DNA of 64,000 bases. It comes from Betaproteobacteria bacterium. Its GTDB lineage: Bacteria > Pseudomonadota > Gammaproteobacteria > Burkholderiales > Rhodocyclaceae. Shown here in pieces: positions 1 to 64,000 of this stretch (positions are counted from its first letter, which is position 1; the number at the start of each line of letters is the position of its first letter). The translations under genes were made by a program, and so were the position numbers. The notes under the pieces are model-generated. The model had not been told where the DNA came from. It saw nothing but the letters and a program-made list of their open reading frames with translations, and searched no databases. Location: assembly GCA_031403915.1 (NCBI GenBank), contig JANNGP010000175.1, positions 7,759-71,758 of the forward strand, written 5' to 3'.

Positions 1-2
1 GC

Positions 3-36
3 AAAAACGCCATACCGCCGTCAGGTGGTATGGCGT
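3..36 (-). terminator. Intrinsic terminator downstream of the lactate permease
   Basis: Hairpin ACGCCATACC(GCC)-GTCA-(GGT)GGTATGGCGT with an A5 run on its left, giving a U-tract on the minus strand, 20 nt past the stop. Confidence 0.8.
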
Positions 37-56
37 CCAAATCTACTCCCGATGCA

Positions 57-1706
57 TTACTTGACCGGGGGGAAATACCAAGGCATGAGATAAGCCAGTA
101 TGAGAATCACAACAATGCCTATGCCCAACAAGACAAACGCATACCTGACCGTTTTGTTAAGAATGTCACCTTCCCTGCCAACCAGTCCGGTTGCTGCAGT
201 AGCAATCGCGATGGATTGTGGAGAAATCAACTTACCCATGACCGCGCCCACCATGCTGGCGGTAACGGTGATCAGCGGATTAAGCTCCAGTTGCATGGCT
301 GTAACACGCTGCAGGTTGCCGAACAACGCACTGGATGACGTAACCGATCCGGTAAGGAAGGTGCCCACGAAACCAATGAAAGGTGAAAACACCAGGAACA
401 TTGCGCCCGTTGCAGCAAATGCCAGTCCCATTGTGAAGGTAACACCTGCATAGTTGGAAAGGTGTGCAATGGAAAGAACGCAGATGATGGTGAGCATTGC
501 AAACTTGAGTTGAACGAAAGTTTCTTTCAAGACCTGGAAGAAGGTTGAAGCCTTCATCCTGAAAATAAACATCGTGATCACGGCAACAATTAACAGTGCT
601 GTGCCGATTGCGGCAAACATGTCAAATGCGAAGGCTGCCTTGTAAATTTCCGGTGCCTTTACGATCGGTGCCACCTTATAAACCACGCCGTTTAGACCAG
701 GCCAGCCTCCGGGCATCGAGATGATAAGACCCAAGCTCTTGGAGAAGGCTTTAAACGCCTGAGTAGACCAAATAAACATGAACACCGTAACCAGAATAAA
801 CGGGGTCCATGCATACAGGGTTGTGCTTTTTGGGTAAGTTGTTTGCGCCGAGTCTGCAATCGGCGCGTCACTATCAAAGCGCCAGATCGTGGCAGGCTTC
901 CAGAATTTCAGGAAGATAATTACGCAAACCAGAGAAATCAGCGGAGCTAGCAGACTTGGCAGCGCTGGCCCCATATACTGCGTCACAATCCAGTTTGGAA
1001 TGATGTAGGAGATACTCGCAACGATACACACTGGCAGAACTTCCTTGGCTGCCTTCCACCCACTCATGACAACAAGCATGAATATTGGAATGATCACAGC
1101 ATAAAAGCACATGACGCCGCCAACCGAAGCGGTAACAATGTTGGCATCAATCCCTGAAACGTTTGCCATTGTGATGGTCGGCATACCCACCGGGCCGAAT
1201 GGAACAGGAACTGTGTTGCCTACCAGACAGACAATTGCCGCGGGTAACACAGGAAAGCCGAGGCCAATCAACATGGCCGCTGCAATCGCGACTGGTGCAC
1301 CTTGGGCGGTTGTTCCCTCAAGGAATGCGGAAAAGCAAAAGCCGATCAAAATGGCTTGAATGCGTCTGTCGTTGGAAACGGTTGCGATGGACGACTTGAT
1401 AATCTCAAAATTGCCGGATTTGATAATCAGGTTGTACATGAAAACTGCGAAGAAGATCAACCAACATAGGGGTAACAGACCGTTCGCCACGCCAAAGGCT
1501 GTTGCCGCAAGAGTCGTTGTTATTGGCATATTGAAAACGATCACGGCCACCAGCATGGTGAGCACCAAAGTGAAGAAGGTGGCCAGATGGCCCTTCATCC
1601 TTTTTATCGCCAATGCCCAAAACAGAAAAAACATGGGTATAGCTGCGCATAACGCTGTTAGAAAGACACTCCCATTTACAGCAAAATAATTCTGATGCCA
1701 CTGCAT
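57..1706 (-). CDS. lctP: L-lactate permease (LctP/LldP family)
   Basis: 549-aa polytopic membrane protein with family motifs QAILIGFCFSAFLEG, GNTVPVPFGPVG, GSVTSSSALFGNLQ and GKLISPQSIAIA. Confidence 0.9.
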   Translation of the reverse strand: MQWHQNYFAVNGSVFLTALCAAIPMFFLFWALAIKRMKGHLATFFTLVLTMLVAVIVFNMPITTTLAATAFGVANGLLPLCWLIFFAVFMYNLIIKSGNFEIIKSSIATVSNDRRIQAILIGFCFSAFLEGTTAQGAPVAIAAAMLIGLGFPVLPAAIVCLVGNTVPVPFGPVGMPTITMANVSGIDANIVTASVGGVMCFYAVIIPIFMLVVMSGWKAAKEVLPVCIVASISYIIPNWIVTQYMGPALPSLLAPLISLVCVIIFLKFWKPATIWRFDSDAPIADSAQTTYPKSTTLYAWTPFILVTVFMFIWSTQAFKAFSKSLGLIISMPGGWPGLNGVVYKVAPIVKAPEIYKAAFAFDMFAAIGTALLIVAVITMFIFRMKASTFFQVLKETFVQLKFAMLTIICVLSIAHLSNYAGVTFTMGLAFAATGAMFLVFSPFIGFVGTFLTGSVTSSSALFGNLQRVTAMQLELNPLITVTASMVGAVMGKLISPQSIAIATAATGLVGREGDILNKTVRYAFVLLGIGIVVILILAYLMPWYFPPVK

Positions 1707-1844
1707 AGCATTACTCCCTCTAGGTTATGAATTATGTTGTATGAAAAGAATGGAGATGAACCCAGGAATTATCAAAATATTGTTTTAAACCAGACCCCCA
1801 CATTTATATAAAAAGCATTTGCCACTGCTTCACGCAATGAGCAA

Positions 1845-1860
1845 TGCATGCAAATTGCCA
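1845..1860 (-). promoter_or_regulatory. Candidate sigma-54 promoter for lctP
   Basis: Minus strand reads TGGCAATTTGCATGCA, i.e. GG-N10-GC with TGGCA and TGCA boxes, about 140 nt upstream of the start in an AT-rich intergenic region. Confidence 0.5.
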
Positions 1861-1978
1861 TAAAACCACTTTTGAGTATAGGGTTTAAATTGACAAAAGT
1901 GTAATGACAAAAAGACACTAATTTACGCATGGGAAAATGGCTTCCCTTATTGGCAAATAAACAAGGACAGTCGAAATA

Positions 1979-2006
1979 AAAACGGCGCCCCGCAGGGCGC
2001 CGTTTT
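1979..2006 (-). terminator. Intrinsic terminator after acnB (possibly bidirectional)
   Basis: Perfect hairpin AAAACGGCGCCC-CGCA-GGGCGCCGTTTT. Confidence 0.85.
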
Positions 2007-2030
2007 CAGGCTTGTAAAACCGCGAGGAGC

Positions 2031-4640
2031 TTAAAGCGTAACCGTCTCCGCCACATCACGGAACTCGGCGATCTTGTCGAAGTTCATGTAGCGATACACG
2101 TCGGCAGCCTTGGCATTCACCACTTTGACCTGTTCCATGTACTCGGCCACGGTCGGGATCTTGCCCATCAGCGCACAGATGGCGGCCAGTTCGGCCGAGC
2201 CGAGATAGACAAAGGTGTCGATGCCGAGACGGTTGGGGAAGTTGCGCGTCGAGGTCGAAATCGCCGTGCTGCCCTTCTTGATCTGCGCCTGGTTGCCCAT
2301 GCACAGCGAACAACCTGGCATTTCCATACGCGCGCCGCTCTTGCCGAGGATGGCGTAGTAACCTTCTTCGTTGAGGATCATGGCGTCCATCTTGGTCGGC
2401 GGGGCGATCCACAGGCGGGTCGGGAGGTCGCTCTTACCTTCGAGCACCTTGCCGGCGGCACGGAAGTGGCCGATGTTGGTCATGCACGAGCCGATGAAGA
2501 CTTCGTCGATTTTGGTGCCGGCGACTTCGGAGAGAAACTTCACATCGTCCGGGTCGTTCGGGCAGGCGACGATCGGTTCCTTGACGTCGGCCAGATCAAT
2601 CTCGATCACGGCGGCGTACTGGGCATCGGCATCGGCCTTGAGCAATTGCGGATTGGCGATCCAAGCCTGCATGGCCTTGATTCGGCGAGCAAGGGTGCGT
2701 GCATCGGCGTAGCCGTTGGCGATCATCCACTTCATCAGCGTGATGTTGGAAGTCATGTATTCGATGATCGGCGCCTTGTCCAGATGCACGGTGCAACCCG
2801 CAGCGGAACGCTCGGCCGAGGCATCGGAGAGTTCAAACGCTTGCTCGACCTTGAGATCGGGCAGGCCTTCAATTTCCAGGATGCGACCCGAGAAGATGTT
2901 CTTCTTGCCCTGCTTGGCGACGGTCAGCAACCCTTGCTTGATGGCGTAGTAAGGAATGGCGTTGACCAGATCACGCAGCGTGACGCCGTCCTGCAGCTTG
3001 CCCTTGTAGCGCACTAAAACAGATTCCGGCATATCCAGCGGCATGACACCGGTGGCGGCAGCAAAGGCCACCAGACCGGAGCCGGCCGGGAAGGAAATGC
3101 CGATCGGGAAACGCGTGTGCGAATCACCGCCGGTACCCACGGTATCGGGCAGCAACAGGCGGTTGAGCCAGCTATGGATGATGCCGTCACCCGGACGCAG
3201 CGACACGCCGCCACGGGTAGTAATAAAACTCGGCAGCGTGCGATGGGTATTGACATCAACCAGCTTCGGGTAGGCCGCCGTGTGGCAGAAGGATTGCATC
3301 ACCATATCCGCCGAGAAACCGAGGCAAGCCAGATCCTTGAGCTCGTCGCGCGTCATCGGGCCGGTGGTGTCTTGCGAACCGACAGTAGCCATTTTTGGCT
3401 CACAGTAAGTGCCGGGAATAACGCCCCGCTGTTGACCATTTTCTTCAGGCAAGCCGCAGGCGCGTCCAACCATCTTCTGTGCCAGCGTGTAGCCCGTGCC
3501 GGTATCGGCGGGATTGTGCGGCAGACGGAACAGTGTTGACACCGGAAGCCCGAGTGCCTCACGCGCCTTGGCCGTGAGGCCACGCCCGATGATCAGCGGA
3601 ATGCGGCCGCCGGCGCGCACTTCGTCGAGAATGACTGGTGTCTTGAGCTGTGATTCAGCAATGACCTTGCCGTTCTTGAACGCGGTAACTTTCGTCGTCG
3701 CCATGTCAATATTGAGCTCGATCTCGTCGCCCATATTCATTTCGGAAGCGTCGATTTCGACCGGTAACGCACCGGCATCTTCCATGGTGTTGAAGAAGAT
3801 CGGCGCGATCTTGGTGCCCAGGCAGAAACCGCCGAAACGCTTGTTCGGCACGAAGGGGATGTCTTCGCCGGTAAACCACAGCACCGAATTGGTTGCCGAC
3901 TTGCGCGAAGAACCGGTACCTACCACGTCACCAACGTAAGCGATCAGGTTGCCCTTTTTGGCCAGCGCTTCGAGTTGCTTGAGCGGGCCGCGATTGCCCG
4001 GCTCGTCGGCTTCGATGCCGGGACGCGGGTTCTTGAGCATGGCCAGCGCATGCAACGGAATGTCAGGCCGCGACCAGGCATCCGGCGCAGGTGAGAGGTC
4101 GTCGGTATTGGTTTCGCCAGTGACCTTGAACACAGTGAGCTTTTGTGACGTGGGCACTTCCGGACGCGAGGTGAACCACTCGGCGTCAGCCCACGACTGC
4201 AGTACGGATTTGGCGTTGCTGTTTCCTTTGTCAGCGAGTTCCTTCACGTCATGGAAGAAGTCGAATACGAGCAGGGTCTTTTTCAGCGCTTCGGCAGCCA
4301 CGCCACCGATTTCGGCATCACCCAGCACGTCGATCAGCGGCTTGACGTTGTAACCGCCGAGCATGGTGCCAAGCAGTTCAGCCGCCTTGGCTTTGGAGAT
4401 CAGCGCGCACTTTTCTTCACCCTTGGCGACCTTGGCCAGAAACTCGGCCTTAACCTTGGCGGCGTCATCCACACCAGCGGGAACGCGATAGGTGATCAAT
4501 TCGACCAACACCTGCTCTTCGCCCTTCGGCGGATTTTTGAGCAGCGCAATCAGTTCGGCAGTCTGCTTTGCAGTCAGCGGGAGGGGCGGAATACCAAGCG
4601 CAGCGCGCTCGGCGACATGGGCACGATAGGATTCAAGCAC
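2031..4640 (-). CDS. acnB: Aconitate hydratase B
   Basis: Typical AcnB N-terminus [21 protein letters not shown] from GTG 4640 with a GGAAAGGA RBS; motifs [36 protein letters not shown] and TSTRNFPNR. Confidence 0.97.
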
Positions 4641-4955
4641 GGCAACATCCTTTCCAAAAACAGATTGCACAACAAACCTTGCGACCGGCGGCCGCCCTCT
4701 CAAGTCTTATATATGTTATAGGATTCCGAAAGCACTGTGAAGTTCGACAAACAATACGCAATATAGCCTTTTTGCCTGGCTTAAGCACCGAGCTGGGAGC
4801 CGCGCAGAATGGCGGTCTACAAAACAATATCTCCGAAAACAAAGCAGGCGGCTGATTGCAAAGCACTATGCTGTGCAGGGCACGTAGATATTAGCTTCCA
4901 CAGCAGCCATAACGCAGACCGCCAACCCGTGCGCCTCGCAGGGCAGCACATCGGA

Positions 4956-5177
4956 CTAAACCCCCGTCACCGGTTCGACCAATTCCACCGACTCGCCACC
5001 ATAATTCACCCGCTGGCCCGGCCGCAGTTTGGCGCGCTTGCGCGTTTCGACTACGCCATCGACCATCACCTTGCCAGCGCCGATTTCACTATGGGCAAAA
5101 CCGCCGGAATGACACAACCCGGTCGTTTTGAGCAGTTGATCGAGCTGAATGTATTCACCACGCACTTCGAGAATCAT
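4956..5177 (-). CDS. S4-domain RNA-binding protein (YbcJ/YaaA-S4 like)
   Basis: 73 aa; EYIQLDQLLK...SGG...V.VDG.VETRKRAKLRPG pattern. Confidence 0.85.
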   Translation of the reverse strand: MILEVRGEYIQLDQLLKTTGLCHSGGFAHSEIGAGKVMVDGVVETRKRAKLRPGQRVNYGGESVELVEPVTGV

Positions 5178-5186
5178 TGTTTTCCT

Positions 5187-5510
5187 TTATACCAAAGAGG
5201 CCAGACCGTGACGTGCCCGTGCCCGCGCACAGGCATCACAACCCGCCTCAAGCTCACGACAAGGCGACGGGCGGGCGTCATAAATCGAACAGGCAACACG
5301 CTGACCGATATCTCCGGACAACGCCTCACAGCGCGGCGGCGAGGCATCCGTGCCAGTCATGCGGACAAGCTGCGCAGTCACCGGCACTGTGTGCGCCAAC
5401 GGCACGCCGCCTGCCCACGCAAACTGTCCGCCGGCAAGTTCCAGCGGATGAAAGTCGACACGAAAGGCCGCACAGCACGCACCACAGGAAAGGCAGACAT
5501 GATCAGGCAT
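5187..5510 (-). CDS. YkgJ-family cysteine-cluster protein
   Basis: CLSCGACCAAFRVDF, RCEAL.G.IG, CSIYDARPSPCREL and CARAR; start moved to ATG 5510. Confidence 0.85.
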   Translation of the reverse strand: MPDHVCLSCGACCAAFRVDFHPLELAGGQFAWAGGVPLAHTVPVTAQLVRMTGTDASPPRCEALSGDIGQRVACSIYDARPSPCRELEAGCDACARARARHGLASLV

Positions 5511-5603
5511 AATGGCCGAACACAGGCATCGTAAGCGGCGGATTGTCTCGTAGTTCAAGGCCGCCAGCAATGCGCACGCTCAATTTCGGAGTTATAACCG
5601 TCC

Positions 5604-6410
5604 ATGCAACAATCCCCAATGCTCTCCCTGCTCGCCGCCCTGCTGCTCATGCCTGCCGCCGCCGCTGCCAACGAGCCGAGCGAAACCATCCGCAGCGCGC
5701 GCTATGCCGAACCGGTCGAGCGCTACGGGCATTTCGCGCTGGGCAAGCCGCACGAATACGCACGCCTGAACGTCACCGGCAGCAGCGGGAAGTCGTACGA
5801 ATTCGCCCTCCCCGACGATGAGGTGTTTGAGGATCTGTCACCGCGTTTGGTCAAAATGACGGCGGACGGGGACACCGAACTGTTGGTGATCATCAGCAAT
5901 AAGCGCAGCGGTGCGCGCATGGCGCTGATCCGGCTTCAAGCCGGCAGGCTGGAGATCGCCGCCCAATCCGCAGCCATCGGCCAGCCCAATCGCTGGCTGA
6001 ATCCGGTGGGCGTCAGTGATCTGGATGCGGACGGGCAGGCTGAAATCGCCGCTGTGATTACGCCGCACCTTGGCGGCACGCTGAAGATCTACCGCCGCAA
6101 AGCTGCCGAACTCGTTGAGGTCGCCACGCTCGGCGGTTTCTCCAACCACATTTACGGCTCACCCGAACTGGGCATGTCGCTGCCTTTCAACTATCAGGGG
6201 AAGGCCGTTCTGATCGTGCCGGACGCCATTCGCCAGAATCTGCGGATCGTAGCGCTGGATAATCAAACGCTGCGTGAAATAGCGCACTGCACATTCAACG
6301 TGCCGATCAACGGCGCAGTCACCCGTCGTACCAATGACTCACTTTCTGTCAGCACTTTTTCCAGCCGCAAGATCGTGAATCTTTCCGCGTGCCAGAAAAT
6401 CAGTCCCTAG
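5604..6410 (+). CDS. Secreted FG-GAP/VCBS-repeat-like protein
   Basis: Signal-peptide-like N-terminus; DLDADGQAEIAAVITPHLGG and ADGDTELLVI repeats. Confidence 0.65.
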   Translation: MQQSPMLSLLAALLLMPAAAAANEPSETIRSARYAEPVERYGHFALGKPHEYARLNVTGSSGKSYEFALPDDEVFEDLSPRLVKMTADGDTELLVIISNKRSGARMALIRLQAGRLEIAAQSAAIGQPNRWLNPVGVSDLDADGQAEIAAVITPHLGGTLKIYRRKAAELVEVATLGGFSNHIYGSPELGMSLPFNYQGKAVLIVPDAIRQNLRIVALDNQTLREIAHCTFNVPINGAVTRRTNDSLSVSTFSSRKIVNLSACQKISP

Positions 6411-7071
6411 CCAAAGTCAGAGCCGCACGAAACAAGGCGTGTCCCGAATCCAAGTATTTACGCTCAAACGGTGTGAGCGGATTCGCCGTACCATACTCCT
6501 CGCACACCGGCGTTTTCTGTGTGATGAAATTCACCGCAAAACAAAACTCCTCGACGTAGATGCGCCAGTTGCTGCGGCACTCCAGAACCCCGCCCAGTTC
6601 AAGCATCGACATGAACACGGGATGGCCGTGCCAGCGCCGCGAGAGGTGGCCGATCTTGGGCCACGGATTGGGATAGAGCAGATAGTGCCGATCCAGACGG
6701 AGGCCGGCGTCGTTCATCAATCGCCAGTAGTCGACGAGATCGGCGCGCACCAACTCAATATTGGGTGGCAGGGGGTCACGCTTTTCGCGCATCAGGCGCG
6801 ACTCGGATTGATCCACGCCAATGACGTAATGATCGGGAAAGGCCTGCGCCAGCGCGATGCTGCTCTCACCCGTGCCGCAGCACGAATCCAGTATCAGCGG
6901 CGCATGCGGTGCCACCCGCTCGCGCCGCGCCATGCTCGACTCAAAAGCGGCCCGGTTGTAATCGGCATAGGGCTTACAGAATGGTGCATCACGATGACGC
7001 GCAAGGAGCAATCCAAGCCGTTCGTGGATACCGGTCTGGGCGCTGACTGGCACACTGGAATTGGCGCGCAT
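6400..7071 (-). CDS. TrmB-like class I SAM-dependent methyltransferase
   Basis: LDSCCGTG SAM motif, VIGVDQS, and HYLLYPNPWPK resembling the TrmB FPDPWPK motif. Confidence 0.7.
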   Translation of the reverse strand: MRANSSVPVSAQTGIHERLGLLLARHRDAPFCKPYADYNRAAFESSMARRERVAPHAPLILDSCCGTGESSIALAQAFPDHYVIGVDQSESRLMREKRDPLPPNIELVRADLVDYWRLMNDAGLRLDRHYLLYPNPWPKIGHLSRRWHGHPVFMSMLELGGVLECRSNWRIYVEEFCFAVNFITQKTPVCEEYGTANPLTPFERKYLDSGHALFRAALTLARD

Positions 7072-7137
7072 GCTTAGGGTGTTCTCTCAGGCTTTGGGCA
7101 CCATGCACGAGCCATCTGTATCTGCAGGTGGGGCTTA

Positions 7138-8709
7138 TCAGTTATCGATCAGCGACGACGTCTGCACGCCGATGCGCACGTTGCCCCAGTGCTTGCCAGC
7201 CACCATCAGCGGGAAGGCCATGTCGGACACGATTTCTCCGGTATCGCGCAGGTAGGTCTGTAGCAGGAGCGGGTCAGTATTGGCGGCGGCGCGTGTTTCG
7301 GTACCGTTCGCAAAGAAGCGCCTAGAGCGGTTGCCAACCAGATCGCGCTCGTAGTCGCCGGTCAGCGGCTCGCAGCGATTGTGCGACGGGCAATAGCCGT
7401 CGTTCGCCACGGGTATGCAGAAAAAAGTGGCCGGGATTTCCTTGAAATAGCGCTGCATGATCGGTTGCACACGCTGGTGCACGGCATCGTCGTAGCGGGT
7501 CGTGAATTTTTGCGGCTTGGTATTCGATATTTCGCGGTAGTTCTTGTCGAAGACATCAACACCACTGTCAGCGACGGCCTGAAGTTCACGTTGCATTTCG
7601 TCGCGAAAGCGCTCGCACAGGAGCAATGTTTTTTCGAGCGAACCACGACCAATCTTGCAGTTCGACACTTCCCGCATGACGAATTCAGCCTCATGCGAAA
7701 GATCAGTGGTGGCCTTCTCGGCGGCCTGCATGCGCTGGGCGACAGCCTGGCTGTGCGCTCGGATCTCGGTGACACGCGCATGTACGTTGACGTTGTTGCT
7801 GACGATTTCCTGCAGCGCCGTCGAGATAGTAGCCAGCGCCGTGGCCGATTCCTCGAAATCGCCGACAAGGCGGCCGAAGTGCCCCGCCGCTTTTTCGACA
7901 ACTCCCTGTGAATGCACGGTGTCCTCGCTGATCACCGCGGTTTCGGTCTGGATATGCTCGACCTGAGCACGCATGCCGCTGATGTCGTCGCTGATCTGGC
8001 CGGTGGACTGCTTCACCTTCTCGGCCAGCTTCCTGACTTCATCAGCAACCACGGCAAAGCCACGGCCGGCCTCGCCCGCGCGGGCCGCCTCGATGGCGGC
8101 GTTGAGAGCCAGCAAATTGGTCTGGTCGGAAATTTCCTTGATGACGCCGACGATGGCCTGGATACTCTCGGAACGATTGTTGAGATGGTGGACGTTGTCG
8201 CGGAAGTCTTGAACCTTCTGCTTTACGCTGGCGATGCGCCGCGAGGCATCCTGCATCTCGCCGTAGGCTTCGTGGGCGTGCGCCAGATTATCCTCGGTCA
8301 GCCCGGCGATTCGCGTCGCGCTGTCAGACGCGGCGGCAAGTGATTCGCTGGCTCGTGTCGACGCCTCGTAGACGCCCTTAGCCAGCTCTTCCTGCTCCTG
8401 CGCGCGCGTATTGACTTCTGCAATCTCCTTGCGCACGCCGCCCGAGCTGAAGGCGATCGACAGCGTGTGCGAGCGCACGTCGCCCAGCATCTTCTGAAGT
8501 TTTTCGAGGAAGCTGTTGAAGCCACGAGCAATCGGCGCCGACGCCCCCGTCGCGTCGAGATTCTGCGAAAAATCTGCAGCCTGCCCGCCAAGGCGGTCAA
8601 AATACTCGGCGACGACATCCCGAACAGCAGCACGCCCACGCAGCAACGCCATGCCTGCTGCGCCGGCAACGAGACCGGCAAGCAAGCAACCGATTGAAGT
8701 GGCATCCAT
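7138..8709 (-). CDS. Methyl-accepting chemotaxis protein with an extra C-terminal domain
   Basis: [35 protein letters not shown] signature; one N-terminal hydrophobic segment; about 150 extra residues after the signalling domain; start moved to ATG 8709 with a GGGAGA RBS. Confidence 0.88.
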
Positions 8710-8764
8710 GATTGTCTCCCCTACCGTCGTCTTGAACGGAGCCCAGCATCTGTAAACCTGTGCA

Positions 8765-9751
8765 TCATCGCATAAGAATAGTGGAAAACGACGCGTCATA
8801 GCGCTTAAGTAAATTATCAATGTCAGGTGGCGCACGCAAGACCCGCACCTCGCTGTATAGCGCGTCGGCATCTGCAAAGGTTGTGCGTAGCGAGCCCAGC
8901 CAGAGCTTCAGCCGCCCCGGTGCATGATGCGGCTGTACCCGCGCCTGAATCTGCGCCCAGAAACTCGCGATCAGCACGAGACATTCCGGCCAGTCCGCCG
9001 CGCGATCTGCGGGCAGCACTTCTCCGGCGTTACTGGCCTTGATCCGCCGTGCCAGAAAGGGGTCGGTGACCGCACCGCGCCCGATCATCACATCAGCGCA
9101 ACCGCTCACTTCACGGCAACGCGCGTAATCCTGCGGCGTCCACACCTCGCCATTGGCGATCACCGGAATGCGCACCGCTTCACGAATGTGTGCCACCCAC
9201 TCCCAGTGTGCGGGCGGCTTGTAGCCTTCGAGTTTGGTCCGCGCATGTACAACGAGCGAGGCGGCACCCGCGGCCTCCATGGCTCGTGCGCAATCGAGCG
9301 CCTTGCCGGTATCCGCAACGCCGAGCCGCATCTTGGCCGAGACGGGAATGTGTGCCGGCACGACCGCGCGCACGGCCGCGACGATACGTTGAATACGCTC
9401 CGGCTCATCGAGCAGGATCGCGCCGCCGCCATGCAGATTGACCGTCGGTGCCGGGCAACCAAAATTGAGATCGATGCCGACCGGGCCGAGTGTTGAAAGT
9501 TGAGCCGCATTGTCGGCCATGCACGGCGGATCACTGCCGAGCAACTGCACGACAACCGGCGTACCGGCACGCGTGCGGCAGCCGCTGGCCAGCTCCGGGC
9601 ACTTGCGCAGAAAGGTGCGTGGTGGCAGCAAGGAGCCGGAAACGCGCACGAACTCGGTCACCGCACCATCGTAGCCACCAGCCTGCGTGAGCACGTCGCG
9701 CAGAACGTAGTCTGCCAGGCCTTCCATCGGCGCCAGAAACAGCTTACTCAT
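8765..9751 (-). CDS. dusC: tRNA-dihydrouridine synthase C
   Basis: [33 protein letters not shown] and VIANGEVWT motifs. Confidence 0.9.
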
Positions 9752-10161
9752 TCAGCCACACGGCCGCGCAGCACCTTTACCATGCCGCGCTTGACCTTGC
9801 TCTCGATCCGTTTCTTCTGCGCGCTGCGTGAGGGCTTGGTCGGCCGCCGTACAGCCGGCACAAAGGCGGCACGGGCGATCAACTCTCGCAAGCGGGTCAG
9901 GGCATCGATCCGGTTGCGCTCCAGACTGCGGTGTTGCTGCGCCTTGATAACCACCACGCCCTCGCTGCTGATCCGTTGGTCTCTCAATTCCAACAATCTG
10001 GTTTTTATCTCATCGGGCAGGGAAGATGCGCCAATGTCAAAACGCAGATGGATGGCGTTCGAGACCTTGTTGACGTTCTGGCCGCCGGCACCCTGCGCGC
10101 GAATGGCAATGAATTCAACTTCCTCTTCGCGCAGCAGGATATGTGGAGAATGGGCAGACAT
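9748..10161 (-). CDS. arfB: Alternative ribosome-rescue peptidyl-tRNA hydrolase ArfB (YaeJ)
   Basis: GAGGQNVNK GGQ motif and basic C-terminal tail RRPTKPSRSAQKKRIESK. Confidence 0.93.
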   Translation of the reverse strand: MSAHSPHILLREEEVEFIAIRAQGAGGQNVNKVSNAIHLRFDIGASSLPDEIKTRLLELRDQRISSEGVVVIKAQQHRSLERNRIDALTRLRELIARAAFVPAVRRPTKPSRSAQKKRIESKVKRGMVKVLRGRVAE

Positions 10162-10219
10162 GGGGTGATTAGTGCTTTCCGCGCTTCAACGCAGGGGGTG
10201 GCGCGCAGGGCTTGCTGGC

Positions 10220-11248
10220 TCAACCAAAGAGTGCGTCAATATCGAAATCGTCGTCGGCAGGCGCTTCGGACGCCCCCTTCTTGGCAATAGCCCCGTCTGC
10301 GATCAAGCGCTCGTAGCAGCACACCTGATTGCGGCCATGTTCCTTGGCGTAATAGAGCGCTTCGTCAGCCCGGCCAACCACGTCGGTCGGCACATCCATA
10401 CCGGACACGGCAGTGAACCCGATCGAGCAGGTGACCTTGCCGACCTGCGGAAATTCATAGGCCTCGACCGTTGTGCGAAAACGATTGAAGGCTGCCGAGG
10501 CCAGCTCTTCGGTTTCGGCATTGAGAATCACCACGAACTCTTCACCGCCGAAACGGAACAGCCGGTCACCGCCACGGAAAGTCTTGCGCATGAGCTCGCC
10601 CATACGCAGCAAAACTTCATCACCAAAGAGGTGTCCAAATGAATCGTTGACCCGCTTGAAGTGATCAATATCAATTACGCACAACCACGCCGGCGTGCCC
10701 TCATCAAGACCATTACGTCGATCCTCGAAGCCATCGTCGGGGGCATCCGTCGAAGAGGCGGTCAGCAGCCGGTCAAAAGTCTCGTCGAAGGTTTTGCGAT
10801 TAAGCAGACGGGTGAGCGTATCCAGCTCGCTGTAGTCGAGCAGCTTGATCTGGTTGCCATACATGCGTGCCAGACTGGAAATCTCTTCAGCATGATCGAC
10901 ACTATCCGCCTGATCAACGTCATAGGCCAGAATCATCTGGTCAGTGCCCAGTTCGGAGGACTGCAGTATCCGGGCGCCACAGTTGCGGCCATGAATGATA
11001 CGCGTAAGCAACTTCCCGTCGTTGCGCAGTTCTTCGAGAAACTCGGGCCACATAGTAACGGCCGATTCCATGATCGTCGGCCCTGAAAAAATCCGCAGAA
11101 TCAGCTCACCCTGCGGTTCGCGGGAGAAAATTCCAACATTCGCATCACTGCCCAGCAGTGTCCCTACGGCACGCAACAAGGCACGGGGCATTCTGTCCCG
11201 ATCTCTGCAAGAGGAAATCGCTTCAACGTTTTGCAGCAGGGACAACAC
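10220..11248 (-). CDS. Diguanylate cyclase (GGDEF domain)
   Basis: DTLTRLLNR, DIDHFKRVNDSFGHLFGD, intact RFGGEEF active site and RGGD I-site. Confidence 0.9.
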   Translation of the reverse strand: MLSLLQNVEAISSCRDRDRMPRALLRAVGTLLGSDANVGIFSREPQGELILRIFSGPTIMESAVTMWPEFLEELRNDGKLLTRIIHGRNCGARILQSSELGTDQMILAYDVDQADSVDHAEEISSLARMYGNQIKLLDYSELDTLTRLLNRKTFDETFDRLLTASSTDAPDDGFEDRRNGLDEGTPAWLCVIDIDHFKRVNDSFGHLFGDEVLLRMGELMRKTFRGGDRLFRFGGEEFVVILNAETEELASAAFNRFRTTVEAYEFPQVGKVTCSIGFTAVSGMDVPTDVVGRADEALYYAKEHGRNQVCCYERLIADGAIAKKGASEAPADDDFDIDALFG

Positions 11249-11374
11249 TATGTTGTACTTTCAAAAATAGCCGAATTGGCAAACACTGGCGGATATAGCG
11301 ATGGGAGCCCCATCAATTCTATGTGCGTATGCCGCACAGAACAACACTTGACACCATTATTTTCTGAGATTTCT

Positions 11375-11806
11375 ATGCGCCTCGTACTGGATACCAACAT
11401 CGTCATGGACATGCTGCATTTCGCTGACCGCCACACCCAACCTCTGCAAAAAGGCATAAGCAGCGGTGACATGCAGTGTTTCACGGATATGGCGTGCCTG
11501 GCCGAACTAAAGCGGGTGACCGGCTACCCGGAGTTCAAGATGGACGATCTGCGCCGCAAGTCGCTTATGGGGGACTACCTGGGCTTCGTTACGGTATTTG
11601 ACGCGGCAGGCGCGGAGAATTTCATTTTGCCGCGCTGCCGCGACGAGGACGACCAGAAGTTCCTGATCCTTGCCGCCCGCTGCCAGGCCGACCTGCTGAT
11701 CACCCGGGACAAGCTGCTGCTCAAGCTCGCCCGCCACCGGCACAAACCGCCGCCCTGCCCCATCGTGACCGCTGAGGCGGCGTGCAAACTACTTAACCTG
11801 GTTTAA
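11375..11806 (+). CDS. PIN-domain protein (TIGR00305-like)
   Basis: [12 protein letters not shown] start, [10 protein letters not shown] and LITRDKLLL motifs; start moved to ATG 11375. Confidence 0.85.
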
Positions 11807-12595
11807 CGCGCGGCGAAAAACCCAGTTTGTTGCATCCGAGGCCGGTGCATCAAAGGCATAGCCTTCTGACGTGAATTTCTTTAACTCATCTGCTTTCTTG
11901 ATCCGCTTATCCAGCGCAAAGCGCGCCATCAAGCCACGCGCACGCTTGGCGTAAAAGCTGACGACTTTGTATTGACCCGTGCTTTTATCACTGCCTTTTC
12001 CAGCACTCCAGTCCTCGAATACCGGCTGGATGACAGGCACAGAGAGCTGCTTCACCTTGATCGACTTGAAGTACTCCTGTGATGCCAGATTGATCAGTGC
12101 CGTGGATTTGCTCTCAGCCAAAGCCTCATTGAGTGCGTCAACAATGCGCTCACCCCAGAAGGCATACAGATCCTTGCCGCGTGAATTGTCCAGCCGCGTT
12201 CCCATCTCCAGACGATAGGCTTGCATCAGATCCAGCGGACGCAGCACACCGTAAAGCCCGGACAAAATACGCAAATGCGCTTGCGCAAATTTCAAGCCGG
12301 CCGGAGACAGGGTCGCGGCATCCAGCCCCTCATACACATCGCCGTTGAAGGCCAGCAGCGCCGGTCTGGCGTTTTCCGGCGTAAAGGGCTGCACCCAATC
12401 GGCATAGCGCGCCACATTCAGCACGGCCAGTTGATCGCTGACCCCCATCAACTTTCCCAGTTCAAGCGGGGAAAAAACGCGCAGTCGCTTGATCAGCAAC
12501 TCAGCCTGATTGAGGAACACAGGCTGCGTGTACTCATCAACCGTGAGCGGTGTCTCAAAATCCAGCGTTTTGGCAGGTGATAGAACAATGATCAT
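11789..12595 (-). CDS. yaaA: Peroxide stress protein YaaA (DUF328)
   Basis: [45 protein letters not shown] and [13 protein letters not shown]. Confidence 0.93.
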
Positions 12596-12633
12596 GGCTC
12601 ACATCCAGATGCGGGGAGTCCCGGCACAATTAT

Positions 12634-12669
12634 CCTAGAAAAAGCAGTTGAACCACGAAGAACACGGAG
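12634..12669. repeat. Unpaired left arm of the 9-bp-unit inverted-repeat family
   Basis: CCTAGAAAAAGCAGTTGAACCACGAAGAACACGGAG; near-perfect reverse complement of 14259-14289. Confidence 0.7.
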
Positions 12670-12704
12670 CTCACTCTGGGCGATTGCACTTGAAACCATA
12701 AAAC

Positions 12705-12843
12705 CCACCACAGAGACACAGAGGCACAGAGGGGTCACAGAGAAGTACAAATAAAACCTGGAAATTCGTTTCAGTGTGGCTTTTCTCTGGCAATTCGTTT
12801 GGTTTTCTCTGCGTTGCTCTGTGTCTCTGTGCCTCTGTGGTGG
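12705..12843. repeat. Inverted-repeat element with tandem 9-bp units (ACACAGAGG/ACACAGAGA variant)
   Basis: Left arm CCACCACAGAGACACAGAGGCACAGAG...AGAGAA (12705-12744); right arm TTCTCT...CTCTGTGTCTCTGTGCCTCTGTGGTGG (12805-12843); AT-rich 60-bp spacer. Confidence 0.8.
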
Positions 12844-12948
12844 ACTTTGAAGTTAAATGCGATTGCCCTGCGCGGTTTTCAAGCCGCCATTTATCCAGCG
12901 CTTCCCTTGGTACAATAGCGGATTGTTACACCCTGCAGGCTCCCCACC

Positions 12949-14124
12949 ATGAAACGCAACCGTCTTTCTTCGCGCAAACGCATCTCGGCTGACGCCACCG
13001 AACTGGGTCGTCTCGCTACCGGACTGGCGGAGTCGGGCGGCAAGCTGGAGGATGCGTTCTGGGAAAAACAACTCTCGGAACTCGTCGACAAACTGCTGCA
13101 TGATGGCGCCGAGGATGATCTGAACGCCTCACTGGATCGACTCTTTGACTCGCATGCCGCAGCGCATGATTGTCTGGCCGACATCATTGAATCCCGGGCT
13201 GAATCCTGCGTACTTTCGCATCAGGGGCAGGATTTCGACATTCTGCTTTTCAATGTGCCGATACTCGCCTGGTCGCGTTTCTCGATCCCGGCCGGAACGA
13301 TCCCCAAAAGCACATTGCAAACTCTCAAGGTTCATCTCGGTGCGCATGTCTTTTCGGCGGGCGCCCAACTGTCCCTGGCCGACTACCTGTACAGCCCGGA
13401 CCAACTGCCGCGCAGCTTTGTGGACACCTGGCAACTGATGCGCGATCTGGGTGGCGCGGCACTGAACAGCACCGCATTGAAACTTGATGTATCAAGCTTG
13501 CCGGAAACCAACCAGTTTCTGTCCGACACGCGTTATCTGATCGGCGCCATTGCCGTGCCACGCGGCATGCCCCTGTTCCGCTGGAATGAGTCGGATGCCT
13601 GCACACGCGAATCCGCGCATAAGGAGTGGGTCAAACAGGGCGGCCCGTGTCTTGAACCGCTGCTCACCGGATGTGCATTCCAGACGCTGCTTGCTGACGC
13701 GTACCATGCCGCCTGCCGCACCGCCGACATGGCCTCGCGCCCCTACTCCCTGCGCGCTTCGGTGGCCTTCCTGCAGACCACACTAGGCAAAACGGCCGAG
13801 GATTTGCGTGCGGTGATTGGCGGCTTTCATGACAAACGGCTGGAGGAATACCGGATTGGTTTCGGGCCGCGCGCTGATGACTCGATTTTTCATGGTGTCA
13901 TCTGGCCTTTACTCGGCATAGAGGATGAAACCACCGATGTCGCCGGGGAAATCGAAACCATCCTGCGCGAATCCGGCATCAAGGAAGTCGTGATTCACAA
14001 TCAGCAGTTTCCCTTCGAGTTCTGCGACGACTGCGGCGCGCCGCTTTATCCCAACGTCGAAGGCGACGCCGTACACGCTGAATTACCGGAGCAAAACAAC
14101 GCCCCGTCGCAAACCCTACATTGA
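12949..14124 (+). CDS. DUF2863-family protein
   Basis: LATGLAESGGKLEDAFWE N-terminus and C-terminal EFCDDCGAPLYP...VHAELPE...LH, recalled as typical of this betaproteobacterial family. Confidence 0.75.
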   Translation: MKRNRLSSRKRISADATELGRLATGLAESGGKLEDAFWEKQLSELVDKLLHDGAEDDLNASLDRLFDSHAAAHDCLADIIESRAESCVLSHQGQDFDILLFNVPILAWSRFSIPAGTIPKSTLQTLKVHLGAHVFSAGAQLSLADYLYSPDQLPRSFVDTWQLMRDLGGAALNSTALKLDVSSLPETNQFLSDTRYLIGAIAVPRGMPLFRWNESDACTRESAHKEWVKQGGPCLEPLLTGCAFQTLLADAYHAACRTADMASRPYSLRASVAFLQTTLGKTAEDLRAVIGGFHDKRLEEYRIGFGPRADDSIFHGVIWPLLGIEDETTDVAGEIETILRESGIKEVVIHNQQFPFEFCDDCGAPLYPNVEGDAVHAELPEQNNAPSQTLH

Positions 14125-14133
14125 TTCTTTCAT

Positions 14134-14289
14134 CCTAAAAACCCCAGTTCAAACCACAAAGAGCACGAAGTACACGAAGAAAAACCCAAAAGTTTATTGA
14201 TCACAATCCTCACCTGTTGGGTGAGTTGTCCGCTGTGGCATTGATTTATTTTCCCTTGGTGCTCTTCGTGGTTAATTGCTTTTTCTAGG
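14134..14289. repeat. Inverted-repeat element with tandem 9-bp units (ACCACGAAG family)
   Basis: Left arm AACCACAAAGAGCACGAAGTACACGAAGAAAA (14152-14183); right arm TTTTCCCTTGGTGCTCTTCGTGGTTAATTGCTTTTTCTAGG (14249-14289). Confidence 0.8.
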
Positions 14290-14295
14290 TTCATT

Positions 14296-15633
14296 ATGAG
14301 CAACACTGATCTGCTGCAACGCAGCCTCAACGCCGTCTGGCACCCGTGTACGCAAATGAAGCAGCATGCTGTTCACGATCTGCCGCTGCATTTGCCACTT
14401 ATCCCGATTGCACGCGGCCAGGGTGCCTGGCTCTATGACTTCGACGGCAAACGCTACCTCGACGGCATCAGTTCGTGGTGGGTCAATCTCTTCGGTCACG
14501 CCAACCCGCGCATCAACGCGGCGCTGCGCGCGCAGCTCGACGAACTCGAACACGTCATCCTCGCCGGCTTCACGCACCGCCCTGTCGTCGAACTCTCGGA
14601 GCGCCTCTCAGCGCTCACCGGCGGAAAACTTGGTCACTGCTTCTACGCTTCGGATGGTGCCTCGGCCACCGAGATCGCGCTGAAGATGTCGTTCCACTAT
14701 TGGCGCAATCGTAGCCGCGAAGCGAAGCAGAATTTCCTGTGTCTTGAGGGCAGCTACCACGGCGAAACCGTTGGTGCGCTGGCTGTCACCGATGTGGCCC
14801 TCTTCAAGGACGCCTACGCGCCACTGGTGCGCAGCGCCGCCACCGTGCCGACACCTGATGCACGCAATGCGCGCGATGGCGAAACACCCGTCGACGTGGC
14901 TCGTCGCGCTGCCGCCGCACTTGAGCAGCATCTGGATCAACATCATCAAAGCATCGCCGCATTGATCGTCGAGCCGCTCATCCAGTGCGCCAGCGGCATG
15001 GCCATGTACGACCCGGAATACCTGCGCCTGGCCCGTGCGTTGTGCGACCGCTACGAGGTGCATCTGATCTGCGACGAAATCGCCGTCGGCTGCGGCCGAA
15101 CCGGCACCTTCTTCGCGCATGAGCAAGCAGACATTCGCCCCGACTTTCTCTGCCTGTCGAAGGGCATCTCCGGCGGTTACCTGCCGCTCTCGGTTGTGCT
15201 GACCACAGACACGGTCTACAGCGCCTTCTTCGACGATGCCACTGCGCGCGGCTTCCTGCATTCGCATTCCTACACCGGCAATGCGCTGGCCTGCCGCGCG
15301 GCGCTCGCCACGCTAGCCATTTTTGCCGAAGACAGCGTGCTTGAACAAAACCTCGCCCGTTCGCAAAAACTCGCCGGAGCGTTCGCGTCGCTCGCCGATC
15401 ATCCGCAGGTCAAACACCTGCGCCAGCGCGGGATGATTCTGGCTTTCGATGTCGACACTGACGATGCCTGCTTCTCGCGCAAGTTCTACCGCGCCGCGCT
15501 CGACCGCGAAGCGCTGGTGCGGCCGATCGGCAACACGGTGTATGTGATGCCGCCCTACATCGTCAGCGACGACGAAATCGCCCACCTCGGCAATGCCGTT
15601 GCCGGCGCCCTGGATGAATCACTACAAACATAA
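14296..15633 (+). CDS. bioA: Adenosylmethionine-8-amino-7-oxononanoate aminotransferase
   Basis: VWHPCTQMK, DGISSWWVNLFGH, SYHGETVGA, ICDEIAVG and CLSKGISGGYLP. Confidence 0.96.
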   Translation: MSNTDLLQRSLNAVWHPCTQMKQHAVHDLPLHLPLIPIARGQGAWLYDFDGKRYLDGISSWWVNLFGHANPRINAALRAQLDELEHVILAGFTHRPVVELSERLSALTGGKLGHCFYASDGASATEIALKMSFHYWRNRSREAKQNFLCLEGSYHGETVGALAVTDVALFKDAYAPLVRSAATVPTPDARNARDGETPVDVARRAAAALEQHLDQHHQSIAALIVEPLIQCASGMAMYDPEYLRLARALCDRYEVHLICDEIAVGCGRTGTFFAHEQADIRPDFLCLSKGISGGYLPLSVVLTTDTVYSAFFDDATARGFLHSHSYTGNALACRAALATLAIFAEDSVLEQNLARSQKLAGAFASLADHPQVKHLRQRGMILAFDVDTDDACFSRKFYRAALDREALVRPIGNTVYVMPPYIVSDDEIAHLGNAVAGALDESLQT

Positions 15634-15661
15634 ACACACGCCTTGATACCCAACATTGCCC

Positions 15662-15697
15662 TTGCGCAAAAGGCTATTTTGTATTACCGTTAATACA
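15662..15697 (+). promoter_or_regulatory. Promoter and palindromic operator of the TA pair
   Basis: TTGCGC-17 nt-TACCGT sigma70-like boxes; palindrome TGTATTA-CCGT-TAATACA (15680-15697) overlaps the -10 box. Confidence 0.6.
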
Positions 15698-15720
15698 CCG
15701 CTCACCACCAAGGACTCACC

Positions 15721-15984
15721 ATGACTACGACCGTTCGCCTCCCGCATCGCCTTGAACAATCATTGGCGCAGTATTGTACCGAGGCACGGCGCAGCAAATC
15801 CGAGGTCATTATCGAATTGCTTGAACAGCGTTTTACCCCGGAACCCACGGAAAAATCGCCCTATGAAATCGCCTTCGAGGCGGGATTCATCGGCTCTTTC
15901 GCATCTGAAAACGCATCCAGCGCGCCGATAAAAGAACGCGTCAAAGCCGCCATCCGCCTGAAACACGGGCGTAGTGCCGCATGA
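15721..15984 (+). CDS. Ribbon-helix-helix (CopG-like) antitoxin
   Basis: MTTTVRLPHRLEQSL...RRSKSEVIIELL RHH pattern; ATGA overlap with the PIN gene. Confidence 0.8.
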   Translation: MTTTVRLPHRLEQSLAQYCTEARRSKSEVIIELLEQRFTPEPTEKSPYEIAFEAGFIGSFASENASSAPIKERVKAAIRLKHGRSAA

Positions 15985-16385
15985 CCGTTCTCCTGGTCGA
16001 CACCGGCCCTCTTGTCGCCCTGGCCGACCAAAGAGACAAGGCTCACATACGTTGCACGAAGTTCCTCAAGGACTATCGAGGCCGTTTGCTCACCACTTGG
16101 GCGGTACTTACCGAATTTTCCCACCTCGCACCCTCTGTTGCGTCGACACTGCCGCTCTGCCGCTGGATTGAGCGTGGCGGACTGGACCTTATGCCTCTCG
16201 GCAAGGAAGAACTGATTACCGCCATTGACTGGATCAACCGCTATGCCGATCGACCGATGGATCTTGCGGATGCTTCGCTTGTCGTTGCCGCACTAAAAAC
16301 CGGTAGCGTTTCGATCTGGACACTCGATCGCAACGATTTCGAAACGTATCGTCTGCCGGGGCGGAAGCGCTTCCAGCTGGTTTGA
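15981..16385 (+). CDS. vapC: PIN-domain toxin (VapC-like)
   Basis: LLVDTGPLVAL, VLTE, MDLADASLV and IWTLDRNDF acidic PIN motifs. Confidence 0.85.
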   Translation: MTVLLVDTGPLVALADQRDKAHIRCTKFLKDYRGRLLTTWAVLTEFSHLAPSVASTLPLCRWIERGGLDLMPLGKEELITAIDWINRYADRPMDLADASLVVAALKTGSVSIWTLDRNDFETYRLPGRKRFQLV

Positions 16386-16390
16386 CTTTC

Positions 16391-17557
16391 ATGCCCGAAC
16401 CCAAACTACTTTCCGACCTTGCTGCCGAACTCGCGCAGCTTGACGATGCTGGCCTCAAGCGCCGCCGCTGCACGCTGCACACACCTTGCGGCCCGCTGGC
16501 GCAGGTCAATGGCCGTGAACTGATCAGCTTTTGCAGCAACGATTATCTGGGCCTGGCCAACGATACGGCACTGATCGCGGCGGCACGCGCCGGCGCGGCA
16601 CAGTGGGGCGTCGGCTGCGGCGCCTCGCACCTTGTGAGCGGCCACCTCGAACCACACGAAGCACTTGAGCAACGGCTCGCCGCCTTTACCGGTTTCCCTC
16701 GTGCACTGTTGTTCACCACCGGCTACATGGCCAATCTCGGCATCGTCCCGGCGCTGGTCGGGCGCGGCGATGCCATCTTCGCCGACAAACTCAATCACGC
16801 CTCACTGATCGATGCCGTGCAACTCTCGCGCGCCGAGAGCCATCGCTACCCGCACGGCGATCTCGCCGCGCTGGAAAAACTGCTCGCCGCTAGCAGCGCA
16901 AAGCGCAAGCTGATTCTCACCGACTGTGTGTTCAGCATGGACGGCGACCTCGCACCGCTGCCCGGCCTGCTCGAACTCGCCGAGCGCTACGACGCCTGGC
17001 TGGTGGTCGATGATGCGCACGGTTTCGGTGTTTTGGGCAAGCAAGGGCGAGGCAGCCTCGCGCACTTCGGCATCAAAGCTCACCCACGCATCGTCTACAT
17101 GGGCACGCTGGGCAAGGCAGCCGGCGGCGCGGGGGCATTCGTCGCCGGCGCGGAGACCGTGATCGAATGGCTGGTGCAGCGCGCCCGCACTTACATCTTT
17201 ACCACCGGTTCCAGCCCGGTCATCGCCTGTGCGCTGCTGGCCGCACTTGATTTGATCGAAGCTGGCGACGCCCGTCGCAGCCACCTCATCCAACTCGCCG
17301 CGCAGTTGCGCGCCGGCCTGGCCGGCACGCGCTGGCAACTGATGCCCTCGCCGACCGCCATTCAGCCGGTACTGATCGGCGACAACCACGAAGCACTGCG
17401 CGTGGCCAATGCGCTGTTCGAACGCGGACTGTGGGTACCGGCCATCCGCCCGCCAACCGTACCCAAGGGCACAGCGCGACTACGCATCTCGCTCTCGGCG
17501 GCACACAGCACAGCACAGGTTGAGCAACTAATCAGCGCGCTGCGGGATCTGGCATGA
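16391..17557 (+). CDS. bioF: 8-amino-7-oxononanoate synthase
   Basis: FCSNDYLGLA, DKLNHASLID, VFSMDGD, DDAHGFG and TLGKAAG. Confidence 0.96.
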   Translation: MPEPKLLSDLAAELAQLDDAGLKRRRCTLHTPCGPLAQVNGRELISFCSNDYLGLANDTALIAAARAGAAQWGVGCGASHLVSGHLEPHEALEQRLAAFTGFPRALLFTTGYMANLGIVPALVGRGDAIFADKLNHASLIDAVQLSRAESHRYPHGDLAALEKLLAASSAKRKLILTDCVFSMDGDLAPLPGLLELAERYDAWLVVDDAHGFGVLGKQGRGSLAHFGIKAHPRIVYMGTLGKAAGGAGAFVAGAETVIEWLVQRARTYIFTTGSSPVIACALLAALDLIEAGDARRSHLIQLAAQLRAGLAGTRWQLMPSPTAIQPVLIGDNHEALRVANALFERGLWVPAIRPPTVPKGTARLRISLSAAHSTAQVEQLISALRDLA

Positions 17558-18369
17558 GCGGGCTGCGCGTCACCGCCTTCGGCAAGGGGCGCGACCTCGC
17601 GCTGATTCACGGCTGGGGCTTCGGCAGCGCCGCATGGGAGGGCGTCGGCGACGCACTTGCGCAGCGCTTCCGCGTCCATCTCATTTCACTTCCAGGATAC
17701 AACCGGCCTGCAACACCCGTGGATTGGCGTTCTTCAGACAAACAAGCCGAAGAGGCGCATGAATACTTCCTTTCAGAGCAGGCCTCTTTCGAAGCCACAG
17801 CACAAGCGCTTGCTGCGGCACTGCCAACCGGTTGCGCCCTCTGTGGCTGGTCGCTCGGCGCGCAGCTCGCCATGCAAGCCACCTTGTGTTCGCCCGAACA
17901 TTGCTCACGCCTTATTCTCGTCGGCGCGACGCCGCGTTTCGTGCAGGCCGAGGGCTGGCTGCATGCCCAACCACCCGCACTGCTCGACACCTTTTGCACC
18001 AATGTTGCACAGGATACTGCTGTCACACTGCAACGTTTTGCCGCCCTGCTCAATCAAGGCGATTTCCGTGCCCGCGCCAACACCCGCTGGCTCAACGAAC
18101 GCAGCACAACCATAGACGCCTTGACCTTGATGCACGGGCTGCACTGGCTACGCAACGTCGACCTGCGCGAACAAGTGGCAAACATCGCGCTGCCAACACG
18201 GCTGATACACGGCGACCACGACCCGCTGATGCCGCTCGCGGCGGCCCAATGGCTGAACGACACACTGCCCGACTCAACACTCGAAGTATTCGCAGGCGCG
18301 GCGCACGCGCCTTTCCTCAACGACCCCGAACGTTTTGTCTCGCTGCTCACCCATGCTGCCCTCAATTAA
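17554..18369 (+). CDS. bioH: Pimeloyl-ACP methyl ester esterase
   Basis: IHGWG, GWSLG nucleophile motif, HGDHDPL and AHAPF; position within the bio operon. Confidence 0.88.
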   Translation: MSGLRVTAFGKGRDLALIHGWGFGSAAWEGVGDALAQRFRVHLISLPGYNRPATPVDWRSSDKQAEEAHEYFLSEQASFEATAQALAAALPTGCALCGWSLGAQLAMQATLCSPEHCSRLILVGATPRFVQAEGWLHAQPPALLDTFCTNVAQDTAVTLQRFAALLNQGDFRARANTRWLNERSTTIDALTLMHGLHWLRNVDLREQVANIALPTRLIHGDHDPLMPLAAAQWLNDTLPDSTLEVFAGAAHAPFLNDPERFVSLLTHAALN

Positions 18370-19123
18370 AGAACGCGTTCGCGAATCGTTTGACCGTGCC
18401 GCCGCAACCTACGACGGCGCCGCCGTCGTCCAGCGCCGCGTTTGTGATCGCCTGCTTGAAGCTTTCGACCCAATCTGGAGCGCCCCCACGCGCATACTCG
18501 ATGCCGGCTGTGGCACCGGCTACGGCGCGCGCCGGTTGCGCACGCGCTGGCCGCAGGCGCATATCACCGGCGTGGACTTTGCACCGTCGATGCTCGCCAT
18601 TGCCGGCCCGGCCACCGACGCGTGTTTCACCGCCGACATCGAAGCCTTGCCGTTCGAGCAACAAAGTTTTGATCTCTGGTGGTCCAGCCTCTCGATTCAG
18701 TGGTGCGACAATGACCGGGTATTTCCCGAAGCGGCGCGCGTGTTGCGCAAGGGTGGGCAACTTGCCGTCAGCACGCTCGGCCCCGCCACCTTTCAGGAAC
18801 TGCGTGACGCTTTTTCCGGCGTCGACCAGCACCGCCACACCTATCCCTTCAGCGAGCCGGATGCCATTCGTGACAGCATCGCTGCTGCCGGCTTCCGCGA
18901 CATCACCCTGCTGCGCGAAAAGCACACGGTGCACTACCCCGAGCTCAAATCGCTGCTACGTGCGGTCAAGGATATCGGCGCGCATAATGTCGGCGAAGGC
19001 GCGCGCAGCGGCATGATGGGGCGCACCGCCTGGGGGAAAGTTCAGGCCGCCTACGAGAAGCACCGGCAGCCGGAGGGCCTGCCAGCCAGCTACGATGTGA
19101 TTCTCTGCTATGCGAAGAAATAA
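18353..19123 (+). CDS. bioC: Malonyl-ACP O-methyltransferase
   Basis: SFDRAAATYDGAAVVQR, LDAGCGTG, SSLSIQWC and LPASYDVI. Confidence 0.93.
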   Translation: MLPSIKERVRESFDRAAATYDGAAVVQRRVCDRLLEAFDPIWSAPTRILDAGCGTGYGARRLRTRWPQAHITGVDFAPSMLAIAGPATDACFTADIEALPFEQQSFDLWWSSLSIQWCDNDRVFPEAARVLRKGGQLAVSTLGPATFQELRDAFSGVDQHRHTYPFSEPDAIRDSIAAAGFRDITLLREKHTVHYPELKSLLRAVKDIGAHNVGEGARSGMMGRTAWGKVQAAYEKHRQPEGLPASYDVILCYAKK

Positions 19124-19124
19124 G

Positions 19125-19260
19125 CTCAGAAACCCAATTAACCACGAAGCTCACGAAGGACACGAAAAAAAGCAATAACATTGAACACTTTCTGAAATTT
19201 CCTGTTTCTCTTTGTGCTCTTCGTGTTCTTCGTGTTCTTCGTGGTTATCTGCCTTTTCAA
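19125..19260. repeat. Inverted-repeat element with tandem 9-bp units (ACCACGAAG family)
   Basis: Left arm AATTAACCACGAAGCTCACGAAGGACACGAA; right arm CTTTGTGCTCTTCGTGTTCTTCGTGTTCTTCGTGGTTATCTGCCTTTTC; fills the bioC-bioD gap. Confidence 0.85.
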
Positions 19261-19263
19261 ACT

Positions 19264-19932
19264 ATGAACTCATCTAACAAATCCGCCTGGTTCATCACCG
19301 GTACCGACACTGAAGTCGGCAAGACTTTCGTCACCTGCGCCCTGCTGCACGCCTTGCGCAACCAGGGTGTCAAGGCCATCGGCATGAAGCCGGTCTCGGC
19401 CGGCACCGATGCCGACGGCAAGAATGAGGATGTCGAACAGCTGATTGCCGCCGCTGGCGTCAAGGCACCGCGCGAACTGATCAACCCCTACCTGTTTGCG
19501 CCGGCCATTGCACCGCACATCAGCGCCGCAGCAGAAGGTCGCAGCATCGATATCGCGCACATCGTCACGGCTTTTGAATCGCTGCGCACAATGGCGGATG
19601 CGGTCCTCATCGAAGGCGTCGGAGGTTTCTGCGTACCGCTCGGGCCCAATACCGACACCGCGGATATGGCCGAAGCACTGGGGCTGCCGGTGATTCTCAT
19701 TGTCGGCATGCGTCTCGGCTGCATCAACCACGCGCTGCTCACACAGCAGGCCATCGCCGCCCGTGGCCTGACGCTCGCCGGCTGGATCGCCAACCGTATT
19801 GATCCGGATATGGCCTGCCTCGAGGAAAACCTAGCGACACTCAAAGCGCGAATCAATGCACCGCTGCTCGGCGTCATTCCGCCCAACAGCGCGCCTGAAA
19901 CTGCAGCGGCTTTAATCAGGCTCCCTGACTAA
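19264..19932 (+). CDS. bioD: Dethiobiotin synthase
   Basis: FITGTDTEVGKT, MKPVSAG, IEGVGG and RLGCINHALLT. Confidence 0.96.
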   Translation: MNSSNKSAWFITGTDTEVGKTFVTCALLHALRNQGVKAIGMKPVSAGTDADGKNEDVEQLIAAAGVKAPRELINPYLFAPAIAPHISAAAEGRSIDIAHIVTAFESLRTMADAVLIEGVGGFCVPLGPNTDTADMAEALGLPVILIVGMRLGCINHALLTQQAIAARGLTLAGWIANRIDPDMACLEENLATLKARINAPLLGVIPPNSAPETAAALIRLPD

Positions 19933-19954
19933 AAGCCTGACCGCCACGAGCACC

Positions 19955-21007
19955 TCAAATCATGGGAGCCACGGCATCCTGAAAGCGCGTGTTAACATCC
20001 AGCACCTTGTCCCAACAAGACAGAAAAGCCTCAACGCACGCCGGATCGAAATGCTGACCGGAATTTTCTGAAAGATAGGCTCTCGCAGTCTCAACCGGCC
20101 AGGCTCTTTTATAGGGGCGCTCGGAAGTTAATGCATCAAAAACATCAGCCACTGCCACAATCCGCCCGAAGATGGGGATAGCCTCACCGCTCACACCGTA
20201 CGGGTAGCCCGATCCGTCATATTTTTCGTGATGCGCAATGGCGATAGAGGCTGCCGCCTGGAGAATCGACGACTCGCTCCCTTTGAGCAACTCGAAACCA
20301 AGGGCGGAATGTGTTTTCATCACCGAAAACTCTTCCGGTGTCAGCGTTGTCGGCTTAAGCAGAATGTAATCAGGAATACCGATCTTACCCACGTCATGCA
20401 TTGGTGCGGCTTGCAGTATCAAGGCCTGATCTTCGGCAGAAAACCCGAGGCGGCCGGCAATCAGGCACGAATAATGCGCCATACGCTGAATATGCGCGCC
20501 GGTTTCCGGGTCACGAAACTCGGCCGCGCGCGACATGCGAAACAACAACTCATGTTCCCGTGAATGAACTGCGGCGGTCGCTTTTCTGACCTCATCGGCC
20601 AACCAGGCGGCCTTGTCAGCCAACATGCGGCGACTGGCACCCAGTGCGAGCATATTGCGCACCCGTGCCGAAAACTCAATGCGATCCACCGGCTTGGTCA
20701 GAAAGTCAGTCGCCCCGTTCTGCAAGGCTTCATAACGCACATCCTTGTCGTCATTGGCCGTAATCATCAGGATCGGAACCTCTTCCCGTCCGGGCACCGC
20801 ACGCAGACGTGTGACAAACCGTATGCCATCCATCTCCGGCATCATGTAATCGACGATGATGAGATCAGGCTGGTTTTCCGAGCACCAGGCCAGCCCTTTT
20901 GGCGAGGCTTGAAAACACAAGTGCTCACAATCACCCAATTTTCTGACCAGCGCACTGAGCAGCGTCAGATTGATTTCACTGTCATCGATGATGGCGATTC
21001 GGTTCAT
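19955..21007 (-). CDS. Response regulator with HD-GYP phosphodiesterase domain (RpfG-like)
   Basis: REC domain (IAIIDDS...IVDYMMP), [18 protein letters not shown] and [14 protein letters not shown]; start moved to ATG 21007. Confidence 0.92.
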
Positions 21008-21184
21008 GCCGCTCTCCATACGCTCCATGCAAACTGGATTGAGTATAACAAAACTGGGGGTGTTCTCATTTATCCGCTGGATTGCGCATGAATGAGAACA
21101 CACCCCAAGCTCGTCGCACATGCAAAAACCCGTCATAATGAGCCCTCAAAAAACTCTTCAGAAGAGATTAATTGGAGATTGTTC

Positions 21185-21292
21185 ATGATTCACGCACTTG
21201 CATTTACCACGGTCAAGCCCGGTATGCTTGAGCAAGCCATTGAGGTTTATCGCACGCTGGTTCCGCAAGTCATGACAATCCGGTGCCGGTAA
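21185..21292 (+). pseudogene. Truncated ABM/quinol monooxygenase-like gene remnant
   Basis: GGAGA RBS followed by MIHALAFTTVKPGMLEQAIEVYRTLVPQV, which resembles an ABM N-terminus; stops after 35 aa, abutting the next ATG. Confidence 0.45.
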
Positions 21293-22084
21293 ATGGACTT
21301 GAAGGCTATGCAGACCATACGCCTGAGCTTGTTTACTATTCTGCACAAGCCAGTGCCTACCCATCGGGTCACACGCTATTTCAATTATTTTCTGGCGGCG
21401 ATCATTGTGGCCAACTGTGCGGCGGTTGCGCTAGAGACGGTGCCATCGATATTTGAACCCAATCGGTTGTTGTTCCGGGCGCTGGAAGCTTTCTCGACGG
21501 GGTTTTTCATCATCGAATACGCCCTGCGTCTGTGGGTCTGCGTCGAGCAAGACCGTTACAGCAAGCCGGTCAGCGGCCGACTGAAATATGCAGCGCATCC
21601 GCTCCCGCTGTTTGACCTGATCGTCATCGCAACCTTGTGGGCACCGTGGGATCTACGTTTCCTGCGCATATTCCGTCTCTCGCGTTTGCTCCGTGTGCTG
21701 CATCTGGAAGGACTGGATCACTCGTTCAAGGCCATCGTCGGCGCGGTCGGACGGCGCAAACATCTGCTCGTCATTTCGACACTGATGATGTTGATTACCA
21801 CCTACTGCTTTGCTGCCGTGCTCTATCTGGTCGAGCACGCAGCTCAGCCCGATAAATTCGGCAGCATCCCGGAAACCCTGTGGTGGGCCATCATCACCCT
21901 GACGACCATCGGTTACGGTGACATTACCCCGGTAACGGCACTTGGCAAGATACTTTCCGGAGTAATTCTGCTGGTCGGCATCGGCATCTTTGCACTGCCG
22001 ACGGCGATTGTTACTGCTGCGATCCTGGATGCGGGTGCGGATCGACCAGAGCGTTGCCCGCATTGTGGACGATCTCCCGATTGA
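21293..22084 (+). CDS. Ion transporter (voltage-gated K+ channel-like)
   Basis: Six hydrophobic segments, S4-like LRFLRIFRLSRLLR, selectivity filter TTIGYGD and C-terminal CPHCG. Confidence 0.9.
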   Translation: MDLKAMQTIRLSLFTILHKPVPTHRVTRYFNYFLAAIIVANCAAVALETVPSIFEPNRLLFRALEAFSTGFFIIEYALRLWVCVEQDRYSKPVSGRLKYAAHPLPLFDLIVIATLWAPWDLRFLRIFRLSRLLRVLHLEGLDHSFKAIVGAVGRRKHLLVISTLMMLITTYCFAAVLYLVEHAAQPDKFGSIPETLWWAIITLTTIGYGDITPVTALGKILSGVILLVGIGIFALPTAIVTAAILDAGADRPERCPHCGRSPD

Positions 22085-22118
22085 TTTGACTCCGGTCTGC
22101 CAACGAAATGAGAGAAAC

Positions 22119-22583
22119 ATGGAACTGAATTTACCTCAACTCACCGTATTCAAATACAAGCATGGCGACAGTGTTCCGCTGTCGCCAAAGCGCAAGCTGC
22201 TCTTCATCGTCAGCCTGATGCTGGCGCCCTTCATCGTGTACTTTGCCTTTCCGCCGGGGCTGATTGCGGCGGCGATTCCCTTCGTGGTGTTTTTCGGGCG
22301 CAGCGGCACGCTGGAACTCGGCCCACGCTACCTGATCTGCGGCGACACCATCCTCTATTACGCCAATGTGACGCAGCTGACCTTGCAGGAGGCCGAAGGG
22401 CGGCTCTCGCTGCAAACGGCGAGCGGCAAGCCCTTCGTGATCGAGCGAGGGAAATTCCCGACCAATGCGCGCAAGAAGCCCAAGATCGCGGCCAATCAGG
22501 CGGCCAAATTCGCCAAGGTTTCGGCACGGATCGTCGAGAAGGTGCGGCGCACATCGCCGGCAAACTCAGCTGCGGGTGCCTGA
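22119..22583 (+). CDS. Hypothetical membrane protein
   Basis: 154 aa from ATG 22119 with AGAGA upstream; two hydrophobic segments then a soluble basic domain; ends 4 nt before the radical SAM start. Confidence 0.65.
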   Translation: MELNLPQLTVFKYKHGDSVPLSPKRKLLFIVSLMLAPFIVYFAFPPGLIAAAIPFVVFFGRSGTLELGPRYLICGDTILYYANVTQLTLQEAEGRLSLQTASGKPFVIERGKFPTNARKKPKIAANQAAKFAKVSARIVEKVRRTSPANSAAGA

Positions 22584-22587
22584 TCTG

Positions 22588-24447
22588 ATGAATGCCGCCG
22601 CGCCGGCTTTCCGGCGCAACATCCACCTGCTCTATGTGCCGACGCTCGGTTGTAACCTCGATTGCGCCTATTGCTACCTCGGCGAGCAGACCACCGAGGC
22701 GGCGATCAAGGTCGACGCCGGTCGTGCCGTGGCCACGCTGCGCCACACGCTCGATGCCCTGCGCGCTGCCGGTGTGCTGGCCTTCAACGTGTCGCTGCAC
22801 GGCGGCGAGGTGACGACGCTGCCGGCAGCGGTGCTCGACGAATTGTTCGCGATGATCCGCGGTCATTACCTCGAACACTTCGATGCGATCAACGCGCTCG
22901 GTCACAAGAAATCGGCGCCGCACATCAAGACCAACCTCTACAAGTTCTCGCCTTTCTACGAATTGTTTGACCGGCACAAGGTCTCGATTAGCGCCAGCAT
23001 CGACCTGCCGCTTGCGCTGCACGCTCGCTACCGCACAACGCGCGGCGGCAAGGACTGGCTGGACAAAACACACGAGAACATCCGCCTGCTGGCGCGCTAC
23101 CCGCACGCCAAAAAGATTTCGGCCACGCTGTGCGGTGAGCATCTTGCCGACATCCCGGCCATCGTGCGCGATATCCGCTTCATTCACGATGAACTGGGTT
23201 TCGACATGAACCAGTTCAACATCATGTTTGCTTTTGCCTCCGAGCTGAACCGCCAGCGCCAGGGCGAGGCGGCGTTCACGCCGGCGACACCGCAACAACA
23301 GCAGGTACTCTACGACGCGCTACAGGCCGAATTTGCCGGCACCGATCTGGAAGATGGCCTGCGCCGCAACTGGTTCGACGAGTTCAAGCCGAGCTACTGC
23401 ACCAATGCCTTCAATTGTGGCGAGCGCTTTTATCTCCTGCAAAGCGATGGCTCGGTGTATTCCTGCGTGCGCGGGCAGGGCATCGAGGAATTCCGCTACG
23501 GCAATGTTTTTGAAGAACCCATCGACGACATCCTTGCCAACGGTGCGCGCAAGATCGCAGCGATCCATCAGGCGCACGGCTTTGATTCCAACTGTCAGCA
23601 GTGCAACCATCTTGCACTGTGTCATACCGGCTGCCCGGTGGTTAAATTCCAGAGCGGCAGCGGCCGTTCATACACCTGTGATTTGCAGAAGGTAATCTAT
23701 GCCGATAACCCGATGTCCTACCCGGCGGCCTCCCCAGACGCGCAGCGCGAGGACGCCCGCCAGTACCGGCTCGGCATGCACCCGGTGCTGGCCTTTGCTG
23801 CACAGGAGGAGAAGCCGGTGAAACCCATGAACGCGGTAGTGCTGCCCAACGACCTCGCTGAAGACAAGAACGCCCTGCGTGCGATCATCAATGCCGATCC
23901 GGTTTTGCAGTCACTCTATCGCGACGATGCCTTCGTGCTGGAACTACGCGGCGAGCTGATTCCGCTCGCCTCGCAGATTCTCAAGGCACAGACAACCTGG
24001 CATACGCTGGTCTCCGGTGACCGCATCGTGGTGCATGTGGCGCGTGAACTGTTCGACGCAAATTGCGAGGAACCGATCCGCAATACCCTTTACTTGCAGA
24101 TGTTGCGTGACACGCCGGTCGTCTATGGCGACGAGCAGCGCAGCAAGCAGGAGCATGTGTTCACCTACCAGTTGTTCGCCCACTGCCTGCAGCCGAGCGA
24201 CCGGCTGGGTGAAGGGTATCTGATGGCTGATCTCTCCGGCCTGATTGAACTGCACCGCGCGCACTACCGGCGGGGCGTGCTGAACAATCTGTTCTTCACC
24301 ACCCTGATGTTGCGCGAGTACCATTACCAGAAGCAGAAGGGCAACGCCTTCTACCATATTCAGGCGATCAACCTGCCGTTCCAGAATTTCGAATTTAATT
24401 ATTTCAACTATCTCAACCCCCATGCCGGGCAAGGAGAACTCCCATGA
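22588..24447 (+). CDS. Radical SAM/SPASM-domain protein with long C-terminal extension; putative peptide maturase
   Basis: CNLDCAYC (CX3CX2C), SLHGGE, and SPASM cysteines CTNAFNC...GSVYSC...CQQCNHLALCHTGC...YTC; start moved to ATG 22588. Confidence 0.9.
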   Translation: MNAAAPAFRRNIHLLYVPTLGCNLDCAYCYLGEQTTEAAIKVDAGRAVATLRHTLDALRAAGVLAFNVSLHGGEVTTLPAAVLDELFAMIRGHYLEHFDAINALGHKKSAPHIKTNLYKFSPFYELFDRHKVSISASIDLPLALHARYRTTRGGKDWLDKTHENIRLLARYPHAKKISATLCGEHLADIPAIVRDIRFIHDELGFDMNQFNIMFAFASELNRQRQGEAAFTPATPQQQQVLYDALQAEFAGTDLEDGLRRNWFDEFKPSYCTNAFNCGERFYLLQSDGSVYSCVRGQGIEEFRYGNVFEEPIDDILANGARKIAAIHQAHGFDSNCQQCNHLALCHTGCPVVKFQSGSGRSYTCDLQKVIYADNPMSYPAASPDAQREDARQYRLGMHPVLAFAAQEEKPVKPMNAVVLPNDLAEDKNALRAIINADPVLQSLYRDDAFVLELRGELIPLASQILKAQTTWHTLVSGDRIVVHVARELFDANCEEPIRNTLYLQMLRDTPVVYGDEQRSKQEHVFTYQLFAHCLQPSDRLGEGYLMADLSGLIELHRAHYRRGVLNNLFFTTLMLREYHYQKQKGNAFYHIQAINLPFQNFEFNYFNYLNPHAGQGELP

Positions 24448-24908
24448 ACGCTCCCGAACTGGCGCGCAGCGCCTATACCGTTGAATGCTTTCTCAATGCC
24501 TTGCGGCTGGATGACGGGCCGGCCCGCACGGCCATTGAGGAATGGCTGGTGCGCTGGCTTTCCGGGGCGACGCACAAAGCCGGCGATTGCGCGATCTATC
24601 GAAAATCGTCGATCGAGTGTTACAGCGGCGGCCGGATCATCAAAACCTTTGATCTGCCGCAGGCGAGGCAGGCGCGCACGATCTGGTGCGACGGCAGCAA
24701 GCTTTCGGTAATCGACGGCGAAGAGTTTTTGACGACCGGAAAACTGGTCATGCTCGGCGCGGCGGGCTTGGTGCTGACCATACCCGGCGTGACTGCGGCG
24801 GCAGCCGCTGAGGCGGCGAAGAAAAATACCGACAGTGGCTTGAGCGGCGGCGACACCAACTCGAATAACAACAATAATAACAACAATAACAATAACAACA
24901 ACGGGTAG
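24444..24908 (+). CDS. Hypothetical protein with Gly-Gly motif and poly-Asn tail; putative RiPP precursor
   Basis: AAGGAGA RBS and ATGA overlap with the rSAM stop; ends ...KNTDSGLSGG-DTNS-N13-G. Confidence 0.75.
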   Translation: MNAPELARSAYTVECFLNALRLDDGPARTAIEEWLVRWLSGATHKAGDCAIYRKSSIECYSGGRIIKTFDLPQARQARTIWCDGSKLSVIDGEEFLTTGKLVMLGAAGLVLTIPGVTAAAAAEAAKKNTDSGLSGGDTNSNNNNNNNNNNNNNG

Positions 24909-25008
24909 CAGGAACTGGCCGGGCTAGAGCTAGTCAAACATGGACAACGGGCTTGAAAATCAGCCATAATCCGCCGACCGTTTTGTTGCTCCTACTGCAG
25001 GCCATCCC

Positions 25009-25548
25009 ATGAAATTCCTTTTCGACCTTTTTCCGGTCATTTTATTCTTCGTCGCCTTCAAGTATGCGGGCATCTACACGGCGACCGGCGTTGCGATCGT
25101 GGCCACCTTCGCCCAGATTATCTGGGTCTGGATGAAACACCGCAAAGTGGACACCATGCTCTGGGTCAGCCTGGCCATCATTACCGTGTTTGGCGGGATG
25201 ACACTGATTTTTCACGACGAGACCTTCATCAAGTGGAAACCGACCGTACTCTACTGGTGTTTCGCACTGGCTCTCGCCAGCAGCGCCGTCATTTTCAAAA
25301 AGAATTTGATTCAGGCACTGCTCGCCGAGCAAGTCGAATTACCTGAAGCTGTCTGGGGGAATCTGAACTGGTCTTGGGTTGGCTTCTTTGTATTCATGGG
25401 CATCGCCAATCTTGCCGTTGCCTTTGCCTTTGATTTTTCGACAGACGTCTGGGTCAATTTCAAGCTTTTTGGCGGGATCGGGCTGATGCTCGTATTCGCC
25501 ATCATCCAGGGATTGCTTTTGTCAAAATACATTGAAGAAAAGAAATGA
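25009..25548 (+). CDS. ispZ: Septation protein A (IspZ/YciB)
   Basis: [23 protein letters not shown] and WVNFKLFG. Confidence 0.95.
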
Positions 25549-25586
25549 TGCGCTATGCCCTCATTGGTGAGGATCGCCCGGCGTGA
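25545..25586 (+). pseudogene. YciI N-terminal remnant
   Basis: [13 protein letters not shown] overlaps the ispZ stop and the bolA GTG; resembles the YciI start M.YAI.GED. Confidence 0.5.
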
Positions 25587-25885
25587 CCCGGATGCCGCAG
25601 AACAACCCTGCTGAAACATTTGAGGCTCTGCTGCGCGAACGGCTGGCACCTCTCGACCCGCTTCGCCTGGAATTGATCGACGATTCGGCACGGCATGCCG
25701 GTCATGTCGGCGCTCGCAGTGGCGGCGGCCACTACCACCTGCTGATTGTTTCGGCCACCTTTTCCGGGAAATCAACCCTGGCTCGTCACCGGCTTATATA
25801 CGACGCTCTTGGCGAGTTAATGCGTAGTAAAATACATGCGTTGAGCATTCAGTCACTGGCACCGGAAGATGAATTGCTAACCTGA
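25583..25885 (+). CDS. bolA: BolA-family protein
   Basis: DDSARHAGH, GGGHY, LARHRLIYDAL and IHALSI; start could be ATG 25592. Confidence 0.9.
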   Translation: MTRMPQNNPAETFEALLRERLAPLDPLRLELIDDSARHAGHVGARSGGGHYHLLIVSATFSGKSTLARHRLIYDALGELMRSKIHALSIQSLAPEDELLT

Positions 25886-25951
25886 CTGGTTTACTCTTCT
25901 ATCAAGAAACCCTATGCTACACAATTGATCAAGACTAAAGGAATACGAAAC

Positions 25952-26737
25952 ATGCAGAAACTCTCGAAACTTGCAGCCGCACTGATCGTCGGTGCCATGA
26001 TGTCGGCTTCGGCGATGGCTGCCCCCGATACGTTTGTAACGGTCAATGGCGTTGCCGTTCCGCAAAGCCTCGCCAATGTCTTCATGGCCGAACAAAAAGC
26101 CCAGGGCGCACCTGACACACCAGAACTAAAAAAAGCCGTGCGTGAAGAACTGATCCGGCGCGAACTGTTGATTCAGCAAGCCAAAAAGGCCGGCATTGAT
26201 AAGAAACCAGAGATCGCCGCACAGGCTGATGCGGCACGCCAAGCCTTCCTGGTACGCGCTTATGTCCAGGACTACGTTGCCAAGAACCCGATCAGTGATG
26301 CTGTGTTAAAAGCAGAATACGACAAAATCAAGGCACAACTCGGCAACACCGAATACAAGGCACGTCATATTCTGGTTGTTGGCGAAGAGGATGCCAAAGC
26401 CATCATCGCCAACCTCAAGAAGGGTGCCAAGTTTGAAGAACTCGCCAAGCAATCGATTGACCCGGGCTCCAAGGACAATGGCGGCGATCTTGGCTGGGCC
26501 AGTGCCGGTAATTTTGTAAAACCCTTTAGCGACGCACTCGTTAGTCTGAGCAAGGGAAAGTTCACCGAGACTCCGGTAAAAACCGAGTTTGGCTTCCACG
26601 TTATTCTGCTTGAAGACAGCCGCCCGCTGGCCATCCCGCCGTTTGACGAAATCAAGCCGCGCCTGCTCCAGCAAGCACAAGGGCAACAAATCAACAAGAT
26701 GGTTGAAGGTCTGCGCGCCAAGGCTAAGGTCGAATAA
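25952..26737 (+). CDS. PpiC-type (parvulin) peptidyl-prolyl isomerase, exported
   Basis: Signal peptide; YKARHILV, SIDPGSKDNGGDLGW and TEFGFHVI. Confidence 0.92.
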   Translation: MQKLSKLAAALIVGAMMSASAMAAPDTFVTVNGVAVPQSLANVFMAEQKAQGAPDTPELKKAVREELIRRELLIQQAKKAGIDKKPEIAAQADAARQAFLVRAYVQDYVAKNPISDAVLKAEYDKIKAQLGNTEYKARHILVVGEEDAKAIIANLKKGAKFEELAKQSIDPGSKDNGGDLGWASAGNFVKPFSDALVSLSKGKFTETPVKTEFGFHVILLEDSRPLAIPPFDEIKPRLLQQAQGQQINKMVEGLRAKAKVE

Positions 26738-26760
26738 GACGCAAGCGCTACACAAACAAT

Positions 26761-26801
26761 ACGCCGGGACGGCCTCAAGCCTCCCGGCGTTGTGCTTTTT
26801 T
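26761..26801 (+). terminator. Intrinsic terminator after the PPIase gene
   Basis: Stem ACGCCGGGA/TCCCGGCGT followed by TGTGCTTTTTT. Confidence 0.7.
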
Positions 26802-26867
26802 GTACTTGGCTTCGGGCTAACAAGGGGTGAGAATAGGCCGGTGCCTTTCCTGTTCTTCAGAACCGAC

Positions 26868-29800
26868 ATGTGCTCACTCACGATCCGACTTGCTCTCTGT
26901 TTGTTACTGACCTTCGGTCTAAATGCGCAAGCCGCTGAAGATGAGGAAGGTTCTCTTCCGACCGATTTCAGCACAACGGCAGAACTCGAAAAACAGATCG
27001 CCGCCCCGCCGCCCGGTGCGGATAACCCGCAAGCACTGTGCATCTTCCTGCACAAACGCGGTGCAGCCTACTCCCGTCTCGGCCTGTACGACAAAGCCAT
27101 TGCCGACTTGAAACAGGGGCTCGACTTGAAGCAGCCGGCCACGCCGGACAGGTGGTGTGACCGCTTCCTTATGCAAGCACAGATCAGGGGCGCCCTCTTT
27201 TCATCCGGGGACTGGCTGGCGCTGACCGACTTCGCCCAGGCCGTGAGTGACGAGAAAATACACAGCAACAAATGGAACTACTTTTTTGTCCAGTTCTGGC
27301 TGATCGATGCCCATATCCATCTGGGTAAGCTACGCGAGGCGGAACAGGCTTTACAGCGTGCTGGCGAGATTATTCCGGCATTGCGTCAGCAAAACAAAGG
27401 CTGGGTCGCATACGGTGCCAATGTCCTCGAACGGCATAGCGCGTATGCGGCACGCATGCAGATGCTGCGTGGCAATTATGTTGAGGCCGAACGCTTCCAG
27501 AGGCAGGCGTTGCGCTACGCGCGTGAACAGCTTGACTATTCGCTGACCAACCGCTCTACAGAAAGCCTTGATAATCGAAACGCAACCCACTACCTGACTA
27601 CGCGCAAACGCGAGTTGGCCGGCATCCTTTCAGCCCAGGGGAAAACCGGAGAAGCCGAAATTCTGGCCCGCCAGGTACTGCAGGAAACTCTCTCACGCTC
27701 AGCGAAAAACACTTGGATCGCTGCTAACGCACTTAGCCTGCTGGGCAAGATCAAGATACAGCAAGGACAGATTGTCGAAGCACTGCGGCTGCAGGAACAG
27801 GCGCTCAGCGCGCTGGAAAACTCAGGTGCCCGCCCCTACTCAACCGCAATTGCCGATTTGCGTCTACAAATCGGCTTCCTGCTTGGCGTGCAGAATCGCT
27901 GGACGGAAGCGCTGAAAATCTATGAACAGCGGGATCAGGGGCTGCGCGGCAACGCCGCGCAGTTTGCCAGAACAGGATCAAACAACCTCACCTGGGCGAT
28001 GGCGCTGCTCAAAAACCAGCGCATTGATGACGCTGAAAAAATGCTACGCAGCATCATCAACTACAACCTCAAAAAGCCCTTCGTCGACCCGCTGTATTTT
28101 GCCCATCTGCGTGGCTATCTGGCCGTGATTCTGGTAGCCGCGGGCAAGAACAACGAAGCACTGGCCGAATTCCGCGAAGCCTTTCCCATCCTTGTTCGGC
28201 AGGCGGAAACCGACAACAGTTCCGAGAATGGCGGTTTCGTGCGCCAGTACCGACTGCGCCTGATCGCCGAGGGTTACCTTGAGTTACTCTCCCAACTGGC
28301 TGTCAATCAATTGGCTCCATCCGGTTTCGACCCGGTTGCTGAGGCCTTTCGGGTGGCTGAAGCCTCACGCGGATCAAGCGTGCAACTGGCTATTGCCAGC
28401 AGCGCCGCACGTGCCAACTTGCCCGACGCCACGCTTGCCAATCTGGCACGTCACGAACAGGACAACGCCAACCAGATCAGCGCGCTCAACAAGCTGATGA
28501 ATCGCCTGGCCTCTGCGCCGGACAATCAGCGCCCGGATAAAATCATTGCTGATATCCGTAGTGATATAGAGCGACTGGAGAAACAGCACACCGCCCTGCG
28601 TCGCGAACTTGCCGAACGCTATCCGGCCTACGCCGAACTGGTTTCCCCAAAACCACCTGCTCCTGCCGACATCCAGAAGGTTCTGAACAAGGATGAAGCC
28701 GCTGTCGCCATTTATGTCGCCGAACAGAAAACCTATGTATGGACGATTACCCCGGCGCGTATCGCTTTCCGCGCGATCGACCTGCCCCGACAACAAGTCG
28801 ACAAGCAGGTCACCTCCGTGCGTCGTGCATTCGACCTGAGTGGCCCTGGTATCCTCCCCTTCGACACGACCAGTGCGCAAAGCCTGTATGCGACGCTTCT
28901 GGCTCCTGACGAAGCGCTGTGGGCTGAGGCCAAACTGCTCAACATCATCCCGCACGGAACACTCGGGCAACTACCTTTCGCCGTTCTACTCACATCAAAT
29001 CAGCCGGGTAAAAATATCGCCGAACAACCCTGGCTGCTGAAAAAAGTCGCTGTCGCTCAGCAACCCTCCGCTGGCACATTGATCGCCCTGCGCGCACAGG
29101 GACGCGCCGAGGTGAAACGCCGGCCGTTCGTTGGCTTTGGCGATCCGCTATTCATTGTCCAGGCACCGTCCAAAGTTGCAGGCACGCGCTCGGTGCGCAA
29201 CCTATCCATCCGGTTCGGGGGAGATAGCGCACCTTCCGAGACTGAAGCCGCGACGCTCCTGCGGGGTTTTACACAACTGCCGCCTCTGCCTGACACGTCG
29301 GTAGAGTTGAACGACATTGGAACAACCCTGGGAGCCGATTTAAAGACCGACATCTTCCTGGGCAAACAGGCCACGGAATACAACGTCAAGCGCAGTGATT
29401 TATCGGCTTATCAAGTCGTGGCCTTTGCCACGCACGGCCTCGTTCCCGGCGATCTGCGCGGCCTTGATCAACCCAGCCTGGCCATGGCCAACCCCTCGCT
29501 CACCGACGACAAGGAAAACGACGGATTCCTGACTCTGAGCGAAGTGCTTGGCCTCAAGCTCAACGCCGACTGGGTTGTGCTCTCGGCATGCAATACCGCC
29601 AGTGGCGACGGCAAGAACGAGGAAGCCGTGTCCGGCCTCGGGCGCGCCTTCTTCTTCGCCGGATCGCGCCGCCTGCTGGTCTCCTACTGGCCGGTGGAGA
29701 CCGTCTCGGCACGTCTGCTGACCACCGAACTTTTCAGACGCCAGACCCAGCAACCGGAGGAGTCCAAAGCCGAAGCCCTGCGCCACTCGATGCTGAAGCT

Positions 29801-29876
29801 GATGAGCAGTTCAAAGGACTACAGTCACCCGGCTTTCTGGGCGCCATTTGGCCTGATCGGCGACGCAGCGAGGTAG
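26868..29876 (+). CDS. TPR + CHAT (caspase-like) domain protein, likely exported
   Basis: Signal-peptide-like N-terminus from ATG 26868; TPR-like helices; CHAT motifs NIIPHGTLGQLPF, FATHG, VVLSACNT, SGLGRAFFFAG and HPAFWAPF. Confidence 0.88.
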   Translation: MCSLTIRLALCLLLTFGLNAQAAEDEEGSLPTDFSTTAELEKQIAAPPPGADNPQALCIFLHKRGAAYSRLGLYDKAIADLKQGLDLKQPATPDRWCDRFLMQAQIRGALFSSGDWLALTDFAQAVSDEKIHSNKWNYFFVQFWLIDAHIHLGKLREAEQALQRAGEIIPALRQQNKGWVAYGANVLERHSAYAARMQMLRGNYVEAERFQRQALRYAREQLDYSLTNRSTESLDNRNATHYLTTRKRELAGILSAQGKTGEAEILARQVLQETLSRSAKNTWIAANALSLLGKIKIQQGQIVEALRLQEQALSALENSGARPYSTAIADLRLQIGFLLGVQNRWTEALKIYEQRDQGLRGNAAQFARTGSNNLTWAMALLKNQRIDDAEKMLRSIINYNLKKPFVDPLYFAHLRGYLAVILVAAGKNNEALAEFREAFPILVRQAETDNSSENGGFVRQYRLRLIAEGYLELLSQLAVNQLAPSGFDPVAEAFRVAEASRGSSVQLAIASSAARANLPDATLANLARHEQDNANQISALNKLMNRLASAPDNQRPDKIIADIRSDIERLEKQHTALRRELAERYPAYAELVSPKPPAPADIQKVLNKDEAAVAIYVAEQKTYVWTITPARIAFRAIDLPRQQVDKQVTSVRRAFDLSGPGILPFDTTSAQSLYATLLAPDEALWAEAKLLNIIPHGTLGQLPFAVLLTSNQPGKNIAEQPWLLKKVAVAQQPSAGTLIALRAQGRAEVKRRPFVGFGDPLFIVQAPSKVAGTRSVRNLSIRFGGDSAPSETEAATLLRGFTQLPPLPDTSVELNDIGTTLGADLKTDIFLGKQATEYNVKRSDLSAYQVVAFATHGLVPGDLRGLDQPSLAMANPSLTDDKENDGFLTLSEVLGLKLNADWVVLSACNTASGDGKNEEAVSGLGRAFFFAGSRRLLVSYWPVETVSARLLTTELFRRQTQQPEESKAEALRHSMLKLMSSSKDYSHPAFWAPFGLIGDAAR

Positions 29877-29999
29877 GAGAAAAGCCCAAGCCCCGGAAAA
29901 TACGATTCGAAGTGAGCCCGAGACGCGAAGACAAACCGATGACAGTGCTGTAGCACGGCGAGGTGCAGTCGACAAAGTATCGGGAATATTTCGATCGGA

Positions 30000-32900
30000 T
30001 TAACCCACCCACTTACGCGCATTGCAGAACATCCGCAGCCACGGCGAATCCTCACCGAGATTCTCTGGATGCCAAGACATCTGCACCGTGCGGAACACAC
30101 GTTCCGGGTGCGGCATCATGATCGTAAAGCGCCCGTCCGCCGTCGTCACACCCGTAATGCCCGCCGGCGAACCATTCGGATTGTAGGGATAGACTTCGCT
30201 CGGATTGCCAGCGTTATCGAGATAGCGCATGGCAACGAGCACTTGGCTCTGCTGCGCCGCAGAATCAAACTCGGCACGCCCTTCGCCGTGCGAGACGACT
30301 ACCGGCATGCGGCTGCCAGCCATGCCGCCAAAAAACATCGACGGCGACTCGGGCAGTTCGACCATGACGAAGCGCGCCTCGAACTGCTCGACCTTGTTGC
30401 GCTCAAAGCGCGGCCACGCCTCGGCACCAGGTATCAGGCTCTTCAGCGCACTCATCATCTGACAGCCGTTACACACACCCAGCGCAAAGGTATCGCCACG
30501 ACCGAAAAAGGCTGAAAACTCGTCACGCGCGCGAGGATTGAACAGGATGGTTCGTGCCCAGCCCTTGCCCGCGCCGAGCACGTCGCCGTAGGAGAAACCG
30601 CCGCAAGCGACAGCGCCCTTGAAGTCATCCAGCTGCACGCGGCCGGAAAGGATGTCGCTCATATGCACGTCGACCGAAGCAAAGCCGGCGCGATCAAAGG
30701 CCGCCGCCATTTCAACATGCCCGTTGACACCCTGCTCGCGCAGGATGGCGACCTTCGGGCGCTTGCCCGTATTAATGAACGGCGCGGCAATGTTTCCCGC
30801 CGGATCGAAGCTCAAGGACATCGAAAGGCCGGCGTCCGACGTATCGAGAATGCGGTCGTATTCCTGTTGCGCACATTCCGGATTGTCGCGCAGCGACTGC
30901 ATGCGGAAAGTCGTTTCCGACCAGGCACGGTGCAGATCAACACGCTTCTCGGCGAGTATGGGCTTGGCGTTGCGGATGACATGCAGTTCGTCGCTCGAAT
31001 TCGGCGCGCCGATGACATGCGCACAGTCTCCTAGACCCGCTTCGCCGAGGATGCCCATCACCCTGGCGCGGTCATCGCGGCGAATTTGCAGCACGGCGCC
31101 CAGTTCTTCGGTGAAGAGTGCGCGCATGACGCTTTCGGAATCACCATCAGTGCACAAGTCATCGATGTTCAGTGAGACACCGCAATGCGAGGCGAAGACC
31201 ATCTCGGCCACGGTAGCAAACAAACCACCGTCAGAGCGGTCGTGATAGGCCAGCAGCAGTTGTTCGTTGTTGAGTTTCTGGATAGCGCCGAAGAAATTGA
31301 CCAGACACTGCGTATCAGGCACGTCCGGCGCATGGCTGCCGGTGGCATTGAACACCTGCGCCAGCGCCGAGCCGCCGAGGCGATTGCGTCCGGTACCGAG
31401 ATCGATGAGCAGCAGGTCACTTTCACCGGCATCAAGCTTTAATTGCGGCGTCAGTGTGCGGCGCACATCCGGCACCGACGCAAAGGCGGTGATGATCAGC
31501 GACAGCGGTGACACCACTTCGCGGCCTTCCCACGCCGTACGCATCGAGAGCGAATCCTTGCCAACCGGAATCGACACGCCGATCTGCTGGCAGAAATCGG
31601 ACACCGCGCGCACCGTGTCGAACAGACGGGCATCTTCACCGGGCACGCCGGCCGGTGCCATCCAGTTGGCTGAGAGTTTCACGTCGCCGAGTTTGGCGAT
31701 ATTGGCGGCGGCAATATTGGTCAGCGCTTCACCGACGGCCATGCGGCCCGACGCCGGCGCATCGAGAATCGCCACCGGCGTGCGCTCGCCCATGGCGAAG
31801 GCTTCGCCAAGGTTGGTCATGTAACCCATGGTGGTCACTGCCACGTCGGCCACCGGCACCTGCCACGGCCCAACCATCTGGTCACGCGCCGTCATGCCAC
31901 CCACGGTGCGGTCGCCGATGCTGATGAGGAAGGTCTTGTCGGCCACGGCCGGCAGACGCAGCACACGATAGACCGCATCCTTGAGTTCGATCGCCGTCGG
32001 ATCGAAAGGCAGGTCGATGCTGTCGATGCGCGTCACGGCACGCGTCATGCGCGGCGGCTTGCCGAGCAGCGCATCCATGTCCATATCAACCGGGTTGTTG
32101 CCGAAATGCCGGTCAGCCACGATCAGCCGATTATCGTCTGTCGCCACACCGACCACGGCAAACGGGCAGCGCTCGCGTTCGCACATGGCCTCGAACTCGG
32201 GCAGACGGCTCGGCGGAATGGCCAGCACGTAGCGTTCCTGCGCTTCATTGCTCCAGATTTCGGCCGGCGACATGCCCGGCTCTTCGATGTTCACATCACG
32301 TAATTCAAAGCGGGCACCGCAACCGGCACCGTGTGCGAGTTCCGGGAAGGCGTTGGAAATACCACCGGCACCGACGTCATGCACCGAGAGAATCGGATTG
32401 CCCTGCCCCGGCGTGGACGCGTCGCCAACAGGCGTGCCCATTTGCCAGCAACGGTCAAGCACTTCCTGCGCGCGTCGCTGCATTTCCGGGTTGCCACGCT
32501 GTACCGAAGCAAAGTCAAGATCTTCGGCGTTGCTGCCGGTACTCATCGAACTGGCGGCACCGCCACCCAGACCAATCAGCATACCGGGGCCGCCCAGTTG
32601 AATGAGCAGGGTGCCAGGCGAAAAACGTTCGGCCTTGTGCGACTGGCTGGCCGAGATATTGCCCAAACCACCGGCGACCATGATCGGCTTGTGATAGCCG
32701 CGCACGACAGCGTCCTTGCCTTCACCGACGCGTTGCTCGTAGGTACGAAAATAACCGGTCAGATTGGGTCGGCCGAATTCGTTGTTGAATGCTGCGGCGC
32801 CGATCGGACCTTCGAGCATGATGTCGAGCGCGCTGGCAATGCGCGACGGGCGCCCGTAACCAGCCATTTCTTCTTCCCACGGCTGCACCGCATCAGGCAG

Positions 32901-33917
32901 ATAGAGGTTGGATACCGAGAAGCCGCACAGGCCGGCCTTGGGCTTGGAGCCGCGCCCGGTCGAGCCTTCGTCGCGAATCTCGCCGCCCGAACCGGTGGCC
33001 GCGCCGGGGAAGGGCGAAATAGCCGTCGGGTGGTTGTGCGTTTCAACCTTGGTCAGTATGTGCGTGAGCTCTTCGGTCCAGGCATAGCTGCCGTCGGCAC
33101 CGGGATAGAAGCGCGCCGTCGACGCGCCTTCAAACACCGAGGAGTTGTCGGAATAGACCACGACATTGCCTTCAGGATGCGCCGCATGCGTTTCACGAAT
33201 CATGCCGAACAGCGTTTCACTGCGCACTTCACCATCAAGCACCCACGAGGCGTTGAAGATCTTGTGACGGCAATGCTCGGAGTTGGCCTGCGCAAACATC
33301 ATCAATTCAACGTCAGTCGGATTGCGCCCGGTCTTGGTCACGAAGAGATCGACGAGATAATCGATTTCGTCGTCGGAAAGCGCGAGGCCGAGGCGGGTAT
33401 TGGCTTCGAGCAGCGCATCGCGCCCGCCGGCCATGAGATCGACGGTCATCATCGGCTTGGGCGAAAAATGACGGAAGAGTTCGGTTGTTTCGTTAAAACC
33501 ACCAAGCACCGTTTCGATCATGCGGTCGTGGAGCAGTGTTTCTACTTGCTTGCGGGCTTGCGCCGTCACGCCGGTAATGCGGTAGGCAATGCCGCGTTCG
33601 ATGCGCTCGATGGCGGCCAGCCCGCAGTTCCACGCAATATCGGTGGCCTTGGACGACCACGGCGAAATAGTGCCGATGCGCGGCGTAACGAGGAAGAGTT
33701 CGCCAGACTCTGCGGCCTCTGCGGAGCGCTCTTCAAGCAGAGATGCCAGTTGCTTGAGTCCTTCGTCGCTCAATGCCGCTTTGAGCTTGGCAACGTGCCA
33801 GTAATCGGCACTGACGACACTCGCAGCCGGCGCAATGGCCTGAATACGTTGCTGCAAACCCTGCAGACGAAAATCGGAAAAAGCGGGAGCCCCGCGCAGA
33901 AAAAGGATGTCGGCCAT
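30000..33917 (-). CDS. purL: Phosphoribosylformylglycinamidine synthase (large type)
   Basis: [34 protein letters not shown] and MPHPER. Confidence 0.98.
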
Positions 33918-34208
33918 GGTGAGCTACAAAAAAGGGGCAGGAAACCTGCGTTGAAACAAGGAGAAGGCTTCATTATAGCTGAGAGCGACCTGAGCCGAAC
34001 GGCAAGCAAGGTAGATGGACATGCTTTTTGGTCGATGCAAAAATCCGCAAAACCACCGTTCAGGGTTGAAGCAAATTAAGATAAACTTATCAAATGATGC
34101 ATTTGGAGCCATTGTCAGCTTTCTAATAATCAGAACTCAAGGCGCATCAACAATTCTTCTACCCAAATTTCGGCAGCGACATCTACAACATTTGAGGATG
34201 ATGTAAAA

Positions 34209-36371
34209 ATGACTATCTCGCGCAAGATTATTTTTCTGGTGTTATCAGCACTACTCACCTCTGTGATTATTTTTTGTGTCGCTTTTTTCGGATTTTCTGG
34301 GATAGAGACGGAGGTTGGTCACCTCGCCAGCAAGGTGGCTGCCGACAACGAAGACATCCTCTCCATCCGCGAGGCTCTAAGCTCGGCACGTAGCTGGATG
34401 ATCGGCATACTTGCAGTCGCCCTGATGCTTCTAAGTGCACTGGGTTTTATGCTGATGCGCTCGATAGTCAAACCGCTCAAGGACATGGAGAGTGCAATCA
34501 GCAAGACCGCGGATCAACTCGACTTTACCGAAATAATTCAGGTCGATTCGGATGACGAAATCGGCAACACCCTTAAAACCTACAATCGCCTGCTCACCCG
34601 CCTGCGCGGCAGTTTCATCGAGTCCCAGACGTCCATCGCCAACCTGATGGAAGTCACAGAAGAAGTCGATCGGTCCTCACGCAAGATCGCGCGCAATTCA
34701 ACACTACAGAGCGACGCCTCATCCAACATGGCCTCGGCCGTCGAGGAAATGACCGTCAGCATCTCAATGGTTGCCGATCAGGCCGCAGATGCCAGCAAAC
34801 ACACCGAAAAATCACGCCAGATCGCCGAAAATAGTGCCGGAATCATCCTCACTACCGTCAACTGCATCAAGCTCATCTCCGAGACGGTGGGTGAAGCGGC
34901 CACCCGCATCAAAGCCCTGCGCGCCGACTGTGACAGCATTTCTTCGATGGCCAAGATCATTCGTGAGATTGCCGACCAGACCAATCTGCTGGCCTTGAAT
35001 GCCGCCATCGAAGCCGCACGCGCTGGCGAACAGGGTCGGGGCTTTGCCGTGGTCGCCGATGAAGTGCGCAAACTAGCCGAGCGCACCACGCTGTCCACGC
35101 AGGAGATCAGCGATCTGCTGAAACGCATGCAGGAAAGTTCACGTCTGGCGGTTGATAGCATGACGCGCACCGAAAAAGCCGTGGATGACGGTGTCGTCCA
35201 CGCCCGTCAGGCTGGCGAGTCGATCGAGCAGATTAAAACCGGGGCTGATGCTGCCGCCATCGTAGTGTCTGACATCTCGTCCGCCATGCGCGAACAGGAG
35301 GCCGCCAGTGCGGCTATTTCCCGCAATATCGAACAAATCGCCCAGATGAGTGAACAAAATTCTGCTGCTGCCGGCACCTCAGCCGCCAGTGCCGGACGCA
35401 TGACGGAATTTGCGGCCGGAATGACACAGGCTCTTTCCGCTTACAAGGTGGAGACTGGCGTCAAGAAAATCGTCCTGCGTTGTTCTGATATTTACAACCC
35501 ATCTCACCCGGCGGTGCGTGCGACACAAGTCATGTCCGACTATCTCAACCAGACAACGCAGGGCCGGATAACGCTCAAGGTCTTCGCTGAAGGTCAAATG
35601 GGGCAAGATGTGGAAACGCTGGAGAATGTAAAAAAAGGCACGCTGGACATGGTGCGTACGAACTCCGCGTTTCTCATCAAGGATTGCCCTTTGCTCATCC
35701 TGCCCGGACTGCCTTTTATGTTCAACTCGGTCGAACATAAAGAGCGCGCTCTCGATGGCGCCCCGGGTCAGGAAATCACCGCTTCACTTGAATCTTCCGG
35801 CCTTGTTTGCCTGGCCTTCTACGAAGCCGGTGCGCGCTGCTTCTATACGAATTCACCGATCCGGTCGGTCGCGGATATGCGTGATTTGAAGATACGCAGC
35901 ATGCCGTCGGATCTGTGGCTGGCCATTATCAGCGCCTTCGGTAGCCGGCCGGTACCGCTGCCTCAGGACCAGGTGATTCACGCTTTGAAATCCGGCCTGA
36001 TTGATGCTGCCGAAAATTCACTGCTCAATTTTATGGGCCAGAAACACGTCGGTCATTTCAAGTATTACAACATTACCGACCACTCGTTGTCGCCTGAAAT
36101 GCTTGTGTTTTCGAAAAAGAAATGGGACACCCTCACCCCGGAGGATCAGGCGATCATCAGGCAGGCGGGGAAAGAAGCCGTCACCGCCCAGAGACGCTTC
36201 TTGCGTGAAAGTGAAGATGTCGCACGCAAGGACGCGATGGCAGCAGGCACGATCTTTAACAAGGATGTGGACAGGGGTTCATTTGAAAGAGTCATTCGCC
36301 CGGTATACGACAAATTCATTACCAGCCAGCAGCAGAAGTCCGTAATGCAGGCGATCAAGTCGATACGATAG
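34209..36371 (+). CDS. Methyl-accepting chemotaxis protein fused to a C-terminal TRAP DctP-type solute-binding domain
   Basis: Two TM helices, HAMP (DDEIG) and the MCP signature [23 protein letters not shown]; then in frame a DctP-like domain with [34 protein letters not shown] and [18 protein letters not shown]. Confidence 0.88.
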
Positions 36372-36428
36372 CGTTGCGTTGTGCAGGCTCAGGCAGGCCT
36401 GCACAGGCAATGATTGTCGCCCGCCACC

Positions 36429-37925
36429 ATGCTCTCTCTCCCGCTCTACCGTTCTGCCAGTCTGCGCCATATCGAAGCGGCGGCCGCTGACCAGCCGCTC
36501 ATGCAGCGCGCCGGGCGCGCCGCAGCGGATCTGGCCACGACCATTTGTGCCGCTCGCGGCGCAGCCGTACTCATTCTTGCCGGCCCCGGAAACAATGGTG
36601 GAGACGCCTTCGAGGTCGCGCACGAGTTGCGCGAACGTTTTTTTGATACACATATTATCTTCGTAGGCAACGCCAGAGATCTGCCCATGGATGCGGCAGA
36701 CGCGTACCAGCGCTTCAGTAAGGCTGGTGGCAGAACGCTTGCTGCGATTCCAGAGATTCCTCGCTGGTCGCTGATCATCGACGGCCTGTTTGGTATCGGT
36801 CTGCAACGCGAAGTGACTGATCCCTACGCCGGGCTGATCCGCAGCGCCAACGCACTGGCCGCACGTGATGCTTGCCCGCTGCTGGCGCTCGATTGCCCGA
36901 GCGGGCTGGATGCCGATACCGGCAAGCTGCACGGCGCTGCCATCCACGCCTCGCACACCATCACTTTTATTGGCGGCAAGCCCGGGCTGTTCACTGCCGA
37001 CGGCCCTGATCACTGCGGCGAGATAACCGTCGCATCGCTCGATATCGATGCGCTACTCACGGGTCAGAACAGTGGCGCCACGATCGGACTTGATCTTTTT
37101 GCACAGCAGCTGCGCCCGCGGCGCCAAAACAGCCACAAAGGAATCCACGGAAACGCCGGCATCCTCGGCGGGGGACAGAGCATGGTGGGTGCCGCACTGC
37201 TTGCCGCACGCGCCGCCCTCCGGCTGGGCAGTGGCAGAGTTTACGTTGGCCTGCTCGACACACACGCCCCGGCCTTCGACACGCAACAACCCGAACTCAT
37301 GTTGCGCAAACCAGAAAACCTGTTTACCGCCGGGCTCACCGTGCTGGCCTGCGGCCCCGGACTGGGTACTAGCCATGGCGCACGCACTCTGGTGAAAAAT
37401 TCCTGTGCACTGGGCATCCCGCTTATCCTCGATGCCGACGCACTCAACCTGATTGCCGCTGAAGCGGATCTGCACACTGCAGTCGCTACGCGCAAGGCAT
37501 CCACACTGCTCACACCGCACCCGGCAGAAGCCGCACGCCTGCTTGATTGCGACGTCGCGACGATTCAGGCGGATCGGCTCACCGCCGTGCTCGAACTGGC
37601 CACACGCTTCAACGCCTATGTCGCACTCAAAGGCTGCGGTACTCTCGTGGCCTCACCCGACGGCGCATGGTTCATCAACACCAGCGGCAACCCGGGGCTG
37701 GCTACCGCCGGCAGTGGCGACGTACTCACCGGCATGGTTGCTGCCCTGCTGGCACAAGGCTGGCCGCCACTTGAGGCACTGCTGGCCGCTGTGCACCTGC
37801 ACGGCATTGCTGCTGATCGGCTCGTCGCACAAGGAACAGGGCCTATCGGACTCACTGCCGGCGAACTGATCGACAACGCACGCGCCTGTTTCAATGAATG
37901 GATGACAGAGCACAGTGCACAATAA
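36429..37925 (+). CDS. nnr: Bifunctional NAD(P)H-hydrate epimerase/dehydratase
   Basis: GPGNNGGD, DGLFGIG, DCPSG, CGPGLG, DADALN, TPHPAEAARLL and GSGDVLTG. Confidence 0.93.
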   Translation: MLSLPLYRSASLRHIEAAAADQPLMQRAGRAAADLATTICAARGAAVLILAGPGNNGGDAFEVAHELRERFFDTHIIFVGNARDLPMDAADAYQRFSKAGGRTLAAIPEIPRWSLIIDGLFGIGLQREVTDPYAGLIRSANALAARDACPLLALDCPSGLDADTGKLHGAAIHASHTITFIGGKPGLFTADGPDHCGEITVASLDIDALLTGQNSGATIGLDLFAQQLRPRRQNSHKGIHGNAGILGGGQSMVGAALLAARAALRLGSGRVYVGLLDTHAPAFDTQQPELMLRKPENLFTAGLTVLACGPGLGTSHGARTLVKNSCALGIPLILDADALNLIAAEADLHTAVATRKASTLLTPHPAEAARLLDCDVATIQADRLTAVLELATRFNAYVALKGCGTLVASPDGAWFINTSGNPGLATAGSGDVLTGMVAALLAQGWPPLEALLAAVHLHGIAADRLVAQGTGPIGLTAGELIDNARACFNEWMTEHSAQ

Positions 37926-38775
37926 AACCCGCGGCGTTCTCTTTTTTATGGGCGCAACGGTCTGCTTCGCCCTGCTTGATGCTTCCTCGAAATACCTGAC
38001 CGCCTTCTACGCCGTTCCGCTGCTCGTCTGGGCGCGCTATCTCGTGCACCTGATCATCATGCTGGTGGCGGTCGTGCCGCGCACCGGACGGCGAATCGTC
38101 GTCACGCAACACCCCTGGCTGCTCATCCTGCGCAGCCTGTTGCTGGTCGGCTGCACCGCCTTCATTGTTCTCGCCTTCAGCGTACAGCCGCTGGCCGAAA
38201 CCTCGTCGATCTTTTTCATTACGCCGCTCCTTGTCGCGCTGGTCTCGGGTCCGCTACTCGGCGAAAAGGTCTCGCTGAAAAGCTGGCTGGCAACACTGGC
38301 CGGTTTCTGCGGGGTGCTGCTCATTGCCCGGCCCGGCGGCGCCACCACCGGGCTCGGCATCACTTATGCGCTTTCCTCCGCCCTGTGCTACACCTTCTAC
38401 CAGATTCTCACGCGCCGGCTCGCCCCGACCGAACCGGCCATGCGCCAGCTTTTCTACACAGCCGTTGTCGGCACCCTGACCACCAGCCTCGCCGTACCGA
38501 TGCTCTGGGCAGCCGCCCTGCCTTCGCCCGGTCAGGCACTGCTCATTCTATCGCTCGGCATGTATGGCGGGCTGGGCCATTTTCTGTTTACACACGCTTT
38601 CCGGGACACTCCGGCCGCCTTGCTATCGCCACTCCAGTACGTGCAGATCATCTGGGCCACGCTACTGGGCTGGATAATCTTCGGGCACTTGCCGGACATG
38701 CTGACCATCGGCGGCATGCTGATCATCGGCGGCTCCGGCTTGAGTCTCGTCCTGAACCGCGAACGGAAAATCTGA
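37915..38775 (+). CDS. DMT/EamA-family transporter
   Basis: About ten hydrophobic segments; FFITPLLV..LSGPLLGE and LSPLQY motifs. Confidence 0.88.
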   Translation: MHNKTRGVLFFMGATVCFALLDASSKYLTAFYAVPLLVWARYLVHLIIMLVAVVPRTGRRIVVTQHPWLLILRSLLLVGCTAFIVLAFSVQPLAETSSIFFITPLLVALVSGPLLGEKVSLKSWLATLAGFCGVLLIARPGGATTGLGITYALSSALCYTFYQILTRRLAPTEPAMRQLFYTAVVGTLTTSLAVPMLWAAALPSPGQALLILSLGMYGGLGHFLFTHAFRDTPAALLSPLQYVQIIWATLLGWIIFGHLPDMLTIGGMLIIGGSGLSLVLNRERKI

Positions 38776-38946
38776 AAACAGCACTGCCCTGTAACCCGCT
38801 CAGAATGGAGGCCTACCGGCACATAATCTGAAGAACCGTGCGGATATTGGCCTGCAGACCAGCATGTCAGATTGAACCTAAACGCACCCGAATACATCCA
38901 ATGTGCCAGCGATGCCCCTGTCGCCATATCTTGCAAGGGAAATAGA

Positions 38947-39231
38947 ATGAAGCACATCATCTGGGTTTTATGGCCCGCCTTTATTGCTGCAGGCATTGCC
39001 GAGGTCGTGTTCTTTACGGTCATCGACCCGAAGCAGCTCTATCTGTTCGGCCAATCGGTCGAACTGGCTGCGACGGCGACGTATTCGATTGGTTTTCTGA
39101 TGTTCTGGCTGATTTGTGCCGGTTCCAGCCTGATGACGTATTTAATGCTGCCGCAAAGCGTCAAGGACGCACTGGAAAACACCGCCAATGAACGGAACGA
39201 TCTATCCCGACCGATTCGTGCGGAACGCTAG
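38947..39231 (+). CDS. Small conserved membrane protein
   Basis: MKHIIWVLWPAFIAAG..EVVFF..IDP with two TM segments; start at ATG 38947. Confidence 0.7.
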   Translation: MKHIIWVLWPAFIAAGIAEVVFFTVIDPKQLYLFGQSVELAATATYSIGFLMFWLICAGSSLMTYLMLPQSVKDALENTANERNDLSRPIRAER

Positions 39232-40412
39232 AACGATCTCAACCCGACATCCAGATCGTTCTGCAAATCGACAACGGCTTCAAGCCCCACCGCCACCCGC
39301 AACAAAGCTTCGGTAATACCGCCCGCAGCGCGCTGTTCCGGCGTAATCCGGCCGTGCGTTGTCGTAGCCGGATGGGTGAGCGTTGTCTTGGTATCGCCAA
39401 GGTTGGCGGTAATCGAAAGCAAGCGGCAATGATCCACAACGCTCCACGCTTCGCTACGCGCACCTTTGACTTCAAAGGCAACAATGGCGCCACCGCTTTT
39501 CTGCTGACGTTTGGCCAATTCAAATTGCGGGTGCGATTCAAGCCCAGGGTAGTAAACCCGTGCCACTTTGGGATGCGCTTCGAGCCAGCGCGCAAGTTCA
39601 AGCGCCTTGGCCGACTGCGCTTCCAGTCTGATTTGTAGCGTTTCCAAGCCTTTGAGCAACACCCAGGCATTGAAGGCGGAGAGTGTCGGGCCGGCGGTAC
39701 GCAGGAACTTGAGCACTTCATCGGCAAGCGGCTTGGCGCCGGCGACAGCACCGCCCAACACACGTCCCTGACCATCAAGAAACTTGGTTGCCGAGTGCAC
39801 CACAAGGTCAGCACCCAAATCAAGCGGCCGTTGCAATATCGGCGTGCAGAAACAGTTATCGACAGCCACCAGAATGCCGCGTGCGTGAGCGATCGTCACC
39901 AGCGCGGCGATGTCGGCAATCTCGGTCAGCGGGTTGGACGGCGTTTCGAGAAACAACAATTTTGTTTCAGGCCGGATGGCCGCTTCCCAGGCCGCCGTAT
40001 CGGTTTGCGAGACAAAGGTTGTCTGCACGCCAAAGCGCGGCATGATGGTACCGAGCAACTGCTGGGTTGCACCAAAGAGGCCGGTTGAGGCAACAACGTG
40101 ATCGCCGGCGCTGCACAGCGCCATAACCAGCGAGAGAATGGCTGACATGCCCGAAGAAGTTGCCACGCAGGCCTCGGCACCTTCAAGAGCCGCCAGGCGA
40201 GACTGAAACGCCGCGACGGTCGGGTTGGTAAAGCGCGAGTAAACCACGCCCTCCTCCTCGCCGGAGAAGCGCGCGGCGGCTTGAGCCGCATTGTCAAAAA
40301 CATAGCTGGAGGTTAGATACAGCGCCTCCGAGTGTTCATTGAACTGGCTTCTCGCGGTACCTTCACGCACGGCCAGTGTTTCAAGCTGATAGTTTTGATC
40401 CATGGGTGTCAT
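39228..40412 (-). CDS. metZ: O-succinylhomoserine sulfhydrylase
   Basis: [30 protein letters not shown] and ANLGDTKT. Confidence 0.93.
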
Positions 40413-40416
40413 GGCC

Positions 40417-41943
40417 TCATTTCGCCGAATTCAGATTAAGGTGCAACTGCCGCGAATCGCCGCCATCCACTTTGCTGGCCGCGATTTTTCCCTCGCGCGC
40501 CTGCTCGATGGCATCAAGGTACTCCGGCGTCACATCGCCGGTCACGTACTGCCCGTCAAAACACGAACTGTCAAAACAACAGAGAGACGGTTTCAGTTCG
40601 CGCACGGAGGCTTTGAGCGCATCAAGATCCTGATACACCAGCGCATCGGCACCAATCTCGCTACAGATTTCATCGTCGGTACGGCCGGTAGCGATGAGTT
40701 CACCGCGCGTCGGCATATCGATACCGTAAACATTGGGGAAACGCACCGGGGGTGCCGCCGAAGCAAAATAGACCTTGTACGCACCAGCAGCACGCGCCAT
40801 TTCAACAATTTCACGACTGGTTGTTCCACGCACGATCGAATCATCCACGAGCAGAACGTTTTTGCCCCTGAATTCCTGCGCCACCGTGTTGAGCTTCTGG
40901 CGCACCGATTTTCTACGCGTAGCCTGCCCCGGCATGATGAAGGTGCGGCCGATATAGCGGTTTTTCACAAAACCTTCGCGATACGGAATACCCAAGCGCT
41001 GAGCCAACTGCATGGCCGAAGGGCGGCTCGAATCAGGGATCGGGATCACCACGTCGATATCCTTGACCGGGATTGTTTTGATCACCTTGTCCGCCAGATG
41101 CTCACCCATGCGCAAACGTGTTTCATAAACGGACACGCCGTCAATCACCGAATCCGGGCGTGCCAGATAAACGTATTCAAAGATGCACGGTGCCAGCACC
41201 GGATTCTGGGCGCACTGACGATGGTGCATCTGATGCGCCATATCTACAAAAATTGCCTCGCCCGGCTCGACATCACGCAGCACACGGAAGCCCAGCGTAT
41301 CGAGCGCAACCGACTCCGAGGCCAGCAAATATTCGTTGCCTTTCTCGGTTTCGTTCACGCCGATCACCAGCGGGCGGATACCGAAAGGATCGCGAAAAGC
41401 CAGCAAGCCGTAGCCGGCGATCAGCACCACCACCGCATACGCCCCTTTGCAGCGGCGATGCACGCCGGCGACGGCGGCAAAGATGGTCTCCAGATCGAGA
41501 CGGAAGCCTTTGGCCGTATCCTGTAGTTCATGAGCCAGAACGTTGAGCAACACTTCGGAATCGGAATTGGTGTTGATGTGCCGCAAATCCTGCCGGAACA
41601 TCTCTTCCTGCAATTGTTCGGTATTGGTCAGATTACCGTTGTGCGCCAGAACAATCCCGAACGGCGAGTTGACGTAAAACGGCTGCGACTCAGCCGAATC
41701 GGACGACGACCCGGCGGTCGGATAACGGCAATGGGCGATGCCCATGCTACCCGGCAGCGCGCGCATATTGCGTGTACGAAACACATCGCGCACCAGGCCG
41801 GAACCTTTGTGCATGTGAAAGGCGTCACCTTCGCCGGTGGCGATGCCGGCCGCGTCCTGCCCGCGATGTTGCAGCACCATCAGCCCGTCATAGAGCAATT
41901 GATTAACCGGCGTGGTCGCAACGACCCCGAGTATCCCGCACAT
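40417..41943 (-). CDS. purF: Amidophosphoribosyltransferase
   Basis: N-terminal [17 protein letters not shown] and [11 protein letters not shown]. Confidence 0.98.
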
Positions 41944-41951
41944 AGCTTTCC

Positions 41952-42443
41952 CTACCTGAATCGAATCCGTTTAGACACTTCCGGCGGCAGCCAGGGCTTG
42001 CCGGCCAGCACCGCCGTTTCAAGCGGCGCAGAGAAATACGCGTCGCTCCACCATTTTTCTTTCGGCAACATCGTCATGCCGCCGACCGCAACCAGCACCA
42101 ACACAATCACCAGCCCGCGTGCCACACCAAAAATAATACCCAGCAGGCGATCCGTCAGGCTTAATCCCAGCGCCTTGAGCAGTCCGCGCACCGCCAGACG
42201 CAAGAGCGCCATCAAGACCAGCACCACAATGAATATAGCCACCCAGGCCGCAACGATGCGCAGGGCCGGATCGACAATGCCTGTCATGAAGGTTTGCGCC
42301 ACTTCAGCGCCCAGCCATTGCGCCGCAAAGAAGGCCAGAATCCAGGCCACCAGCGCGATGATCTCGCCCACCACGCCGCGCCACACACCCAGCGCTACCG
42401 AAGCCACCACCATGGTGATAACAACGTAATCAAATGCGGTCAT
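41952..42443 (-). CDS. cvpA: Colicin V production protein
   Basis: MTAFDY...GVWRG..GE and DRLLG..FGVARG; immediately upstream of purF. Confidence 0.92.
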
Positions 42444-43150
42444 TGCTTGGCGGCGACGACGCCGTTGATGCCTATCCGTTTCATTTTGTCGAGCGCTTTA
42501 TCCGCTGCTTCACGGCTGGGGAAGGGGCCGGCACGCACCCGCGTCTTCTTGCCCTCGGGCGAATCGAGCGGCTCGGTAAATACCTTGATGCCCAGTTCGC
42601 CGATCTTCGTTTGCAACTGATTGACGTTGGCCGGGTTGGAAAAAGCGCCGATCAGAATGAGGTACTGCCCACCACCGTTGCCGGGCGGAGTGACTGGCGC
42701 AGCATCCGCCTTGCCGCCAAGAATCGCGGCAGCACGCTGGGGTTCGCTTGCACTGGCTTTAGCTGGCTTCTCTACGGGCTTCTCTACAACTTTCTCGGCA
42801 GGTTTTTCAGTTTTCTTTTCCGCCGGCTTGTCGGCCGCTTTATCGGCCGGCTTCTCGGCAGATTTGGCAACAGGCGCTACCGGTGGCGGCTGAACCGCTT
42901 CCGTTTTTTCAGGCGCAGCTGTTTTCTCACTGACGACAGGCGTCGCTGACGGCTTGGCCACCTTGGGATTGAACGGCGTCTGATCCTGGCCGGGGATACG
43001 AATCTGGACATCCTGAACCTGTTGCTTTGGCTCGTCGTCCATAATCATCGGCAAAACCACAGCGGCCAGACCGGCAAAGGCAAACGCACCCACCAGACGG
43101 CGGCGTGCCCGTTTTTTTAACTGTAAATGAGCGTCGGGGGAATCAGACAT
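42440..43150 (-). CDS. dedD: SPOR-domain cell division protein (DedD-like)
   Basis: KKRARRRLVGA N-terminus and C-terminal SPOR domain (IGAFS, TRVRAGPF); position folC-dedD-cvpA. Confidence 0.85.
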   Translation of the reverse strand: MSDSPDAHLQLKKRARRRLVGAFAFAGLAAVVLPMIMDDEPKQQVQDVQIRIPGQDQTPFNPKVAKPSATPVVSEKTAAPEKTEAVQPPPVAPVAKSAEKPADKAADKPAEKKTEKPAEKVVEKPVEKPAKASASEPQRAAAILGGKADAAPVTPPGNGGGQYLILIGAFSNPANVNQLQTKIGELGIKVFTEPLDSPEGKKTRVRAGPFPSREAADKALDKMKRIGINGVVAAKQ

Positions 43151-43203
43151 CGGCAATTGGCGTATTGAGCAGTTTCGAATGAAAGAAGGCAGTGTCAGTT
43201 AAA

Positions 43204-44508
43204 TCAGGCATTGATTTTCATCACGCGCATAACCGCCGCCACCGTGTAGAACGACCCAAAGACCAGAATTCTATCATTTTCCCCTGCCAGCTTGGCAGCG
43301 CTCGTAAAAGCCTCTTGCGGAGAGCCAAAGCATTCGACACGACCACCCAGTTTGCTGCCGCAAACAACATCAGCCAGCGCCTGAGCCGGCGCGCCACGCG
43401 ACCCGGCCAGGGAGTCCAGACCGGCCAGCATCCAGACATCGATTTTTCCGGACAACGCCGCCAGCGCACCGGCAATATCCTTGTCACCCAGCATGCCGAC
43501 CACAGCAATGGTCTTCTCGAAAAAGCCCATGTCACCCAGATTGGCCGCCAGCCCCGCCACCGCCTGCGGGTTATGTGCCACGTCGAGCACGACCACCGGC
43601 CGGCCTGGTAAAACCTGGAAACGCCCCGGCAATTCGACTTCAATCAAACCGCGCCGAATGGCCTGCATCGACACCGGCAAACGAGCTTTGAGCGTCTCGA
43701 CAACAGCGAGTACCGCCGAGGCATTGCGTAACTGGCATTCGCCGCGCAGGCCGGGTGAAGCCAGACCGTCCCGGCGCAGCTTGTTGCGCCCCCAGAAAGT
43801 CCATTGCGTCTTGTCTCCGGTGTAACCGAAATCACGACCCAGCAATTGCAGATCAGCATCGATTGTGGCGGCGTGATCAAGCAGCGATTGCGGCGGCTCG
43901 GGATCGGCGCAGATGGCAGGAGTTTTCGAACGGAAGATGCCGGCCTTTTCGAAGCCAATGGATTCGCGTGTGGAACCCAGCCAGTCGGTGTGATCAAGGG
44001 CAATTCCGGTCACCACCGCACAGTCGGCATCATAGGCATTGACCGCATCAAGCCGACCGCCCAGCCCCACTTCAAGAATGATGATCTCCACCTGACGCGC
44101 GGCAAAAACCTCCCACGCGGCCAGCGTGCCAAATTCGAAATAAGTCAGCGCGACATTGCCGGCCGATTGCCGGGCCGCCTCGACCTTCGCAAAGGCCTGA
44201 CACAAGGATTCATCATCGACCGACAAGCGATCGACGCGCACGCGCTCGTTGTACGCCAGCAGATGCGGCGAGGTGTAGCAGCCAACGCGATAGCCCGCCG
44301 CCTTGTAGATCGCCTCCAGATACGCGCAGGTCGAACCCTTGCCATTCGTCCCGCCAACAATGATCAGCGGGCAGTGCTGTGTTTGCTGCAACGCCGCCTT
44401 GACCAGCCTGACGCGCTCCAGCCCCAACTCGATCCCGCCCTGCCCCTTGGGGTGCAGGCTTTCGAGGTGGGCAAGCCAGTCAGGGAGTGATTTCAACAAA
44501 TCTTTCAA
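43204..44508 (-). CDS. folC: Dihydrofolate/folylpolyglutamate synthase
   Basis: VGGTNGKGST, YTSPHL, LEVGLGGRLDAVN and DVAHNPQA; TTG start. Confidence 0.96.
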   Translation of the reverse strand: MKDLLKSLPDWLAHLESLHPKGQGGIELGLERVRLVKAALQQTQHCPLIIVGGTNGKGSTCAYLEAIYKAAGYRVGCYTSPHLLAYNERVRVDRLSVDDESLCQAFAKVEAARQSAGNVALTYFEFGTLAAWEVFAARQVEIIILEVGLGGRLDAVNAYDADCAVVTGIALDHTDWLGSTRESIGFEKAGIFRSKTPAICADPEPPQSLLDHAATIDADLQLLGRDFGYTGDKTQWTFWGRNKLRRDGLASPGLRGECQLRNASAVLAVVETLKARLPVSMQAIRRGLIEVELPGRFQVLPGRPVVVLDVAHNPQAVAGLAANLGDMGFFEKTIAVVGMLGDKDIAGALAALSGKIDVWMLAGLDSLAGSRGAPAQALADVVCGSKLGGRVECFGSPQEAFTSAAKLAGENDRILVFGSFYTVAAVMRVMKINA

Positions 44509-44579
44509 GGTGTGGCCTTCACAGGGGCGTAGGTCTCAGTTCGACCCTAAGCGGAAGAAGCTCGTTTGAGGAAGCAGAC

Positions 44580-44667
44580 ATTCAACGTGCAGGTCAGCCG
44601 CGCCGGAAGTTGACGCTCAGAAAACAAGCTGCATACTTCCCGGTGTCGGCTGGACTGGCAGTTGGAA
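44580..44667 (-). mobile_element. Integron attC recombination site (88 bp)
   Basis: Minus strand reads TTCCAAC...AGTCCAGCCGACACC...GGCGCGGCTGACCTGCAC-GTTGAAT. The final 7-mer is a perfect GTTRRRY core, the arms resemble aadA-type attC, and there are unpaired G and T bases on the bottom strand. Confidence 0.8.
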
Positions 44668-44752
44668 TACAAATAAAACTGGCATCATTCCATTTTGCTC
44701 AATGATTGTTGGGTGTCCGCTGTTGTAATGTCCAACGCTGGAAGTAATTATC

Positions 44753-45211
44753 TCAAGCGCTAACGGCCTTTCTTAGATTCAAAAAATAGAGCACCCCAAA
44801 TACGATGAATATAATCCCGCCATAAAACGGTAACCAAATATCACTTCCCACCCCTGGTAAGAGAATTGAATTCTTTGGATTCTTTGGGTCATAAGAAACA
44901 GGCCCACGTCGCCCAACGGGAAACTTCATTGCGAGCTCTTCTGCATTTTTGCGACTCATGCCAGTATCAAATGATTCTGCATAAATACGATCGCTCTTAT
45001 AAGTCATACCATTTACTTCATATGAGTATTCAATGCGGGCAACTGATGTTGAGTCATGGCTATCTTCCGCTGCACTATAAGTTATGACGGCCTCAGCTTT
45101 TGGCCAGCTTGTGCTCCTCATTCCTTCTTTGTAATCCTGAAAACCTATAAACAATAAAACGAAGCCTAAAACAACCATTCCCACTGACCAGAGATAATTC
45201 AACCTTTGCAT
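44753..45211 (-). CDS. DUF3592-like membrane protein (putative cassette gene)
   Basis: AT-rich ORF with an N-terminal TM, SWP...A.ITYS, IEYSYEVNG.TY, V.YDPKNP..SIL and a C-terminal TM; likely start ATG 45211 (ORF is open to 45283). Confidence 0.75.
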   Translation of the reverse strand: MQRLNYLWSVGMVVLGFVLLFIGFQDYKEGMRSTSWPKAEAVITYSAAEDSHDSTSVARIEYSYEVNGMTYKSDRIYAESFDTGMSRKNAEELAMKFPVGRRGPVSYDPKNPKNSILLPGVGSDIWLPFYGGIIFIVFGVLYFLNLRKAVSA

Positions 45212-45504
45212 TTTGAATCCTGCCTCAATAAAAATTAATTTCAATCTCATATCCATCGGGGTCAGATACAGACAAGGGGACACCCAATATTTTCTGGGGC
45301 ACCGACAAACCTGACAGGCTCAAACTTTACCCCGATAGCATCTGCTCCGCGACTCGCGGACCGCTAGCCGACAATTCATCATGCCGCACTGACCGCTTGG
45401 AAGCTCAGTCGCGGAAGGCCGTTTGTGGCCGAACTGAGACAAATAGTTCTACACCTCACTGCAAATTTATGTGCCACATCGCGTAGCGCCAGTGGCGCAA
45501 CTAT

Positions 45505-45768
45505 CTACTTTTGTTGATGCGCTTTCACGTAACTACGCAAAACGGCATTGATGCGCGTTTGATACCCCTGTCCGCCATCCTTGAAGTACGCCATGATATC
45601 GGGGTCAATGCGCAAGGTCACTTGCCGTTTGACCATCGGCGAATTCACTGAAGCGTTTTCCCAGAACTTCACATCCGTTTCCGGTGTATCCGAGTAATCG
45701 ATTCCCTTATCACTCATCGCGTCGATGCGCGACAAGTCGCTCTTGATAGATTTTTTGCTCGCGTTCAT
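45505..45768 (-). CDS. brnA: BrnA antitoxin
   Basis: IDYSDTPE and KRQVTLRIDPDI...FK..G.GYQTRINAVLR. Confidence 0.92.
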   Translation of the reverse strand: MNASKKSIKSDLSRIDAMSDKGIDYSDTPETDVKFWENASVNSPMVKRQVTLRIDPDIMAYFKDGGQGYQTRINAVLRSYVKAHQQK

Positions 45769-46000
45769 TGGCTTTCCTCATAGAAATGATACGCACCCTG
45801 CCGGCACGCTCGGTATGCGCTATCAACACGACACGCCCACATAGAGCTCCAAGTGAAACGAAGCGTGCTTCCTCATAGTCTTTCCGATGATCAGCAACGG
45901 TAATGACGTCACCCTCGAAAACTGCCTCTGCATCTTCAAAAGCCAAACCATGTTTCTTGAGATTAGCTTGATTCTTTGCCTCATCCCATTCGTAACTCAT
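45710..46000 (-). CDS. brnT: BrnT toxin
   Basis: YEWDEAKNQANLKKHGLAFEDA and RIISMRKAN.RE. Confidence 0.93.
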   Translation of the reverse strand: MSYEWDEAKNQANLKKHGLAFEDAEAVFEGDVITVADHRKDYEEARFVSLGALCGRVVLIAHTERAGRVRIISMRKANEREQKIYQERLVAHRRDE

Positions 46001-46035
46001 GATATATTGTAGTTACTAAATGTAGCTACACGCAA
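46001..46035 (-). promoter_or_regulatory. brnTA promoter/operator, probably leaderless
   Basis: TTGCGT-18 nt-TACAAT-5 nt-ATG; palindrome TGTAGCTACA (46021-46030) plus imperfect copy TGTAGTTACT (46008-46017); no RBS. Confidence 0.55.
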
Positions 46036-46053
46036 GTGAATTCGGATGCACTT

Positions 46054-46926
46054 TCAGGCAGCCGCCGGCAGTTTTTGCAGCATGGTCAGAATCTGCGCCA
46101 GCCTGTCCTTCATTTCACGACGATCAACGATCATGTCGATGGCACCTTTTTCCATCAGAAACTCGGCACGCTGAAAGCCTTCCGGCAGGGTCTGGCGCAC
46201 CGTCTGCTCGATCACGCGCGGCCCGGCAAAGCCAATCAATGCGCCCGGTTCGGCAATCACCACGTCGCCGATGAAAGCAAATGAAGCGGATACGCCGCCC
46301 ATGGTCGGGTCGGTAAGGATGGAAATGAAGGGCAGCCGGGCTTCCGAAAGCTTGGTCAAAGCGGCGGAGGTTTTGGCCATTTGCATCAAGGAGAACAGGC
46401 CTTCCTGCATGCGTGCGCCACCGGAGGCGGTGACGCAGATGAAAGGCAAGCCTTGTTCAACGGCGGCCTGCACACCGCGGACGAAGCGTTCGCCGAGCAC
46501 CGAGCCCATCGAGCCGCCCATGAAGTTGAATTCAAAGACGGCAACCACTACCGGCAAGGTCTTAAGCGCACCCTGCATGACCACCATCGAATCCGTTTCG
46601 CCGGTACTCTCGGCGGCATCCCGAAGGCGATCCGAGTAACGCTTGCTGTCCTTGAACTTGAGCGGGTCAAGGGGCAAGACCTCCGATCCGATTTCAAAGC
46701 GCCCCTCCGGATCAAGCAGTAGGTCAATCCGCGCCCGCGCATCCAAACGATTATGGTGTGCGCACTTCGGGCAAACATTGGCGTTCTGTTCCAGATCAGT
46801 GGCGTACAGCACCGCCTCGCACGACGGGCACTTGCTCCACAAGCCCTCGGGGAGATTGGACTTGCGGGCCGCTCCGCTGTCATTGCGCTTGATTTTTGGC
46901 GGCAGAAGTTTAGTTAACCAGCTCAT
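46054..46926 (-). CDS. accD: Acetyl-CoA carboxylase carboxyltransferase beta subunit
   Basis: CPSC...CPKC zinc finger, FMGGSMG and SGGARMQEG. Confidence 0.97.
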
Positions 46927-46947
46927 GGCATTCCTCGGGCAGTGATG

Positions 46948-47757
46948 CTATTTTTCGACAGCCGCGTCAATACCACGACGCAACTCGGCGACCAGCGCAT
47001 GAACCCGCGCACAAACATTGTCGCTGGTCGATTGCTCAATCTCCTCGATGATCCGGCTTCCGACGACGACGGCATCGGCAATGCGCGCCACCGCACCTGC
47101 CGTTGCCGCATCACGAATACCGAAGCCGACACCGACCGGCACACCCGTCGCGGCATGGATTTCCGGAATACGCGCAGCAACTGCTTCAACGTCGAGCTGA
47201 GCCGAACCGGTGACGCCCTTGAGCGAAACATAGTAGACGTAACCGCTGGCCAGTGCTGCGACCTGCGAAATGCGTGTCGCTGTCGAGGTGGGCGCGAGCA
47301 GAAAGATCGGATCAAGCGCATTGGCATGCATCGCCTTCGCAAACGCCACCCCTTCTTCCGGCGGGTAATCGACAACCAAGACACCATCAACACCGGCATC
47401 AAAAGCCGCCGCCGCAAAGTCATCGACGCCCATGGCCTCGATCGGATTGGCGTAACCCATCAGCACGACCGGCGTTTCGTTGTTGTCGGCGCGGAAGTTA
47501 GCCACCATGCCCAGCACCTTGCGCAGGCTGACGCCCTTGAGCAAGGCTCGCTCCGACGCACGCTGGATGGTTGGTCCGTCGGCCATCGGGTCGGAAAACG
47601 GTACACCGAGTTCGATGATGTCAGCGCCGGCTTCAACCAGCGTGTGCATCAGAGTCACGGTCAGTGCCGGATCGGGATCGCCGGCGGTAATGAAGGGAAT
47701 CAGCGCTTTGCGCCCTTGCGCCTGCAGGCGCTCGAAGGTGGCTTGTATTTTTGACAT
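46948..47757 (-). CDS. trpA: Tryptophan synthase alpha chain
   Basis: [24 protein letters not shown] and YVSLKGVTG. Confidence 0.97.
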
Positions 47758-48962
47758 TAGAAAGTGATCCCCGATTTTTCGGCAACGGTATGCATGTCCT
47801 TGTCACCGCGACCCGAGAGATTGACCAGCAGAATCTTGTCTTTCGGCAAGGTCGGCGCAAGCTTGGTGGCGTAAGCAATAGCGTGGCTCGATTCGAGTGC
47901 CGGAATGATGCCCTCCAGACGACACAGCTTGTGGAAGGCCTCAAGCGCTTCGGCATCGGTGATGGTGACGTACTCTGCCCGGCCGGAATCCTTGAGCCAG
48001 GCATGCTCGGGGCCGACGCCGGGGTAATCGAGACCGGCCGAAATCGAATGCGTCTCTATGATCTGGCCGTTTTCATCCTGCAACAGATAGGTGCGATTGC
48101 CGTGCAGCACACCGGGATGCCCGGCGGTCAGCGAAGCCGCATGGCGACCCGTTTCCATGCCGTCACCGGCAGCTTCAACACCAATCAGACGCACACCTTG
48201 ATGCGGAATGTAAGGATGGAAAATCCCCATGGCGTTTGAACCACCACCCACACAGGCGATCACGGCATCAGGCTGACGCTCGCACTGCTCCTGCATCTGG
48301 CCGATGGCTTCCTGACCAATCACCGCCTGGAAGTCGCGCACCATCATCGGGTAAGGGTGCGGGCCGGCCACCGTGCCAATAATGTAGAAGGTATTGGAGA
48401 TATTGGTCACCCAGTCACGCATCGCCTCATTTAGCGCGTCCTTGAGCGTTTTGGAACCACTTTCGACAGGCACCACGGACGCCCCAAGCAACTTCATGCG
48501 GTAGACGTTGGCCGCCTGCCGCTTGATGTCTTCGGAGCCCATGTAGACCACGCATTCCATGCCGTAGCGTGCGGCCACCGTGGCCGTCGCAACGCCATGC
48601 TGACCGGCACCGGTTTCGGCAATGACGCGCTTCTTGCCCATACGGCGGGCGAGCATGGCCTGGCCGATGCAGTTATTAACCTTGTGCGCGCCGGTATGAT
48701 TGAGGTCTTCGCGCTTCAGATAAATCTGCGCGCCACCGAGCATTTCGGACCAGCGTTTGGCGTGGTATAGCGGGCTCGGGCGACCGACATAATGCTTGAG
48801 GTCATATTCAAATTCGGCCTTGAACAGCGGATCGCGCTGCGCGTCGGCATAGGCTTGTTTCAGTTCTTCAAGCGCGGGGATCAACGTTTCGGCGACAAAA
48901 ACGCCGCCATACGGGCCAAAGTGACCGTGCGCATCGGGCAAGTCATAACGGGGGGCAACCAT
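47757..48962 (-). CDS. trpB: Tryptophan synthase beta chain
   Basis: [27 protein letters not shown] and [11 protein letters not shown]; start ATG 48962 with an AGGAGA RBS. Confidence 0.98.
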
Positions 48963-49119
48963 GATTTCTCCTTGAGGCAATTACCGGAAAATGCGGCAAA
49001 AAAGACGAACGACGAACAGCGGGCTGTCGTCGGCCTCAGGCATGGTTGGCGAAATAGCGTCGCCAGCAGGCACGGGTACGTCCACCAGAAGTCTTGCGCA
49101 TTGCTTATCCTGTTCCGAA

Positions 49120-49755
49120 TCAATCGCTCGGCATCAATCCAGCCGCGTGTACGGCATCAACAAAAGCACGAATCTTTTCAGCGTCCTTGATTCCTTTGGC
49201 CGCCTCAACACCCGACGAGACGTCCACTGCCGCCGGCCGCAAACGGCTAATGGCTTCGCCGACATTACCGGCATCCAGCCCGCCGGAAAGAACGACCGGC
49301 TTGCCCAATACAGGCGGAATCAGTGACCAGTCGAACGCCTTGCCGCCACCGCCGTAGCCGTCGACAAAGGCATCCAGAAGAATCGCCTGCGCCGAAGTGA
49401 AGCCAGCGGCGTATTGTACCAAATCCAACCCGGGCCTGACGCGCGCCGCTTTCATGTAAGGGCGATCGAACTGACGGCAATACGCGTCGTCTTCATCGCC
49501 ATGAAACTGCAGCATGTAAATTGGCAGTGTGGCTAGCGTATCTTTAACCAACTGCGCATCCGCATTGACGAAAAGCCCGACAATGGTGACAAAAGGCGGA
49601 ATGGCACGCGCCAGTTCGGCTGCCTTTTTCAGATCAACGTAGCGTGAGCTGGGCGGATAGAAAACCAAGCCGATGGCGTCGGCACCGGCATCCACCGCAA
49701 CTTGCACGTCTTCAACGCGGGTCAGGCCACAAATCTTGATGCGCGGTCGTGTCAT
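49120..49755 (-). CDS. trpF: Phosphoribosylanthranilate isomerase
   Basis: RIKICGLT, LQFHGDE, LSGGL and VDVSSGVE. Confidence 0.96.
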   Translation of the reverse strand: MTRPRIKICGLTRVEDVQVAVDAGADAIGLVFYPPSSRYVDLKKAAELARAIPPFVTIVGLFVNADAQLVKDTLATLPIYMLQFHGDEDDAYCRQFDRPYMKAARVRPGLDLVQYAAGFTSAQAILLDAFVDGYGGGGKAFDWSLIPPVLGKPVVLSGGLDAGNVGEAISRLRPAAVDVSSGVEAAKGIKDAEKIRAFVDAVHAAGLMPSD

Positions 49756-50567
49756 TCAGTTTCTCCATCCAGATAGCCTGGCAGAAAGGCCATCGCACTG
49801 CCGTTATCGTTGGTCGGCAAATCCCAGTGAGACTCGTAATTTACACCGACCAGATACAAGCCGTCAGCCGAGAATGTCGGTGCCGCCAAACGCCGGTCGC
49901 CACCAGCCAGTAATTGTTCCATCCACGCCGCAGGGTGCTTGCCCTGACCAATATAAACCAGACTGCCGACCAGATTGCGCACCATGTGCTGCAAAAAGGC
50001 ACCGGCTTCAAAATCAAAGACGATCAGATCACCCTCGCGCCGTACTTCGGCCCGACGCATCAGCTTGACCGGTGACTTGGCCTGGCAGTCCGCCGCACGA
50101 AAGGCTGAAAAATCATGCTCACCAAGCAGCAAAACAGCCGCCTGCTGCATGATCTCAACATCGAGCGGGTGATGATACCAGCCGGCGCGTCCGTGCCATA
50201 CACCGGTTCGTTGCGGACGATTGATCAGCAGGTATCGATAGCAACGGCCAAACGCCGAGAAACGGGCATGAAAATCATCCGCCACCGGCTGCGCCCAACG
50301 CACCGCTACTGAAGGGGGAAGGAAGGTATTCACCCCGCGCACCCAGGCACTTAATGGACGATCAAGCAAAGTATCAAAATGCACCACCTGACCCGTGGCA
50401 TGCACCCCGGCATCGGTTCGTCCGGCGCAAACAACATCTACCGGCACACCGGCAATCCGGCCTAGCGCCGCCTGCAAGGCGTCTTGAACCGTACCGCCAC
50501 CCGGTTGGATTTGCCAGCCATGGAAGGCACTGCCATCATATTCAATGCCGAGGGCTAATCTCATCAC
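49752..50567 (-). CDS. truA: tRNA pseudouridine(38-40) synthase
   Basis: YDGSAFHGWQ, AGRTDAGVHA, FHARFSA and FLQHMVR. Confidence 0.97.
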   Translation of the reverse strand: MMRLALGIEYDGSAFHGWQIQPGGGTVQDALQAALGRIAGVPVDVVCAGRTDAGVHATGQVVHFDTLLDRPLSAWVRGVNTFLPPSVAVRWAQPVADDFHARFSAFGRCYRYLLINRPQRTGVWHGRAGWYHHPLDVEIMQQAAVLLLGEHDFSAFRAADCQAKSPVKLMRRAEVRREGDLIVFDFEAGAFLQHMVRNLVGSLVYIGQGKHPAAWMEQLLAGGDRRLAAPTFSADGLYLVGVNYESHWDLPTNDNGSAMAFLPGYLDGETE

Positions 50568-50573
50568 GTTCGC

Positions 50574-51176
50574 CTATCGAAAAACATAATACGCGGCCGC
50601 AGTCACAATAAGCAGGCCGACAAGATAGTCAGCCCAAGCCAATTTCTGCTGATTCAGCTCAAGCCACTCAATTTCGGCCGATACCGGTGCATCCATCAGT
50701 TTTCGCCAATCCTGCGGGCGCGGCAGAGACTCAACATAACGCAAAACCAGCATCAGCCGAACAACACCCCGATCAGGGTCAAATCCAAAGTACTGCCAGG
50801 GCTTGAGAAAAAAATGCGTGGCCACAAGCAAATCGGGAAGTGGCATTAGCTCAAGGAACGTGGCGACAGCCATGAGTACCAGCAGCATGCGCCCGAGATG
50901 AACAAGTGCCTCAAACACACCCTCCTGCGTGGGTGCAAAAGACGAATTCCAAAGCGGCTCGCCGGCCACACCCCAGGAAAAAATAACGAAGAGTGAAACC
51001 AGCAGCCAGCGCGTGCGCCAAATGAGACGCGCTCCCCGCTTAAGTACTCGAGCACCAAGCAAAGGCAGTAAAAAAAAAGCAACGGACAACGCTGTGCCAC
51101 TGAAGAACTGCACAACGACAAGCAGCACAAGCCAGACAATGAGCCGTGTTGTCGGGTGGGTCTTTAGCCCCGCCAT
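50574..51176 (-). CDS. EcfT/CbiQ-like membrane protein
   Basis: HPTTRL N-terminus, several TM segments and DRGVVRLMLVLRY resembling an EcfT coupling region; start ATG 51176. Confidence 0.6.
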   Translation of the reverse strand: MAGLKTHPTTRLIVWLVLLVVVQFFSGTALSVAFFLLPLLGARVLKRGARLIWRTRWLLVSLFVIFSWGVAGEPLWNSSFAPTQEGVFEALVHLGRMLLVLMAVATFLELMPLPDLLVATHFFLKPWQYFGFDPDRGVVRLMLVLRYVESLPRPQDWRKLMDAPVSAEIEWLELNQQKLAWADYLVGLLIVTAAAYYVFR

Positions 51177-51280
51177 GCGTTTATCCTGTTCATTACAACG
51201 ATTCAACGATTAGCGTTGTGAAAAATAAAAGGCCGCAGCCCTGGAAAGAGCTACGGCCGGCATTTTACTTTCCTTACGGC

Positions 51281-54200
51281 TTATTGGCCGATTTTTGTCA
51301 GAATGGCTTGTGCTTTCTCCCGTTGAGTGGCGTCGCCCTCTTTCAAAACTTCCTGCAAGAGTTCGCGTGCGCCCTCAAGATCGCCCATTTCCTCGTAGGC
51401 CTTAGCAAGATCCAATTTAGTCGTGACTTCTTCGTTGACACTGATTTCGAACTCGGGTGCCAGATCTTCATCCAGACCAAACTGCGGATTAACGATTGTC
51501 GCAGCCTGTGCTGCAGAGAAATCGTCTTCCTGTTCGGGCTCCTGCCCAAAACCAAACTGCGGATTCACCTGAGTTTCTGACTGCATCACAGAAAAATCAG
51601 GATTGACGTTGGTCGACACCTGATCTTTTTCGAAGGCCGATTCTGGCGGCTCCTCGACTTTAGGCGCAGGCGGCGCAGAGGGCGGCATGGCAAGTTCGGG
51701 CGTATTCAGATCAAGATCAATCGAGTCCATGTCAAAGGATGAAGGCTCGGGCATCGAGCGACCCAGGAAGGTTGACTCGGTCAGGCTGACATCAAATTCG
51801 ACACCATCATCAACCGTAAGGGTACCCGGTATTTCACTCGCTTTACTCTGATCCACCGGCGGCTCTTCAACCCGTAGCGCAGGGCTTGCCTTATAACCGA
51901 CATCGAAATCAAGATCAGTAACCTCTTTATTCGCGCTCACCGCTGGCTCTGAATTAACCGAAGATTCCGGCAGATTAAAACTCATACCCGCCGCGGGTGT
52001 CGCACTGGAAGACGCAATGTCAAAATCAAGCGCACCGGCCTGGACAACGGCTTCCGGCAACTTGAGCGTCTCATCCATCGCCGATTTGTCGACAGGTGGC
52101 TTGCCGTCGCCCATACCGAGATCGAAATCAAGACTCGTCAAATCTGCCGCTTCAGCCGGAATGCTCTCAGCAACAGGAACATCGGAGACCAGAGCCCCAG
52201 AGCTGCCATTACTGGCTTCCTCGGCCAACTGTGACAACTCACCCGGCAGCGTAACCGTGTTCTTCATCGACTGGGGGGGAACAATCACCGTCGCGTCGGC
52301 ATCAAACGCCGCCGGCGCACTCGATGCTCCGCTGAACAACGGATTCTGCGGATCGAGCTTGAGACCCATCGCGGCCGCTTTTTCCCAATCGGCGCCAACA
52401 CCGCCTGTTTCGCTGTAAAGATCAGTCGCCAGGGTCTCGAACTGCTTGGTATCTTTCCGGTTTGAATAGATTTCAAGCAGTTTCAAATGAATGGCATAAC
52501 GTTTTGGATCCTTTACCCTGGCTTCTACAAGTATTTCTTCAGCCTGCGCATCACGGCCATACGCCATATAGACGTCGGCTTCAGCCACCGGATCAACCTC
52601 ATCCGTATCGATACTGCCCGGCCCCGCCTGACTGAAATCAGTCTGAACAGGGGTATGTGACGTATCGACACTCTGCCCGCCCGTATTGCGGAAGACAGAA
52701 TTGGCAGTCAGGCTATTACCCTGTGGTGACAGAGTGCTGCTCAAATCGAGTGGCGCTTCTTCATTGCCGGAACGACGCCGGCGAGAAAACACATAGGCAG
52801 CGATGAGCGCCAGAATTCCACCACCACCGGCCAGCGTCAGCGGATTATCAAGCAACTCTTCAATGAAGCCAGGCTCCTCAGGAGGCGGAGGGGCGATTAC
52901 AGGCTTGGGTTTTGGCTTTGGCATCTCAGCCGGTTCAGGCTTCAGTTCGGGCTTAGCCTCCTCCGGTTTGACTTCAGGCTTCGGTTCTGGCTTCGTTTCT
53001 TCAGGCTTGACTGGCGGCTCAACCGGTTTCGTCTCGACAGGCTTCTCCACAACGGCGGGAGCAGGTGTCGGAACCACAGGCGCAGGCTCAAGTTTGACAG
53101 GAGGCGTAACAGGTCCAGGAGCCGGGGTCTGTGGTTTGATTTCTTCCACCGGCTTCTTTTCTTCCGGCATGGCTTTGGCTGCTGCCTGTTTTTGCAACTC
53201 GGCCAGACTCAGGTTCTTTAACTCAACAAGCTTTTGTAAATCAGTGACGCTCTTCTCAAGCGTCTGCACGCGCTCATTCGCTTCCTTCAGCGCTTTTTCC
53301 TTGGCGATCAGATCTTCTTCGCTGCGTTTCGAGATACCACCGGGCTTGGCCGCGGCCATATCGGTTTTCGATACTTTCAACTGATCTTTCGCCTCGGCCG
53401 CAGGCGTCGATTTTTCCTCAACTTTGGCCGTAATCTTCCCGGTCGCCTCTTGCTTGGCTGAATCTTCCTTTACCGGAGCCTGTGCCGCAACAGCCGCCAA
53501 CTTGCTGCGATACGCATTCCAGTCCGATGACTGTGCCGCGACGATCTTTCTGGCTTCACTTGTTGTAATGGCTTCAATGGCCGATTTCTCAGGCACAGAA
53601 AGAATCTTGCCCGCCTTCAAGCGGTTCATGTTCCCGCCGTCAAAAGCATCCTTATTGGCGCGCATCAAACCCACCAGCATCTGATCCAGCGAAACACCCT
53701 GCGGCTTAACGGCACCGGCTATCTTGCTTAAGGTGTCACCACGCCTTACCTGAAGGGCATCTGTCGATTCGGCAGGCTTCTCTGCCATTTTTTCAACATC
53801 ATCCTGCGGTCGAACTTTGGAAACTTCCGGCTTTCCGGCCAAATCGTCGTTTACCGGTGCTGCAGCCCGCACCACTGGCGGCGCTTTGCTCACTACGGCA
53901 GACTTCGCCGTTGCCGTAACAACCGGCGCAGGCGCTTTTACCGTCACTTCGGGGGGGTCAAGTAAAAAAGTATATTCACGAACCAGGCGACCCGCTGGCC
54001 AATTCAGCTCAAGCAGCATATCAACAAAGGGGTCGTTGATCGGTTTGTCAGAACTCAGCCGGATGACAGACTGGCCATTGGCACGCTTATCCAGGCTGAA
54101 ACGGATACTCAACAAGGTCGTCGCGTAATCCAGCCCGGCTTGTTTGAATGCCTCCGGGGACGCAAGTTGCGCTTTCATTCCTGACAGTTCTTCTCGTGTT

Positions 54201-54379
54201 GCAGAGACTTCGATCTCGGCTCGTAGAGGCTGGCCTAGCGCAGAGAACACGGCGATCTTTCCAAGACCAGCCGCATGTGCCGCCAACGGTATTCCTGAAA
54301 GTACCAGACAGGAAGCAACCGCCATTACGGAGGTACGCAATCCGAAGAATTTTGGTGCTTTAAATGTTTTATTTGCCAC
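51281..54379 (-). CDS. fimV: FimV/HubP polar landmark protein
   Basis: LGKI.V.SALGQPLRAEI, GRLVREYTFLLDPP, LysM-like RRGDTLSKIA, DPVAEADVYMAYGR and C-terminal TKLDLAKAYEEMGD.EGARELL. Confidence 0.93.
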   Translation of the reverse strand: MANKTFKAPKFFGLRTSVMAVASCLVLSGIPLAAHAAGLGKIAVFSALGQPLRAEIEVSATREELSGMKAQLASPEAFKQAGLDYATTLLSIRFSLDKRANGQSVIRLSSDKPINDPFVDMLLELNWPAGRLVREYTFLLDPPEVTVKAPAPVVTATAKSAVVSKAPPVVRAAAPVNDDLAGKPEVSKVRPQDDVEKMAEKPAESTDALQVRRGDTLSKIAGAVKPQGVSLDQMLVGLMRANKDAFDGGNMNRLKAGKILSVPEKSAIEAITTSEARKIVAAQSSDWNAYRSKLAAVAAQAPVKEDSAKQEATGKITAKVEEKSTPAAEAKDQLKVSKTDMAAAKPGGISKRSEEDLIAKEKALKEANERVQTLEKSVTDLQKLVELKNLSLAELQKQAAAKAMPEEKKPVEEIKPQTPAPGPVTPPVKLEPAPVVPTPAPAVVEKPVETKPVEPPVKPEETKPEPKPEVKPEEAKPELKPEPAEMPKPKPKPVIAPPPPEEPGFIEELLDNPLTLAGGGGILALIAAYVFSRRRRSGNEEAPLDLSSTLSPQGNSLTANSVFRNTGGQSVDTSHTPVQTDFSQAGPGSIDTDEVDPVAEADVYMAYGRDAQAEEILVEARVKDPKRYAIHLKLLEIYSNRKDTKQFETLATDLYSETGGVGADWEKAAAMGLKLDPQNPLFSGASSAPAAFDADATVIVPPQSMKNTVTLPGELSQLAEEASNGSSGALVSDVPVAESIPAEAADLTSLDFDLGMGDGKPPVDKSAMDETLKLPEAVVQAGALDFDIASSSATPAAGMSFNLPESSVNSEPAVSANKEVTDLDFDVGYKASPALRVEEPPVDQSKASEIPGTLTVDDGVEFDVSLTESTFLGRSMPEPSSFDMDSIDLDLNTPELAMPPSAPPAPKVEEPPESAFEKDQVSTNVNPDFSVMQSETQVNPQFGFGQEPEQEDDFSAAQAATIVNPQFGLDEDLAPEFEISVNEEVTTKLDLAKAYEEMGDLEGARELLQEVLKEGDATQREKAQAILTKIGQ

Positions 54380-54478
54380 GGCGCCACCCTGAGCGTCGAA
54401 ATCGGAATTATTAAAATAACATCATGGAGTTAGCGATGCAAGCTAAACTTGCTTATGATGTGGAAAAATTCTCAAATA

Positions 54479-54508
54479 AAAAAACCGGGGAACAAGCCCC
54501 GGTTTTTT
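54479..54508 (-). terminator. Intrinsic terminator after asd
   Basis: Perfect hairpin AAAAAACCGGGG-AACAAG-CCCCGGTTTTTT. Confidence 0.88.
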
Positions 54509-54519
54509 CACTTTGCCAA

Positions 54520-55650
54520 TCAGTTATCGAGCAGGAGACGTAACATTCGTCGCAAAGGCTCGGCAGCCCCCCACAACAACTGGTCACCCACGGTAAAGGC
54601 AGCAAGGTACTCCGAGCCCATCGCCATCTTGTGCAGACGGCCTACGGGCACCGTCAGCGTACCTGTCACGGCTGCCGGCGTCAGCTCGCGCTCACTTATC
54701 TCGCGTTCATTCGGAACAACCTTGGCCCATTGATTGCCCTTGGCGATGATGTCGGTGACTTCATCCAAGGGCACATCCTTCTTGAGCTTGATAGTCAGCC
54801 CCTGGGAATGGCAACGCATGGCACCGATACGTACACACAGCCCGTCGATCGGGATGCTGCCCGGTGTGCGGAAGGCCGGACGACCCAGAATTTTGTTGCA
54901 TTCGGCACCGCCCTTCCACTCTTCCTTTGACTGGCCGCCGTCGACCGGCGCATCAATCCACGGAATCAAGCTGCCAGCCAGCGCCGTATTGCGGAAGTTC
55001 TTGGTCGGGAAGCTTGCAGCGCGCATCGTCTCGGCCACTTTGCGGTCGATGTCGAGAATCGCCGAGGCCGGATCAGCAAGATCCGCCTTGACAGCGTCGT
55101 GCAGTGCGCCCATCTGCGCGAGTAGCTCGCGCATGTTCTGCGCGCCCGCACCCGAGGCTGCCTGATAGGTCATGGCCGACACCCACTCGACGAGGTCGTG
55201 CTTGAACAGCCCACCGAGGCCCATGAGCATCAGGGAAACCGTGCAGTTGCCCCCGATCCAGTTCTTGCCACCCTTAACGAGCGCATCCTGAATGACGTTG
55301 AGGTTCACCGGATCAAGAATGATGACAGCATCCTTCTCCATGCGCAGCGAGGAAGCCGCGTCGATCCAGTGGCCGTTCCAGCCGGTTTCGCGCAGCTTGG
55401 GAAAAACCGCCTTGGTGTAATCCCCGCCTTGGCAGGTGATGACGATGTCCATCTGCTTGAGCATGTCGATCGACATTGCATCGTGCAGCACACCGCCATC
55501 CTTGCCGCCCAGCGCCGGGGCTTTGCCGCCAACCGCTGAGGTCGAGAAATAAACGGGCTCGATGAAGGCGAAATCGCCCTCTTCCACCATGCGCTGCATG
55601 AGGACGGAACCAACCATACCGCGCCAACCAACCAGACCAACCTTCTTCAT
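54520..55650 (-). CDS. asd: Aspartate-semialdehyde dehydrogenase
   Basis: [30 protein letters not shown] and [11 protein letters not shown]. Confidence 0.97.
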
Positions 55651-55742
55651 TTCAATCCTCAAACCTACAGTTATTCGTCGAAACGTCTACAACGCACAAC
55701 ACGGCATTTGGTGTACGCCGCCCGAAACATTCTGCTGGCGTT

Positions 55743-56801
55743 TTACAACGCAGCAAGAACGGCGTCGCCCATCTCCTTAGTACCCACCTTCTTCGTACCC
55801 GCCTCGTTGATGTCGCCGGTACGGAAGCCCTGCGCCAACACCTTCTTTACCGCCGTTTCGATACGTTGTGCCACATCTTCCTTGCCAAAGGTGAAACGCA
55901 TCATCATGGCGACCGACAGAATTGTCGCCAGTGGATTAGCCACGCCCTTGCCGGCGATATCCGGTGCCGAACCGTGACACGGTTCGTACATCCCCTTGTT
56001 GTTCTCGTCCAGAGAAGCTGACGGCAACATGCCGATTGATCCGGTGAGCATCGATGCTTCGTCAGACAGAATGTCGCCAAACATGTTCCCGGTGACCATC
56101 ACGTCGAATTGCTTGGGCGCTTTTACCAACTGCATGGCCGCGTTATCGACCAGCATGTGCGAGAGCTCAACGTCAGGATATGCCGGTGCCAGTTCGTTCA
56201 TCACGTCACGCCACAACTGCGTGGTTTCCAGCACGTTCATCTTGTCGACCGAGCACACCTTCTTGCTACGCTTGCGTGCCGCCTCAAAAGCCACAATACC
56301 GATACGGCGAATTTCATCCTCGTCGTAGATCATCGTGTTGCGCCCAACGCGCTTGCCATTTTCGGTAGCAATGCCGCGCGGCTGACCGAAATAAATATCA
56401 CCCGTCAGTTCGCGCACAATCAGGATATCAAGCCCGGCGACCACTTCGGGCTTGAGTGTCGAGGCGTTGGCCAGTTCCGGATACAGAATGGCCGGGCGCA
56501 GATTGGCAAACAAGCCAAGTTGCTTGCGAATACCCAGCAGACCGCGCTCCGGGCGTTGTTCACGCGGCAGCACATCCCACTTCGGGCCACCAACCGCACC
56601 GAGCAGCACGGCATCGGCCGCTTGTGCCAACTTCTGGGTTGCTTCGGGATACGGGCTGCCTGTGGCATCAACGGCACAACCACCCAGCAGCGCTTCTTCC
56701 ATCTCGAACTTCAAGTCGAGCGCTTTCAGCACACGCACAGCTTCGGCCATGATTTCTAGACCAATGCCGTCACCCGGCAAGACACAAATCTTCATGCTCA
56801 T
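55743..56801 (-). CDS. leuB: 3-isopropylmalate dehydrogenase
   Basis: [27 protein letters not shown] and [12 protein letters not shown]. Confidence 0.97.
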
Positions 56802-56808
56802 CCTTTAC

Positions 56809-57447
56809 TTATGAAAACAACCAGGGCTGCTTGATACGACGACTGTCTTCAAACGCACGGATCGTGTCGGCGTGACGCAAGGTCAGGCCGATATCGTCCC
56901 AACCGTTGACCAGACACTCCTTGCGGAACGAATCCACCTCAAAGGTGATCGTCTTACCGTCCGGACACGCAATCGTCTGCGCCGGCAGATCAACGGTCAG
57001 TTTGTAACCGGGATTCGCCTCAACCGCGGCGAACAGCTCGCCAAGTATCTTCTCCGACAACACGATCGGCAGGATGCCGTTCTTGAAGCAGTTATTGAAG
57101 AAGATGTCGGCATAGCTCTCGGCCAGAATGACGCGGAAGCCAAAATCCAGCAACGCCCACGGCGCATGCTCACGGGAACTGCCGCAGCCGAAGTTTTTGC
57201 GTGTGAGCAGGATTTGCGCACCCTGATAGCGCGGCAGATTGAGCACGAAATCCGGCTTTTTCGGACGGTTCGTGCAATCCTCTCCGGGCTGACCCATATC
57301 CGTATAGCGCCATTCGTCAAACAGGTTCGGACCAAAGCCCGAACGCTTGATCGACTTCAGAAACTGCTTGGGGATGATGGCATCGGTATCGACATTGGCT
57401 CGATCCAGCGGCGCCACCAGCCCTTCAAGACGAACAAACTTTTCCAT
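56809..57447 (-). CDS. leuD: 3-isopropylmalate dehydratase small subunit
   Basis: [13 protein letters not shown] and [15 protein letters not shown]. Confidence 0.97.
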
Positions 57448-57468
57448 AAATTCCCTTGTAATTCCGCC

Positions 57469-57597
57469 TTATTTGGCAGCCTTTTCGATAGCCTGACCAC
57501 CTTTTTCAATGTCCTTGCCAACACCTTGCACGGTATTGCATGCGATAAGCGAAGTTGCAGAGACGATGACGAAAAGCACGAAAGCAAGTTTTTTCAT
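57469..57597 (-). CDS. Entericidin A/B-family lipoprotein (absent from the ORF track)
   Basis: Hand-translated MKKLAFVLFVIVSATSLIACNTVQGVGKDIEKGGQAIEKAAK with lipobox LIAC and CNT..G.GKD; AGGAGA RBS. Confidence 0.9.
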   Translation of the reverse strand: MKKLAFVLFVIVSATSLIACNTVQGVGKDIEKGGQAIEKAAK

Positions 57598-57608
57598 GGT
57601 ATTTCTCC

Positions 57609-59015
57609 TTAAAGCAAATCACGAACATCAGAAAAATGCCCGGCAATCGCAGCAGCAGCCGCCATTTCCGGACTCAAAAGATGTGTACGCCCACCGGCAC
57701 CCTGCCGGCCTTCAAAATTTCGGTTCGAGGTCGACGCGCAACGCTCACCGGCTTCCAGTCGGTCAGCATTCATCGCCAGGCACATCGAACAACCGGCTTC
57801 ACGCCACTCGAATCCGGCATCCAGAAAGATCTTGTCCAGACCTTCACTTTCAGCCTGCGCCTTAACGAGGCCGGAGCCCGGAACAGCCAGCGCCAGTTTG
57901 ACGTTGGACGCCACCTTGCGCCCCTTGGCAACCGCCGCGGCAGCACGCAGATCTTCAATGCGGCCGTTGGTACACGAACCGATAAAAACCTTGTCGATCT
58001 GAATTTCAGTGATCGGCGTATTGGCCTTCAACCCCATGTACTTCAAAGCCAACTCCATGCTTTCACGGCGTGCCGGGTCTTTTTCAGCCGCCGGGTCGGG
58101 CACCTTGTCGCCAATGGCCACGACCATTTCCGGCGAGGTACCCCAGGTGACCTGCGGTTCAATAGCATTGGCAGCTATGTCCAACACACTATCAAACACG
58201 GCACCTTCATCGCTGTGCAGCGTGCGCCAGTAAGCCACGGCGGCATCCCATTGTTCGGCCTTTGGCGCGAAGGGTCGCCCCTTGACGTAATCGATGGTCG
58301 TCTGGTCGACGGCAATGAAGCCCATACGCGCGCCGGCCTCGATAGCCATGTTGCACAGGGTCATGCGCCCTTCCATCGACAGCCCGCGAATCGTGCTGCC
58401 GCCAAATTCGATGGCATAGCCCGTACCACCAGCCGTGCCAATGCGGCCGATCAGGGCAAGCGCGATATCCTTGGCCGTGACGCACTTGCCGAGCGCACCC
58501 TCAACACGCACCAGCATGGTCTTCGACTTTTTCTGCAGCAGACATTGCGTAGCCATCACATGCTCGACCTCGGAGGTGCCGATGCCTAGGGCCATACAGC
58601 CAATAGCACCGTGCGTGCTGGTATGCGAGTCGCCACAGACGACCGTCATGCCGGGCAGGGTTACGCCGTTTTCGGGCCCGACAACATGCACCACGCCTTG
58701 GCGCTTATCCATGAACGGAAAGTAGGCCAGCGACCCCGTCTCGCGGATATTGGCATCGAGGGTCTCCACCTGAAGGCGGGAAACCGGATCTTGAATCCCG
58801 CGATCCCAATGATTGGTAGGCGTATTATGATCCGCCGTCGCCACCAGCGAAGAAACGCGCCAGGGTTTGCGGCCAGCGAGTTTCAAGCCTTCAAAGGCCT
58901 GCGGGCTGGTCACCTCATGCACCAGATGGCGGTCAATGTAGATCAGCGCAGTTCCATCGGCCTGTTCATGCACCACATGGTTTTGCCAGAGTTTGTCGTA
59001 TAAGTTTTGCGGCAT
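57609..59015 (-). CDS. leuC: 3-isopropylmalate dehydratase large subunit
   Basis: [39 protein letters not shown] and [12 protein letters not shown]. Confidence 0.98.
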
Positions 59016-59120
59016 ATGTCAGCTATCCGGAAAATTCAGGCCACCAGCGACCCGTTTGAACCTGAGATTATCTCATGGCTTGCCCGGACTGTCAGCCCGA
59101 ACGGCACAAAAGAGGTCGTA

Positions 59121-59960
59121 TCAATGTCCCCTGCGCGCAGCAAGGTAGAGGGGCTGCACGCGGTCAGCATAGCTGCGCAAATCGGCAATGCGTGAATCGT
59201 GCGACGGATGCGTTGATAACCACTGCGGCGTACCCCCGCCTGAAACACGCGCCATCTTCTCCCACAAAGCAATGGCGGCATGCGGGTCGTAACCCGCACG
59301 GGCAGCCAGCTCAACCCCGATCCGGTCTGCCTCCTGCTCCATCCCGCGCGAATTCGGGCGCATGAAGGCCAATTCTCCGGCAGTGCCCAGAACAGTCTGG
59401 CCAAGCCCCGGGTCTACACCGAAATACGAACCAATCAGAGCCCCGCCAATCGCCGCTGCAACACCCACCCCGGCGGCCTGCCCGGCCTTCTCCCGACCGT
59501 GTTCGCGCAGAGCATGGGCGATCTCGTGCCCCATCACCGCAGCCAGTTCGTCATCGCTCAAATGCAAACGCTCGATCAAACCGGAGTAGACCGCCATCTT
59601 GCCGCCGGGCATGCACCAGGCATTCAGTTCCTTTGAGCTGATAACATTGCTTTCCCATCGCCAACCCGGCGCATCAGCACGAAATACGGCCGTTACCGGT
59701 ATCAGCCGGGAGGCAATGGCGCGCACCCGATGCAATTCTTCCGGATCACGATTCAGCCGCCCCTTGGCTTGTGCATCACGCATCGTCTGCTGATAGGCTC
59801 GTTCGGCCGAACGGTTGACCTCGGAAGACGACACCAGCATGGTTTGCTCACGATCAACGCCAACTGTCCCGCCCGAGGTAGTTCGTGTTGAGGCGCAACT
59901 TACTGCAAGCACAGCGGCCAGCAGGACAAAAACCTTAGTCTTGATGCTTTGATGCCCCAT
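59121..59960 (-). CDS. M48-family zinc metallopeptidase, probable lipoprotein
   Basis: Lipobox-like AVSC, NAWCMPGG, HEIAH zinc motif, EQEADRIG and LSTHP. Confidence 0.9.
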   Translation of the reverse strand: MGHQSIKTKVFVLLAAVLAVSCASTRTTSGGTVGVDREQTMLVSSSEVNRSAERAYQQTMRDAQAKGRLNRDPEELHRVRAIASRLIPVTAVFRADAPGWRWESNVISSKELNAWCMPGGKMAVYSGLIERLHLSDDELAAVMGHEIAHALREHGREKAGQAAGVGVAAAIGGALIGSYFGVDPGLGQTVLGTAGELAFMRPNSRGMEQEADRIGVELAARAGYDPHAAIALWEKMARVSGGGTPQWLSTHPSHDSRIADLRSYADRVQPLYLAARRGH

Positions 59961-59968
59961 GTAAATCC

Positions 59969-61159
59969 CTAAATATCACCTGAAACGTCTACAACGCGCC
60001 GGGCACTCCCTTCGCCGACATCTTTTTCGCGAATCCACGTCGCCACTAGTAGCAAGCCGATCAGCGCAAAAAACGAGCTGAAGACAAATGTCAGTTGCCC
60101 GCCAAGATGATCCCAGAGCCAGCCACTGACAAGGCCCCCGACCAGCCCGCCGCCACCGAAAGTCAGGCTCGAATAAAGTGCCTGACCGCGCGACCGGGTA
60201 CGCCCCGGAAACCAGCGATTGACTGCAGCAATCGCTGCCGCATGGAAAGAGCCGAAGGTCAGGCCGTGCAGCAGTTGCGCCAGAATCAGCACAACCGGGA
60301 ACTCAACGCCCCAGCCAATCATTACGAAGCGCAGCACAGCGGCTGCAAAACTCCATAGAAGAATGATGCGCAGACTAAAGCGACGCATCAGCCGTGACAT
60401 GAAGTAAAAAACCGCGACTTCGGCCAACACCCCCAGAGACCACAACGCGCCAACAATCGATTTGCTGTAGCCGTTCTCGGACAAAAATATCGAATAAAAA
60501 ATATACAAGGCACCATGCGCAGCCGACATGGAAAAACAGGCGGAGAACAGCGCCTTGACGCGTGTCTGGCGCATGATTTGCCAGACCGGCGGATGCTCGG
60601 CATGCGCCTGATAGGGCGGCGCCTCCGGCACGATCATGGCGCAAAGAAAGGTTCCGCCCAGCATGGCGGCGATCATCCAGAGCAGACTGGGTAACGCCAG
60701 ATAATCGAGCAAGGCGCCGGTGCCAGTCACCGTGACGATGAACCCGATCGATCCCCACAGCCTGATCCGGCTGTATCGCGCAGAATTCTCGCGCAGATGG
60801 TCAAAAGTAACGGTTTCAACCAGTGGTAACGCAGCCGCCCAGAAAAATGAAAGCACTGCCAGAGCCACAAGAAACGCCTCGAAACTTCGAATGAAGAAAA
60901 AGGAGGACGACACCAGCAAGGCCATCAGGCCGGCCAGACGAATAATGGGTGCCCGTCGCCCGAGCCGGTCGGCCAGCGCCCCCCAAAGATAGGGGGCGAA
61001 AAGGCGCATCAACTGCATTTGGGACATCAGCACGCCGATGTCCCAGGCAGAGAATTCAAGGGATTTTAGATACAGCCCGAAATAGGGCAGGAATACGCCG
61101 ATGAAGGCGAAATAGAAAAAGTAATAGCCGGCTAGACGCCAGTAGGGAAAGGAAGGCAT
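59969..61159 (-). CDS. MFS transporter (MFS_1_like, HcaT-type)
   Basis: YFFYFAFIG..LPY, YSRIRLWGSIGF, GVLAEV and QLLHGLTFG. Confidence 0.88.
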   Translation of the reverse strand: MPSFPYWRLAGYYFFYFAFIGVFLPYFGLYLKSLEFSAWDIGVLMSQMQLMRLFAPYLWGALADRLGRRAPIIRLAGLMALLVSSSFFFIRSFEAFLVALAVLSFFWAAALPLVETVTFDHLRENSARYSRIRLWGSIGFIVTVTGTGALLDYLALPSLLWMIAAMLGGTFLCAMIVPEAPPYQAHAEHPPVWQIMRQTRVKALFSACFSMSAAHGALYIFYSIFLSENGYSKSIVGALWSLGVLAEVAVFYFMSRLMRRFSLRIILLWSFAAAVLRFVMIGWGVEFPVVLILAQLLHGLTFGSFHAAAIAAVNRWFPGRTRSRGQALYSSLTFGGGGLVGGLVSGWLWDHLGGQLTFVFSSFFALIGLLLVATWIREKDVGEGSARRVVDVSGDI

Positions 61160-61302
61160 CCGGCAATTTTACCGGATGCATCATTAAAAACTGCGTCGTT
61201 ATTCCATTTCCAAATCAATGATGTCACGACGACGAGCCGTAGACAGTGCAATTAGCACGGCAAGGCGAAGTCAACAAAGACAGGATTGGTTTGGCACTGG
61301 AA

Positions 61303-61566
61303 TTACTTGACTGTTTGCTGGCCGGAGCGGTAAGCCAGCATGAGATGGTACAGATCGTCCTTAACTTTTACGCGGTGTTTTTTCAAATCTTCAATGGTGA
61401 AATCATCTACAGGCATATCGTGTTCTTCAAGATCTTCAACCTTGCCGGTCAGTCGGTGGTACGTCGAATACAAACGTGCAAACAGCGGGTTCCCACCTTT
61501 CAATACAGTAATTGCATCATTCATTTCCGGAAATTCTTTGTGAAGATCATGGTGCTCGACGTGCAT
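61303..61566 (-). CDS. DUF465/YdcH-family protein
   Basis: HDLHKEFPE...F.RL...YH.L...E...LKKHRVKVKD.LY. Confidence 0.85.
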   Translation of the reverse strand: MHVEHHDLHKEFPEMNDAITVLKGGNPLFARLYSTYHRLTGKVEDLEEHDMPVDDFTIEDLKKHRVKVKDDLYHLMLAYRSGQQTVK

Positions 61567-61722
61567 GATCGCGCCCTCTCTCTATTTCTGGCCAAATCCA
61601 AAGTAGCCAGCATGGTTTATAAAAAACTGCAACTCTGTAAGCCCTCCTGACTAATGTATCACTACCTTACAAAACTGTTTAGCCCCTTTGATACTGCAAT
61701 TTTTTACAGTGTCCGAAACCTC

Positions 61723-62035
61723 GGGCGTGTTCTCAATTAGCCACGGGATGACGTTTCTCCCGGCATGGGGATGGATGCCAGGCGCGAGTTGCAGCGAATG
61801 GCCACTCCCTTCGCAAGACGAGCAACGCCGCAGACGCCCCATGCCGGGGCACCCCAGGGGTATTTCTTCACGATACCGTGTATCGCTCAGGGCAAAACCT
61901 GGAGGGCAAGGGCTTGGCGCGGGCCATCGCGGTGTTGCCGGTCGCTTGCATAGACGACTATGCTGCGCGCCCGGCGCCTTGCGCTGCAACCACGCCAAGC
62001 CCGTGCGCCACTCGTGCATAATTGAGAACACGCCC
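61723..62035. mobile_element. MITE-like non-autonomous element (313 bp)
   Basis: Perfect 17-bp terminal inverted repeat GGGCGTGTTCTCAATTA (61723-61739) / TAATTGAGAACACGCCC (62019-62035); internal hairpins; no transposase. Confidence 0.8.
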
Positions 62036-63120
62036 TAGATTCGAGGCGTCGAACAAAGCACATCCGCGCATTGCGCCCGATGACGCAGCGCGTGATCAAT
62101 CAGCACCAGCGCCAGCATGGCTTCGGCAATCGGCGTCGCCCGGATGCCGACGCAAGGATCGTGACGCCCGTGCGTTTCGACCATGGCCGGCTCCCCGGCC
62201 AGGTTAATCGAGCGGCGCGGCAGACGGATACTCGAGGTCGGCTTGATGGCCATGTGCACCACGATGTCCTGCCCGGTTGAAATCCCGCCCAGCACGCCGC
62301 CCGCGTTGTTACTGAGAAAGCCTTGCGGCGTCATCTCATCGCCGTGTTCGCTGCCCTTCTGCGCAATGCTGGCAAAACCGGCGCCAACCTCGACACCCTT
62401 GACCGCATTGATGCCCATCATGGCGTAAGCGATCTCGGCGTCCAGCCGGTCATACACCGGTTCGCCCCAGCCCGGCGGCACGCCGGTCGCCGCAACGCTG
62501 ATCTTCGCGCCCACTGAGTCGCCGGATTTACGCAGCGCGTCCATGTACGCCTCCAACTGCGGAACGATCGCCGCGTTGGGTGCAAAAAACGGGTTTTCAG
62601 CGATCTGTGCCGCATCGACAAACGGAATCGCTATCGGCCCAAGCTGGCTCATCCAGCCCTGAATCGTCACGCCATAGCGCTCTTTCAGCCACTTGCGCGC
62701 TATCGCCCCGGCTGCCACGCGCACCGCCGTCTCGCGTGCAGAGGAACGACCGCCACCGCGATAATCCCGGAAACCATATTTCTGTGTGTAAGCGTAATCC
62801 GCATGGCCGGGACGGAAAGTCTCGGCGATGTTGCCGTAGTCCTTGCTGCGCTGATCCTCGTTGCGAATGAGCAGGCCGATCGGCGTACCCGTCGTTTTGC
62901 CTTCGAAGACGCCGGAAAGAATCTCGACCGTGTCAGATTCGCGGCGCTGCGTCACATGGCGCGAAGTACCCGGCTTGCGCCGGTCGAGCTCGGCCTGAAT
63001 ATCCGCTGCGCAAATCTCCAGCCCCGGCGGGCAACCGTCAACCACACAGCCGATGGCCGAACCGTGCGACTCGCCAAAAGAGGTAACGGTAAAAAGTGTG
63101 CCAATCGTATTGCCGGACAT
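62035..63120 (-). CDS. aroC: Chorismate synthase
   Basis: [29 protein letters not shown] and GRHDPCVG; start ATG 63120. Confidence 0.97.
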
Positions 63121-63188
63121 GAATTTCTCGGGAGCGATAGAATTGCAGGAAAGTCTATCATAGCCCTGCCCCACATAACCCTACAGCC

Positions 63189-63368
63189 GTGACCAGCAAA
63201 CCAAAAACACCTGCCAAGCCGGGCTCAAACCCGGCACCCAAGCCCAAAGCACCGAACCCCACACCAGCCCACACCTCGACGCTTAACCCCTTGCGCCAGG
63301 CCGATAACCGCTGGCAACGCAGCGTACGTTATGGCTGGGATAAGGGCGGCAGCAAGGGCGGACGATAG
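63189..63368 (+). CDS. Possible small Lys/Pro-rich protein (59 aa)
   Basis: Hand-translated from GTG: VTSKPKTPAKPGSNPAPKPKAPNPTPAHTSTLNPLRQADNRWQRSVRYGWDKGGSKGGR; no clear RBS. Confidence 0.35.
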   Translation: MTSKPKTPAKPGSNPAPKPKAPNPTPAHTSTLNPLRQADNRWQRSVRYGWDKGGSKGGR

Positions 63369-63649
63369 CCTTCCTGCCGTGCGCTCGCTGAACCGCCGGG
63401 CGACGGCATCTCAGCAGCCGGGCCTGCGTGGGTTGATCGCCGAATTGCCGGCGGAATCGTTCCAGCTCTTTATGCAGGGGTTTCTTTGCTAATATCTACC
63501 ATAGATGATCCTCCTGTTATTGAGCGTGATTTCAGACACCACAATCTTAGCAAGCGAGGGTCTCAGCCTTTTTGTCTTTCATGCCGACAGCTACCCCATC
63601 GGCTTAAGGTGGTGCCATGTGAAGCTGGCCCTATATATTTGGAGTATCT

Positions 63650-64000
63650 ATGCAAAACCTTCCCCAAATTCAACACCTCATTTACGGCCAACTACTTACT
63701 GGCGGCACCCGATCACAAGAGGTATTCAACCCCGCCACAGGCCGGGCCGAAAAACGCGTGCTGCTGGCAGATACAGGCACCGTGCAAAAAGCTATCGCTA
63801 GCGCGCAAGCCGCTTACCCCGCTTGGCGCGCCACGCCACCCTTAAAGCGTGCGCGCATCATGAGCAAGTTCAAAACGCTGCTGGAAGAGAATGCCGACGC
63901 CATTTGCGCCCTGGTCACCGCTGAGCATGGCAAGGTGCTGAGTGATGCCATGGGGGAGCTGCAACGCGGCATCGAAAATGTCGAGTATGCAAGCTATGCG
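63650..64000 (+). CDS. mmsA: CoA-acylating methylmalonate-semialdehyde dehydrogenase, 5' part (runs off the window)
   Basis: GGAG RBS; hand-translated MQNLPQIQHLIYG...VFNPATG...AWRATPPLKRAR...AEHGKVLSDA.GELQRGIENVEYA. Confidence 0.85.
   Translation, partial: MQNLPQIQHLIYGQLLTGGTRSQEVFNPATGRAEKRVLLADTGTVQKAIASAQAAYPAWRATPPLKRARIMSKFKTLLEENADAICALVTAEHGKVLSDAMGELQRGIENVEYASYA

Follow-up and report, generated by a model that had tools for sequence, protein, structure and literature searches.

Short inverted-repeat elements cluster at the bio genes of the window, as we call the whole 64,000-nucleotide stretch of DNA that was analysed, and our comparison with related genomes shows that such elements are insertions which landed in the few bases between genes, and that at least some insertions duplicated 8-11 bp of their target. 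The elements of the window very probably are gene-less members of a family whose arms also frame genes for GxxExxY proteins, and they probably arrived by transposition-like insertion. As the best explanation, for which we judge the case to be about evenly balanced, we propose that they are gene-less copies of a small transposable-element family whose full form carries a 125-aa GxxExxY (PF13366) nuclease. The features concerned are collected in Table 1.

Table 1. Repeat elements and adjacent bio genes in the window.
Feature	Position	Strand	Remarks
Lone arm	12634..12669	+	A-type end CCTAGAAAAAGCAGTTGAAC and two units (CACGAAG AA CACGGAG)
Complete CACAGAG-type element	12678..12868	.	191 bp; 8-nt period
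Complete CACGAAG-type element	14134..14289	.	B end left, A end right; 9-nt period; fills the gap from the DUF2863 gene stop (14122-14124) to the bioA ATG (14296)
bioA	14296..15633	+	NCBIfam TIGR00508, E 6e-158; downstream of the 14134-14289 element
bioC	18335..19123	+	NCBIfam TIGR02072, E 2e-63; stop TAA (19121-19123) directly abuts the 19125-19261 element
Complete CACGAAG-type element	19125..19261	.	left arm of 3 units, right arm of 4; lies between the end of bioC and the bioD ATG (19264)
bioD	19264..19932	+	NCBIfam TIGR00347, E 1e-48; starts 2-3 nt past the 19125-19261 element

An earlier note on this DNA had described three complete elements and one unpaired arm; all four were located where it placed them, and the motif counts exceeded chance, CACGAAGNNCACGAAG with at most two mismatches matching 10 times in the window (0.65 expected; none of 100 shuffles reached 10) and CACAGAGNCACAGAG four times (0.49 expected). 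Its tandem unit of 9 bp holds for the CACGAAG type but not for the CACAGAG-type element, to which TRF assigns a period of 8 nt. The latter exists, but the bounds given to it (12705-12843) were too narrow, since its conserved, inverted termini GGGCGATTGCA and TGCGATTGCCC lie at 12678 and 12868, outside arms at about 12705-12745 and 12806-12843. Likewise, the outer flank CCTAGAAAAAGCAGTT, taken to be shared, is present but represents one of the two kinds of end that the CACGAAG/CACGGAG subfamily has, and the distances to the start codons, 6 nt for bioA and 2-3 nt for bioD, were correct. The long mRNA hairpins that it envisaged in the bio operon agree with strong predicted RNA folds, with -48.7 kcal/mol (z -9.1) for the bioC-bioD element and a weaker fold (z -2.6) for the bioA element; the 12678-12868 element is predicted to fold at -95 kcal/mol (z -8.2). 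The last-named element sits in the divergent intergenic region of yaaA and the DUF2863 gene and has five more copies in the genome, four of them alignable end to end and three flanked by direct repeats of 9-11 bp. The lone arm is of the CACGAAG type, with a flank that fits the A-end consensus; it is truncated where the 12678-12868 element begins, and no partner arm was found downstream. The bioA element contains a spacer of about 75 nt with a conserved inner hairpin (CTCACC-TGTT-GGGTGAG), its right arm being partly decayed. No obvious Shine-Dalgarno sequence precedes bioD.

The superfamily comprises at least 122 convergent arm pairs and more than 320 arm arrays in the 3.09-Mb genome, the latter count including the CGCAGAG, CACAACG and CGCAAAG types. 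When 283 arms were paired, 122 pairs were convergent ('+-'), compared with two '++', one '--' and no divergent neighbours. Each arm consists of 2-4 tandem heptamers (CACGAAG, CACCAAG, CACRGAG, CGCAGAG and others; general form C-R-C-N-R-M-G) spaced 8-10 nt, and the array reads inward after a flank of 17-35 nt at each element end; (2,2) and (1,2,3) are the commonest unit-spacing patterns. Between the two arrays lies either a variable spacer of 5-170 nt or a nuclease ORF. The elements are non-coding, multicopy and 90-200 bp long with inverted ends, and nested and clustered instances occur. In the CACGAAG/CACGGAG subfamily the two ends differ, A being (n)GAAAAAGCAGTTAAC and B CCTTAAAACCTCAGTTCAAAC, and this A+B combination was found in 10 of the 11 elements with both ends classifiable; for the CACCAAG type, numbers were too low and ends too mixed to give any firm orientation trend relative to flanking genes. 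Beyond about 17 nt outside the arms the information content falls to about zero, so that the element tips are not conserved. Most arm pairs (104 of 118) are intergenic, with enrichment after genes and depletion between divergent genes. Since only 25 of the 84 spacers of at least 30 nt cluster with another, the remaining 59 being unique to their copy, most copies are not recent duplicates of whole elements. The 24 specified arm bases recur in at least a dozen phyla. Our literature search found no paper describing a GxxExxY-armed class of hairpin elements; an exact-protein look-up of BioD returned no near-identical strain, and a 30-mer taken from the 3' end of bioC had no match when metagenomes were scanned.

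The evidence for insertion comes from orthologous junctions. The gap between the DUF2863 gene and bioA, which is 171 nt long here, measures 4-20 nt in nine congeners, and in G013 it is filled by an element of a different subfamily (CACAGAG-type); of ten congeners compared, six have bioC and bioD overlapping in an ATGA, and five relatives lack an element between trpE and trpG, the gap there being 0-25 nt. A sister copy on contig C254 reads cacaag-TAATGAAT-element-TAATGAAT-cacgcg, while the orthologous stop/start overlap of the congener G004 carries TAATGAAT only once, reading cacaagTAATGAATcaagcc, and G011 has one TGATGAAC. On this sequence comparison, the repeat on C254 is an 8-bp target-site duplication, left when the element jumped into a gene junction. 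Five more copies with duplications of 8-11 bp were found on C49, C218 (two elements), C71 and C89. Genome-wide, the excess is modest: seven direct repeats of at least 8 nt were counted against 1.5 expected, two of the seven being artefacts of internal palindromes or nesting, and a clean duplication accompanies only about 6 of 121 elements. Hence, our claim of target duplication rests on the positionally exact cases together with the one orthologous empty site. Where the target is an overlapping stop and start (e.g., TAATGA), duplication would give a stop to the upstream gene and a start to the downstream one; as both signals are duplicated, both flanking genes survive. This history is demonstrated for the C254 copy and is likely for the bioC-bioD copy as well. 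In the copies of the bio operon the duplication is at best half kept, with 4 of 8 positions at bioC-bioD and, at bioA, TTCAT immediately outside both ends, which may be a decayed duplication.

The only gene seen between arms is that of the 125-aa nuclease. This protein matches PF13366 (E 1e-39), with a sub-threshold match to Cas4, and D67, E77, K79 and Q91xxxY95 are invariant. A search of solved structures by its sequence gave no match. The AlphaFold model (pLDDT 94) found Cas4 SSO0001, Pcal_0546 and the lambda-exonuclease family as best Foldseek matches (E about 1e-3). Judged by this model, GxxExxY is a PD-(D/E)XK nuclease with a Cas4/RecB-like core. The literature that we could search treats PF13366/GxxExxY in a handful of papers that give no function, the main listing being a 2012 survey of PD-(D/E)XK nucleases. 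All three GxxExxY (PF13366/TIGR04256) genes of the genome lie between heptamer arms: CACRGAG arms enclose the gene at C46:9141-9518, and the other two have analogous arms. The start codon abuts the last arm unit, on C218 even lying inside the arm, and the stop comes just before the right arm. In other genomes the gene is enclosed by CACCAAG arms (G012) or CACGAAG arms (G021), and a scan of 401 genomes from the phylum found 9-nt CACGAAG arms around GxxExxY in six, against no matches for a reversed control pattern; translation recovered the ORF at four of these six loci.

Moreover, among 31 genomes with 0 to 371 arms each, arm abundance correlates with presence of the gene (Spearman 0.71, p 8e-6) and the two co-occur (Fisher 10/6/0/15, p 2.5e-4), both statistics ignoring phylogeny. 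Arms without a detected gene are found in G013, G027, G028 and G016, the last with 214 arms in an assembly that is 87% complete. Within the present genome, whose assembly is 95% complete, the most abundant arm types, CACGAAG and CACCAAG, have no cognate gene, and none of 122 exact TTAAC-CACGAAGx3 arms on 118 contigs of other genomes adjoins one. GxxExxY cassettes occupy the same three junctions (trpE-trpG, upstream of ileS, and pilB-pilC) in several species and look vertically stable rather than actively mobile; three GxxExxY protein clades are represented at the trpE-trpG junction, with sporadic presence among relatives. As the gene is in physical linkage with its arms, co-inheritance alone could explain why protein clades and arm types correspond.

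These results bear on the remaining claims of the earlier note. Its statement that such repeats flank GxxExxY genes proved sound, and the further copies genome-wide, the copy enclosing an ORF and the empty orthologous sites that it proposed to look for all exist. Its REP/MITE-like label is apt for the MITE traits (inverted ends, target-site duplications) and fails for REP/RAYT, the REPs of the genome's RAYT being unrelated. Its idea of emptied cassette boundaries needs refining, as the short copies were not emptied in place: they are insertions relative to congeners, some with target-site duplications, and their spacers hold no GxxExxY remnants. When all spacers were searched by tblastn with 16 GxxExxY proteins, the real gene alone was recovered, with no sign that short copies are cassettes eroded in place, a search with little power on such short spacers.

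The arms behave less like two halves of a stem than like independent units. Inter-unit bases of left and right arms agree in 11.9% of cases, compared with 17.1 +/- 2.2% when each arm is given a shuffled partner of its own type; the arms of one element show no co-variation beyond the heptamer type, and on this ground we rejected both fold-back copying and selection for perfect stems. Chimeric arms combine CACGAAG with CACAGAG or CACCAAGG with CGCAAAGG, and in one alignable lineage GAAG changed to GGAG at all six heptamer units. Since the arms lack co-variation and need no complementarity, chimeras exist, only heptamers and spacing are conserved, and unrelated termini share one architecture, we lean slightly towards the heptamers being candidate protein-binding sites and not just stem halves. 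The arrays might bind a protein that measures a cut at a distance outside them, and a candidate for this protein is the cognate GxxExxY nuclease, supplied in trans and perhaps aided by host repair or a further enzyme. That GxxExxY is the mobilising enzyme is our favoured candidate reading, advanced tentatively from its correlation with arm abundance. In its boldest form, which we consider doubtful, GxxExxY proteins would be the transposition enzymes of a previously unrecognised element class spanning many phyla: a lone 125-aa Cas4/RecB-like PD-(D/E)XK nuclease would bind the phased arrays in both arms and cut outside them at a measured distance, cutting and host repair would yield insertions with 8-11-bp duplications, and the nuclease would serve gene-less copies by the hundred in each genome, which would settle harmlessly inside operons by duplicating stop/start overlaps. 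Elements inserted in the bio operon would be co-transcribed with its genes and fold into long hairpins whose base rejoins the upstream stop and the downstream start; we speculate that this helps to preserve coupled translation.

Target duplications normally point to DDE-type or integrase-type strand transfer, and those of 8-11 bp are typical of DDE transposition, whereas we know of no transposase that consists only of a PD-(D/E)XK nuclease. The elements might thus be ordinary MITEs, moved by an unlinked DDE-type transposase that recognises their ends, with GxxExxY a frequent passenger or settler between the arms that has no share in mobility; arm-rich genomes in which no gene was detected, such as G016, and the lack of an adjoining gene at the 122 arms sampled elsewhere fit this as well. 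We nevertheless hold it to be unlikely, as the tips that such an enzyme would recognise are not conserved, subfamilies with unrelated termini (GGGCGATTGCA vs nGAAAAAGCAG) both carry duplications, and arm abundance follows presence of the nuclease gene. No arm-bounded element of IS size occurs here, the largest pair spacing (384 nt) holding the GxxExxY gene, and every partner arm detected for the 122 arms in other genomes lies 11-302 nt away; the missing parent IS is weak evidence, because ISs are often absent from fragmented assemblies.

Alternatively, the dispersed arms may be marks by which the nuclease recognises single-stranded or incoming DNA, in a role such as modulating transformation, recombination or defence; the repeats would then have spread in some other way, and those around the nuclease gene would serve its regulation. 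The layout fits the published Ssn family, in which a small GIY-YIG nuclease gene has a hairpin repeat (NTS/SRM) on both sides that is dispersed in up to hundreds of copies and co-occurs with the gene across phyla, and for which ssDNA cleavage and an effect on transformation were shown experimentally (Chenal et al., 2025, PMC11893778). A Cas4/lambda-exonuclease-like core would likewise suit action on single strands or DNA ends, and the cassettes are positionally stable across species. By itself, however, such a role leaves unexplained both the insertions with target duplications and the 0 to 288-fold spread of copy numbers between congeners; furthermore, the nuclease belongs to another superfamily (PD-(D/E)XK with a Cas4-like fold, not GIY-YIG) and the repeats are heptamer arrays in two arms instead of a single hairpin of about 30 nt. 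We therefore regard it as improbable as the whole explanation, and it is not exclusive of transposition, the two readings being compatible.

It is very improbable that the elements are RNA-level regulators selected in place, such as bidirectional terminators, attenuators, mRNA stabilisers or RNase III sites that tune operons. Strong predicted hairpins (z -8 to -9), the A-rich and T-rich runs that flank CACGAAG-type stems, and the enrichment after genes with depletion between divergent ones would accord with such a function, but arm complementarity is not required, insertion with target duplication has been demonstrated for the elements, and relatives run the bio operon without an element, its genes overlapping or abutting. 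A scan of 12400-19500 for intrinsic (Rho-independent) terminators, in which a T-run immediately follows a short G+C-rich stem with a loop of 3-8 nt, reported none of the three elements, and Rfam 15 had nothing at gathering score, with two spurious plant-miRNA hairpin matches far below threshold. An effect on RNA, if there is one, would more probably follow from the elements than account for their existence. Mobilisation as REP/REPIN elements by a RAYT (IS200/IS605-type Y1 transposase) is hardly credible and is refuted for this genome: the elements are short, palindromic, intergenic, highly repeated and paired in inversion as in REPINs, and the genome has two Y1_Tnp matches, but the RAYT-like gene at C67:20024-20344 has distinct REPs of its own on either side (GTCGGCCTTCAGGCCGAC... 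/ ...CCCGACCTACAA), the Y1 gene on C50 lacks any heptamer arms, and IS200/IS605-type insertion is not known to produce target duplications such as those present here.

PF13366/GxxExxY is a very large protein family that is now tied to a concrete, testable behaviour: elements with such arms insert between genes and leave an 8-bp footprint, and species within a single genus have between 0 and about 290 of the arms. If the nuclease is the driver, a new enzyme class would enter transposition, and compact nucleases whose specificity follows the repeat sequence could result; if it is not, the system would be a second, independent example of an Ssn-type partnership of nuclease and repeat. For annotation, the elements account for many odd gaps in otherwise tightly coupled operons and for spurious N-terminal extensions such as "NHEEHE".

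Among known systems, the family resembles MITEs in being small, non-coding and multicopy with inverted ends and target-site duplications, one of them checked against an orthologous empty site; it differs in that no parent IS with a DDE transposase was found, the internal heptamer arrays and not the tips are conserved, most spacers are unique (59/84) and the sole gene between arms encodes a 125-aa nuclease. With REPtrons (REP/REPIN and RAYT) it shares short intergenic palindromes in hundreds of copies, inverted pairs, variable loops, a single small nuclease-type gene framed by repeats and a copy number that varies widely between related species, whereas the nuclease has a PD-(D/E)XK (Cas4/RecB-like) instead of an HUH Y1 transposase fold, arrays of 2-4 heptamers replace the single REP hairpin, and insertions carry 8-11-bp duplications. 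The likeness to Ssn/NTS is one of layout, known here from the sequence, with a nuclease gene framed on both sides by a dispersed repeat; nuclease superfamily and repeat architecture are unrelated, and the gene-less copies here have transposon-like footprints. Finally, free-standing homing endonuclease genes offer a parallel, in that a solitary small nuclease gene is met at one and the same intergenic junction in different species, with sporadic presence among relatives; here, gene-less copies greatly outnumber the gene and lie at unrelated loci, with target duplications in place of precise homing junctions.

The lone arm and three elements listed in the earlier note were all present when the sequence was read directly at 12500-14400 and 19000-19400, an arm being two to four tandem heptamers and an element two convergent arms around a spacer. 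The 9-bp unit proposed for the whole family holds for the two elements whose arms repeat CACGAAG every 9 nt, but not for the element after the lone arm, whose arms read CACAGAG-A-CACAGAG-G-CACAGAG... plus the complement; Tandem Repeats Finder assigned CACGAAG arms a period of 9 and CACAGAG arms a period of 8. In a scan of the window, the CACGAAG pattern was matched 10 times, far over chance (0.65 expected), and the CACAGAG pattern four times (0.49 expected).

Features of the window, and of other contigs (C numbers) of the source genome
Feature	Position	Details
yaaA	11789-12595	minus strand
Lone arm	12634-12669	CCTAGAAAAAGCAGTTGAAC-CACGAAG-AA-CACGGAG
First element	12678-12868	
DUF2863 gene	12949-14124	
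bioA element	14134-14289	
bioA	14296-15633	
VapB-like / PIN (VapC-like) pair	15721-16385	
bioF	16382-17557	
bioH	17554-18369	
bioC	18335-19123	
bioC|bioD element	19125-19261	
bioD	19264-19932	
GxxExxY gene	C46:9141-9518	the 384-nt "spacer" of a CACRGAG pair
GxxExxY gene	C125	CGCAGAGG arms
GxxExxY gene	C218	CACAACG arms
CACAGAG-type direct repeat	C71	TTTTACTGTC
CACAGAG-type direct repeat	C218	GGGCGTCCC
CACAGAG-type direct repeat	C89	GTGTGCAAGGA
CACGAAG/CACGGAG-type direct repeat	C49	CCTTCACAC
CACGAAG/CACGGAG-type direct repeat	C218	CTTGAATC
CACGAAG/CACGGAG-type direct repeat	C254	TAATGAAT
Small hairpin	C152:4452-4530; C154:8426; C207:4935; C228:28437-28585; C93:17029-17136; C121:5343	AGCGCGAAGCCTCCCTG(A/T)AGAGGGAC
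Classical REPtron	C67:19700-20503	RAYT-like Y1 transposase gene at C67:20024-20344

With BioA orthologues 80-86% identical, the 18 congeners offer a comparison without a close strain, and their junctions are still informative. The DUF2863|bioA gap measures 4-20 nt in nine congeners vs 171 nt in the window; it is filled by a different, CACAGAG-type element in one relative (G013) and by another insert in a second (G008). In 6 of 10 congeners bioC and bioD overlap in an ATGA, and the window element sits exactly at this site, abutted by the bioC stop TAA. At trpE|trpG, five relatives have nothing inserted (0-25 nt), eight congeners have a full cassette, i.e., a GxxExxY nuclease gene between two arms, and G021 has a 179-nt gap (L082) with a nested pair of gene-less hairpins. 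Judged from these sequence comparisons, the window elements are insertions relative to the congeners; as the mobile family supposed in the earlier note implies, empty orthologous sites exist, and they are clean at two bio junctions, DUF2863|bioA and bioC|bioD. We also observed that the ancestral ATGA-overlap coupling of bioD was lost with the insertion, and that no recognisable Shine-Dalgarno sequence now precedes its ATG (19240-19266, GCCTTTTCAAACTATG). The DUF2863 gene (391 aa; DUF2863 match E 1e-147) is conserved and ends in a CxxC-containing tail (FCDDCGAPLYPN). Every congener examined has it adjoining bioA or very close to it, an arrangement suggestive of a functional link to biotin synthesis. 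The toxin-antitoxin pair between bioA and bioF, of which vapC overlaps the bioF start, is common to G008 only among the congeners examined; in most of them bioF follows bioA directly, and G007 and G003 carry other inserts there (1.1 kb and 2.6 kb, respectively).

Target-site duplications were detected in two subfamilies. Alignment of the six CACAGAG-type copies placed direct repeats immediately beyond the conserved termini of three, and in 3 of 60 CACGAAG/CACGGAG-type elements direct repeats of 8-9 bp occur 17-27 nt from the arms on the outer side, where ~0.3 would be expected by chance; over all element types, seven direct repeats of at least 8 nt were found vs 1.5 expected, two of the seven being artefacts. 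For the C254 copy, the flanks were joined with one 8-mer copy kept and matched to relatives, and G004, G003 and G011 matched straight across: the G004 site reads ...tatcacaagTAATGAATcaagccctg..., with TAATGAAT once only, and the source genome reads ...cacaag-TAATGAAT-element-TAATGAAT-cacgcg.... On these alignments, the copy is flanked by an 8-bp target-site duplication, confirmed by the orthologous empty site. The 8-mer spans a stop (TAA) that overlaps a start (ATG); its left copy retains the upstream stop and its right copy the downstream start. In other species the same junction holds a REP-like repeat (G012, L217) or a CGCAGAG-type hairpin (G008). The same stop- and start-preserving duplication would fit bioC|bioD, where an inferred ancestor ...GAAG-AAATGAAC-TCA... 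may have given rise to AAATAAGC, today's left 8-mer, and CTATGAAC, today's right one; both agree with that ancestor at six of eight positions, and the implied flanks of 17 and 18 nt equal those of the clean duplication cases, which is compatible with a target duplication but does not prove it. At the bioA element, TTCAT alone is common to both sides.

In the source assembly (3.09 Mb, 260 contigs, the window being C175:7759-71758), a scan for in-phase CAC[ACG][AG]AG units revealed 283 arms. Neighbouring arms no more than 400 nt apart are convergent in 122 cases, tandem in three and divergent in none; thus, the pair is the unit. Further arm types from a motif-free scan, CGCAGAG (55 arrays), CACAACG (34), CGCAAAG (16) and CACGGCG, all fit C-R-C-N-R-M-G. 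Inter-arm spacers are 5-384 nt long, with length peaks at about 15-27, 36-51 and 73-75 nt. On rough gene prediction, 104 of the 118 pairs lie between genes (72 between tandem, 20 between convergent and 12 between divergent genes), and divergent gaps are under-used, since they make up 26% of intergenic length. Outer flanks vary between subfamilies: in the CACGAAG/CACGGAG type, TTAAC adjoins the first unit and is followed by an A-run, conservation fading by ~17-25 nt outward, and there is one coherent lineage, including the bioA copy, in which the A and B ends differ and an inner hairpin CTCACC-N4-GGGTGAG is conserved; the CACAGAG type of the first window element has conserved termini of ~30 nt and is present in five more copies, four of which align over their whole length. 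A small hairpin that recurs in or beside the arms of several elements looks like a second, still smaller nested repeat family.

The two arms of an element are no more alike than shuffled partners of the same type, in inter-unit bases (11.9% identical vs 17.1 +/- 2.2%) as in heptamers (56% matching vs 63%), and hence neither arm is a copy of the other. Chimeric elements pair CACGAAG with CACAGAG, or CACCAAGG with CGCAAAGG, the latter two heptamer types forming the left and right arms of the inner nested hairpin in G021 (L082), and within one alignable lineage CACGAAG has changed to CACGGAG at all six units together. Conservation extends to the heptamer, the number of heptamers and the 8-10-nt phasing, but not to complementarity; we infer that the arrays are iteron-like protein-binding sites. 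Since the element tips are unconserved and 8-11-bp duplications are made by two subfamilies with unrelated termini, the cut may be placed by distance from the heptamer array.

The earlier note mentioned similar repeats around GxxExxY genes (PF13366/TIGR04256, a family of small PD-(D/E)XK nucleases), and all three TIGR04256 genes of the source genome, which has no TIGR02436 gene, indeed lie between arms. Each stops just before the right arm; the ATG of the C46 gene abuts the last arm unit, and the sole start of the C218 gene falls inside the arm, yielding the kind of repeat-encoded N-terminus that the note mentioned (LINHNEHNGHNE-type). Three orthologous junctions, trpE|trpG, pilB|pilC and the one upstream of ileS, carry GxxExxY genes again in relatives. 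The arms of these genes vary by lineage, namely CACRGAG, CGCAGAG, CACAGAG (8-nt period), CACCAAG (G012) and CACGAAG (G021), and the proteins group into clades according to arm type and site. At trpE|trpG, three clades occur in different congeners (L003, L049, L050, L053, L055, L056, L057, L062), with a separate arm type for each, and the cassette's right outer flank (GAAAGAGG / GAAAGG) occupies the position at which trpG requires a ribosome-binding site. A gapped pattern of 9-nt CACGAAG arms 375-405 nt apart was matched in 6 of 401 genomes of the phylum (reversed control, 0 matches), and those inserts that were translated encode GxxExxY proteins, which start directly after the last unit; therefore, every window arm type has a full-length counterpart somewhere. 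The protein matches PF13366 (E 1e-39), with a sub-threshold Cas4 match, and D67, E77, K79 and Q91xxxY95 are invariant among 16 sequences; these residues form the D...ExK and QxxxY motifs that characterise RecB/Cas4-type nucleases. A sequence search of solved structures gave no match; with the confident AlphaFold model (pLDDT 94.4) as query, the top Foldseek matches were Cas4 SSO0001 and Pcal_0546 and the lambda-exonuclease family, at E of only ~1e-3 and TM of ~0.5.

Among 31 genomes, three-unit arms number from 0 to 371, and a GxxExxY gene was found in none of the 15 genomes with fewer than five arms and in 10 of the 16 with five or more (Fisher p 2.5e-4, Spearman 0.71, kinship ignored). Exceptions exist, above all G016, with 214 arms and no GxxExxY gene found. 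At least 118 contigs carry the exact arm TTAAC-CACGAAG-NN-CACGAAG-NN-CACGAAG, and by their record titles they span at least a dozen phyla, including Verrucomicrobiota, Chloroflexota, Acidobacteriota, Planctomycetota, Spirochaetota and several proteobacterial classes; the copies examined are all gene-less, with every detected partner arm 11-302 nt away. GxxExxY would be a candidate for the enzyme that moves the elements. The main alternative is that the elements are conventional MITEs moved by an unseen DDE transposase, which the target duplications fit, but no parent element was found in the source genome or among 122 arms elsewhere. The nuclease might also recognise the arms as dispersed marks on single-stranded DNA, as in the Ssn system (PMC11893778), whose nuclease-repeat layout the GxxExxY genes and arms share; such a role would be compatible with mobility. 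Membership of a REP/RAYT family fails, as the REPs that frame the RAYT-like gene on C67 are a different repeat, particular to that gene. Several copies of this REP (GTCGGCCTTCAGGCCGAC / CCCGACCTACAA) flank the gene, and the REP-like repeat of G012 L217 is similar to it in sequence. A primarily RNA-level function is unlikely. Predicted RNA folds reach -48.7 kcal/mol (z -9.1) for the bioC|bioD element and -95 kcal/mol (z -8.2) for the first element with its true ends included, and the bioA element folds more weakly (z -2.6) because its right arm has decayed.

In the searchable literature, few papers name GxxExxY, PF13366 or PDDEXK_3, the main listing being a 2012 PD-(D/E)XK survey; none reports a function for the family, and nothing links GxxExxY to heptamer-armed elements. 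New here are the clean empty sites at two bio junctions, the target duplication verified by an orthologous empty site and the way in which it preserves overlapping stop and start, the two arms of an element without co-variation, and the link of arm load to GxxExxY presence at genus level. By analogy, GxxExxY and its arms would belong to a known kind of system, in which a nuclease gene has a dispersed-repeat partner, as in RAYT/REP and Ssn/NTS.

Follow-up and report, generated by a model that had tools for sequence, protein, structure and literature searches.

A conserved three-gene cassette pairs a radical SAM/SPASM enzyme with proteins ending in an asparagine run

Three genes of the same (+) strand, designated here A, B and C, occupy positions 22119-24908 of the window (the whole stretch of 64,000 nucleotides that was analysed) and form a self-contained operon. 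Gene A (22119..22583, +) codes for a membrane protein of about 154 amino acids with two helices, assigned by a family HMM; gene B (22588..24447, +) for a radical SAM/SPASM enzyme of 619 aa, whose C-terminal domain is specific to its family; and gene C (24444..24908, +) for a 154-aa carrier protein composed of an N-domain, a linker and a tail. The TGA of B and the ATG of C overlap in the tetranucleotide ATGA (24444-24447, +), and C is provided with the Shine-Dalgarno sequence AAGGAGA (24431..24437, +). An earlier note on this DNA had described such an enzyme overlapping an Asn-tailed ORF, and both reading frames were confirmed. It had, however, treated them as a two-gene unit: B and C do belong together, but the conserved unit has three genes, with A upstream. 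Gene A, the folded domain of C, the C-terminal domain of B and the link to phage tail fibres were absent from that note. Promoter and terminator scans remained at background, no Rfam model matched the window, no GC anomaly was found over the cassette, and the PADLOC defence-system models gave just a marginal match to viperin, due to the shared radical SAM core. Sequencing runs containing the cassette of the window were all of DNA, from freshwater sediment. In RNA-labelled wastewater runs a Trichlorobacter-like cassette is represented by contigs that span its A/B and B/C junctions; being assembled contigs, in which DNA carry-over is possible, they weakly suggest transcription.

Relatives of B are encoded in 298 GTDB species genomes, and the best 80 of these 298 loci were used to survey gene order. 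C directly follows B on the same strand and carries the tail N6-27-G in 77 of the 80, which belong to many phyla. Of the three remaining loci, two are cut short by the end of the contig, and at the third, L062, B has no C within 6 kb. Gene A, recognized by its family HMM, lies immediately 5' of B, in the same orientation, in 78 of the same best 80 loci, and the cassette A-B-C is also found in Bacteroidota, Algibacillus and Trichlorobacter lovleyi. On metagenome contigs the tail is present in 45 of 46 complete C genes, and the sole exception results from a 1-nt homopolymer frameshift that leaves the N-run intact. Thus the Asn-tailed ORF is indeed a conserved partner of the enzyme, as had been supposed; the earlier note would have counted homologues usually devoid of this ORF or of its Asn tail against its proposal, and the neighbourhood survey found the opposite. 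No conserved peptidase or protease, ABC transporter or other exporter, or N-methyltransferase was found among neighbours in these best 80 of 298 loci, in line with the note's remark on the missing peptidase and exporter, and neither a sulfatase nor a C/S-x-P/A-x-R motif is conserved near B in the same set. Other recurring neighbours are generic sensor kinases, HD-GYP regulators and LysR regulators, each type of context being limited to a minority of loci. Beyond the generic SPASM domain, Pfam and NCBIfam have no models for the cassette, and nothing relevant was found in searchable full-text literature on radical SAM/SPASM enzymes combined with poly-Asn or with the tail sequence. The operon is, therefore, a conserved cassette of a radical SAM/SPASM enzyme and an Asn-tailed protein that appears to be undescribed, just as the note had believed of the pair.

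The listed ORF of gene A begins at 21990, and homologues align only from Met44 (22119). From this start the protein has an N-terminal FKYxH motif, then two hydrophobic helices at aa ~25-62 (by hydropathy) and a soluble part with a conserved GPRYLxCG...Y and, at the end, the basic motif FPTNARKxxKIxxNKxAKFxKV. The family HMM detects the window copy with E 6e-53, while searches of Pfam, NCBIfam and PDB gave zero relatives. By impression only, we take it to resemble bacterial PH-domain proteins with two transmembrane segments.

Enzyme B belongs to the radical SAM superfamily, SPASM subfamily, as had been recognized earlier. Its radical SAM cluster motif C22-x3-C26-x2-C29 (GCNLDCAYC; 22651..22674, +) is invariant in both alignments of B (A2 and A4). 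The SPASM region (23398..23679, +), which was aligned with 4K37, contains eight cysteines (C271, C277, C293, C336, C339, C345, C349 and C364), all unchanged across 52 homologues. Models of the SPASM domain score above their cutoffs (Pfam PF13186, 24 bits with cutoff 21.5; NCBIfam TIGR04085, 46 bits with cutoff 27), and the Pfam radical SAM model PF04055 reaches 22 bits, under its cutoff of 29.5. In the AF2 model of B (mean pLDDT 90) the core superposes on radical SAM structures with Foldseek probability 1.00. The closest structures by PDB profile and Foldseek are anSMEcpe (4K36-39), CteB, ChlB and SuiB, all of them peptide or protein modifiers.

The anaerobic sulfatase-maturating enzyme anSME (anSMEcpe, PDB 4K36-4K39) is the best match to the core of B both in sequence (PDB profile, E 1e-8 over aa 25-374) and in structure (Foldseek E 1e-13). 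The two enzymes share eight SPASM cysteines of the same spacing, which implies that in B, as in anSME, both auxiliary clusters are fully ligated by Cys. Both also have no N-terminal recognition domain: the radical SAM motif of B begins at residue 22, leaving no place for one, and a PqqD-like recognition element was found neither at the N-terminus of B nor among conserved neighbours in the best 80 of 298 loci. If our proposal given below is correct, a further common trait would be action on a protein, folded or able to fold, in which the modification persists. Nevertheless B is not a member of the anSME family, as it scores 77 bits on TIGR03942 (cutoff 349), 53 on NF010321 (cutoff 441) and 42 on NF010308 (cutoff 484). 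Unlike anSME, it has a partner without the C/S-x-P/A-x-R motif, an extra C-terminal domain of 240 aa and, as proposed, a C-terminal Asn run as a substrate. Moreover, in the sequence alignment the invariant C293-VRGQG of B faces Cys276-Asp277 of anSME, so that the position of the catalytic Asp277 is taken by Val294 and formylglycine-type chemistry is unsupported.

Named maturase families of NCBIfam were also compared with B and two of its divergent orthologues (DynA, DarE/DarW, PapB, AmcB, YhhB, GrrM/OscB, XyeB, FxsB, HxsB, CbpB, QhpD, MftC, CefB, TIGR04083, TIGR04463, TIGR04064, TIGR04280, TIGR04334, TIGR04080 and TIGR04340). The best scores were 75-86 bits against cutoffs of 265-650, so that the enzyme falls well short of the cutoff of every named family. 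Among the best partial matches are DynA, DarE, AmcB, YhhB, GrrM/OscB and XyeB (57-86 bits, cutoffs 310-650), which, together with the TqqB-type, are SPASM maturases situated beside their substrate genes, like B. Maturases of this kind that form cyclophanes or ethers depend on aromatic residues of the core; the tail of C in the main family has no aromatics, although phage versions described below end with Tyr, Phe or His.

The C-terminal domain of B (23725..24444, +; aa ~380-619) comprises 240 aa folded into helices and about nine beta-strands, with pLDDT mostly >85 in the AF2 model, and bears the motifs VVYGDEQRxKQEH and LREYHYQKQxxNAFYHxQxxNLPFQNxEF. When 1.84 billion representatives were searched by phmmer with the domain on its own, 84 matches only were returned, and every full-length one is a protein of ~590-616 aa with the domain at the same place; judging from these sequences, the domain is confined to the B family. 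It has zero relatives among PDB sequences, and Foldseek with the full-length model of B retrieved radical SAM cores only, leaving the fold of this domain unmatched.

In protein C, the AF2 model gives a confident fold to the N-domain (24444-24758, +; aa 1-105), with pLDDT 88-96 for aa 1-100. Foldseek found no PDB neighbour for this domain (best E 1.3), and the PDB profile search was likewise empty. Residues 106-139 form a disordered linker of variable length (pLDDT <50 for aa 113-139), and the chain of the window copy ends with ...LSGGDTNS-N13-G, of which S140-N141..N153-G154 (24861..24905, +) is the proposed substrate element of B. Both the model and the comparison of orthologues thus present the tail as an accessible, disordered end behind a linker. 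At 75 further loci the orthologue of C terminates in the same way, with 6-27 Asn (median 14) and one Gly. A role in membrane anchoring or sorting was considered for the hydrophobic segment KLVMLGxAGLxLTLPG and rejected, since the segment is missing or Ala-rich in several phyla.

Such a tail could be thought of as a slippage-prone AAY repeat or as low-complexity filler, on a hypothetical ORF that lies beside a radical SAM gene by chance. Variation of the run from 6 to 27 residues between genomes and homopolymer-associated frameshifts at loci L014 and L131 are in favour of this explanation. But in >120 loci across phyla, with GC from 0.29 to 0.65, the run keeps the reading frame and closes the protein, with a single residue between it and the stop codon, and it is written, as in the window, with intermixed AAC and AAT codons in 73 of 75 loci, which points to selection at the protein level.

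The earlier note had seen in C a leader and a core of a classical RiPP, to be cut at Gly-Gly, so that an 18-aa Asn-rich core modified by B would be released or exported. This scheme is favoured by the translational coupling of a radical SAM/SPASM enzyme to a small ORF, by the LSGG ahead of the tail in the window and by the fact that long leaders are known (NHLP, Nif11). However, the Gly-Gly, regarded there as the cleavage site, is missing in most orthologues (e.g. ...KDKQRSS-Nn-G), and the supposed leader turned out to be the folded domain of 105 aa. With the Gly-Gly lacking conservation and neither a protease nor an exporter accompanying the cassette in the best 80 of 298 loci, a secreted product of this type becomes unlikely, and two further sets of loci bear upon the same question.

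In the first set (L085, L086 and L087) A adjoins C and B is absent within 5 kb. Here the Asn tail is missing from C and the FPTNARK...KF motif has been lost from A, while both genes are under purifying selection (omega 0.14 for A and 0.11 for C). These loci may be regarded as a natural knockout that ties the enzyme to the tail, representing one evolutionary event as judged from ±5 kb of sequence; B might be encoded elsewhere in the same genomes. An N-domain that is maintained without the tail and without B nearby contradicts the role of a mere leader, and the loss of the tail exactly in this lineage contradicts the filler explanation.

The second set consists of distant B homologues (27-40% identity), which keep the C-terminal domain. 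They are adjoined by unrelated proteins, which also end with an Asn run and one residue: an Asn-tailed neighbour, no more than two genes away, was found at 12 of 13 distant loci, including the cut upstream gene of L152, whereas only 1 of 190 other ORFs of these loci has an NNx ending. In Mu-like phages of Campylobacter the tail fibres terminate with ...STNNNNY, ...ATNNNNY, ...SSNNNNY, ...GNNF or ...GNNS, so that the run consists of 2-4 Asn only, preceded by S/T/G-rich stretches. A second Mu-like element has a ...GPNNNF end, a collagen-repeat fibre ends with ...NNNNNGNNH, and small unrelated proteins with ...SSS-N14-R, ...WT-N10-G or ...N14+-G. Against the general pattern, at the distant locus L153 the N3 run lies five residues from the C-terminus. 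Recurrence of the pairing on unrelated carriers, phage tail fibres among them, points to a protein modification not described so far and, as concerns the fibres, suggests its structural or adhesive role. Together with the conservation of the tail and its intermixed codons, it also effectively refutes the idea of poly-Asn filler, which is left with next to no probability. For a classical RiPP the same kind of tail on structural fibres is one more obstacle, and we consider such a pathway very unlikely.

Based on this data we assume that in the operon A-B-C the enzyme B modifies protein C, and that the terminal Asn run plus exactly one residue serves as the substrate element; this is, in our opinion, the probable function. 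What has been observed directly is the anatomy of the cassette, the extent to which it is conserved and the fact that enzyme and tail are coupled in evolution, and it is this co-evolution that suggests the tail as the modification site. By analogy with other SPASM enzymes, we would guess first at an oxidation that affects the Asn run or its immediate vicinity and remains on the carrier. In the proposed course of events B, having no N-terminal RiPP recognition element, would hold the substrate by its family-specific C-terminal domain, and the disordered tail of C would reach the active site. The 5'-deoxyadenosyl radical may then take a hydrogen from C-alpha or C-beta in or immediately beside the Asn run, and the auxiliary [4Fe-4S] clusters, both of them fully ligated, would serve to oxidise the substrate radical in the manner of anSME-type enzymes. 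This would leave the tail crosslinked or dehydrogenated, the reaction perhaps being repeated several times as the enzyme proceeds along the run. The modified tail would be neither cut off nor exported, and the folded carrier bearing it would work together with membrane protein A.

Alternatively, the Asn run with its last residue may be just a recognition tag, the chemistry taking place on preceding residues, on the terminal residue or on A. In some support of this, the run is preceded by Ser in 65 and by Cys in 4 of 75 loci, S/T/G-rich stretches are present in the phage fibres, the chain always closes with exactly one non-Asn residue, and the basic motif of A vanishes along with B. But in several orthologues (RRR-N15, KRQ-N14 and IEF-N) the vicinity of the run is free of Ser, Thr and Cys, and the Val at the Asp277 position deprives formylglycine-type chemistry of support. 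The residue after the run may be G, R, Y, F, S or H, and this variability argues against side-chain-specific chemistry there. We therefore hold this possibility to be unlikely. As a docking tag the tail would leave the modified residue elsewhere. Targets before the run would be sought in the Ser/Thr/Cys/Gly-rich stretch just ahead of it, and options for the terminal residue are an MftC-like oxidative decarboxylation or conversion to an amide.

Another alternative is an iterative Asn epimerase comparable to YydG/EpeE or PoyD, converting L-Asn to D-Asn along the run with the mass unchanged; the note had suggested such epimerisation beside Ser/Thr ethers and Asn C-beta functionalisation. PoyD (substrate PoyA) and YydG/EpeE perform iterative radical chemistry along a peptide, radical SAM epimerases are processive, and precursors of polytheonamide are rich in Asn, their leader domain being large; a homopolymer of variable length would also suit a reaction that is iterative and blind to residue identity. 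Known radical SAM epimerases, however, require a Cys as the hydrogen atom donor, while the invariant cysteines of B are its 3+8 cluster ligands alone (C493 is conserved at about 90%). The lack of an invariant spare Cys slightly disfavours epimerisation, although another donor is possible. Substrate-oxidising enzymes are the more typical bearers of two auxiliary clusters with full ligation, and phage tails offer only 2-4 Asn. B also appears to belong to another sequence family than these enzymes, neither an N-methyltransferase nor a protease is conserved beside it in the best 80 of 298 loci, and the run of C, unlike the substrate region of PoyA, is homopolymeric and terminal. Taken together, epimerisation appears quite unlikely. 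A tail of D-Asn could be protease-resistant or beta-helical.

The proposed retention of the modified tail on the carrier resembles the system of QhpD, a radical SAM/SPASM enzyme that introduces several modifications, among them Cys-to-Asp/Glu thioethers, into the small protein QhpC (gamma-subunit of quinohemoprotein amine dehydrogenase), which is kept as a functional subunit rather than released as a peptide. B nevertheless scores only 41 bits on TIGR03906 (cutoff 453), and, unlike QhpC, protein C has cysteines that vary across phyla and none in the tail. C15, C59 and C82 were tried as QhpC-like thioether sites and rejected: they are conserved within Betaproteobacteria only and absent from Geobacter, cyanobacterial, Deinococcus and Methylococcales orthologues. 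Direction of the enzyme to the C-terminus of its substrate resembles other SPASM enzymes aimed at this end, such as MftC of mycofactocin biosynthesis, which acts at the last residues of MftA. MftC depends, however, on a recognition protein, MftB, and on a substrate ending in Val-Tyr, and a peptidase follows; here MftB, the Val-Tyr end and the peptidase are all missing, and the score on TIGR03962 is 28 bits (cutoff 265).

Radical SAM/SPASM enzymes with ribosomal substrates have already given sactionines, cyclophanes, ethers, splicing and the cofactors PQQ and mycofactocin. To our knowledge, Asn-only substrates have no precedent among them, and as the tail offers Asn side chains and backbone only, the reaction is likely to be undescribed for the whole superfamily. 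It is conceivable, and we suggest it tentatively, that the B family performs an unprecedented, possibly iterative radical modification of homopolymeric Asn at protein C-termini, used both by membrane-associated cellular A-B-C cassettes in many phyla and by Mu-like phages at their fibre tips. The products might be N-C or C-C crosslinks of backbone and side chains, or a ladder or stapled structure. If so, it would be a new class of post-translational modification recognized by an Asn run and one terminal residue. The terminal run is a clear and easily testable substrate signature of a widespread enzyme family, and phage tail fibres provide a second, independent experimental system. The B-type C-terminal domain combined with an NNx-COOH neighbour makes a ready rule for genome mining; >2,000 metagenome protein clusters match at E <= 1e-10, some of them perhaps being other radical SAM enzymes.

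Re-reading of the sequence recovered both open reading frames, the cysteine motifs, the ATGA overlap and the poly-Asn end as the earlier note had described them. Gene B (window 22588..24447, +) encodes a 619-aa radical SAM/SPASM enzyme with C22-x3-C26-x2-C29 and eight more Cys in the SPASM pattern. Its stop codon, TGA, and the start codon of gene C (24444..24908, +), ATG, overlap, with AAGGAGA 7–13 nt upstream, and the 154-aa product of C ends ...LSGGDTNS-N13-G. Gene A, coding for a two-helix membrane protein, is located at 22119..22583 (+); its listed ORF starts at 21990, and homologues align from Met44. An antisense 115-aa ORF with a poly-Leu run (24620-24967, −) results from reading the AAY codons of the Asn tail on the opposite strand; ORFs of this kind gave spurious “conserved” clusters 4 and 6 in neighbourhood clustering.

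When one genome per GTDB species was scanned, a B relative was present in 298 genomes, and the best 80 loci were analysed. They represent Betaproteobacteria, Myxococcota, Geobacter/Desulfuromonadales, Sericytochromatia/Cyanobacteriota, Deinococcus, Fibrobacterota, Leptospirales, Methylococcales and other Gammaproteobacteria; the cassette was also found in Bacteroidota (Rapidithrix), Algibacillus and Trichlorobacter lovleyi. With an HMM of the C N-domain run against six-frame ORFs of these loci, C was registered directly 3′ of B in 77 of 80, so that the predicted recurrence of an Asn-tailed small ORF beside B homologues was borne out. The three misses are two contig ends, at one of which (L029) the first part of the N-run is visible at the last bases, and one true absence (L062). 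When the neighbouring ORFs were all clustered, A emerged as the gene immediately 5′ of B in 78/80 loci. An FKYxH motif at its N-terminus is followed by two hydrophobic helices, a soluble domain that is conserved, and a basic C-terminal motif, FPTNARKxxKIxxNKxAKFxKV. Apart from A, B and C nothing is conserved around the cassette in the 80 loci, protease, transporter and recognition-element protein all being absent. The new radical SAM-linked system proposed in the earlier note is real, and stronger and broader than was seen there, but its kind is another: a probable protein-modification cassette of three genes instead of a RiPP processed at Gly-Gly. In RNA-labelled wastewater libraries, contigs span a Trichlorobacter-like cassette with its three genes and both junctions, which hints weakly at its transcription, DNA carry-over being possible in such libraries.

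Some loci deviate from this layout. In L062 (3187-7821) an insertion of two genes splits A from B, and neither C nor an N-run occurs in 13.8 kb; a 327-aa gene separates A and B in L068 (1383-4658), and two tandem A paralogues are present in L046 (4864-5993). In “Candidatus Propionivibrio dominans” (L047) the C gene directly after B (3935-4081) is truncated after ~48 codons, while a second, complete copy with an Asn tail is found 3.7 kb downstream (7621-8067); apparently foreign genes were inserted into C and a partial duplication took place. In L014 (8205-8243) and L131 (1071-1115, an extra G in a G5 run) the tail only seems to be missing because of frameshifts adjacent to or ahead of the N-run, which are probably sequencing or assembly errors and not biological.

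Homologues of C are ~140 aa long and consist of a conserved N-terminal part of ~105 residues, then a hydrophobic segment, a linker that varies and an Asn run followed by a single Gly. In the AF2 model aa 1-105 adopt a confident fold (pLDDT 88-96) with two helices packed on a beta-sheet, for which Foldseek found no PDB neighbour, while linker and tail are disordered. Residues conserved in at least 85% across all loci are E14, F16, N18, D24, R28, E32, K86, S88, D91, G105 and the Asn run; the three Cys of C from Betaproteobacteria lack such conservation across phyla. Neither A nor C has Pfam, NCBIfam or PDB relatives, even when divergent members were scanned. In 75 loci the run comprises 6-27 Asn (median 14) and then one Gly, and in 73 of them it is encoded by mixed AAC/AAT codons. 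The Gly-Gly taken previously for a leader cleavage site is missing from most C orthologues, and a classical secreted RiPP with such cleavage is not supported.

A betaproteobacterial lineage without B serves as a natural knockout. It retains A and C at L085 4466-5396, L086 44-974 and L087 691-1657, adjacent and 70 nt apart, with no trace of B within 5 kb. The two C homologues found there have no Asn run and end ...NEITLP or ...GRSSNA, and A has lost its FPTNARK...KF motif; therefore tail and basic motif depend on B. Comparison of L085/L086 with L087 registered purifying selection on both A (omega 0.14) and the C N-domain (omega 0.11) at dS of 0.6-0.8. With no B nearby, A and the C N-domain must serve a function independent of it, unlike a mere leader peptide. 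A metagenome scan seeded with tail-less C gave no further case lacking B and tail. All complete metagenomic C genes with B upstream are tailed, the sole exception being a gene with an intact run but a frameshift of 1 nt in a homopolymer. Enzyme and tail thus co-evolve.

SPASM scores above the Pfam cutoff in B, and the generic SPASM domain is its only NCBIfam match above cutoff (46 bits vs 27); all named maturase families remain far below, the top ones, anSME (anaerobic sulfatase-maturating enzyme), TIGR04083 and DynA, reaching 75-77 bits vs 300-450. Hundreds of close homologues have equal length and are conserved end to end, including the last 240 residues. The core (aa 25-374) can be aligned to anSMEcpe (E 1e-8), and the AF2 model (mean pLDDT 90) superposes best on anSMEcpe, then on CteB, ChlB, SuiB and SkfB; an N-terminal recognition domain is absent. 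The C-terminal domain (aa ~380-619) is a separate, confidently folded alpha/beta domain in the model. A search with this domain by itself against 1.84 billion representative proteins matched only 84 sequences, and all full-length matches are ~590-616 aa with identical architecture; the domain is therefore exclusive to the B family.

The best-supported assumption makes B a radical SAM enzyme that modifies proteins, with the oligo-Asn tail at the C-terminus as its substrate element; anatomy and co-evolution are shown, and we infer that chemistry takes place in the tail, and of what type. All eight SPASM Cys are invariant in the alignment of homologues with anSME-like spacing, which implies two fully Cys-ligated auxiliary clusters, and beyond the radical SAM/SPASM cluster Cys no other Cys is invariant. 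Enzymes of the anSME type oxidise the substrate radical, and the product stays on the protein. B resembles them in fully ligated auxiliary clusters, no invariant spare H-donor Cys and no conserved protease or exporter, and an oxidative change is therefore favoured over epimerisation, which is possible. The change would be a crosslink or dehydrogenation at a C-alpha or C-beta carbon of the Asn run or its immediate neighbourhood, perhaps several times over along the run. The residue before the run is Ser in 65/75 loci and Cys in 4/75. Chemistry of the formylglycine type on this Ser/Cys is unlikely because several orthologues have neither and the base is missing: the position of the proposed anSME base Asp277 is Val in B, inside the invariant CVRGQG motif.

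Asn tails also occur on unrelated carriers. Campylobacter phage CAM-P21 and a C. coli replicon encode a full-length B homologue (34% identity, C-terminal domain included) in a tail module ordered as tail fibre, 211-aa protein, B, 128-aa protein, 337-aa protein and tail sheath, with no A-like or C-like domain. The fibre protein ends ...APSGSTNNNNY, the only run of at least 4 Asn in six frames of the 11.7-kb region, and differing fibre proteins of related prophage contigs end ...ATNNNNY, ...SSNNNNY, ...STGNNF, ...SSGNNF or ...SMGNNS. Among loci of remote B homologues, the neighbours end ...GSGPNNNF (173 aa, Mu-like element L151), ...YNNNNNGNNH (collagen-repeat fibre-like, L150), ...SSS-N14-R (unrelated, 128 aa, L149), ...WT-N10-G (unrelated, 120 aa, L154) and ...N14+-G (upstream gene cut by the contig start, L152); one imperfect case is the 76-aa neighbour in L153 (...HSGNNNSKCSG), with the run five residues from the end. 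An NNx end was found in only 1 of 190 other ORFs of at least 80 aa in these loci. Based on this recurrence, what members of the B family share is a neighbouring protein with an Asn run and exactly one further residue (G, R, Y, F, S, H) at its C-terminus, irrespective of the remaining sequence. Possibly B acts on this terminal residue or uses the tail purely as a tag. Distant full-length B homologues lie in Mu-like tail-fibre modules of L138 (3235-6743, i.e. CAM-P21, MW462221.2 26302-29810), L139-L148, L150 and L151, in the order fibre, ~200-aa protein starting MFYNL/MFYIL, then B; fibre C-termini are NNNNY, GNNF, GNNS, NNNF and NNNNNGNNH. This suggests that in Mu-like phages and prophages the fibre C-terminus is modified by a radical SAM enzyme.

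A radical SAM/SPASM enzyme with a ribosomal substrate encoded nearby is a known type of system. Unprecedented are the homopolymeric Asn signature at the extreme C-terminus, the family-specific enzyme domain, the membrane partner and the second life on phage tail fibres. Curated models do not describe it: Pfam 2025 and NCBIfam June 2026 cover only the generic SPASM domain of B, and PADLOC none of the system; in public annotations the proteins are labelled no more specifically than “radical SAM protein”, “SPASM domain-containing protein” or “hypothetical protein”. Full-text searches of openly accessible literature found no paper that connects radical SAM enzymes with poly-Asn substrates. The cassette may harbour radical chemistry, and a post-translational modification, not described before.

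Among other genes of the window, a 1095-aa ORF 1.7 kb downstream of the cassette (26589-29876, +), not conserved with it, shows by eye TPR-like repeats and, towards the C-terminus, a CHAT-like region. A gene of the response-regulator/HD-GYP type is located close to the cassette in the window (19955-21136, −) and in 9 loci of cluster 5, and directly after C in the B-less lineage (L085 5503-6678, −); its linkage is uncertain, the gene family being common. Immediately upstream of the cassette there is a potassium-channel-type gene (21293-22084, +) with a TTIGYGD/TVGYGD selectivity filter. Such proximity may be a coincidence, and K+ channel genes are found ~1-3.5 kb from the cassette in four distant loci of Desulfuromonadales and Leptospirales (L062 1403-2512; L065 3690-4751; L068 5098-6162; L077 8735-10420).

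Follow-up and report, generated by a model that had tools for sequence, protein, structure and literature searches.

The gene at 34209..36371 raises the question of whether a bacterial chemoreceptor can carry, at its cytoplasmic end, a solute-binding domain of a type that normally works in the periplasm, and what such a receptor might sense. We analysed this gene within its window, a 64-kb stretch of DNA from a metagenome assembly.

Layout and membrane topology

The gene is a single ORF that begins with ATG, has zero internal stops and encodes 720 aa, the stop codon being included in the coordinates. The first-pass annotation had reported one uninterrupted frame of this length, with two transmembrane (TM) segments separated by a loop of about 30 aa and followed by HAMP, MCP and DctP domains, and this order was borne out by hydropathy, Pfam and the AF2 model. 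The features are listed below.

30000-33917, - strand: purL, divergent from the receptor gene
33918..34208, + strand: AT-rich intergenic region of 291 bp between divergent purL and the receptor gene, presumed promoter region
34209..36371, + strand: receptor gene, MCP-DctP fusion, 720 aa (ORF, Pfam, NCBIfam, homologue clusters)
34227..34295, + strand: TM1, about residues 7-29 (hydropathy, 19-residue mean KD up to 2.9; AF2 helix 3-42)
34296..34391, + strand: periplasmic loop or helical stub, about residues 30-61 (net charge -3; pLDDT 54-64)
34392..34460, + strand: TM2, about residues 62-84 (hydropathy, AF2)
34452..34607, + strand: HAMP domain, residues 82-133 (Pfam PF00672, 35 bits, E 1.6e-8; AF2 helix-connector-helix, 48-103 / 104-116 / 117 onward)
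34608..35435, + strand: MCP signalling hairpin, residues 134-409 (Pfam MCPsignal; AF2 helices 117-271 and 273-409)
35280..35309, + strand: methylation-site-like motif in the C-arm, residues 358-367 (regex [ASTG][ASTG]xx[EQ][EQ]xx[ASTG][ASTG])
35436..35468, + strand: 11-residue linker, residues 410-420, from the last MCP helix to the first DctP strand (AF2 secondary structure)
35469..36368, + strand: complete DctP-type (TRAP family 7) solute-binding domain, residues 421-720 (Pfam, NCBIfam, PDB, Foldseek)
35835..35837, + strand: Arg543, equivalent of STM3169 Arg150, the second ligand-coordinating Arg of uronate binders (Arg in 70/71)
35895..35897, + strand: Arg563, the conserved arginine of TRAP solute-binding proteins (SBPs), SiaP Arg147 / STM3169 Arg170 (71/71)
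36015..36017, + strand: Asn603 in AAENS, equivalent of STM3169 Asn210 / SiaP Asn187 (Asn in 63/71)

The intergenic region has a GC content of 0.46-0.47, as compared with about 0.60-0.65 in its flanks. A sigma-70-like match at 34016-34044, found by scanning this region, was not above shuffle expectation, and a terminator scan gave chance-level hits only.

Only two hydrophobic segments were detected by hydropathy, with nothing TM-like beyond residue 100, and they obey the positive-inside rule (N-terminal tail +2, loop -3, after TM2 +2). Among 71 fused sequences, on which all residue and spacing counts are based, the anchor (from the start to D105) measures 72-134 aa, i.e. varies by about 60 residues, and in some members the periplasmic loop is down to a few residues. 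Mean pairwise identity in the anchor is 28%, versus 53-54% in the methylation helices and 54% in the DctP domain. A periplasmic domain on which a free binding protein could dock, as in Tar or Trg, is absent, the segment being only about 30 aa. Judged from the family alignment, the loop has neither the length nor the constancy that a sensor would need. As neither a signal peptide nor a third TM segment stands ahead of the DctP domain, it is cytoplasmic by topology, which supports what had been proposed, and it would also be cytoplasmic in vivo. Nothing indicates its export, as a lipobox is likewise missing before the domain, and in the other family members, too, the domain follows the MCP hairpin with no hydrophobic segment beyond the anchor (71/71).

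The DctP domain and its probable ligand

The C-terminal domain matched PF03480 (DctP) at residues 427-704 with 219 bits (cut-off 23.4), covering profile positions 3-283 of 286, and it also matched the NCBIfam models TRAP_S1 (198 bits vs 50) and TIGR00787 dctP (177.8 vs 175.05). It has the full-length two-lobe fold, from first strand to last helix, and the earlier description of a complete DctP-like domain without a signal peptide therefore holds. Hexuronate TRAP SBPs are transporter subunits that carry a signal peptide for secretion and share their loci with dctQM, whereas the window protein has neither feature. Its DctP domain starts at residue 421, behind the MCP hairpin, so that 420 chemoreceptor residues take the place of the signal peptide. 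In agreement with the first reading, DctQ and DctM queries from a related TRAP operon gave no tblastn match at E<=1e-3 in the 64-kb window, and no such genes adjoin the homologous loci. The protein is a member of the DctP domain family by homology and is not a transporter subunit. The label that NCBI gives to such 700-aa proteins, 'TRAP transporter substrate-binding protein DctP', is misleading.

The top seven PDB sequence matches (4n8y, 4mhf/4mij, 4ovr, 4n15/4n17, 4ln5 and 4x8r) all belong to the uronate-binding group, with E values of 1e-61 to 1e-73 (best 3e-73) and 36-42% identity, whereas C4-dicarboxylate, sialic-acid and isethionate binders were much weaker (1e-18 to 1e-30). These matches, Bpro_3107 (4MHF/4MIJ), BBta_0128 (4N8Y), the Xaut protein (4OVR), Bamb_6123 (4N15/4LN5) and Rsph17029_2138 (4X8R), share the fold; Foldseek gave TMt of 0.93-0.95 and rmsd of 1.5-1.9 Å to uronate binders (0.95 and 1.5-1.6 Å for 4mhf/4mij). 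The ligands of 4mhf, 4n8y and 4x8r are documented (PMC7660916, PMC11668362). Identity to the nearest solved D-glucuronate/D-galacturonate TRAP binders was 41-42% by both BLASTP and Foldseek, and a value of ~50% from a HMMER alignment was rejected on this ground. The family consensus, unlike the window copy, reaches 51-56%.

Two motifs pointed out in the first-pass annotation are indeed retained, LKIRSM at residues 560-565 (nt 35886-35903) and AAENS at residues 600-604 (nt 36006-36020), and so is the carboxylate-binding arginine, Arg563, which is invariant in the family. Asn603 aligns with the AAENN of 4n8y and 4mhf, and its neighbor Glu602 is Glu in 69/71 sequences. Arg543 and Arg563 are separated by 20 residues, the same gap as between Arg150 and Arg170 in STM3169 (PMC7660916). 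Equivalents of the Arg150/Arg170/Asn210 triad of hexuronate binders (numbered as in Salmonella STM3169) are kept here. In other TRAP SBPs the conserved Arg pairs with the ligand carboxylate (PMC7660916, PMC4646407). Furthermore, 53 of the 61 family-conserved DctP positions are identical in galacturonate-bound 4n8y. By these comparisons the ligand is probably a hexuronate-type sugar acid.

It is possible that the architecture and the cytoplasmic sensing are as described and that the ligand is instead a central carboxylate, which would serve general metabolism-dependent taxis; pyruvate, lactate, a C4-dicarboxylate or a 2-oxo acid would be candidates. At an identity of 41-42% the specificity of a TRAP SBP can change, and the fused clade is itself very divergent (30-41% identity between deep branches). 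The interaction of the Arg with a carboxylate is, moreover, common to nearly all TRAP SBPs (PMC4646407). The window copy lies among housekeeping genes (purL, nnr/YjeF, EamA, metZ and purF) with no pathway context, and pectin or uronate genes are absent there and at most other homologous loci. However, pectin or sugar-acid genes recur beside the fusion gene in four unrelated lineages. In three Uliginosibacterium species a PL11 rhamnogalacturonan lyase is encoded two genes downstream, and in an Alteromonadaceae genome a pectate lyase gene is divergently adjacent. A Holophaga MAG has an MFS / enolase-superfamily / DHDPS / NAD_binding_2 / GD_AH cluster directly upstream on the same strand (GD_AH being the galactarate dehydratase or altronate hydrolase family), and sugar-acid-type genes flank the fusion gene in Propionivibrio dicarboxylicus. 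In addition, the closest free-standing paralogue in U. sediminicola (47% identity) belongs to a lactonase-dctP-dctQ-dctM operon near a pectinesterase. With these contexts, the uniform ranking of the PDB matches and the retained triad against it, we consider a central carboxylate unlikely, though it is the alternative that we take most seriously.

No neighbor was universally conserved across 17 fused loci, where synteny was found at the genus level only; this table is rough, as greedy ORF picking takes some antisense ORFs in GC-rich loci. A periplasmic DctP encoded beside the fused gene in Uliginosibacterium was considered as the source of the domain and rejected, since it is a distant SiaP-like paralogue (best PDB E 1e-29).

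We lean, on balance, towards a membrane-tethered chemoreceptor that would sense a carboxylate inside the cell, probably a sugar acid of the hexuronate type, through its cytoplasmic C-terminal DctP domain.

Signalling module, output and coupling

MCPsignal (PF00015) was found at residues 234-380 with 139.1 bits (cut-off 34.6). The N-arm of the hairpin runs to the tip at E274 (nt 35028-35030) and the C-arm returns to L409; at about 135-140 residues each, as counted by hand from the AF2 helices, the arms correspond to the 40-heptad class. The tip motif is largely invariant across the 71 sequences, and the methylation consensus has one match. A C-terminal CheR-binding pentapeptide is impossible, as the C-terminus is occupied by the DctP domain. 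The HAMP and signalling module is closest, with 57-60% identity over the shared half, to 4HB_MCP-type receptors of Propionivibrio and Uliginosibacterium (537 aa), and the protein also matched the NCBIfam model NF058645, which represents the Pseudomonas aeruginosa malate chemotaxis receptor CtpM, with 207 bits, far under the equivalog cut-off of 900. In these receptors the sensor is a periplasmic four-helix bundle of about 150 aa and nothing follows the hairpin, whereas the window protein has the ~30-aa loop and the C-terminal DctP domain.

This kinship bears on the output. Chemoreceptors can serve non-flagellar pathways, such as control of c-di-GMP, biofilm formation or twitching (PMC8050422), and the present receptor might feed one of them and not swimming chemotaxis, given that no che or flagellar genes occur within the 64-kb window and that a consensus search detected no sigma-28 promoter upstream of the gene. 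We regard this as improbable in view of the ordinary 4HB_MCP-type relatives, the likeness to CtpM and the hairpin class and methylation-like site, which are typical of flagellar-taxis receptors (the class being hand-counted). The idea concerns the output only and would fit both ligand hypotheses.

For the sugar-acid receptor that we favor, we infer the identity of the ligand, the coupling mechanism and the chemotaxis output as follows. The two TM segments and the short variable loop would anchor the receptor and position it in the polar array, leaving the DctP domain as its only plausible sensor. This domain would hang 11 residues past the end of the C-terminal methylation helix and lie close below the membrane, at the height of the junction between HAMP and bundle. 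The linker varies in sequence (30% identity) and is fixed in length; the spacing from the MCP module (N384) to the DctP domain (P434) is 51 aa in 55 of the 71 sequences and 52 aa in the remaining 16. The ligand, most probably D-galacturonate, D-glucuronate or a close sugar-acid relative, would enter the cell through a separate transporter and bind the DctP domain in the cytoplasm. Flytrap-style closure might then alter the packing of the domain on the HAMP/methylation-helix cap, or on its twin in the dimer, and shift the kinase-on/off balance of CheA. The outcome would be transport-dependent taxis towards sources such as decaying pectin. Coupling of lobe closure through a single N-terminal attachment is speculative, and the full-length AF2 model (pTM 0.63) does not establish the arrangement of the domains.

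The one-sided attachment, which offers no apparent route for transmitting closure, is also what speaks for a different role of the domain. It may no longer be a sensor and may have become a structural or regulatory appendage, with the stimulus coming from the membrane, the HAMP domain or neighboring receptors. The tether for CheR and CheB is found at the C-terminus in E. coli-type receptors, and here the DctP domain stands in place of such a tail. The domain could, for instance, shape array packing as a spacer, give another protein a place to dock or modulate adaptation. However, a structural role needs neither the invariant Arg563 nor pocket polar residues shared with ligand-bound crystal structures; the domain is full-length, with a TM score of 0.95 to closed, ligand-bound structures; and no alternative sensor is at hand, the periplasmic loop being nearly absent in some members. 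We therefore think it quite improbable that the domain has ceased to sense.

Receptors with a C-terminal cytoplasmic domain have precedents in Tlp1 of Azospirillum (PilZ), DcrH of Desulfovibrio (hemerythrin) and TlpD of Helicobacter (CZB). The MCP plus PilZ and MCP plus hemerythrin architectures have been listed (PMC12268683). In these receptors, too, a globular ligand-binding domain follows the MCP hairpin and the cytoplasmic input does not cross the membrane. They differ from the window protein in that its appended domain has the 300-residue two-lobed periplasmic-binding-protein fold of DctP and its expected ligand is a nutrient-type organic acid and not c-di-GMP, O2 or zinc/oxidants.

In the cytoplasmic effector domains of LacI/GalR and LysR regulators, likewise, a flytrap-type periplasmic-binding-protein fold is joined to an output module and senses small molecules inside the cell. 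However, these are ancient, distinct families on DNA-binding domains, whereas the window domain is a recent recruit from the DctP/TRAP family (41-50% identical to transporter subunits) on a kinase-control hairpin.

Binding proteins also serve chemotaxis indirectly, as in the pairs MBP-Tar, RBP/GBP-Trg and DppA-Tap (PMC8050422), the SatE-MCP pair proposed in Treponema (PMC8461474) and pectin taxis of Sphingomonas A1 via a pectin-binding protein (PMC7055323). There as here, a transporter-type SBP gives the chemoreceptor its ligand specificity. In the indirect systems, however, a free SBP docks in the periplasm on the ligand-binding domain of the receptor, whereas here it is covalently fused, at the opposite side of the membrane and the opposite end of a receptor that has no periplasmic domain.

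Integrity, origins and significance

The junction near 35450 had been singled out for a possible stop or frameshift, and none was found. In an independent assembly, a Logan contig of 4.9 kb that derives from a metagenome run on freshwater sediment covers 35045-36600 with 0 differences and 0 gaps, so that the MCP-DctP junction (about nt 35436-35468) lies inside this single contig. Logan contigs break only at the MCP tip (34957-35130), an ultra-conserved stretch on which many MCP genes are stacked to a depth of 218. The N-terminal part is conserved over its full length, with 65% identity to its best match, and isolates of Propionivibrio, Uliginosibacterium and Viridibacterium have the uninterrupted fusion ORF in their genomes too.

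That the fusion is a chimeric assembly or a pseudogene in decay, that a stop or frameshift was missed, or that its domain is cleaved and exported to the periplasm, is very improbable and already largely refuted, in spite of the metagenome origin, the contig breaks at the MCP tip, where chimeric joins are possible, a broken version in Candidatus Dactylopiibacterium (a 415-aa MCP and two DctP fragments, of 177 and 94 aa) and a database UxuA-DctP 'fusion' that is itself a read-through artefact, given the difference-free contig across the junction, the ORFs intact in isolates and about 70 clusters, the conserved N-terminal part and the lack of any signal or membrane segment before the domain, export signals of bacteria being N-terminal. 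The UxuA-DctP protein (P0181, 707 aa) was examined as a second cytoplasmic DctP and rejected; an intact lipoprotein signal peptide between its halves identifies it as a read-through of two adjacent genes.

The same architecture was found in about 70 protein clusters with 35-65% identity, mostly from Rhodocyclales, plus one Holophaga MAG and Alteromonadaceae. A search with a 5-sequence alignment detected 15 junction-spanning loci among 185,579 species-representative genomes, nearly all in Rhodocyclales. This recurrence over clusters and loci indicates that the fusion is selected and no accident.

Five further clusters (P0133 and P0267-P0270) form a second lineage with the same anchor-HAMP-MCP-DctP layout. 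Its MCP is 28% identical to that of the window protein and closest to Rhodospirillales receptors, and its DctP domain is 50% identical to 4n8y and only 35% to the window domain, whereas the tip-to-DctP spacing is 167 residues as compared with 170 in the window protein. The divergent domains and matching spacing suggest that the second lineage made the same fusion independently and under the same geometric constraint, an argument that rests on an unsupported NJ tree and pairwise identities. The gene contexts of P0133 and P0269 were not informative.

Thus, a bacterial chemoreceptor with a normally periplasmic binding protein on its cytoplasmic end is real, conserved and unstudied. The first-pass annotation had allowed that the architecture might already be characterised, and full-text literature searches, of incomplete coverage, yielded no paper describing an MCP-DctP fusion, which is absence of evidence only. 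More tentatively, and with some doubt as to the whole, a TRAP subunit may have moved to the cytoplasm at least twice with the same spacing, creating a new array input that bypasses membrane and HAMP and by which cells would navigate according to internal, pectin-derived uronic acid.

Nearly all that is understood of chemoreceptor signalling concerns sensors in the periplasm, which push on TM2 and HAMP. The fusion family attaches a large and well-understood two-lobed binding module to the distal end of the methylation helix by a fixed 11-residue link, and it is a natural case for asking if the methylation-helix cap can be driven directly, and in what way. To our knowledge, the sensors of metabolism- and transport-dependent taxis are mostly unknown; if our reading is true, this receptor would be a concrete molecular candidate and its DctP domain the first of the family with a cytoplasmic job. 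The hypothesis of a uronic acid from pectin as ligand is specific, the DctP domain should express easily, and cultured carriers (Propionivibrio dicarboxylicus, P. limicola, several Uliginosibacterium species and Viridibacterium curvum) make the question directly testable.

Domain organization and authenticity of the fused receptor

The fused receptor is encoded by a single uninterrupted ORF, as the first-pass annotation had reported, and Pfam, NCBIfam, hydropathy and AlphaFold2 agreed on its proposed order of TM1, short loop, TM2, HAMP, MCP and DctP. The AlphaFold2 model was built with an input alignment of 71 family sequences (pLDDT 86).

Features of the fused gene and its product
Window 34209-36371, + strand: MCP-DctP fusion gene, one ATG-initiated ORF, 720 codons
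Residues ~7-29 and 62-84: the only two TM segments (hydropathy)
Residues 82-133: HAMP (Pfam)
Residues 234-380: MCPsignal (Pfam)
Residues 427-704: DctP (PF03480), near full length (Pfam, profile positions 3-283 of 286, E 1e-64)
Residues 3-42, 48-103, 117-271 and 273-409: helices (AlphaFold2)
Residues 410-420: 11-residue linker (AlphaFold2)
Residues 421-718: alpha/beta domain with a confident fold (AlphaFold2, pLDDT mostly >90)

In NCBIfam, the N-terminal 410 residues were similar to the malate receptor CtpM, far under the equivalog cut-off, and the C-terminal part scored above the TRAP_S1 and TIGR00787 dctP thresholds. Because hydropathy revealed only two TM segments and no TM-like segment beyond residue 100, and because charges obeyed the positive-inside rule (N-tail +2, loop -3, post-TM2 +2), the HAMP, hairpin and DctP domains are predicted to be cytoplasmic, in agreement with the topology suggested earlier. 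Counted from tip residue E274, the modeled hairpin arms are ~135-140 residues each, which makes the protein a 40-heptad receptor and brings the end of its C-terminal helix to the height of the HAMP/bundle junction. In E. coli receptors, the floppy CheR-tether tail begins at the corresponding position; thus, in the model, DctP is attached where these receptors start their tail. The methylation helices contained one match to the EQ-type consensus site.

A freshwater-sediment metagenome run contained 98% of sampled words from the stretch. One independently built 4.9-kb Logan contig spanned 35045-36600 with 0 differences and 0 gaps, taking in the hairpin's C-terminal arm and the linker as well as the entire DctP domain. 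Stronger evidence came from searching 5.8 billion proteins: ~70 clusters had the full-length MCPsignal+DctP architecture (35-65% identity), from Formivibrio, Propionivibrio, Uliginosibacterium, Viridibacterium, Rhodocyclales MAGs, a Holophaga MAG and Alteromonadaceae. Therefore, the fusion is real. It is also rare and taxonomically narrow: 15 junction-spanning loci were detected in 185,579 species-representative genomes, nearly all in Rhodocyclales, and local checks found their ORFs unbroken (700-790 codons).

The Logan contigs broke only at 34957-35130, which encodes the ultra-conserved hairpin tip and where MCP genes of the community stack to a word depth of 218 (~10 in the flanks); all contigs ended there. 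This segment has at least 90% identity to many other MCP genes of the same metagenomes, is a natural site for chimeric assembly joins, and is the only connection of the N-terminal half of the gene to the remainder. Full-length homologs argue that this join is correct.

Constraint across the family and probable ligand class

Mean pairwise identity by segment in 71 aligned fused proteins
Membrane anchor: 28%
HAMP: 40%
Methylation helices: 53-54%
Hairpin tip region: 80%
Linker: 30%
DctP domain: 54%

Judged by these values (54% versus 53-54%), the DctP domain is constrained as much as the receptor's own signaling helices. Among the 71 sequences, invariant D105 lies 72 to 134 residues from the start, and in some members the TM helices are separated by only a few residues; thus, the anchor cannot be a conserved sensor. 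From invariant N384 (C-arm) to invariant P434 (DctP), the spacing was 51 residues in 55 of the 71 proteins and 52 in 16. A linker of free sequence and fixed length argues for mechanical or geometric coupling rather than a loose tether.

The top PDB sequence matches of the DctP domain were 4n8y, 4mhf/4mij, 4ovr, 4n15/4n17, 4ln5 and 4x8r (E 3e-73 to 2e-61), and Foldseek superimposed the model on the same entries with TM 0.93-0.95 and rmsd 1.5-1.9 A over ~300 residues (32-41% identity). The next-ranked matches (4pf8, 4p1l/4p3l, 4xfe, 4ovq, 4x04) are presumably also mostly uronate complexes. Among the top entries, the ligands are D-glucuronate and D-galacturonate for 4MHF (Bpro_3107), galacturonate for 4N8Y and glucuronate for 4X8R (PMC7660916, PMC11668362). 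In STM3169, a uronate-binding TRAP protein of Salmonella, Arg150, Arg170 and Asn210 were singled out as uronate-binding residues (PMC7660916). Their counterparts are Arg543 (70/71 fused sequences), Arg563 (71/71; the binding arginine previously noted as retained) and Asn603 (63/71). Of 61 DctP positions at least 90% conserved in the fused family, 53 were identical in 4n8y and 50 in 4mhf. When 1.84 billion representatives were scanned by HMMER with the DctP domain alone, fused proteins ranked first, followed by free-standing proteins of 322-327 aa (E 1e-60).

Genomic context, relatives and an apparent second fusion

The fused gene is solitary, with divergent purL on one side and nnr (YjeF-type) downstream, beyond which lie EamA, metZ, purF, cvpA and folC; other window genes are housekeeping and signaling genes. 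Neither DctQ, DctM nor a second DctP was found in the 64-kb window, consistent with the reported absence of dctQ/dctM nearby. GC content was 0.46-0.47 in the upstream spacer and gene 5' end (33750-34500) and ~0.53-0.59 over the whole gene, versus 0.60-0.65 in purL and nnr, a contrast that may indicate horizontal acquisition and insertion among housekeeping genes. A perfect 9-bp inverted repeat (TGTGCAGGC…GCCTGCACA, 8-nt loop) at 36380-36405, 9 nt past the stop codon and just ahead of the nnr start (36414), has no T-tract and was not called by the terminator scan.

Neighborhoods in relatives were mixed, though suggestive. Three Uliginosibacterium species encode a secreted PL11 rhamnogalacturonan lyase (Pfam RGL11_C, E 4e-246) two genes downstream, and in an Alteromonadaceae genome the divergent neighbor is a pectate lyase. 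In the Holophaga MAG, the fused gene is last in a same-strand run of MFS transporter, enolase-superfamily dehydratase, DHDPS-family, NAD_binding_2 reductase and GD_AH dehydratase genes, a set typical of aldarate/uronate catabolism, and in P. dicarboxylicus it lies amid TPP-enzyme, DHDPS, AP_endonuc_2, NAD_binding_2, ILVD_EDD, MFS and LysR genes. The closest free-standing U. sediminicola paralog (47% identity) is a genuine transporter subunit, and a pectinesterase lies near its lactonase-dctP-dctQ-dctM operon. The remaining loci had housekeeping neighbors (e.g., dapC/dapD/dapE, smc), and neighbor comparison found no universal neighbor gene among the fused loci.

In Candidatus Dactylopiibacterium carminicum, an insect symbiont, the copy is split into a 415-aa MCP and two DctP pieces, 177 and 94 aa long (locus L004, 6001-8175 in locus coordinates; also L005/L018), identically in two independent runs and the reference genome; it is likely a pseudogenized, formerly fused gene. 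The locus is syntenic with that of Uliginosibacterium (L001), with the ccm operon upstream and a 328-330-aa periplasmic orphan DctP immediately after the fused gene (L001 12302-13288, L004 8335-9327). This orphan has a clear signal peptide and no adjoining dctQM, and belongs to a different DctP branch without structural characterization (best PDB match E 1e-29). Two database DctP proteins nested inside the fused clade, P0126 (389 aa, with an acidic, low-complexity N-terminus of ~90 aa) and P0148 (322 aa), have neither an MCP part nor a signal peptide and may be either truncated gene calls or fusion-derived stand-alone cytoplasmic proteins. The database protein P0181 (707 aa), a candidate fusion of UxuA (D-mannonate dehydratase) with DctP, was rejected: an intact lipoprotein signal peptide (…LLLASVLLASCGE…) separates its halves, so it is probably a read-through or gene-calling artifact that joins neighboring uxuA and SBP genes. 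Even so, it shows the uronate-pathway context of this DctP group.

Another fused protein, P0133, had four further clusters of its architecture in a database search (56-74% identity). In a crude neighbor-joining tree of DctP domains, without support values, its DctP fell outside the main fused clade and grouped with 4n8y and 4mhf; it was 50% identical to 4n8y and 35% to the window DctP, and the MCP halves shared 28% identity. The P0133 MCP half is nearest to ordinary 4HB_MCP receptors of Telmatospirillum and Magnetospirillum (60-65%), that of the window protein to those of Propionivibrio and Uliginosibacterium (57-60%). In either lineage, the anchor consists of two TM helices joined by a minimal loop, and the tip motif lies 167 residues from the first conserved DctP proline in 5/5 P0133-type proteins versus 170 in the window protein. 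Taken together, these data favor two independent fusion events, with convergence on a common layout and spacing.

The window contains a second MCP gene at 7138-8877 (-), with a probable start near 8709, whose long ORF has MCPsignal at residues 208-372 and then a ~170-aa C-terminal extension. No confident Pfam match was found for this extension, and only the faintest hint points to a single-Cache domain (sCache_3_2, E 0.033, under threshold); post-hairpin sensor domains may therefore occur in more than one receptor of this organism. Upstream of purL, 26589-29876 (+) encodes a protein of 1095 aa that combines TPR repeats with a CHAT (caspase-like) domain at its C-terminus. A 660-aa ORF (22465-24447, +) matched radical-SAM/SPASM families weakly at best (E 5e-5 and 2e-4), and no family match was found for the 154-aa ORF that comes after it.

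Comparison with known systems and proposed signaling

Homology assigns the C-terminal part to the DctP family of TRAP binding proteins. However, the window protein lacks their two defining features, secretion and DctQM partnership, and therefore should not be annotated as a transporter subunit, the name given to its relatives by NCBI. Chemoreceptors with an additional cytoplasmic domain past the hairpin form a small group (PilZ, hemerythrin, CZB), which the fused receptor most resembles. MCP+PilZ and MCP+hemerythrin architectures are on record (PMC12268683). In contrast, in classical binding-protein-mediated chemotaxis a free periplasmic protein docks onto a periplasmic sensor domain (PMC8050422). 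The fused protein would be a chemoreceptor with a C-terminal cytoplasmic sensor of unexpected fold. We found no published description of an MCP-DctP fusion or a cytoplasmic DctP domain in a literature search of incomplete coverage, and a domain census may list one.

Directly seen were the domain order, predicted topology, family conservation, fixed spacing, retained carboxylate triad and kinship of the domain with uronate binders. The reading towards which we lean, by a little, is that the conserved tip would place the receptor in the chemoreceptor array, the anchor would serve for localization only, and the DctP domain would bind a carboxylate in the cytoplasm. Lobe closure might then alter packing against the HAMP/methylation-helix cap or the partner subunit's DctP, shifting CheA control, and adaptation would proceed via the EQ-type site(s). 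How a domain held by one end would transmit a signal is the weakest step. Within this reading, a hexuronate-type ligand seems more likely than a central metabolite. With detection taking place in the cytoplasm, a separate transporter would have to import the ligand before the cell could respond, which would make this transport-dependent taxis. Our data confirm the initial observation and support and sharpen its interpretation, and the question posed by the MCP-DctP fusion is directly testable in cultured bacteria.

Follow-up and report, generated by a model that had tools for sequence, protein, structure and literature searches.

A putative integron-type cassette lies within a 908-bp inverted-repeat-bounded element in the accD-folC spacer

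Introduction

Solitary cassettes (SALINs) and arrays without an integrase (CALINs) exist in large numbers. How they originate is debated; routes published so far are the decay of integrons and direct insertion by the integron integrase (IntI) at a genomic GWT. Other small modules are bounded by repeats. In integron mobilisation units and in Tn402-like integrons with MITEs at their flanks, two complete, transposase-less MITE copies lie around the integron and could move it in trans. The pdif modules of Acinetobacter plasmids hold few genes, often toxin-antitoxin (TA) or resistance genes, between inverted short sites, and they have neither a transposase nor a target duplication. For the direct route, insertion by attC x attG recombination needs GWT only, and 3400 SALINs have been counted in 21,105 genomes (Loot et al., 10.1101/2022.09.11.507474).

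Here we describe a candidate cassette between the core genes accD and folC. It lies in a window of 64,000 nucleotides, by which we mean the whole stretch of DNA that was analysed. An initial annotation of this window had proposed a solitary cassette that entered a core operon by capture at a secondary site. Our analysis retains the solitary cassette and points to a different route of arrival.

Materials and Methods

Seeds for a covariance model of attC were harvested with a regex-plus-folding scanner, which is crude, returns many false palindromes and served for this harvest only. Class 1 cassettes supplied seven seeds, from three plasmid records retrieved via the host IntI protein, and cassette arrays beside intI supplied another 24, from complete genomes of the family. 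For model R1 these seeds were aligned and given a hand-written structure. Model R2 was rebuilt from 66 array matches to R1 and realigned; the window site was never in the training set.

Results

On the minus strand of the window the genes follow the order trpB, trpA, accD, brnT/brnA, a DUF3592 gene, a hairpin, folC, a SPOR-domain gene, cvpA and purF, with Pfam matches backing every protein named here, among them AccD, FolC, BrnT, BrnA and DUF3592. From 44509 to 46053 the G+C content is 0.40-0.50, as compared to ~0.60 in the neighbouring DNA; the initial annotation had described the gene in this insert as AT-rich and DUF3592-like. The features of the region are as follows, in the direction of transcription.

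46054..46926, minus strand: accD, the core gene upstream (Pfam Carboxyl_trans and Zn_ribbon_ACC; nearest relative 93% identical)
45498..46036, minus strand: brnT/brnA module (brnT 45710-46000, brnA 45505-45768) with its own operator region
45441..45497, minus strand: left half of the native spacer hairpin, split by the terminal-inverted-repeat (TIR) element; it folds once joined to 44509-44532
44533..45440, minus strand: 908-bp TIR-bounded element without a transposase, delimited by inverted repeat I1, by identity to the metagenome contig L068 and by family members
45390..45440, minus strand: left end of the element, TIR-L GTCTCAGTTCGGCCACAAACGG (45440-45419) and a subterminal region of ~30 nt
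44753..45211, minus strand: DUF3592 gene, 152 aa (ATG at 45211, AGGA 6 nt upstream; Pfam DUF3592 2.3e-13)
44580..44667, minus strand: most likely an attC site, 88 nt; its bottom (recombinogenic) strand is the plus strand of the window
44533..44586, minus strand: conserved right end of the element, G|TTGAAT-GTCTGCTTCC-N-CCGCTTAGGGTCGAACTGAGAC, with TIR-R at 44554-44533
44509..44532, minus strand: right half of the native spacer hairpin, from the fold of the joined flanks
43204..44508, minus strand: folC, the core gene downstream (Pfam Mur_ligase_M and Mur_ligase_C; synteny in relatives)

The two core genes are neighbours in 13 of 17 relatives, with a spacer of 5-175 nt, in agreement with the initial annotation, which had called their adjacency common. 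Within the genus this spacer is a local hotspot for insertion, and other inserts occupy it in three genomes. That of genome G008 (L033, C38, 3650-5000) has an AbrB/VapC-type TA pair between 113-nt direct repeats, as well as a CTCTGCG-rich palindrome. The inserts of G004 (6.1 kb; L049, C10) and G012 (more than 2.6 kb; L035, C1) come with a duplicated 3' end of accD, in the style of integrative islands.

Most likely, the hairpin that follows the DUF3592 gene is a true attC. It is a single imperfect hairpin that lies 3' of the ORF, 85 nt past the stop codon (44753) and on the same strand as the gene, and its length of 88 nt is inside the attC range of ~57-141 nt. Read on the minus strand from 44667 to 44580, the sequence is (A)TTCCAAC-TGCCA-GTC[C]CAGCCG[A]CACCGG...CCGGCGCGGCTGAC-CTGCAC-GTTGAAT, which divides into the boxes R'' (TTCCAAC) and L'' (GTC[C]CAGCCG[A]C), a variable loop, and the boxes L' (GGCTGAC) and R' (GTTGAAT), with spacers of 5 nt and 6 nt. 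R' fits GTTRRRY exactly, and R'' pairs with it but for one bulged C. The L box contains two extra bases, a C and, seven bases on, an A, which on the bottom strand are G and T. In a plasmid record the attC of aadA1 has the sequence GTCTAAC-AATTC-GTT[C]AAGCCG[A]CGCCG..CGGCGCGGCTTAAC-TCAAGC-GTTAGAT, and its extrahelical pair shows the same spacing of seven bases. The initial annotation had described this site correctly, both in its placement and orientation downstream of the gene and in its perfect core, its aadA-like arms and its extrahelical G and T. The plus strand of the hairpin folds at -21.6 kcal/mol (z=-3.2), a value matched by a single shuffle in 200, and for the minus strand z is -2.5. 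The window site is unlike the attC sites of the host itself, in which GCCTAAC/GTTAGGC cores go with GC-rich loops; this difference fits a foreign, AT-rich cassette. The hairpin has no match in Rfam, and a reading of it as a terminator was rejected because it is not followed by a T run. A further inverted repeat that surrounds the gene, I4 (TTGGGTGTCC/GGACACCCAA), lacks conservation in L068 and is therefore probably due to chance.

Model R1 gave the window site 14.7 bits (E=0.38), and R2 gave it 22.2 bits (E=0.013 per 64 kb), over the full length and on the gene's strand. With either model it was the sole match on both strands of the 64 kb (for R2 at E<=10). In a search of 44400-46100 (1.7 kb) with R2 and filters off, the site reached E=3.4e-4 while everything else stayed at or below 4.7 bits; a degenerate attC that had been considered after brnA (45513-45427) received no support from R2. 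Across the 3.09-Mb genome R2 returned 17 sites at E<=1, which cluster on small contigs and represent the host's arrays, and the window attC, with a borderline genome-scaled E of ~0.6, was not among them. Since the genome-scale score is borderline, its significance rests on the place of the site in an insert that is defined independently, by synteny. It is the position and orientation in this insert, together with the position-for-position match to the aadA1 attC, both extrahelical bases included, that make the attC convincing. The DUF3592 ORF with its attC is best read as a solitary integron-type cassette (SALIN).

Elsewhere in this genome, an intI on contig C167 scores 501 bits with TIGR02249 (cut-off 265), and its product shares 60% identity with IntI1. 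Matches to intI lie on C167, C189 and C152 and none on the window contig, C175; attC arrays of the host are found on separate short contigs (C120, C234, C235, C212 and C124). Contig C167 stops 935 nt past intI, and the regex-plus-folding scanner found no attC on it. A complete integron, with intI, attI and an adjacent array, is not present at the accD-folC locus, and profile and R2 searches agreed that the window holds neither an integrase nor a second attC. Both the solitary state of the cassette, one attC with neither intI nor another att site nearby, and the integron that the initial annotation had expected in the genome were therefore confirmed. In the family, intI was present in 69 of the 121 sampled genomes.

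Two side observations concern these contigs. Just upstream of intI on C167 (L001), the sequence at 2490-2580 is repeated ~680 nt away at 3165-3260; the copies enclose a HicB/HicA-like pair, and there is no recognisable attC there up to the contig end. More attC matches, of 24.7-45.9 bits, were seen at C116:33438-33507, C116:36504-36572 and C156:20527-20598. C116 (77.8 kb) and C156 (25.7 kb) are distinct from the intI contig, and these sites may be additional integrase-less cassette outposts.

The cassette is part of a larger unit. Over 892 bp, contig L068 aligns with window positions 45432-44541 at 86% identity; outside this stretch the two are unrelated. The unit shared in this way begins ~220 nt upstream of the DUF3592 start codon and extends beyond the R' core by 39 nt (by 45 nt when counted from the crossover G). 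It ends in imperfect inverted repeats, TCGGCCACAAACGG and CCGCTTAGGGTCGA, which reach 22 nt in the family of this genome (GTCTCAGTTCG...). In the window element these 22-nt terminal inverted repeats, of the form GTCTCAGTTCGRCC..AARCGG, make up inverted repeat I1, which is 82% complementary. We take the GTCTCAG...AAACGG repeat to bear a partial resemblance to Tn21-type inverted repeats.

On the chromosome the junctions of the element are ATTT|GTCTCAG at the left and GAGAC|CTAC at the right, neither of which is GWT. When 44533-45440 was deleted and the flanks were joined, a 60-nt hairpin was obtained (-17.5 kcal/mol, z=-3.16). This hairpin reforms only on removal of the full 908 bp, and the insertion point is two bases from the loop of the reconstructed structure. 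The boundaries in L068 and the reconstituted hairpin are in keeping with whole arrival of the 908-bp unit and at odds with placement of a cassette by IntI at a chromosomal GWT. On this point the initial annotation finds no support: what it took for a cassette captured at a secondary site in the operon is part of a larger shared unit that ends in inverted repeats and has junctions other than GWT. No direct repeats indicative of a target-site duplication flank the window element or those in L099, L100 and L140. An exact AccD look-up gave no same-species contig with an empty accD-folC site, and no genuinely empty allele turned up.

Inside the element, the junction between G|TTGAAT and the right end does fit the attC x attG type. 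No left-hand G|TT junction of the cassette could be located. The GTTGAAT at 45203-45197 was rejected as such a junction, because it falls within the ORF, whose ATG and well-placed Shine-Dalgarno sequence precede it, and because L067, L124 and L125 do not conserve it (CGTGGAAAT, GGTGGAAT).

The right end of the element is a motif of ~57 nt, [TTGAAY]GTCYGCTTYCC followed by 18-20 nt and then CCGCTTNGGGTCGAACTGAGAC, copies of which occur in many genomes of the family, and most of those in relatives are solo. Its exact 19-nt terminus is also found in Nitrospira, Methylococcales, Thiobacillus and Chromatiales assemblies, and a search of the plasmid collection gave chance matches only. The motif does not fold on its own (z=+0.25), and an origin from a known or tRNA-like RNA was rejected (no Rfam, no ARAGORN match). 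In the genome under study, the following contigs carry related sequences.

Own contig C24: right-end motif closing a cassette array, with an attC of 16.2 bits
Own contig C44: copy of the element with an EamA transporter as cargo
Own contig C198: 75-nt copy, empty of cargo
Own contig C171: left end

The left subterminal region is common to own contigs C44 and C171 and to L124 and L068, and together with the left inverted repeat it recurs with other cargo in C44, L104 and L112. Paired copies bracket a variety of cargo: a PT-HINT protein accompanied by an attC, an SMR pump whose attC has decayed, a regulator of the Crp type, a cyclase, or a reverse transcriptase with its partner gene. The cargo proteins of paired copies contain no transposase domain, no transposase-bearing (autonomous) copy was found, and target duplications were not seen at paired copies. 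With 22-nt TIRs, copies that differ in their insides and no internal transposase, the family has the make-up of a MITE or other non-autonomous TIR transposon.

In L111, L104, L118 and own contig C24 the right-end motif starts exactly at the end of an R' core, in the same register as in the window. The array in L119/L111 (genome G180) has at least nine attCs of 28.5-76 bits and is interrupted by an IS3-family element, and GTCTGG begins directly at the end of its last attC. L104 is a 1.1-kb element in which the left repeat is accompanied by a single PT-HINT cassette and an attC (21.9 bits). Strong attCs of these arrays have R' cores of the GTTGAAY type (for example in L102, 47.8 bits), and empty copies of the element (own contig C198 and L110) read T|TTGAAW at the position of the attC junction. 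The motif also terminates elements that have no attC, and since many members carry cargo in this way, the cargo is not always loaded by IntI. None of the arrays adjoining intI in complete genomes of the family ends in the motif, and the left inverted repeat was not found upstream of the long arrays (G180, G034, G186 and G222).

In a Methylovulum MAG (L140, 2999-5229) a pair of these terminal repeats encloses an RVT_1 gene (3.8e-22) and a partner of 303 aa with no Pfam match, which looks like a defence-type module on a member of this element family from another class. In the Methylococcales contigs L129, L130 and L140 the 18 nt outside ...CTGAGAC are similar too (AGTCAATGCYTGATRCAG); this likeness could reflect either a longer, lineage-specific repeat or an orthologous insertion site.

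The cargo gene has a history of its own. Homologues of DUF3592 on metagenome contigs share 67-89% identity and have different neighbours each time, and the gene module at 45248-44716 is found in other contexts too. L124 combines the same gene with the same element family and has no attC. In L068 the counterpart of the hairpin has kept its R and L boxes and has lost stable folding (z ~ -0.6); it is not matched by the model, and the changes are not compensatory. At 2860-2960 of the same contig a second left end starts 62 nt past the right end of the DUF3592 element, which means that elements can sit in tandem. Both left ends are preceded by the same 18 nt (CATGGCATCAGGCGGTTG), and a SnoaL-like ORF follows the second.

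The brnTA module is a separate insertion from the TIR element. Its proteins match BrnT_toxin (PF04365; 94.6 bits, 4.5e-27) and BrnA_antitoxin (PF14384; 60 bits, 2.9e-16), the two ORFs overlap at 45710-45768, and a gap of 220 nt separates brnA from the DUF3592 gene. Nucleotide homology to other contexts (L141 and L142) covers exactly 46036-45498, and R2 with filters off found no attC in the module. The closest brnTA homologue is on L141, a Zot-bearing, filamentous-phage-like contig, where it is located between two copies of a palindrome, GTTTCGCATGCGAAAC (3650-3700 and 4205-4235). A small second hairpin (GCGCCACTGGCGC) is present in the window directly after brnA.

Discussion

On balance we favour the view that the attC cassette is cargo of a TIR element that served as an IntI-loaded docking site and then moved as a whole unit into the spacer hairpin. 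Two independent foreign pieces would have entered the accD-folC spacer, brnTA (46036-45498) and the 908-bp element (45440-44533), both in the orientation of the operon. In a first step the element would have acted as a GTT-type docking site, into which IntI inserts cassettes by attC x attG-like recombination; the R' core of the cassette would by this step have become fused at G|TTGAAT to the conserved right end. In a second step the loaded, non-autonomous element would have moved as a unit, by a route independent of IntI, and landed close to the tip of the hairpin that is native to the spacer. This view builds on the anatomy and score of the attC, the boundaries of the unit, its inverted repeats, the recurrent junction between attC and right end and the reconstituted target hairpin. 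From these we infer that the internal junction was made by IntI and that the element transposes; the cargo and folC would probably be expressed via read-through from accD. The role of IntI in loading is put conditionally in view of the decayed site in L068, the attC-less element of L124, the intI-adjacent arrays that do not end in the motif and the unlocated left junction.

A broader proposal is that GTCTCAG-type inverted-repeat elements, from 75 nt to 4 kb in size, are as a class undescribed mobile docking platforms that have no transposase, target hairpins and are loaded by IntI at a built-in G|TTGAAY. We advance it as a speculation that is rather unlikely to hold in full. If true, such platforms would seed SALINs and CALINs and let them pass from one chromosomal site to another, and also across phyla, with no need of an integron platform. 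No counterpart of the carrier element was found in the SALIN/CALIN literature consulted or in the plasmid collection.

We also considered that the hairpin might be no integron site at all, being either a structural part of the element or a decaying chance palindrome. The genome-wide E is not significant, the L068 copy is missed by the model and differs without compensation, and the element family carries cargo without attC, all of which would agree with this idea. However, the hairpin is missing from most family members and is therefore not an integral end structure. Neither a T run nor an Rfam match suggests another function. The aadA1 attC is matched in the spacing of the extrahelical bases, in both spacers (5 and 6 nt) and in the cores. 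Moreover, the site has the same placement relative to the right end as the high-scoring attCs in L111 and L104, and the chance of such a score within the 1.5-kb insert is ~3e-4. A hairpin unrelated to integrons is thus improbable.

It is likewise improbable that the locus is the stump of a CALIN, with brnTA and DUF3592 as two cassettes of which the first has a decayed attC, and with the motif as the DNA beyond the last attC, brought here by homologous or illegitimate recombination. A TA pair is typical cassette content, real arrays (L111 and own contig C24) are closed by the 57-nt motif, which is mostly solo, and a weak AAC...GTT symmetry follows brnA. Yet no second attC emerges with filters off (<=4.7 bits), and the bounds of brnTA recur in a phage-like context without cassette features. 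Such a stump would also leave the recurrence of the left repeat and subterminal region with other cargo (C44, L104 and L112) to be explained, and the flanks reform a hairpin around the 908-bp unit alone.

Very unlikely, finally, is a free DUF3592 cassette that IntI put directly at a GWT of the spacer, the repeats being incidental: the attC is intact and correctly oriented, the genome has intI, insertions of this kind need just GWT and are common (Loot et al., 10.1101/2022.09.11.507474), and GTTGAAT is present at both 45203-45197 and 44586-44580, but the L068 homology runs from ~220 nt above the ORF to 39 nt past the R' core and stops at inverted repeats, the upstream GTTGAAT is in the ORF, after an ATG with a good Shine-Dalgarno sequence, and not conserved in homologues, the chromosomal junctions are not GWT, and the empty-site hairpin requires removal of the full 908 bp.

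The cassette as cargo of a TIR element suggests a third contributor to the origin of SALINs and CALINs, besides the two published routes: a small, repeat-bounded carrier on which a conserved sequence adjoins one cassette or, elsewhere, an entire array, and which lands whole in core-operon hairpins. Should the carrier be mobile and loaded by IntI, this would account for CALINs of different genera that share an end sequence, cassettes would spread without an integron platform at their destination, and CCGCTTNGGGTCGAACTGAGAC would be a sequence tag for locating cassette outposts. For annotation the lesson is that an attC match alone is silent on the route by which a cassette arrived.

Compared with known systems, the attC itself is closest to those of aadA1, aadA2 and blaVIM-2, with which it shares the arms (..AGCCGAC...GCGGCT.AAC), both extrahelical positions and the spacer lengths. 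It differs from them in its longer and AT-richer loop (88 nt vs 60 nt), in its cores (TTCCAAC/GTTGAAT vs TCTAAC/GTTAGAT) and in a 1-nt bulge of the R box. The terminus of the element is unlike dif/XerCD sites, and the elements are chromosomal, which sets them apart from pdif modules. As in MITE-flanked integrons, short transposase-less inverted repeats bracket cassette DNA; the window, however, has a single element with asymmetric ends and the cassette inside, and with neither a target duplication nor a match in the plasmid collection. With CALINs (Cury et al. 2016, NAR) the locus has in common that integrase-less arrays of relatives, such as that of G180, close in the 57-nt motif, but the window has one attC, and the terminal motif with its inverted partner falls outside the CALIN definition. 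The likeness to SALINs (Loot et al., 10.1101/2022.09.11.507474) goes further: one ORF is paired with one attC, the neighbourhood has no intI, attI or further attC, the genome has an integron at another place, and the cassette is oriented with host transcription. In contrast to a SALIN formed by attC x attG recombination, the window cassette lies in a 908-bp inverted-repeat element and not in host DNA at GWT, and its R' runs directly into a conserved 57-nt sequence, copies of which are found in many genomes.
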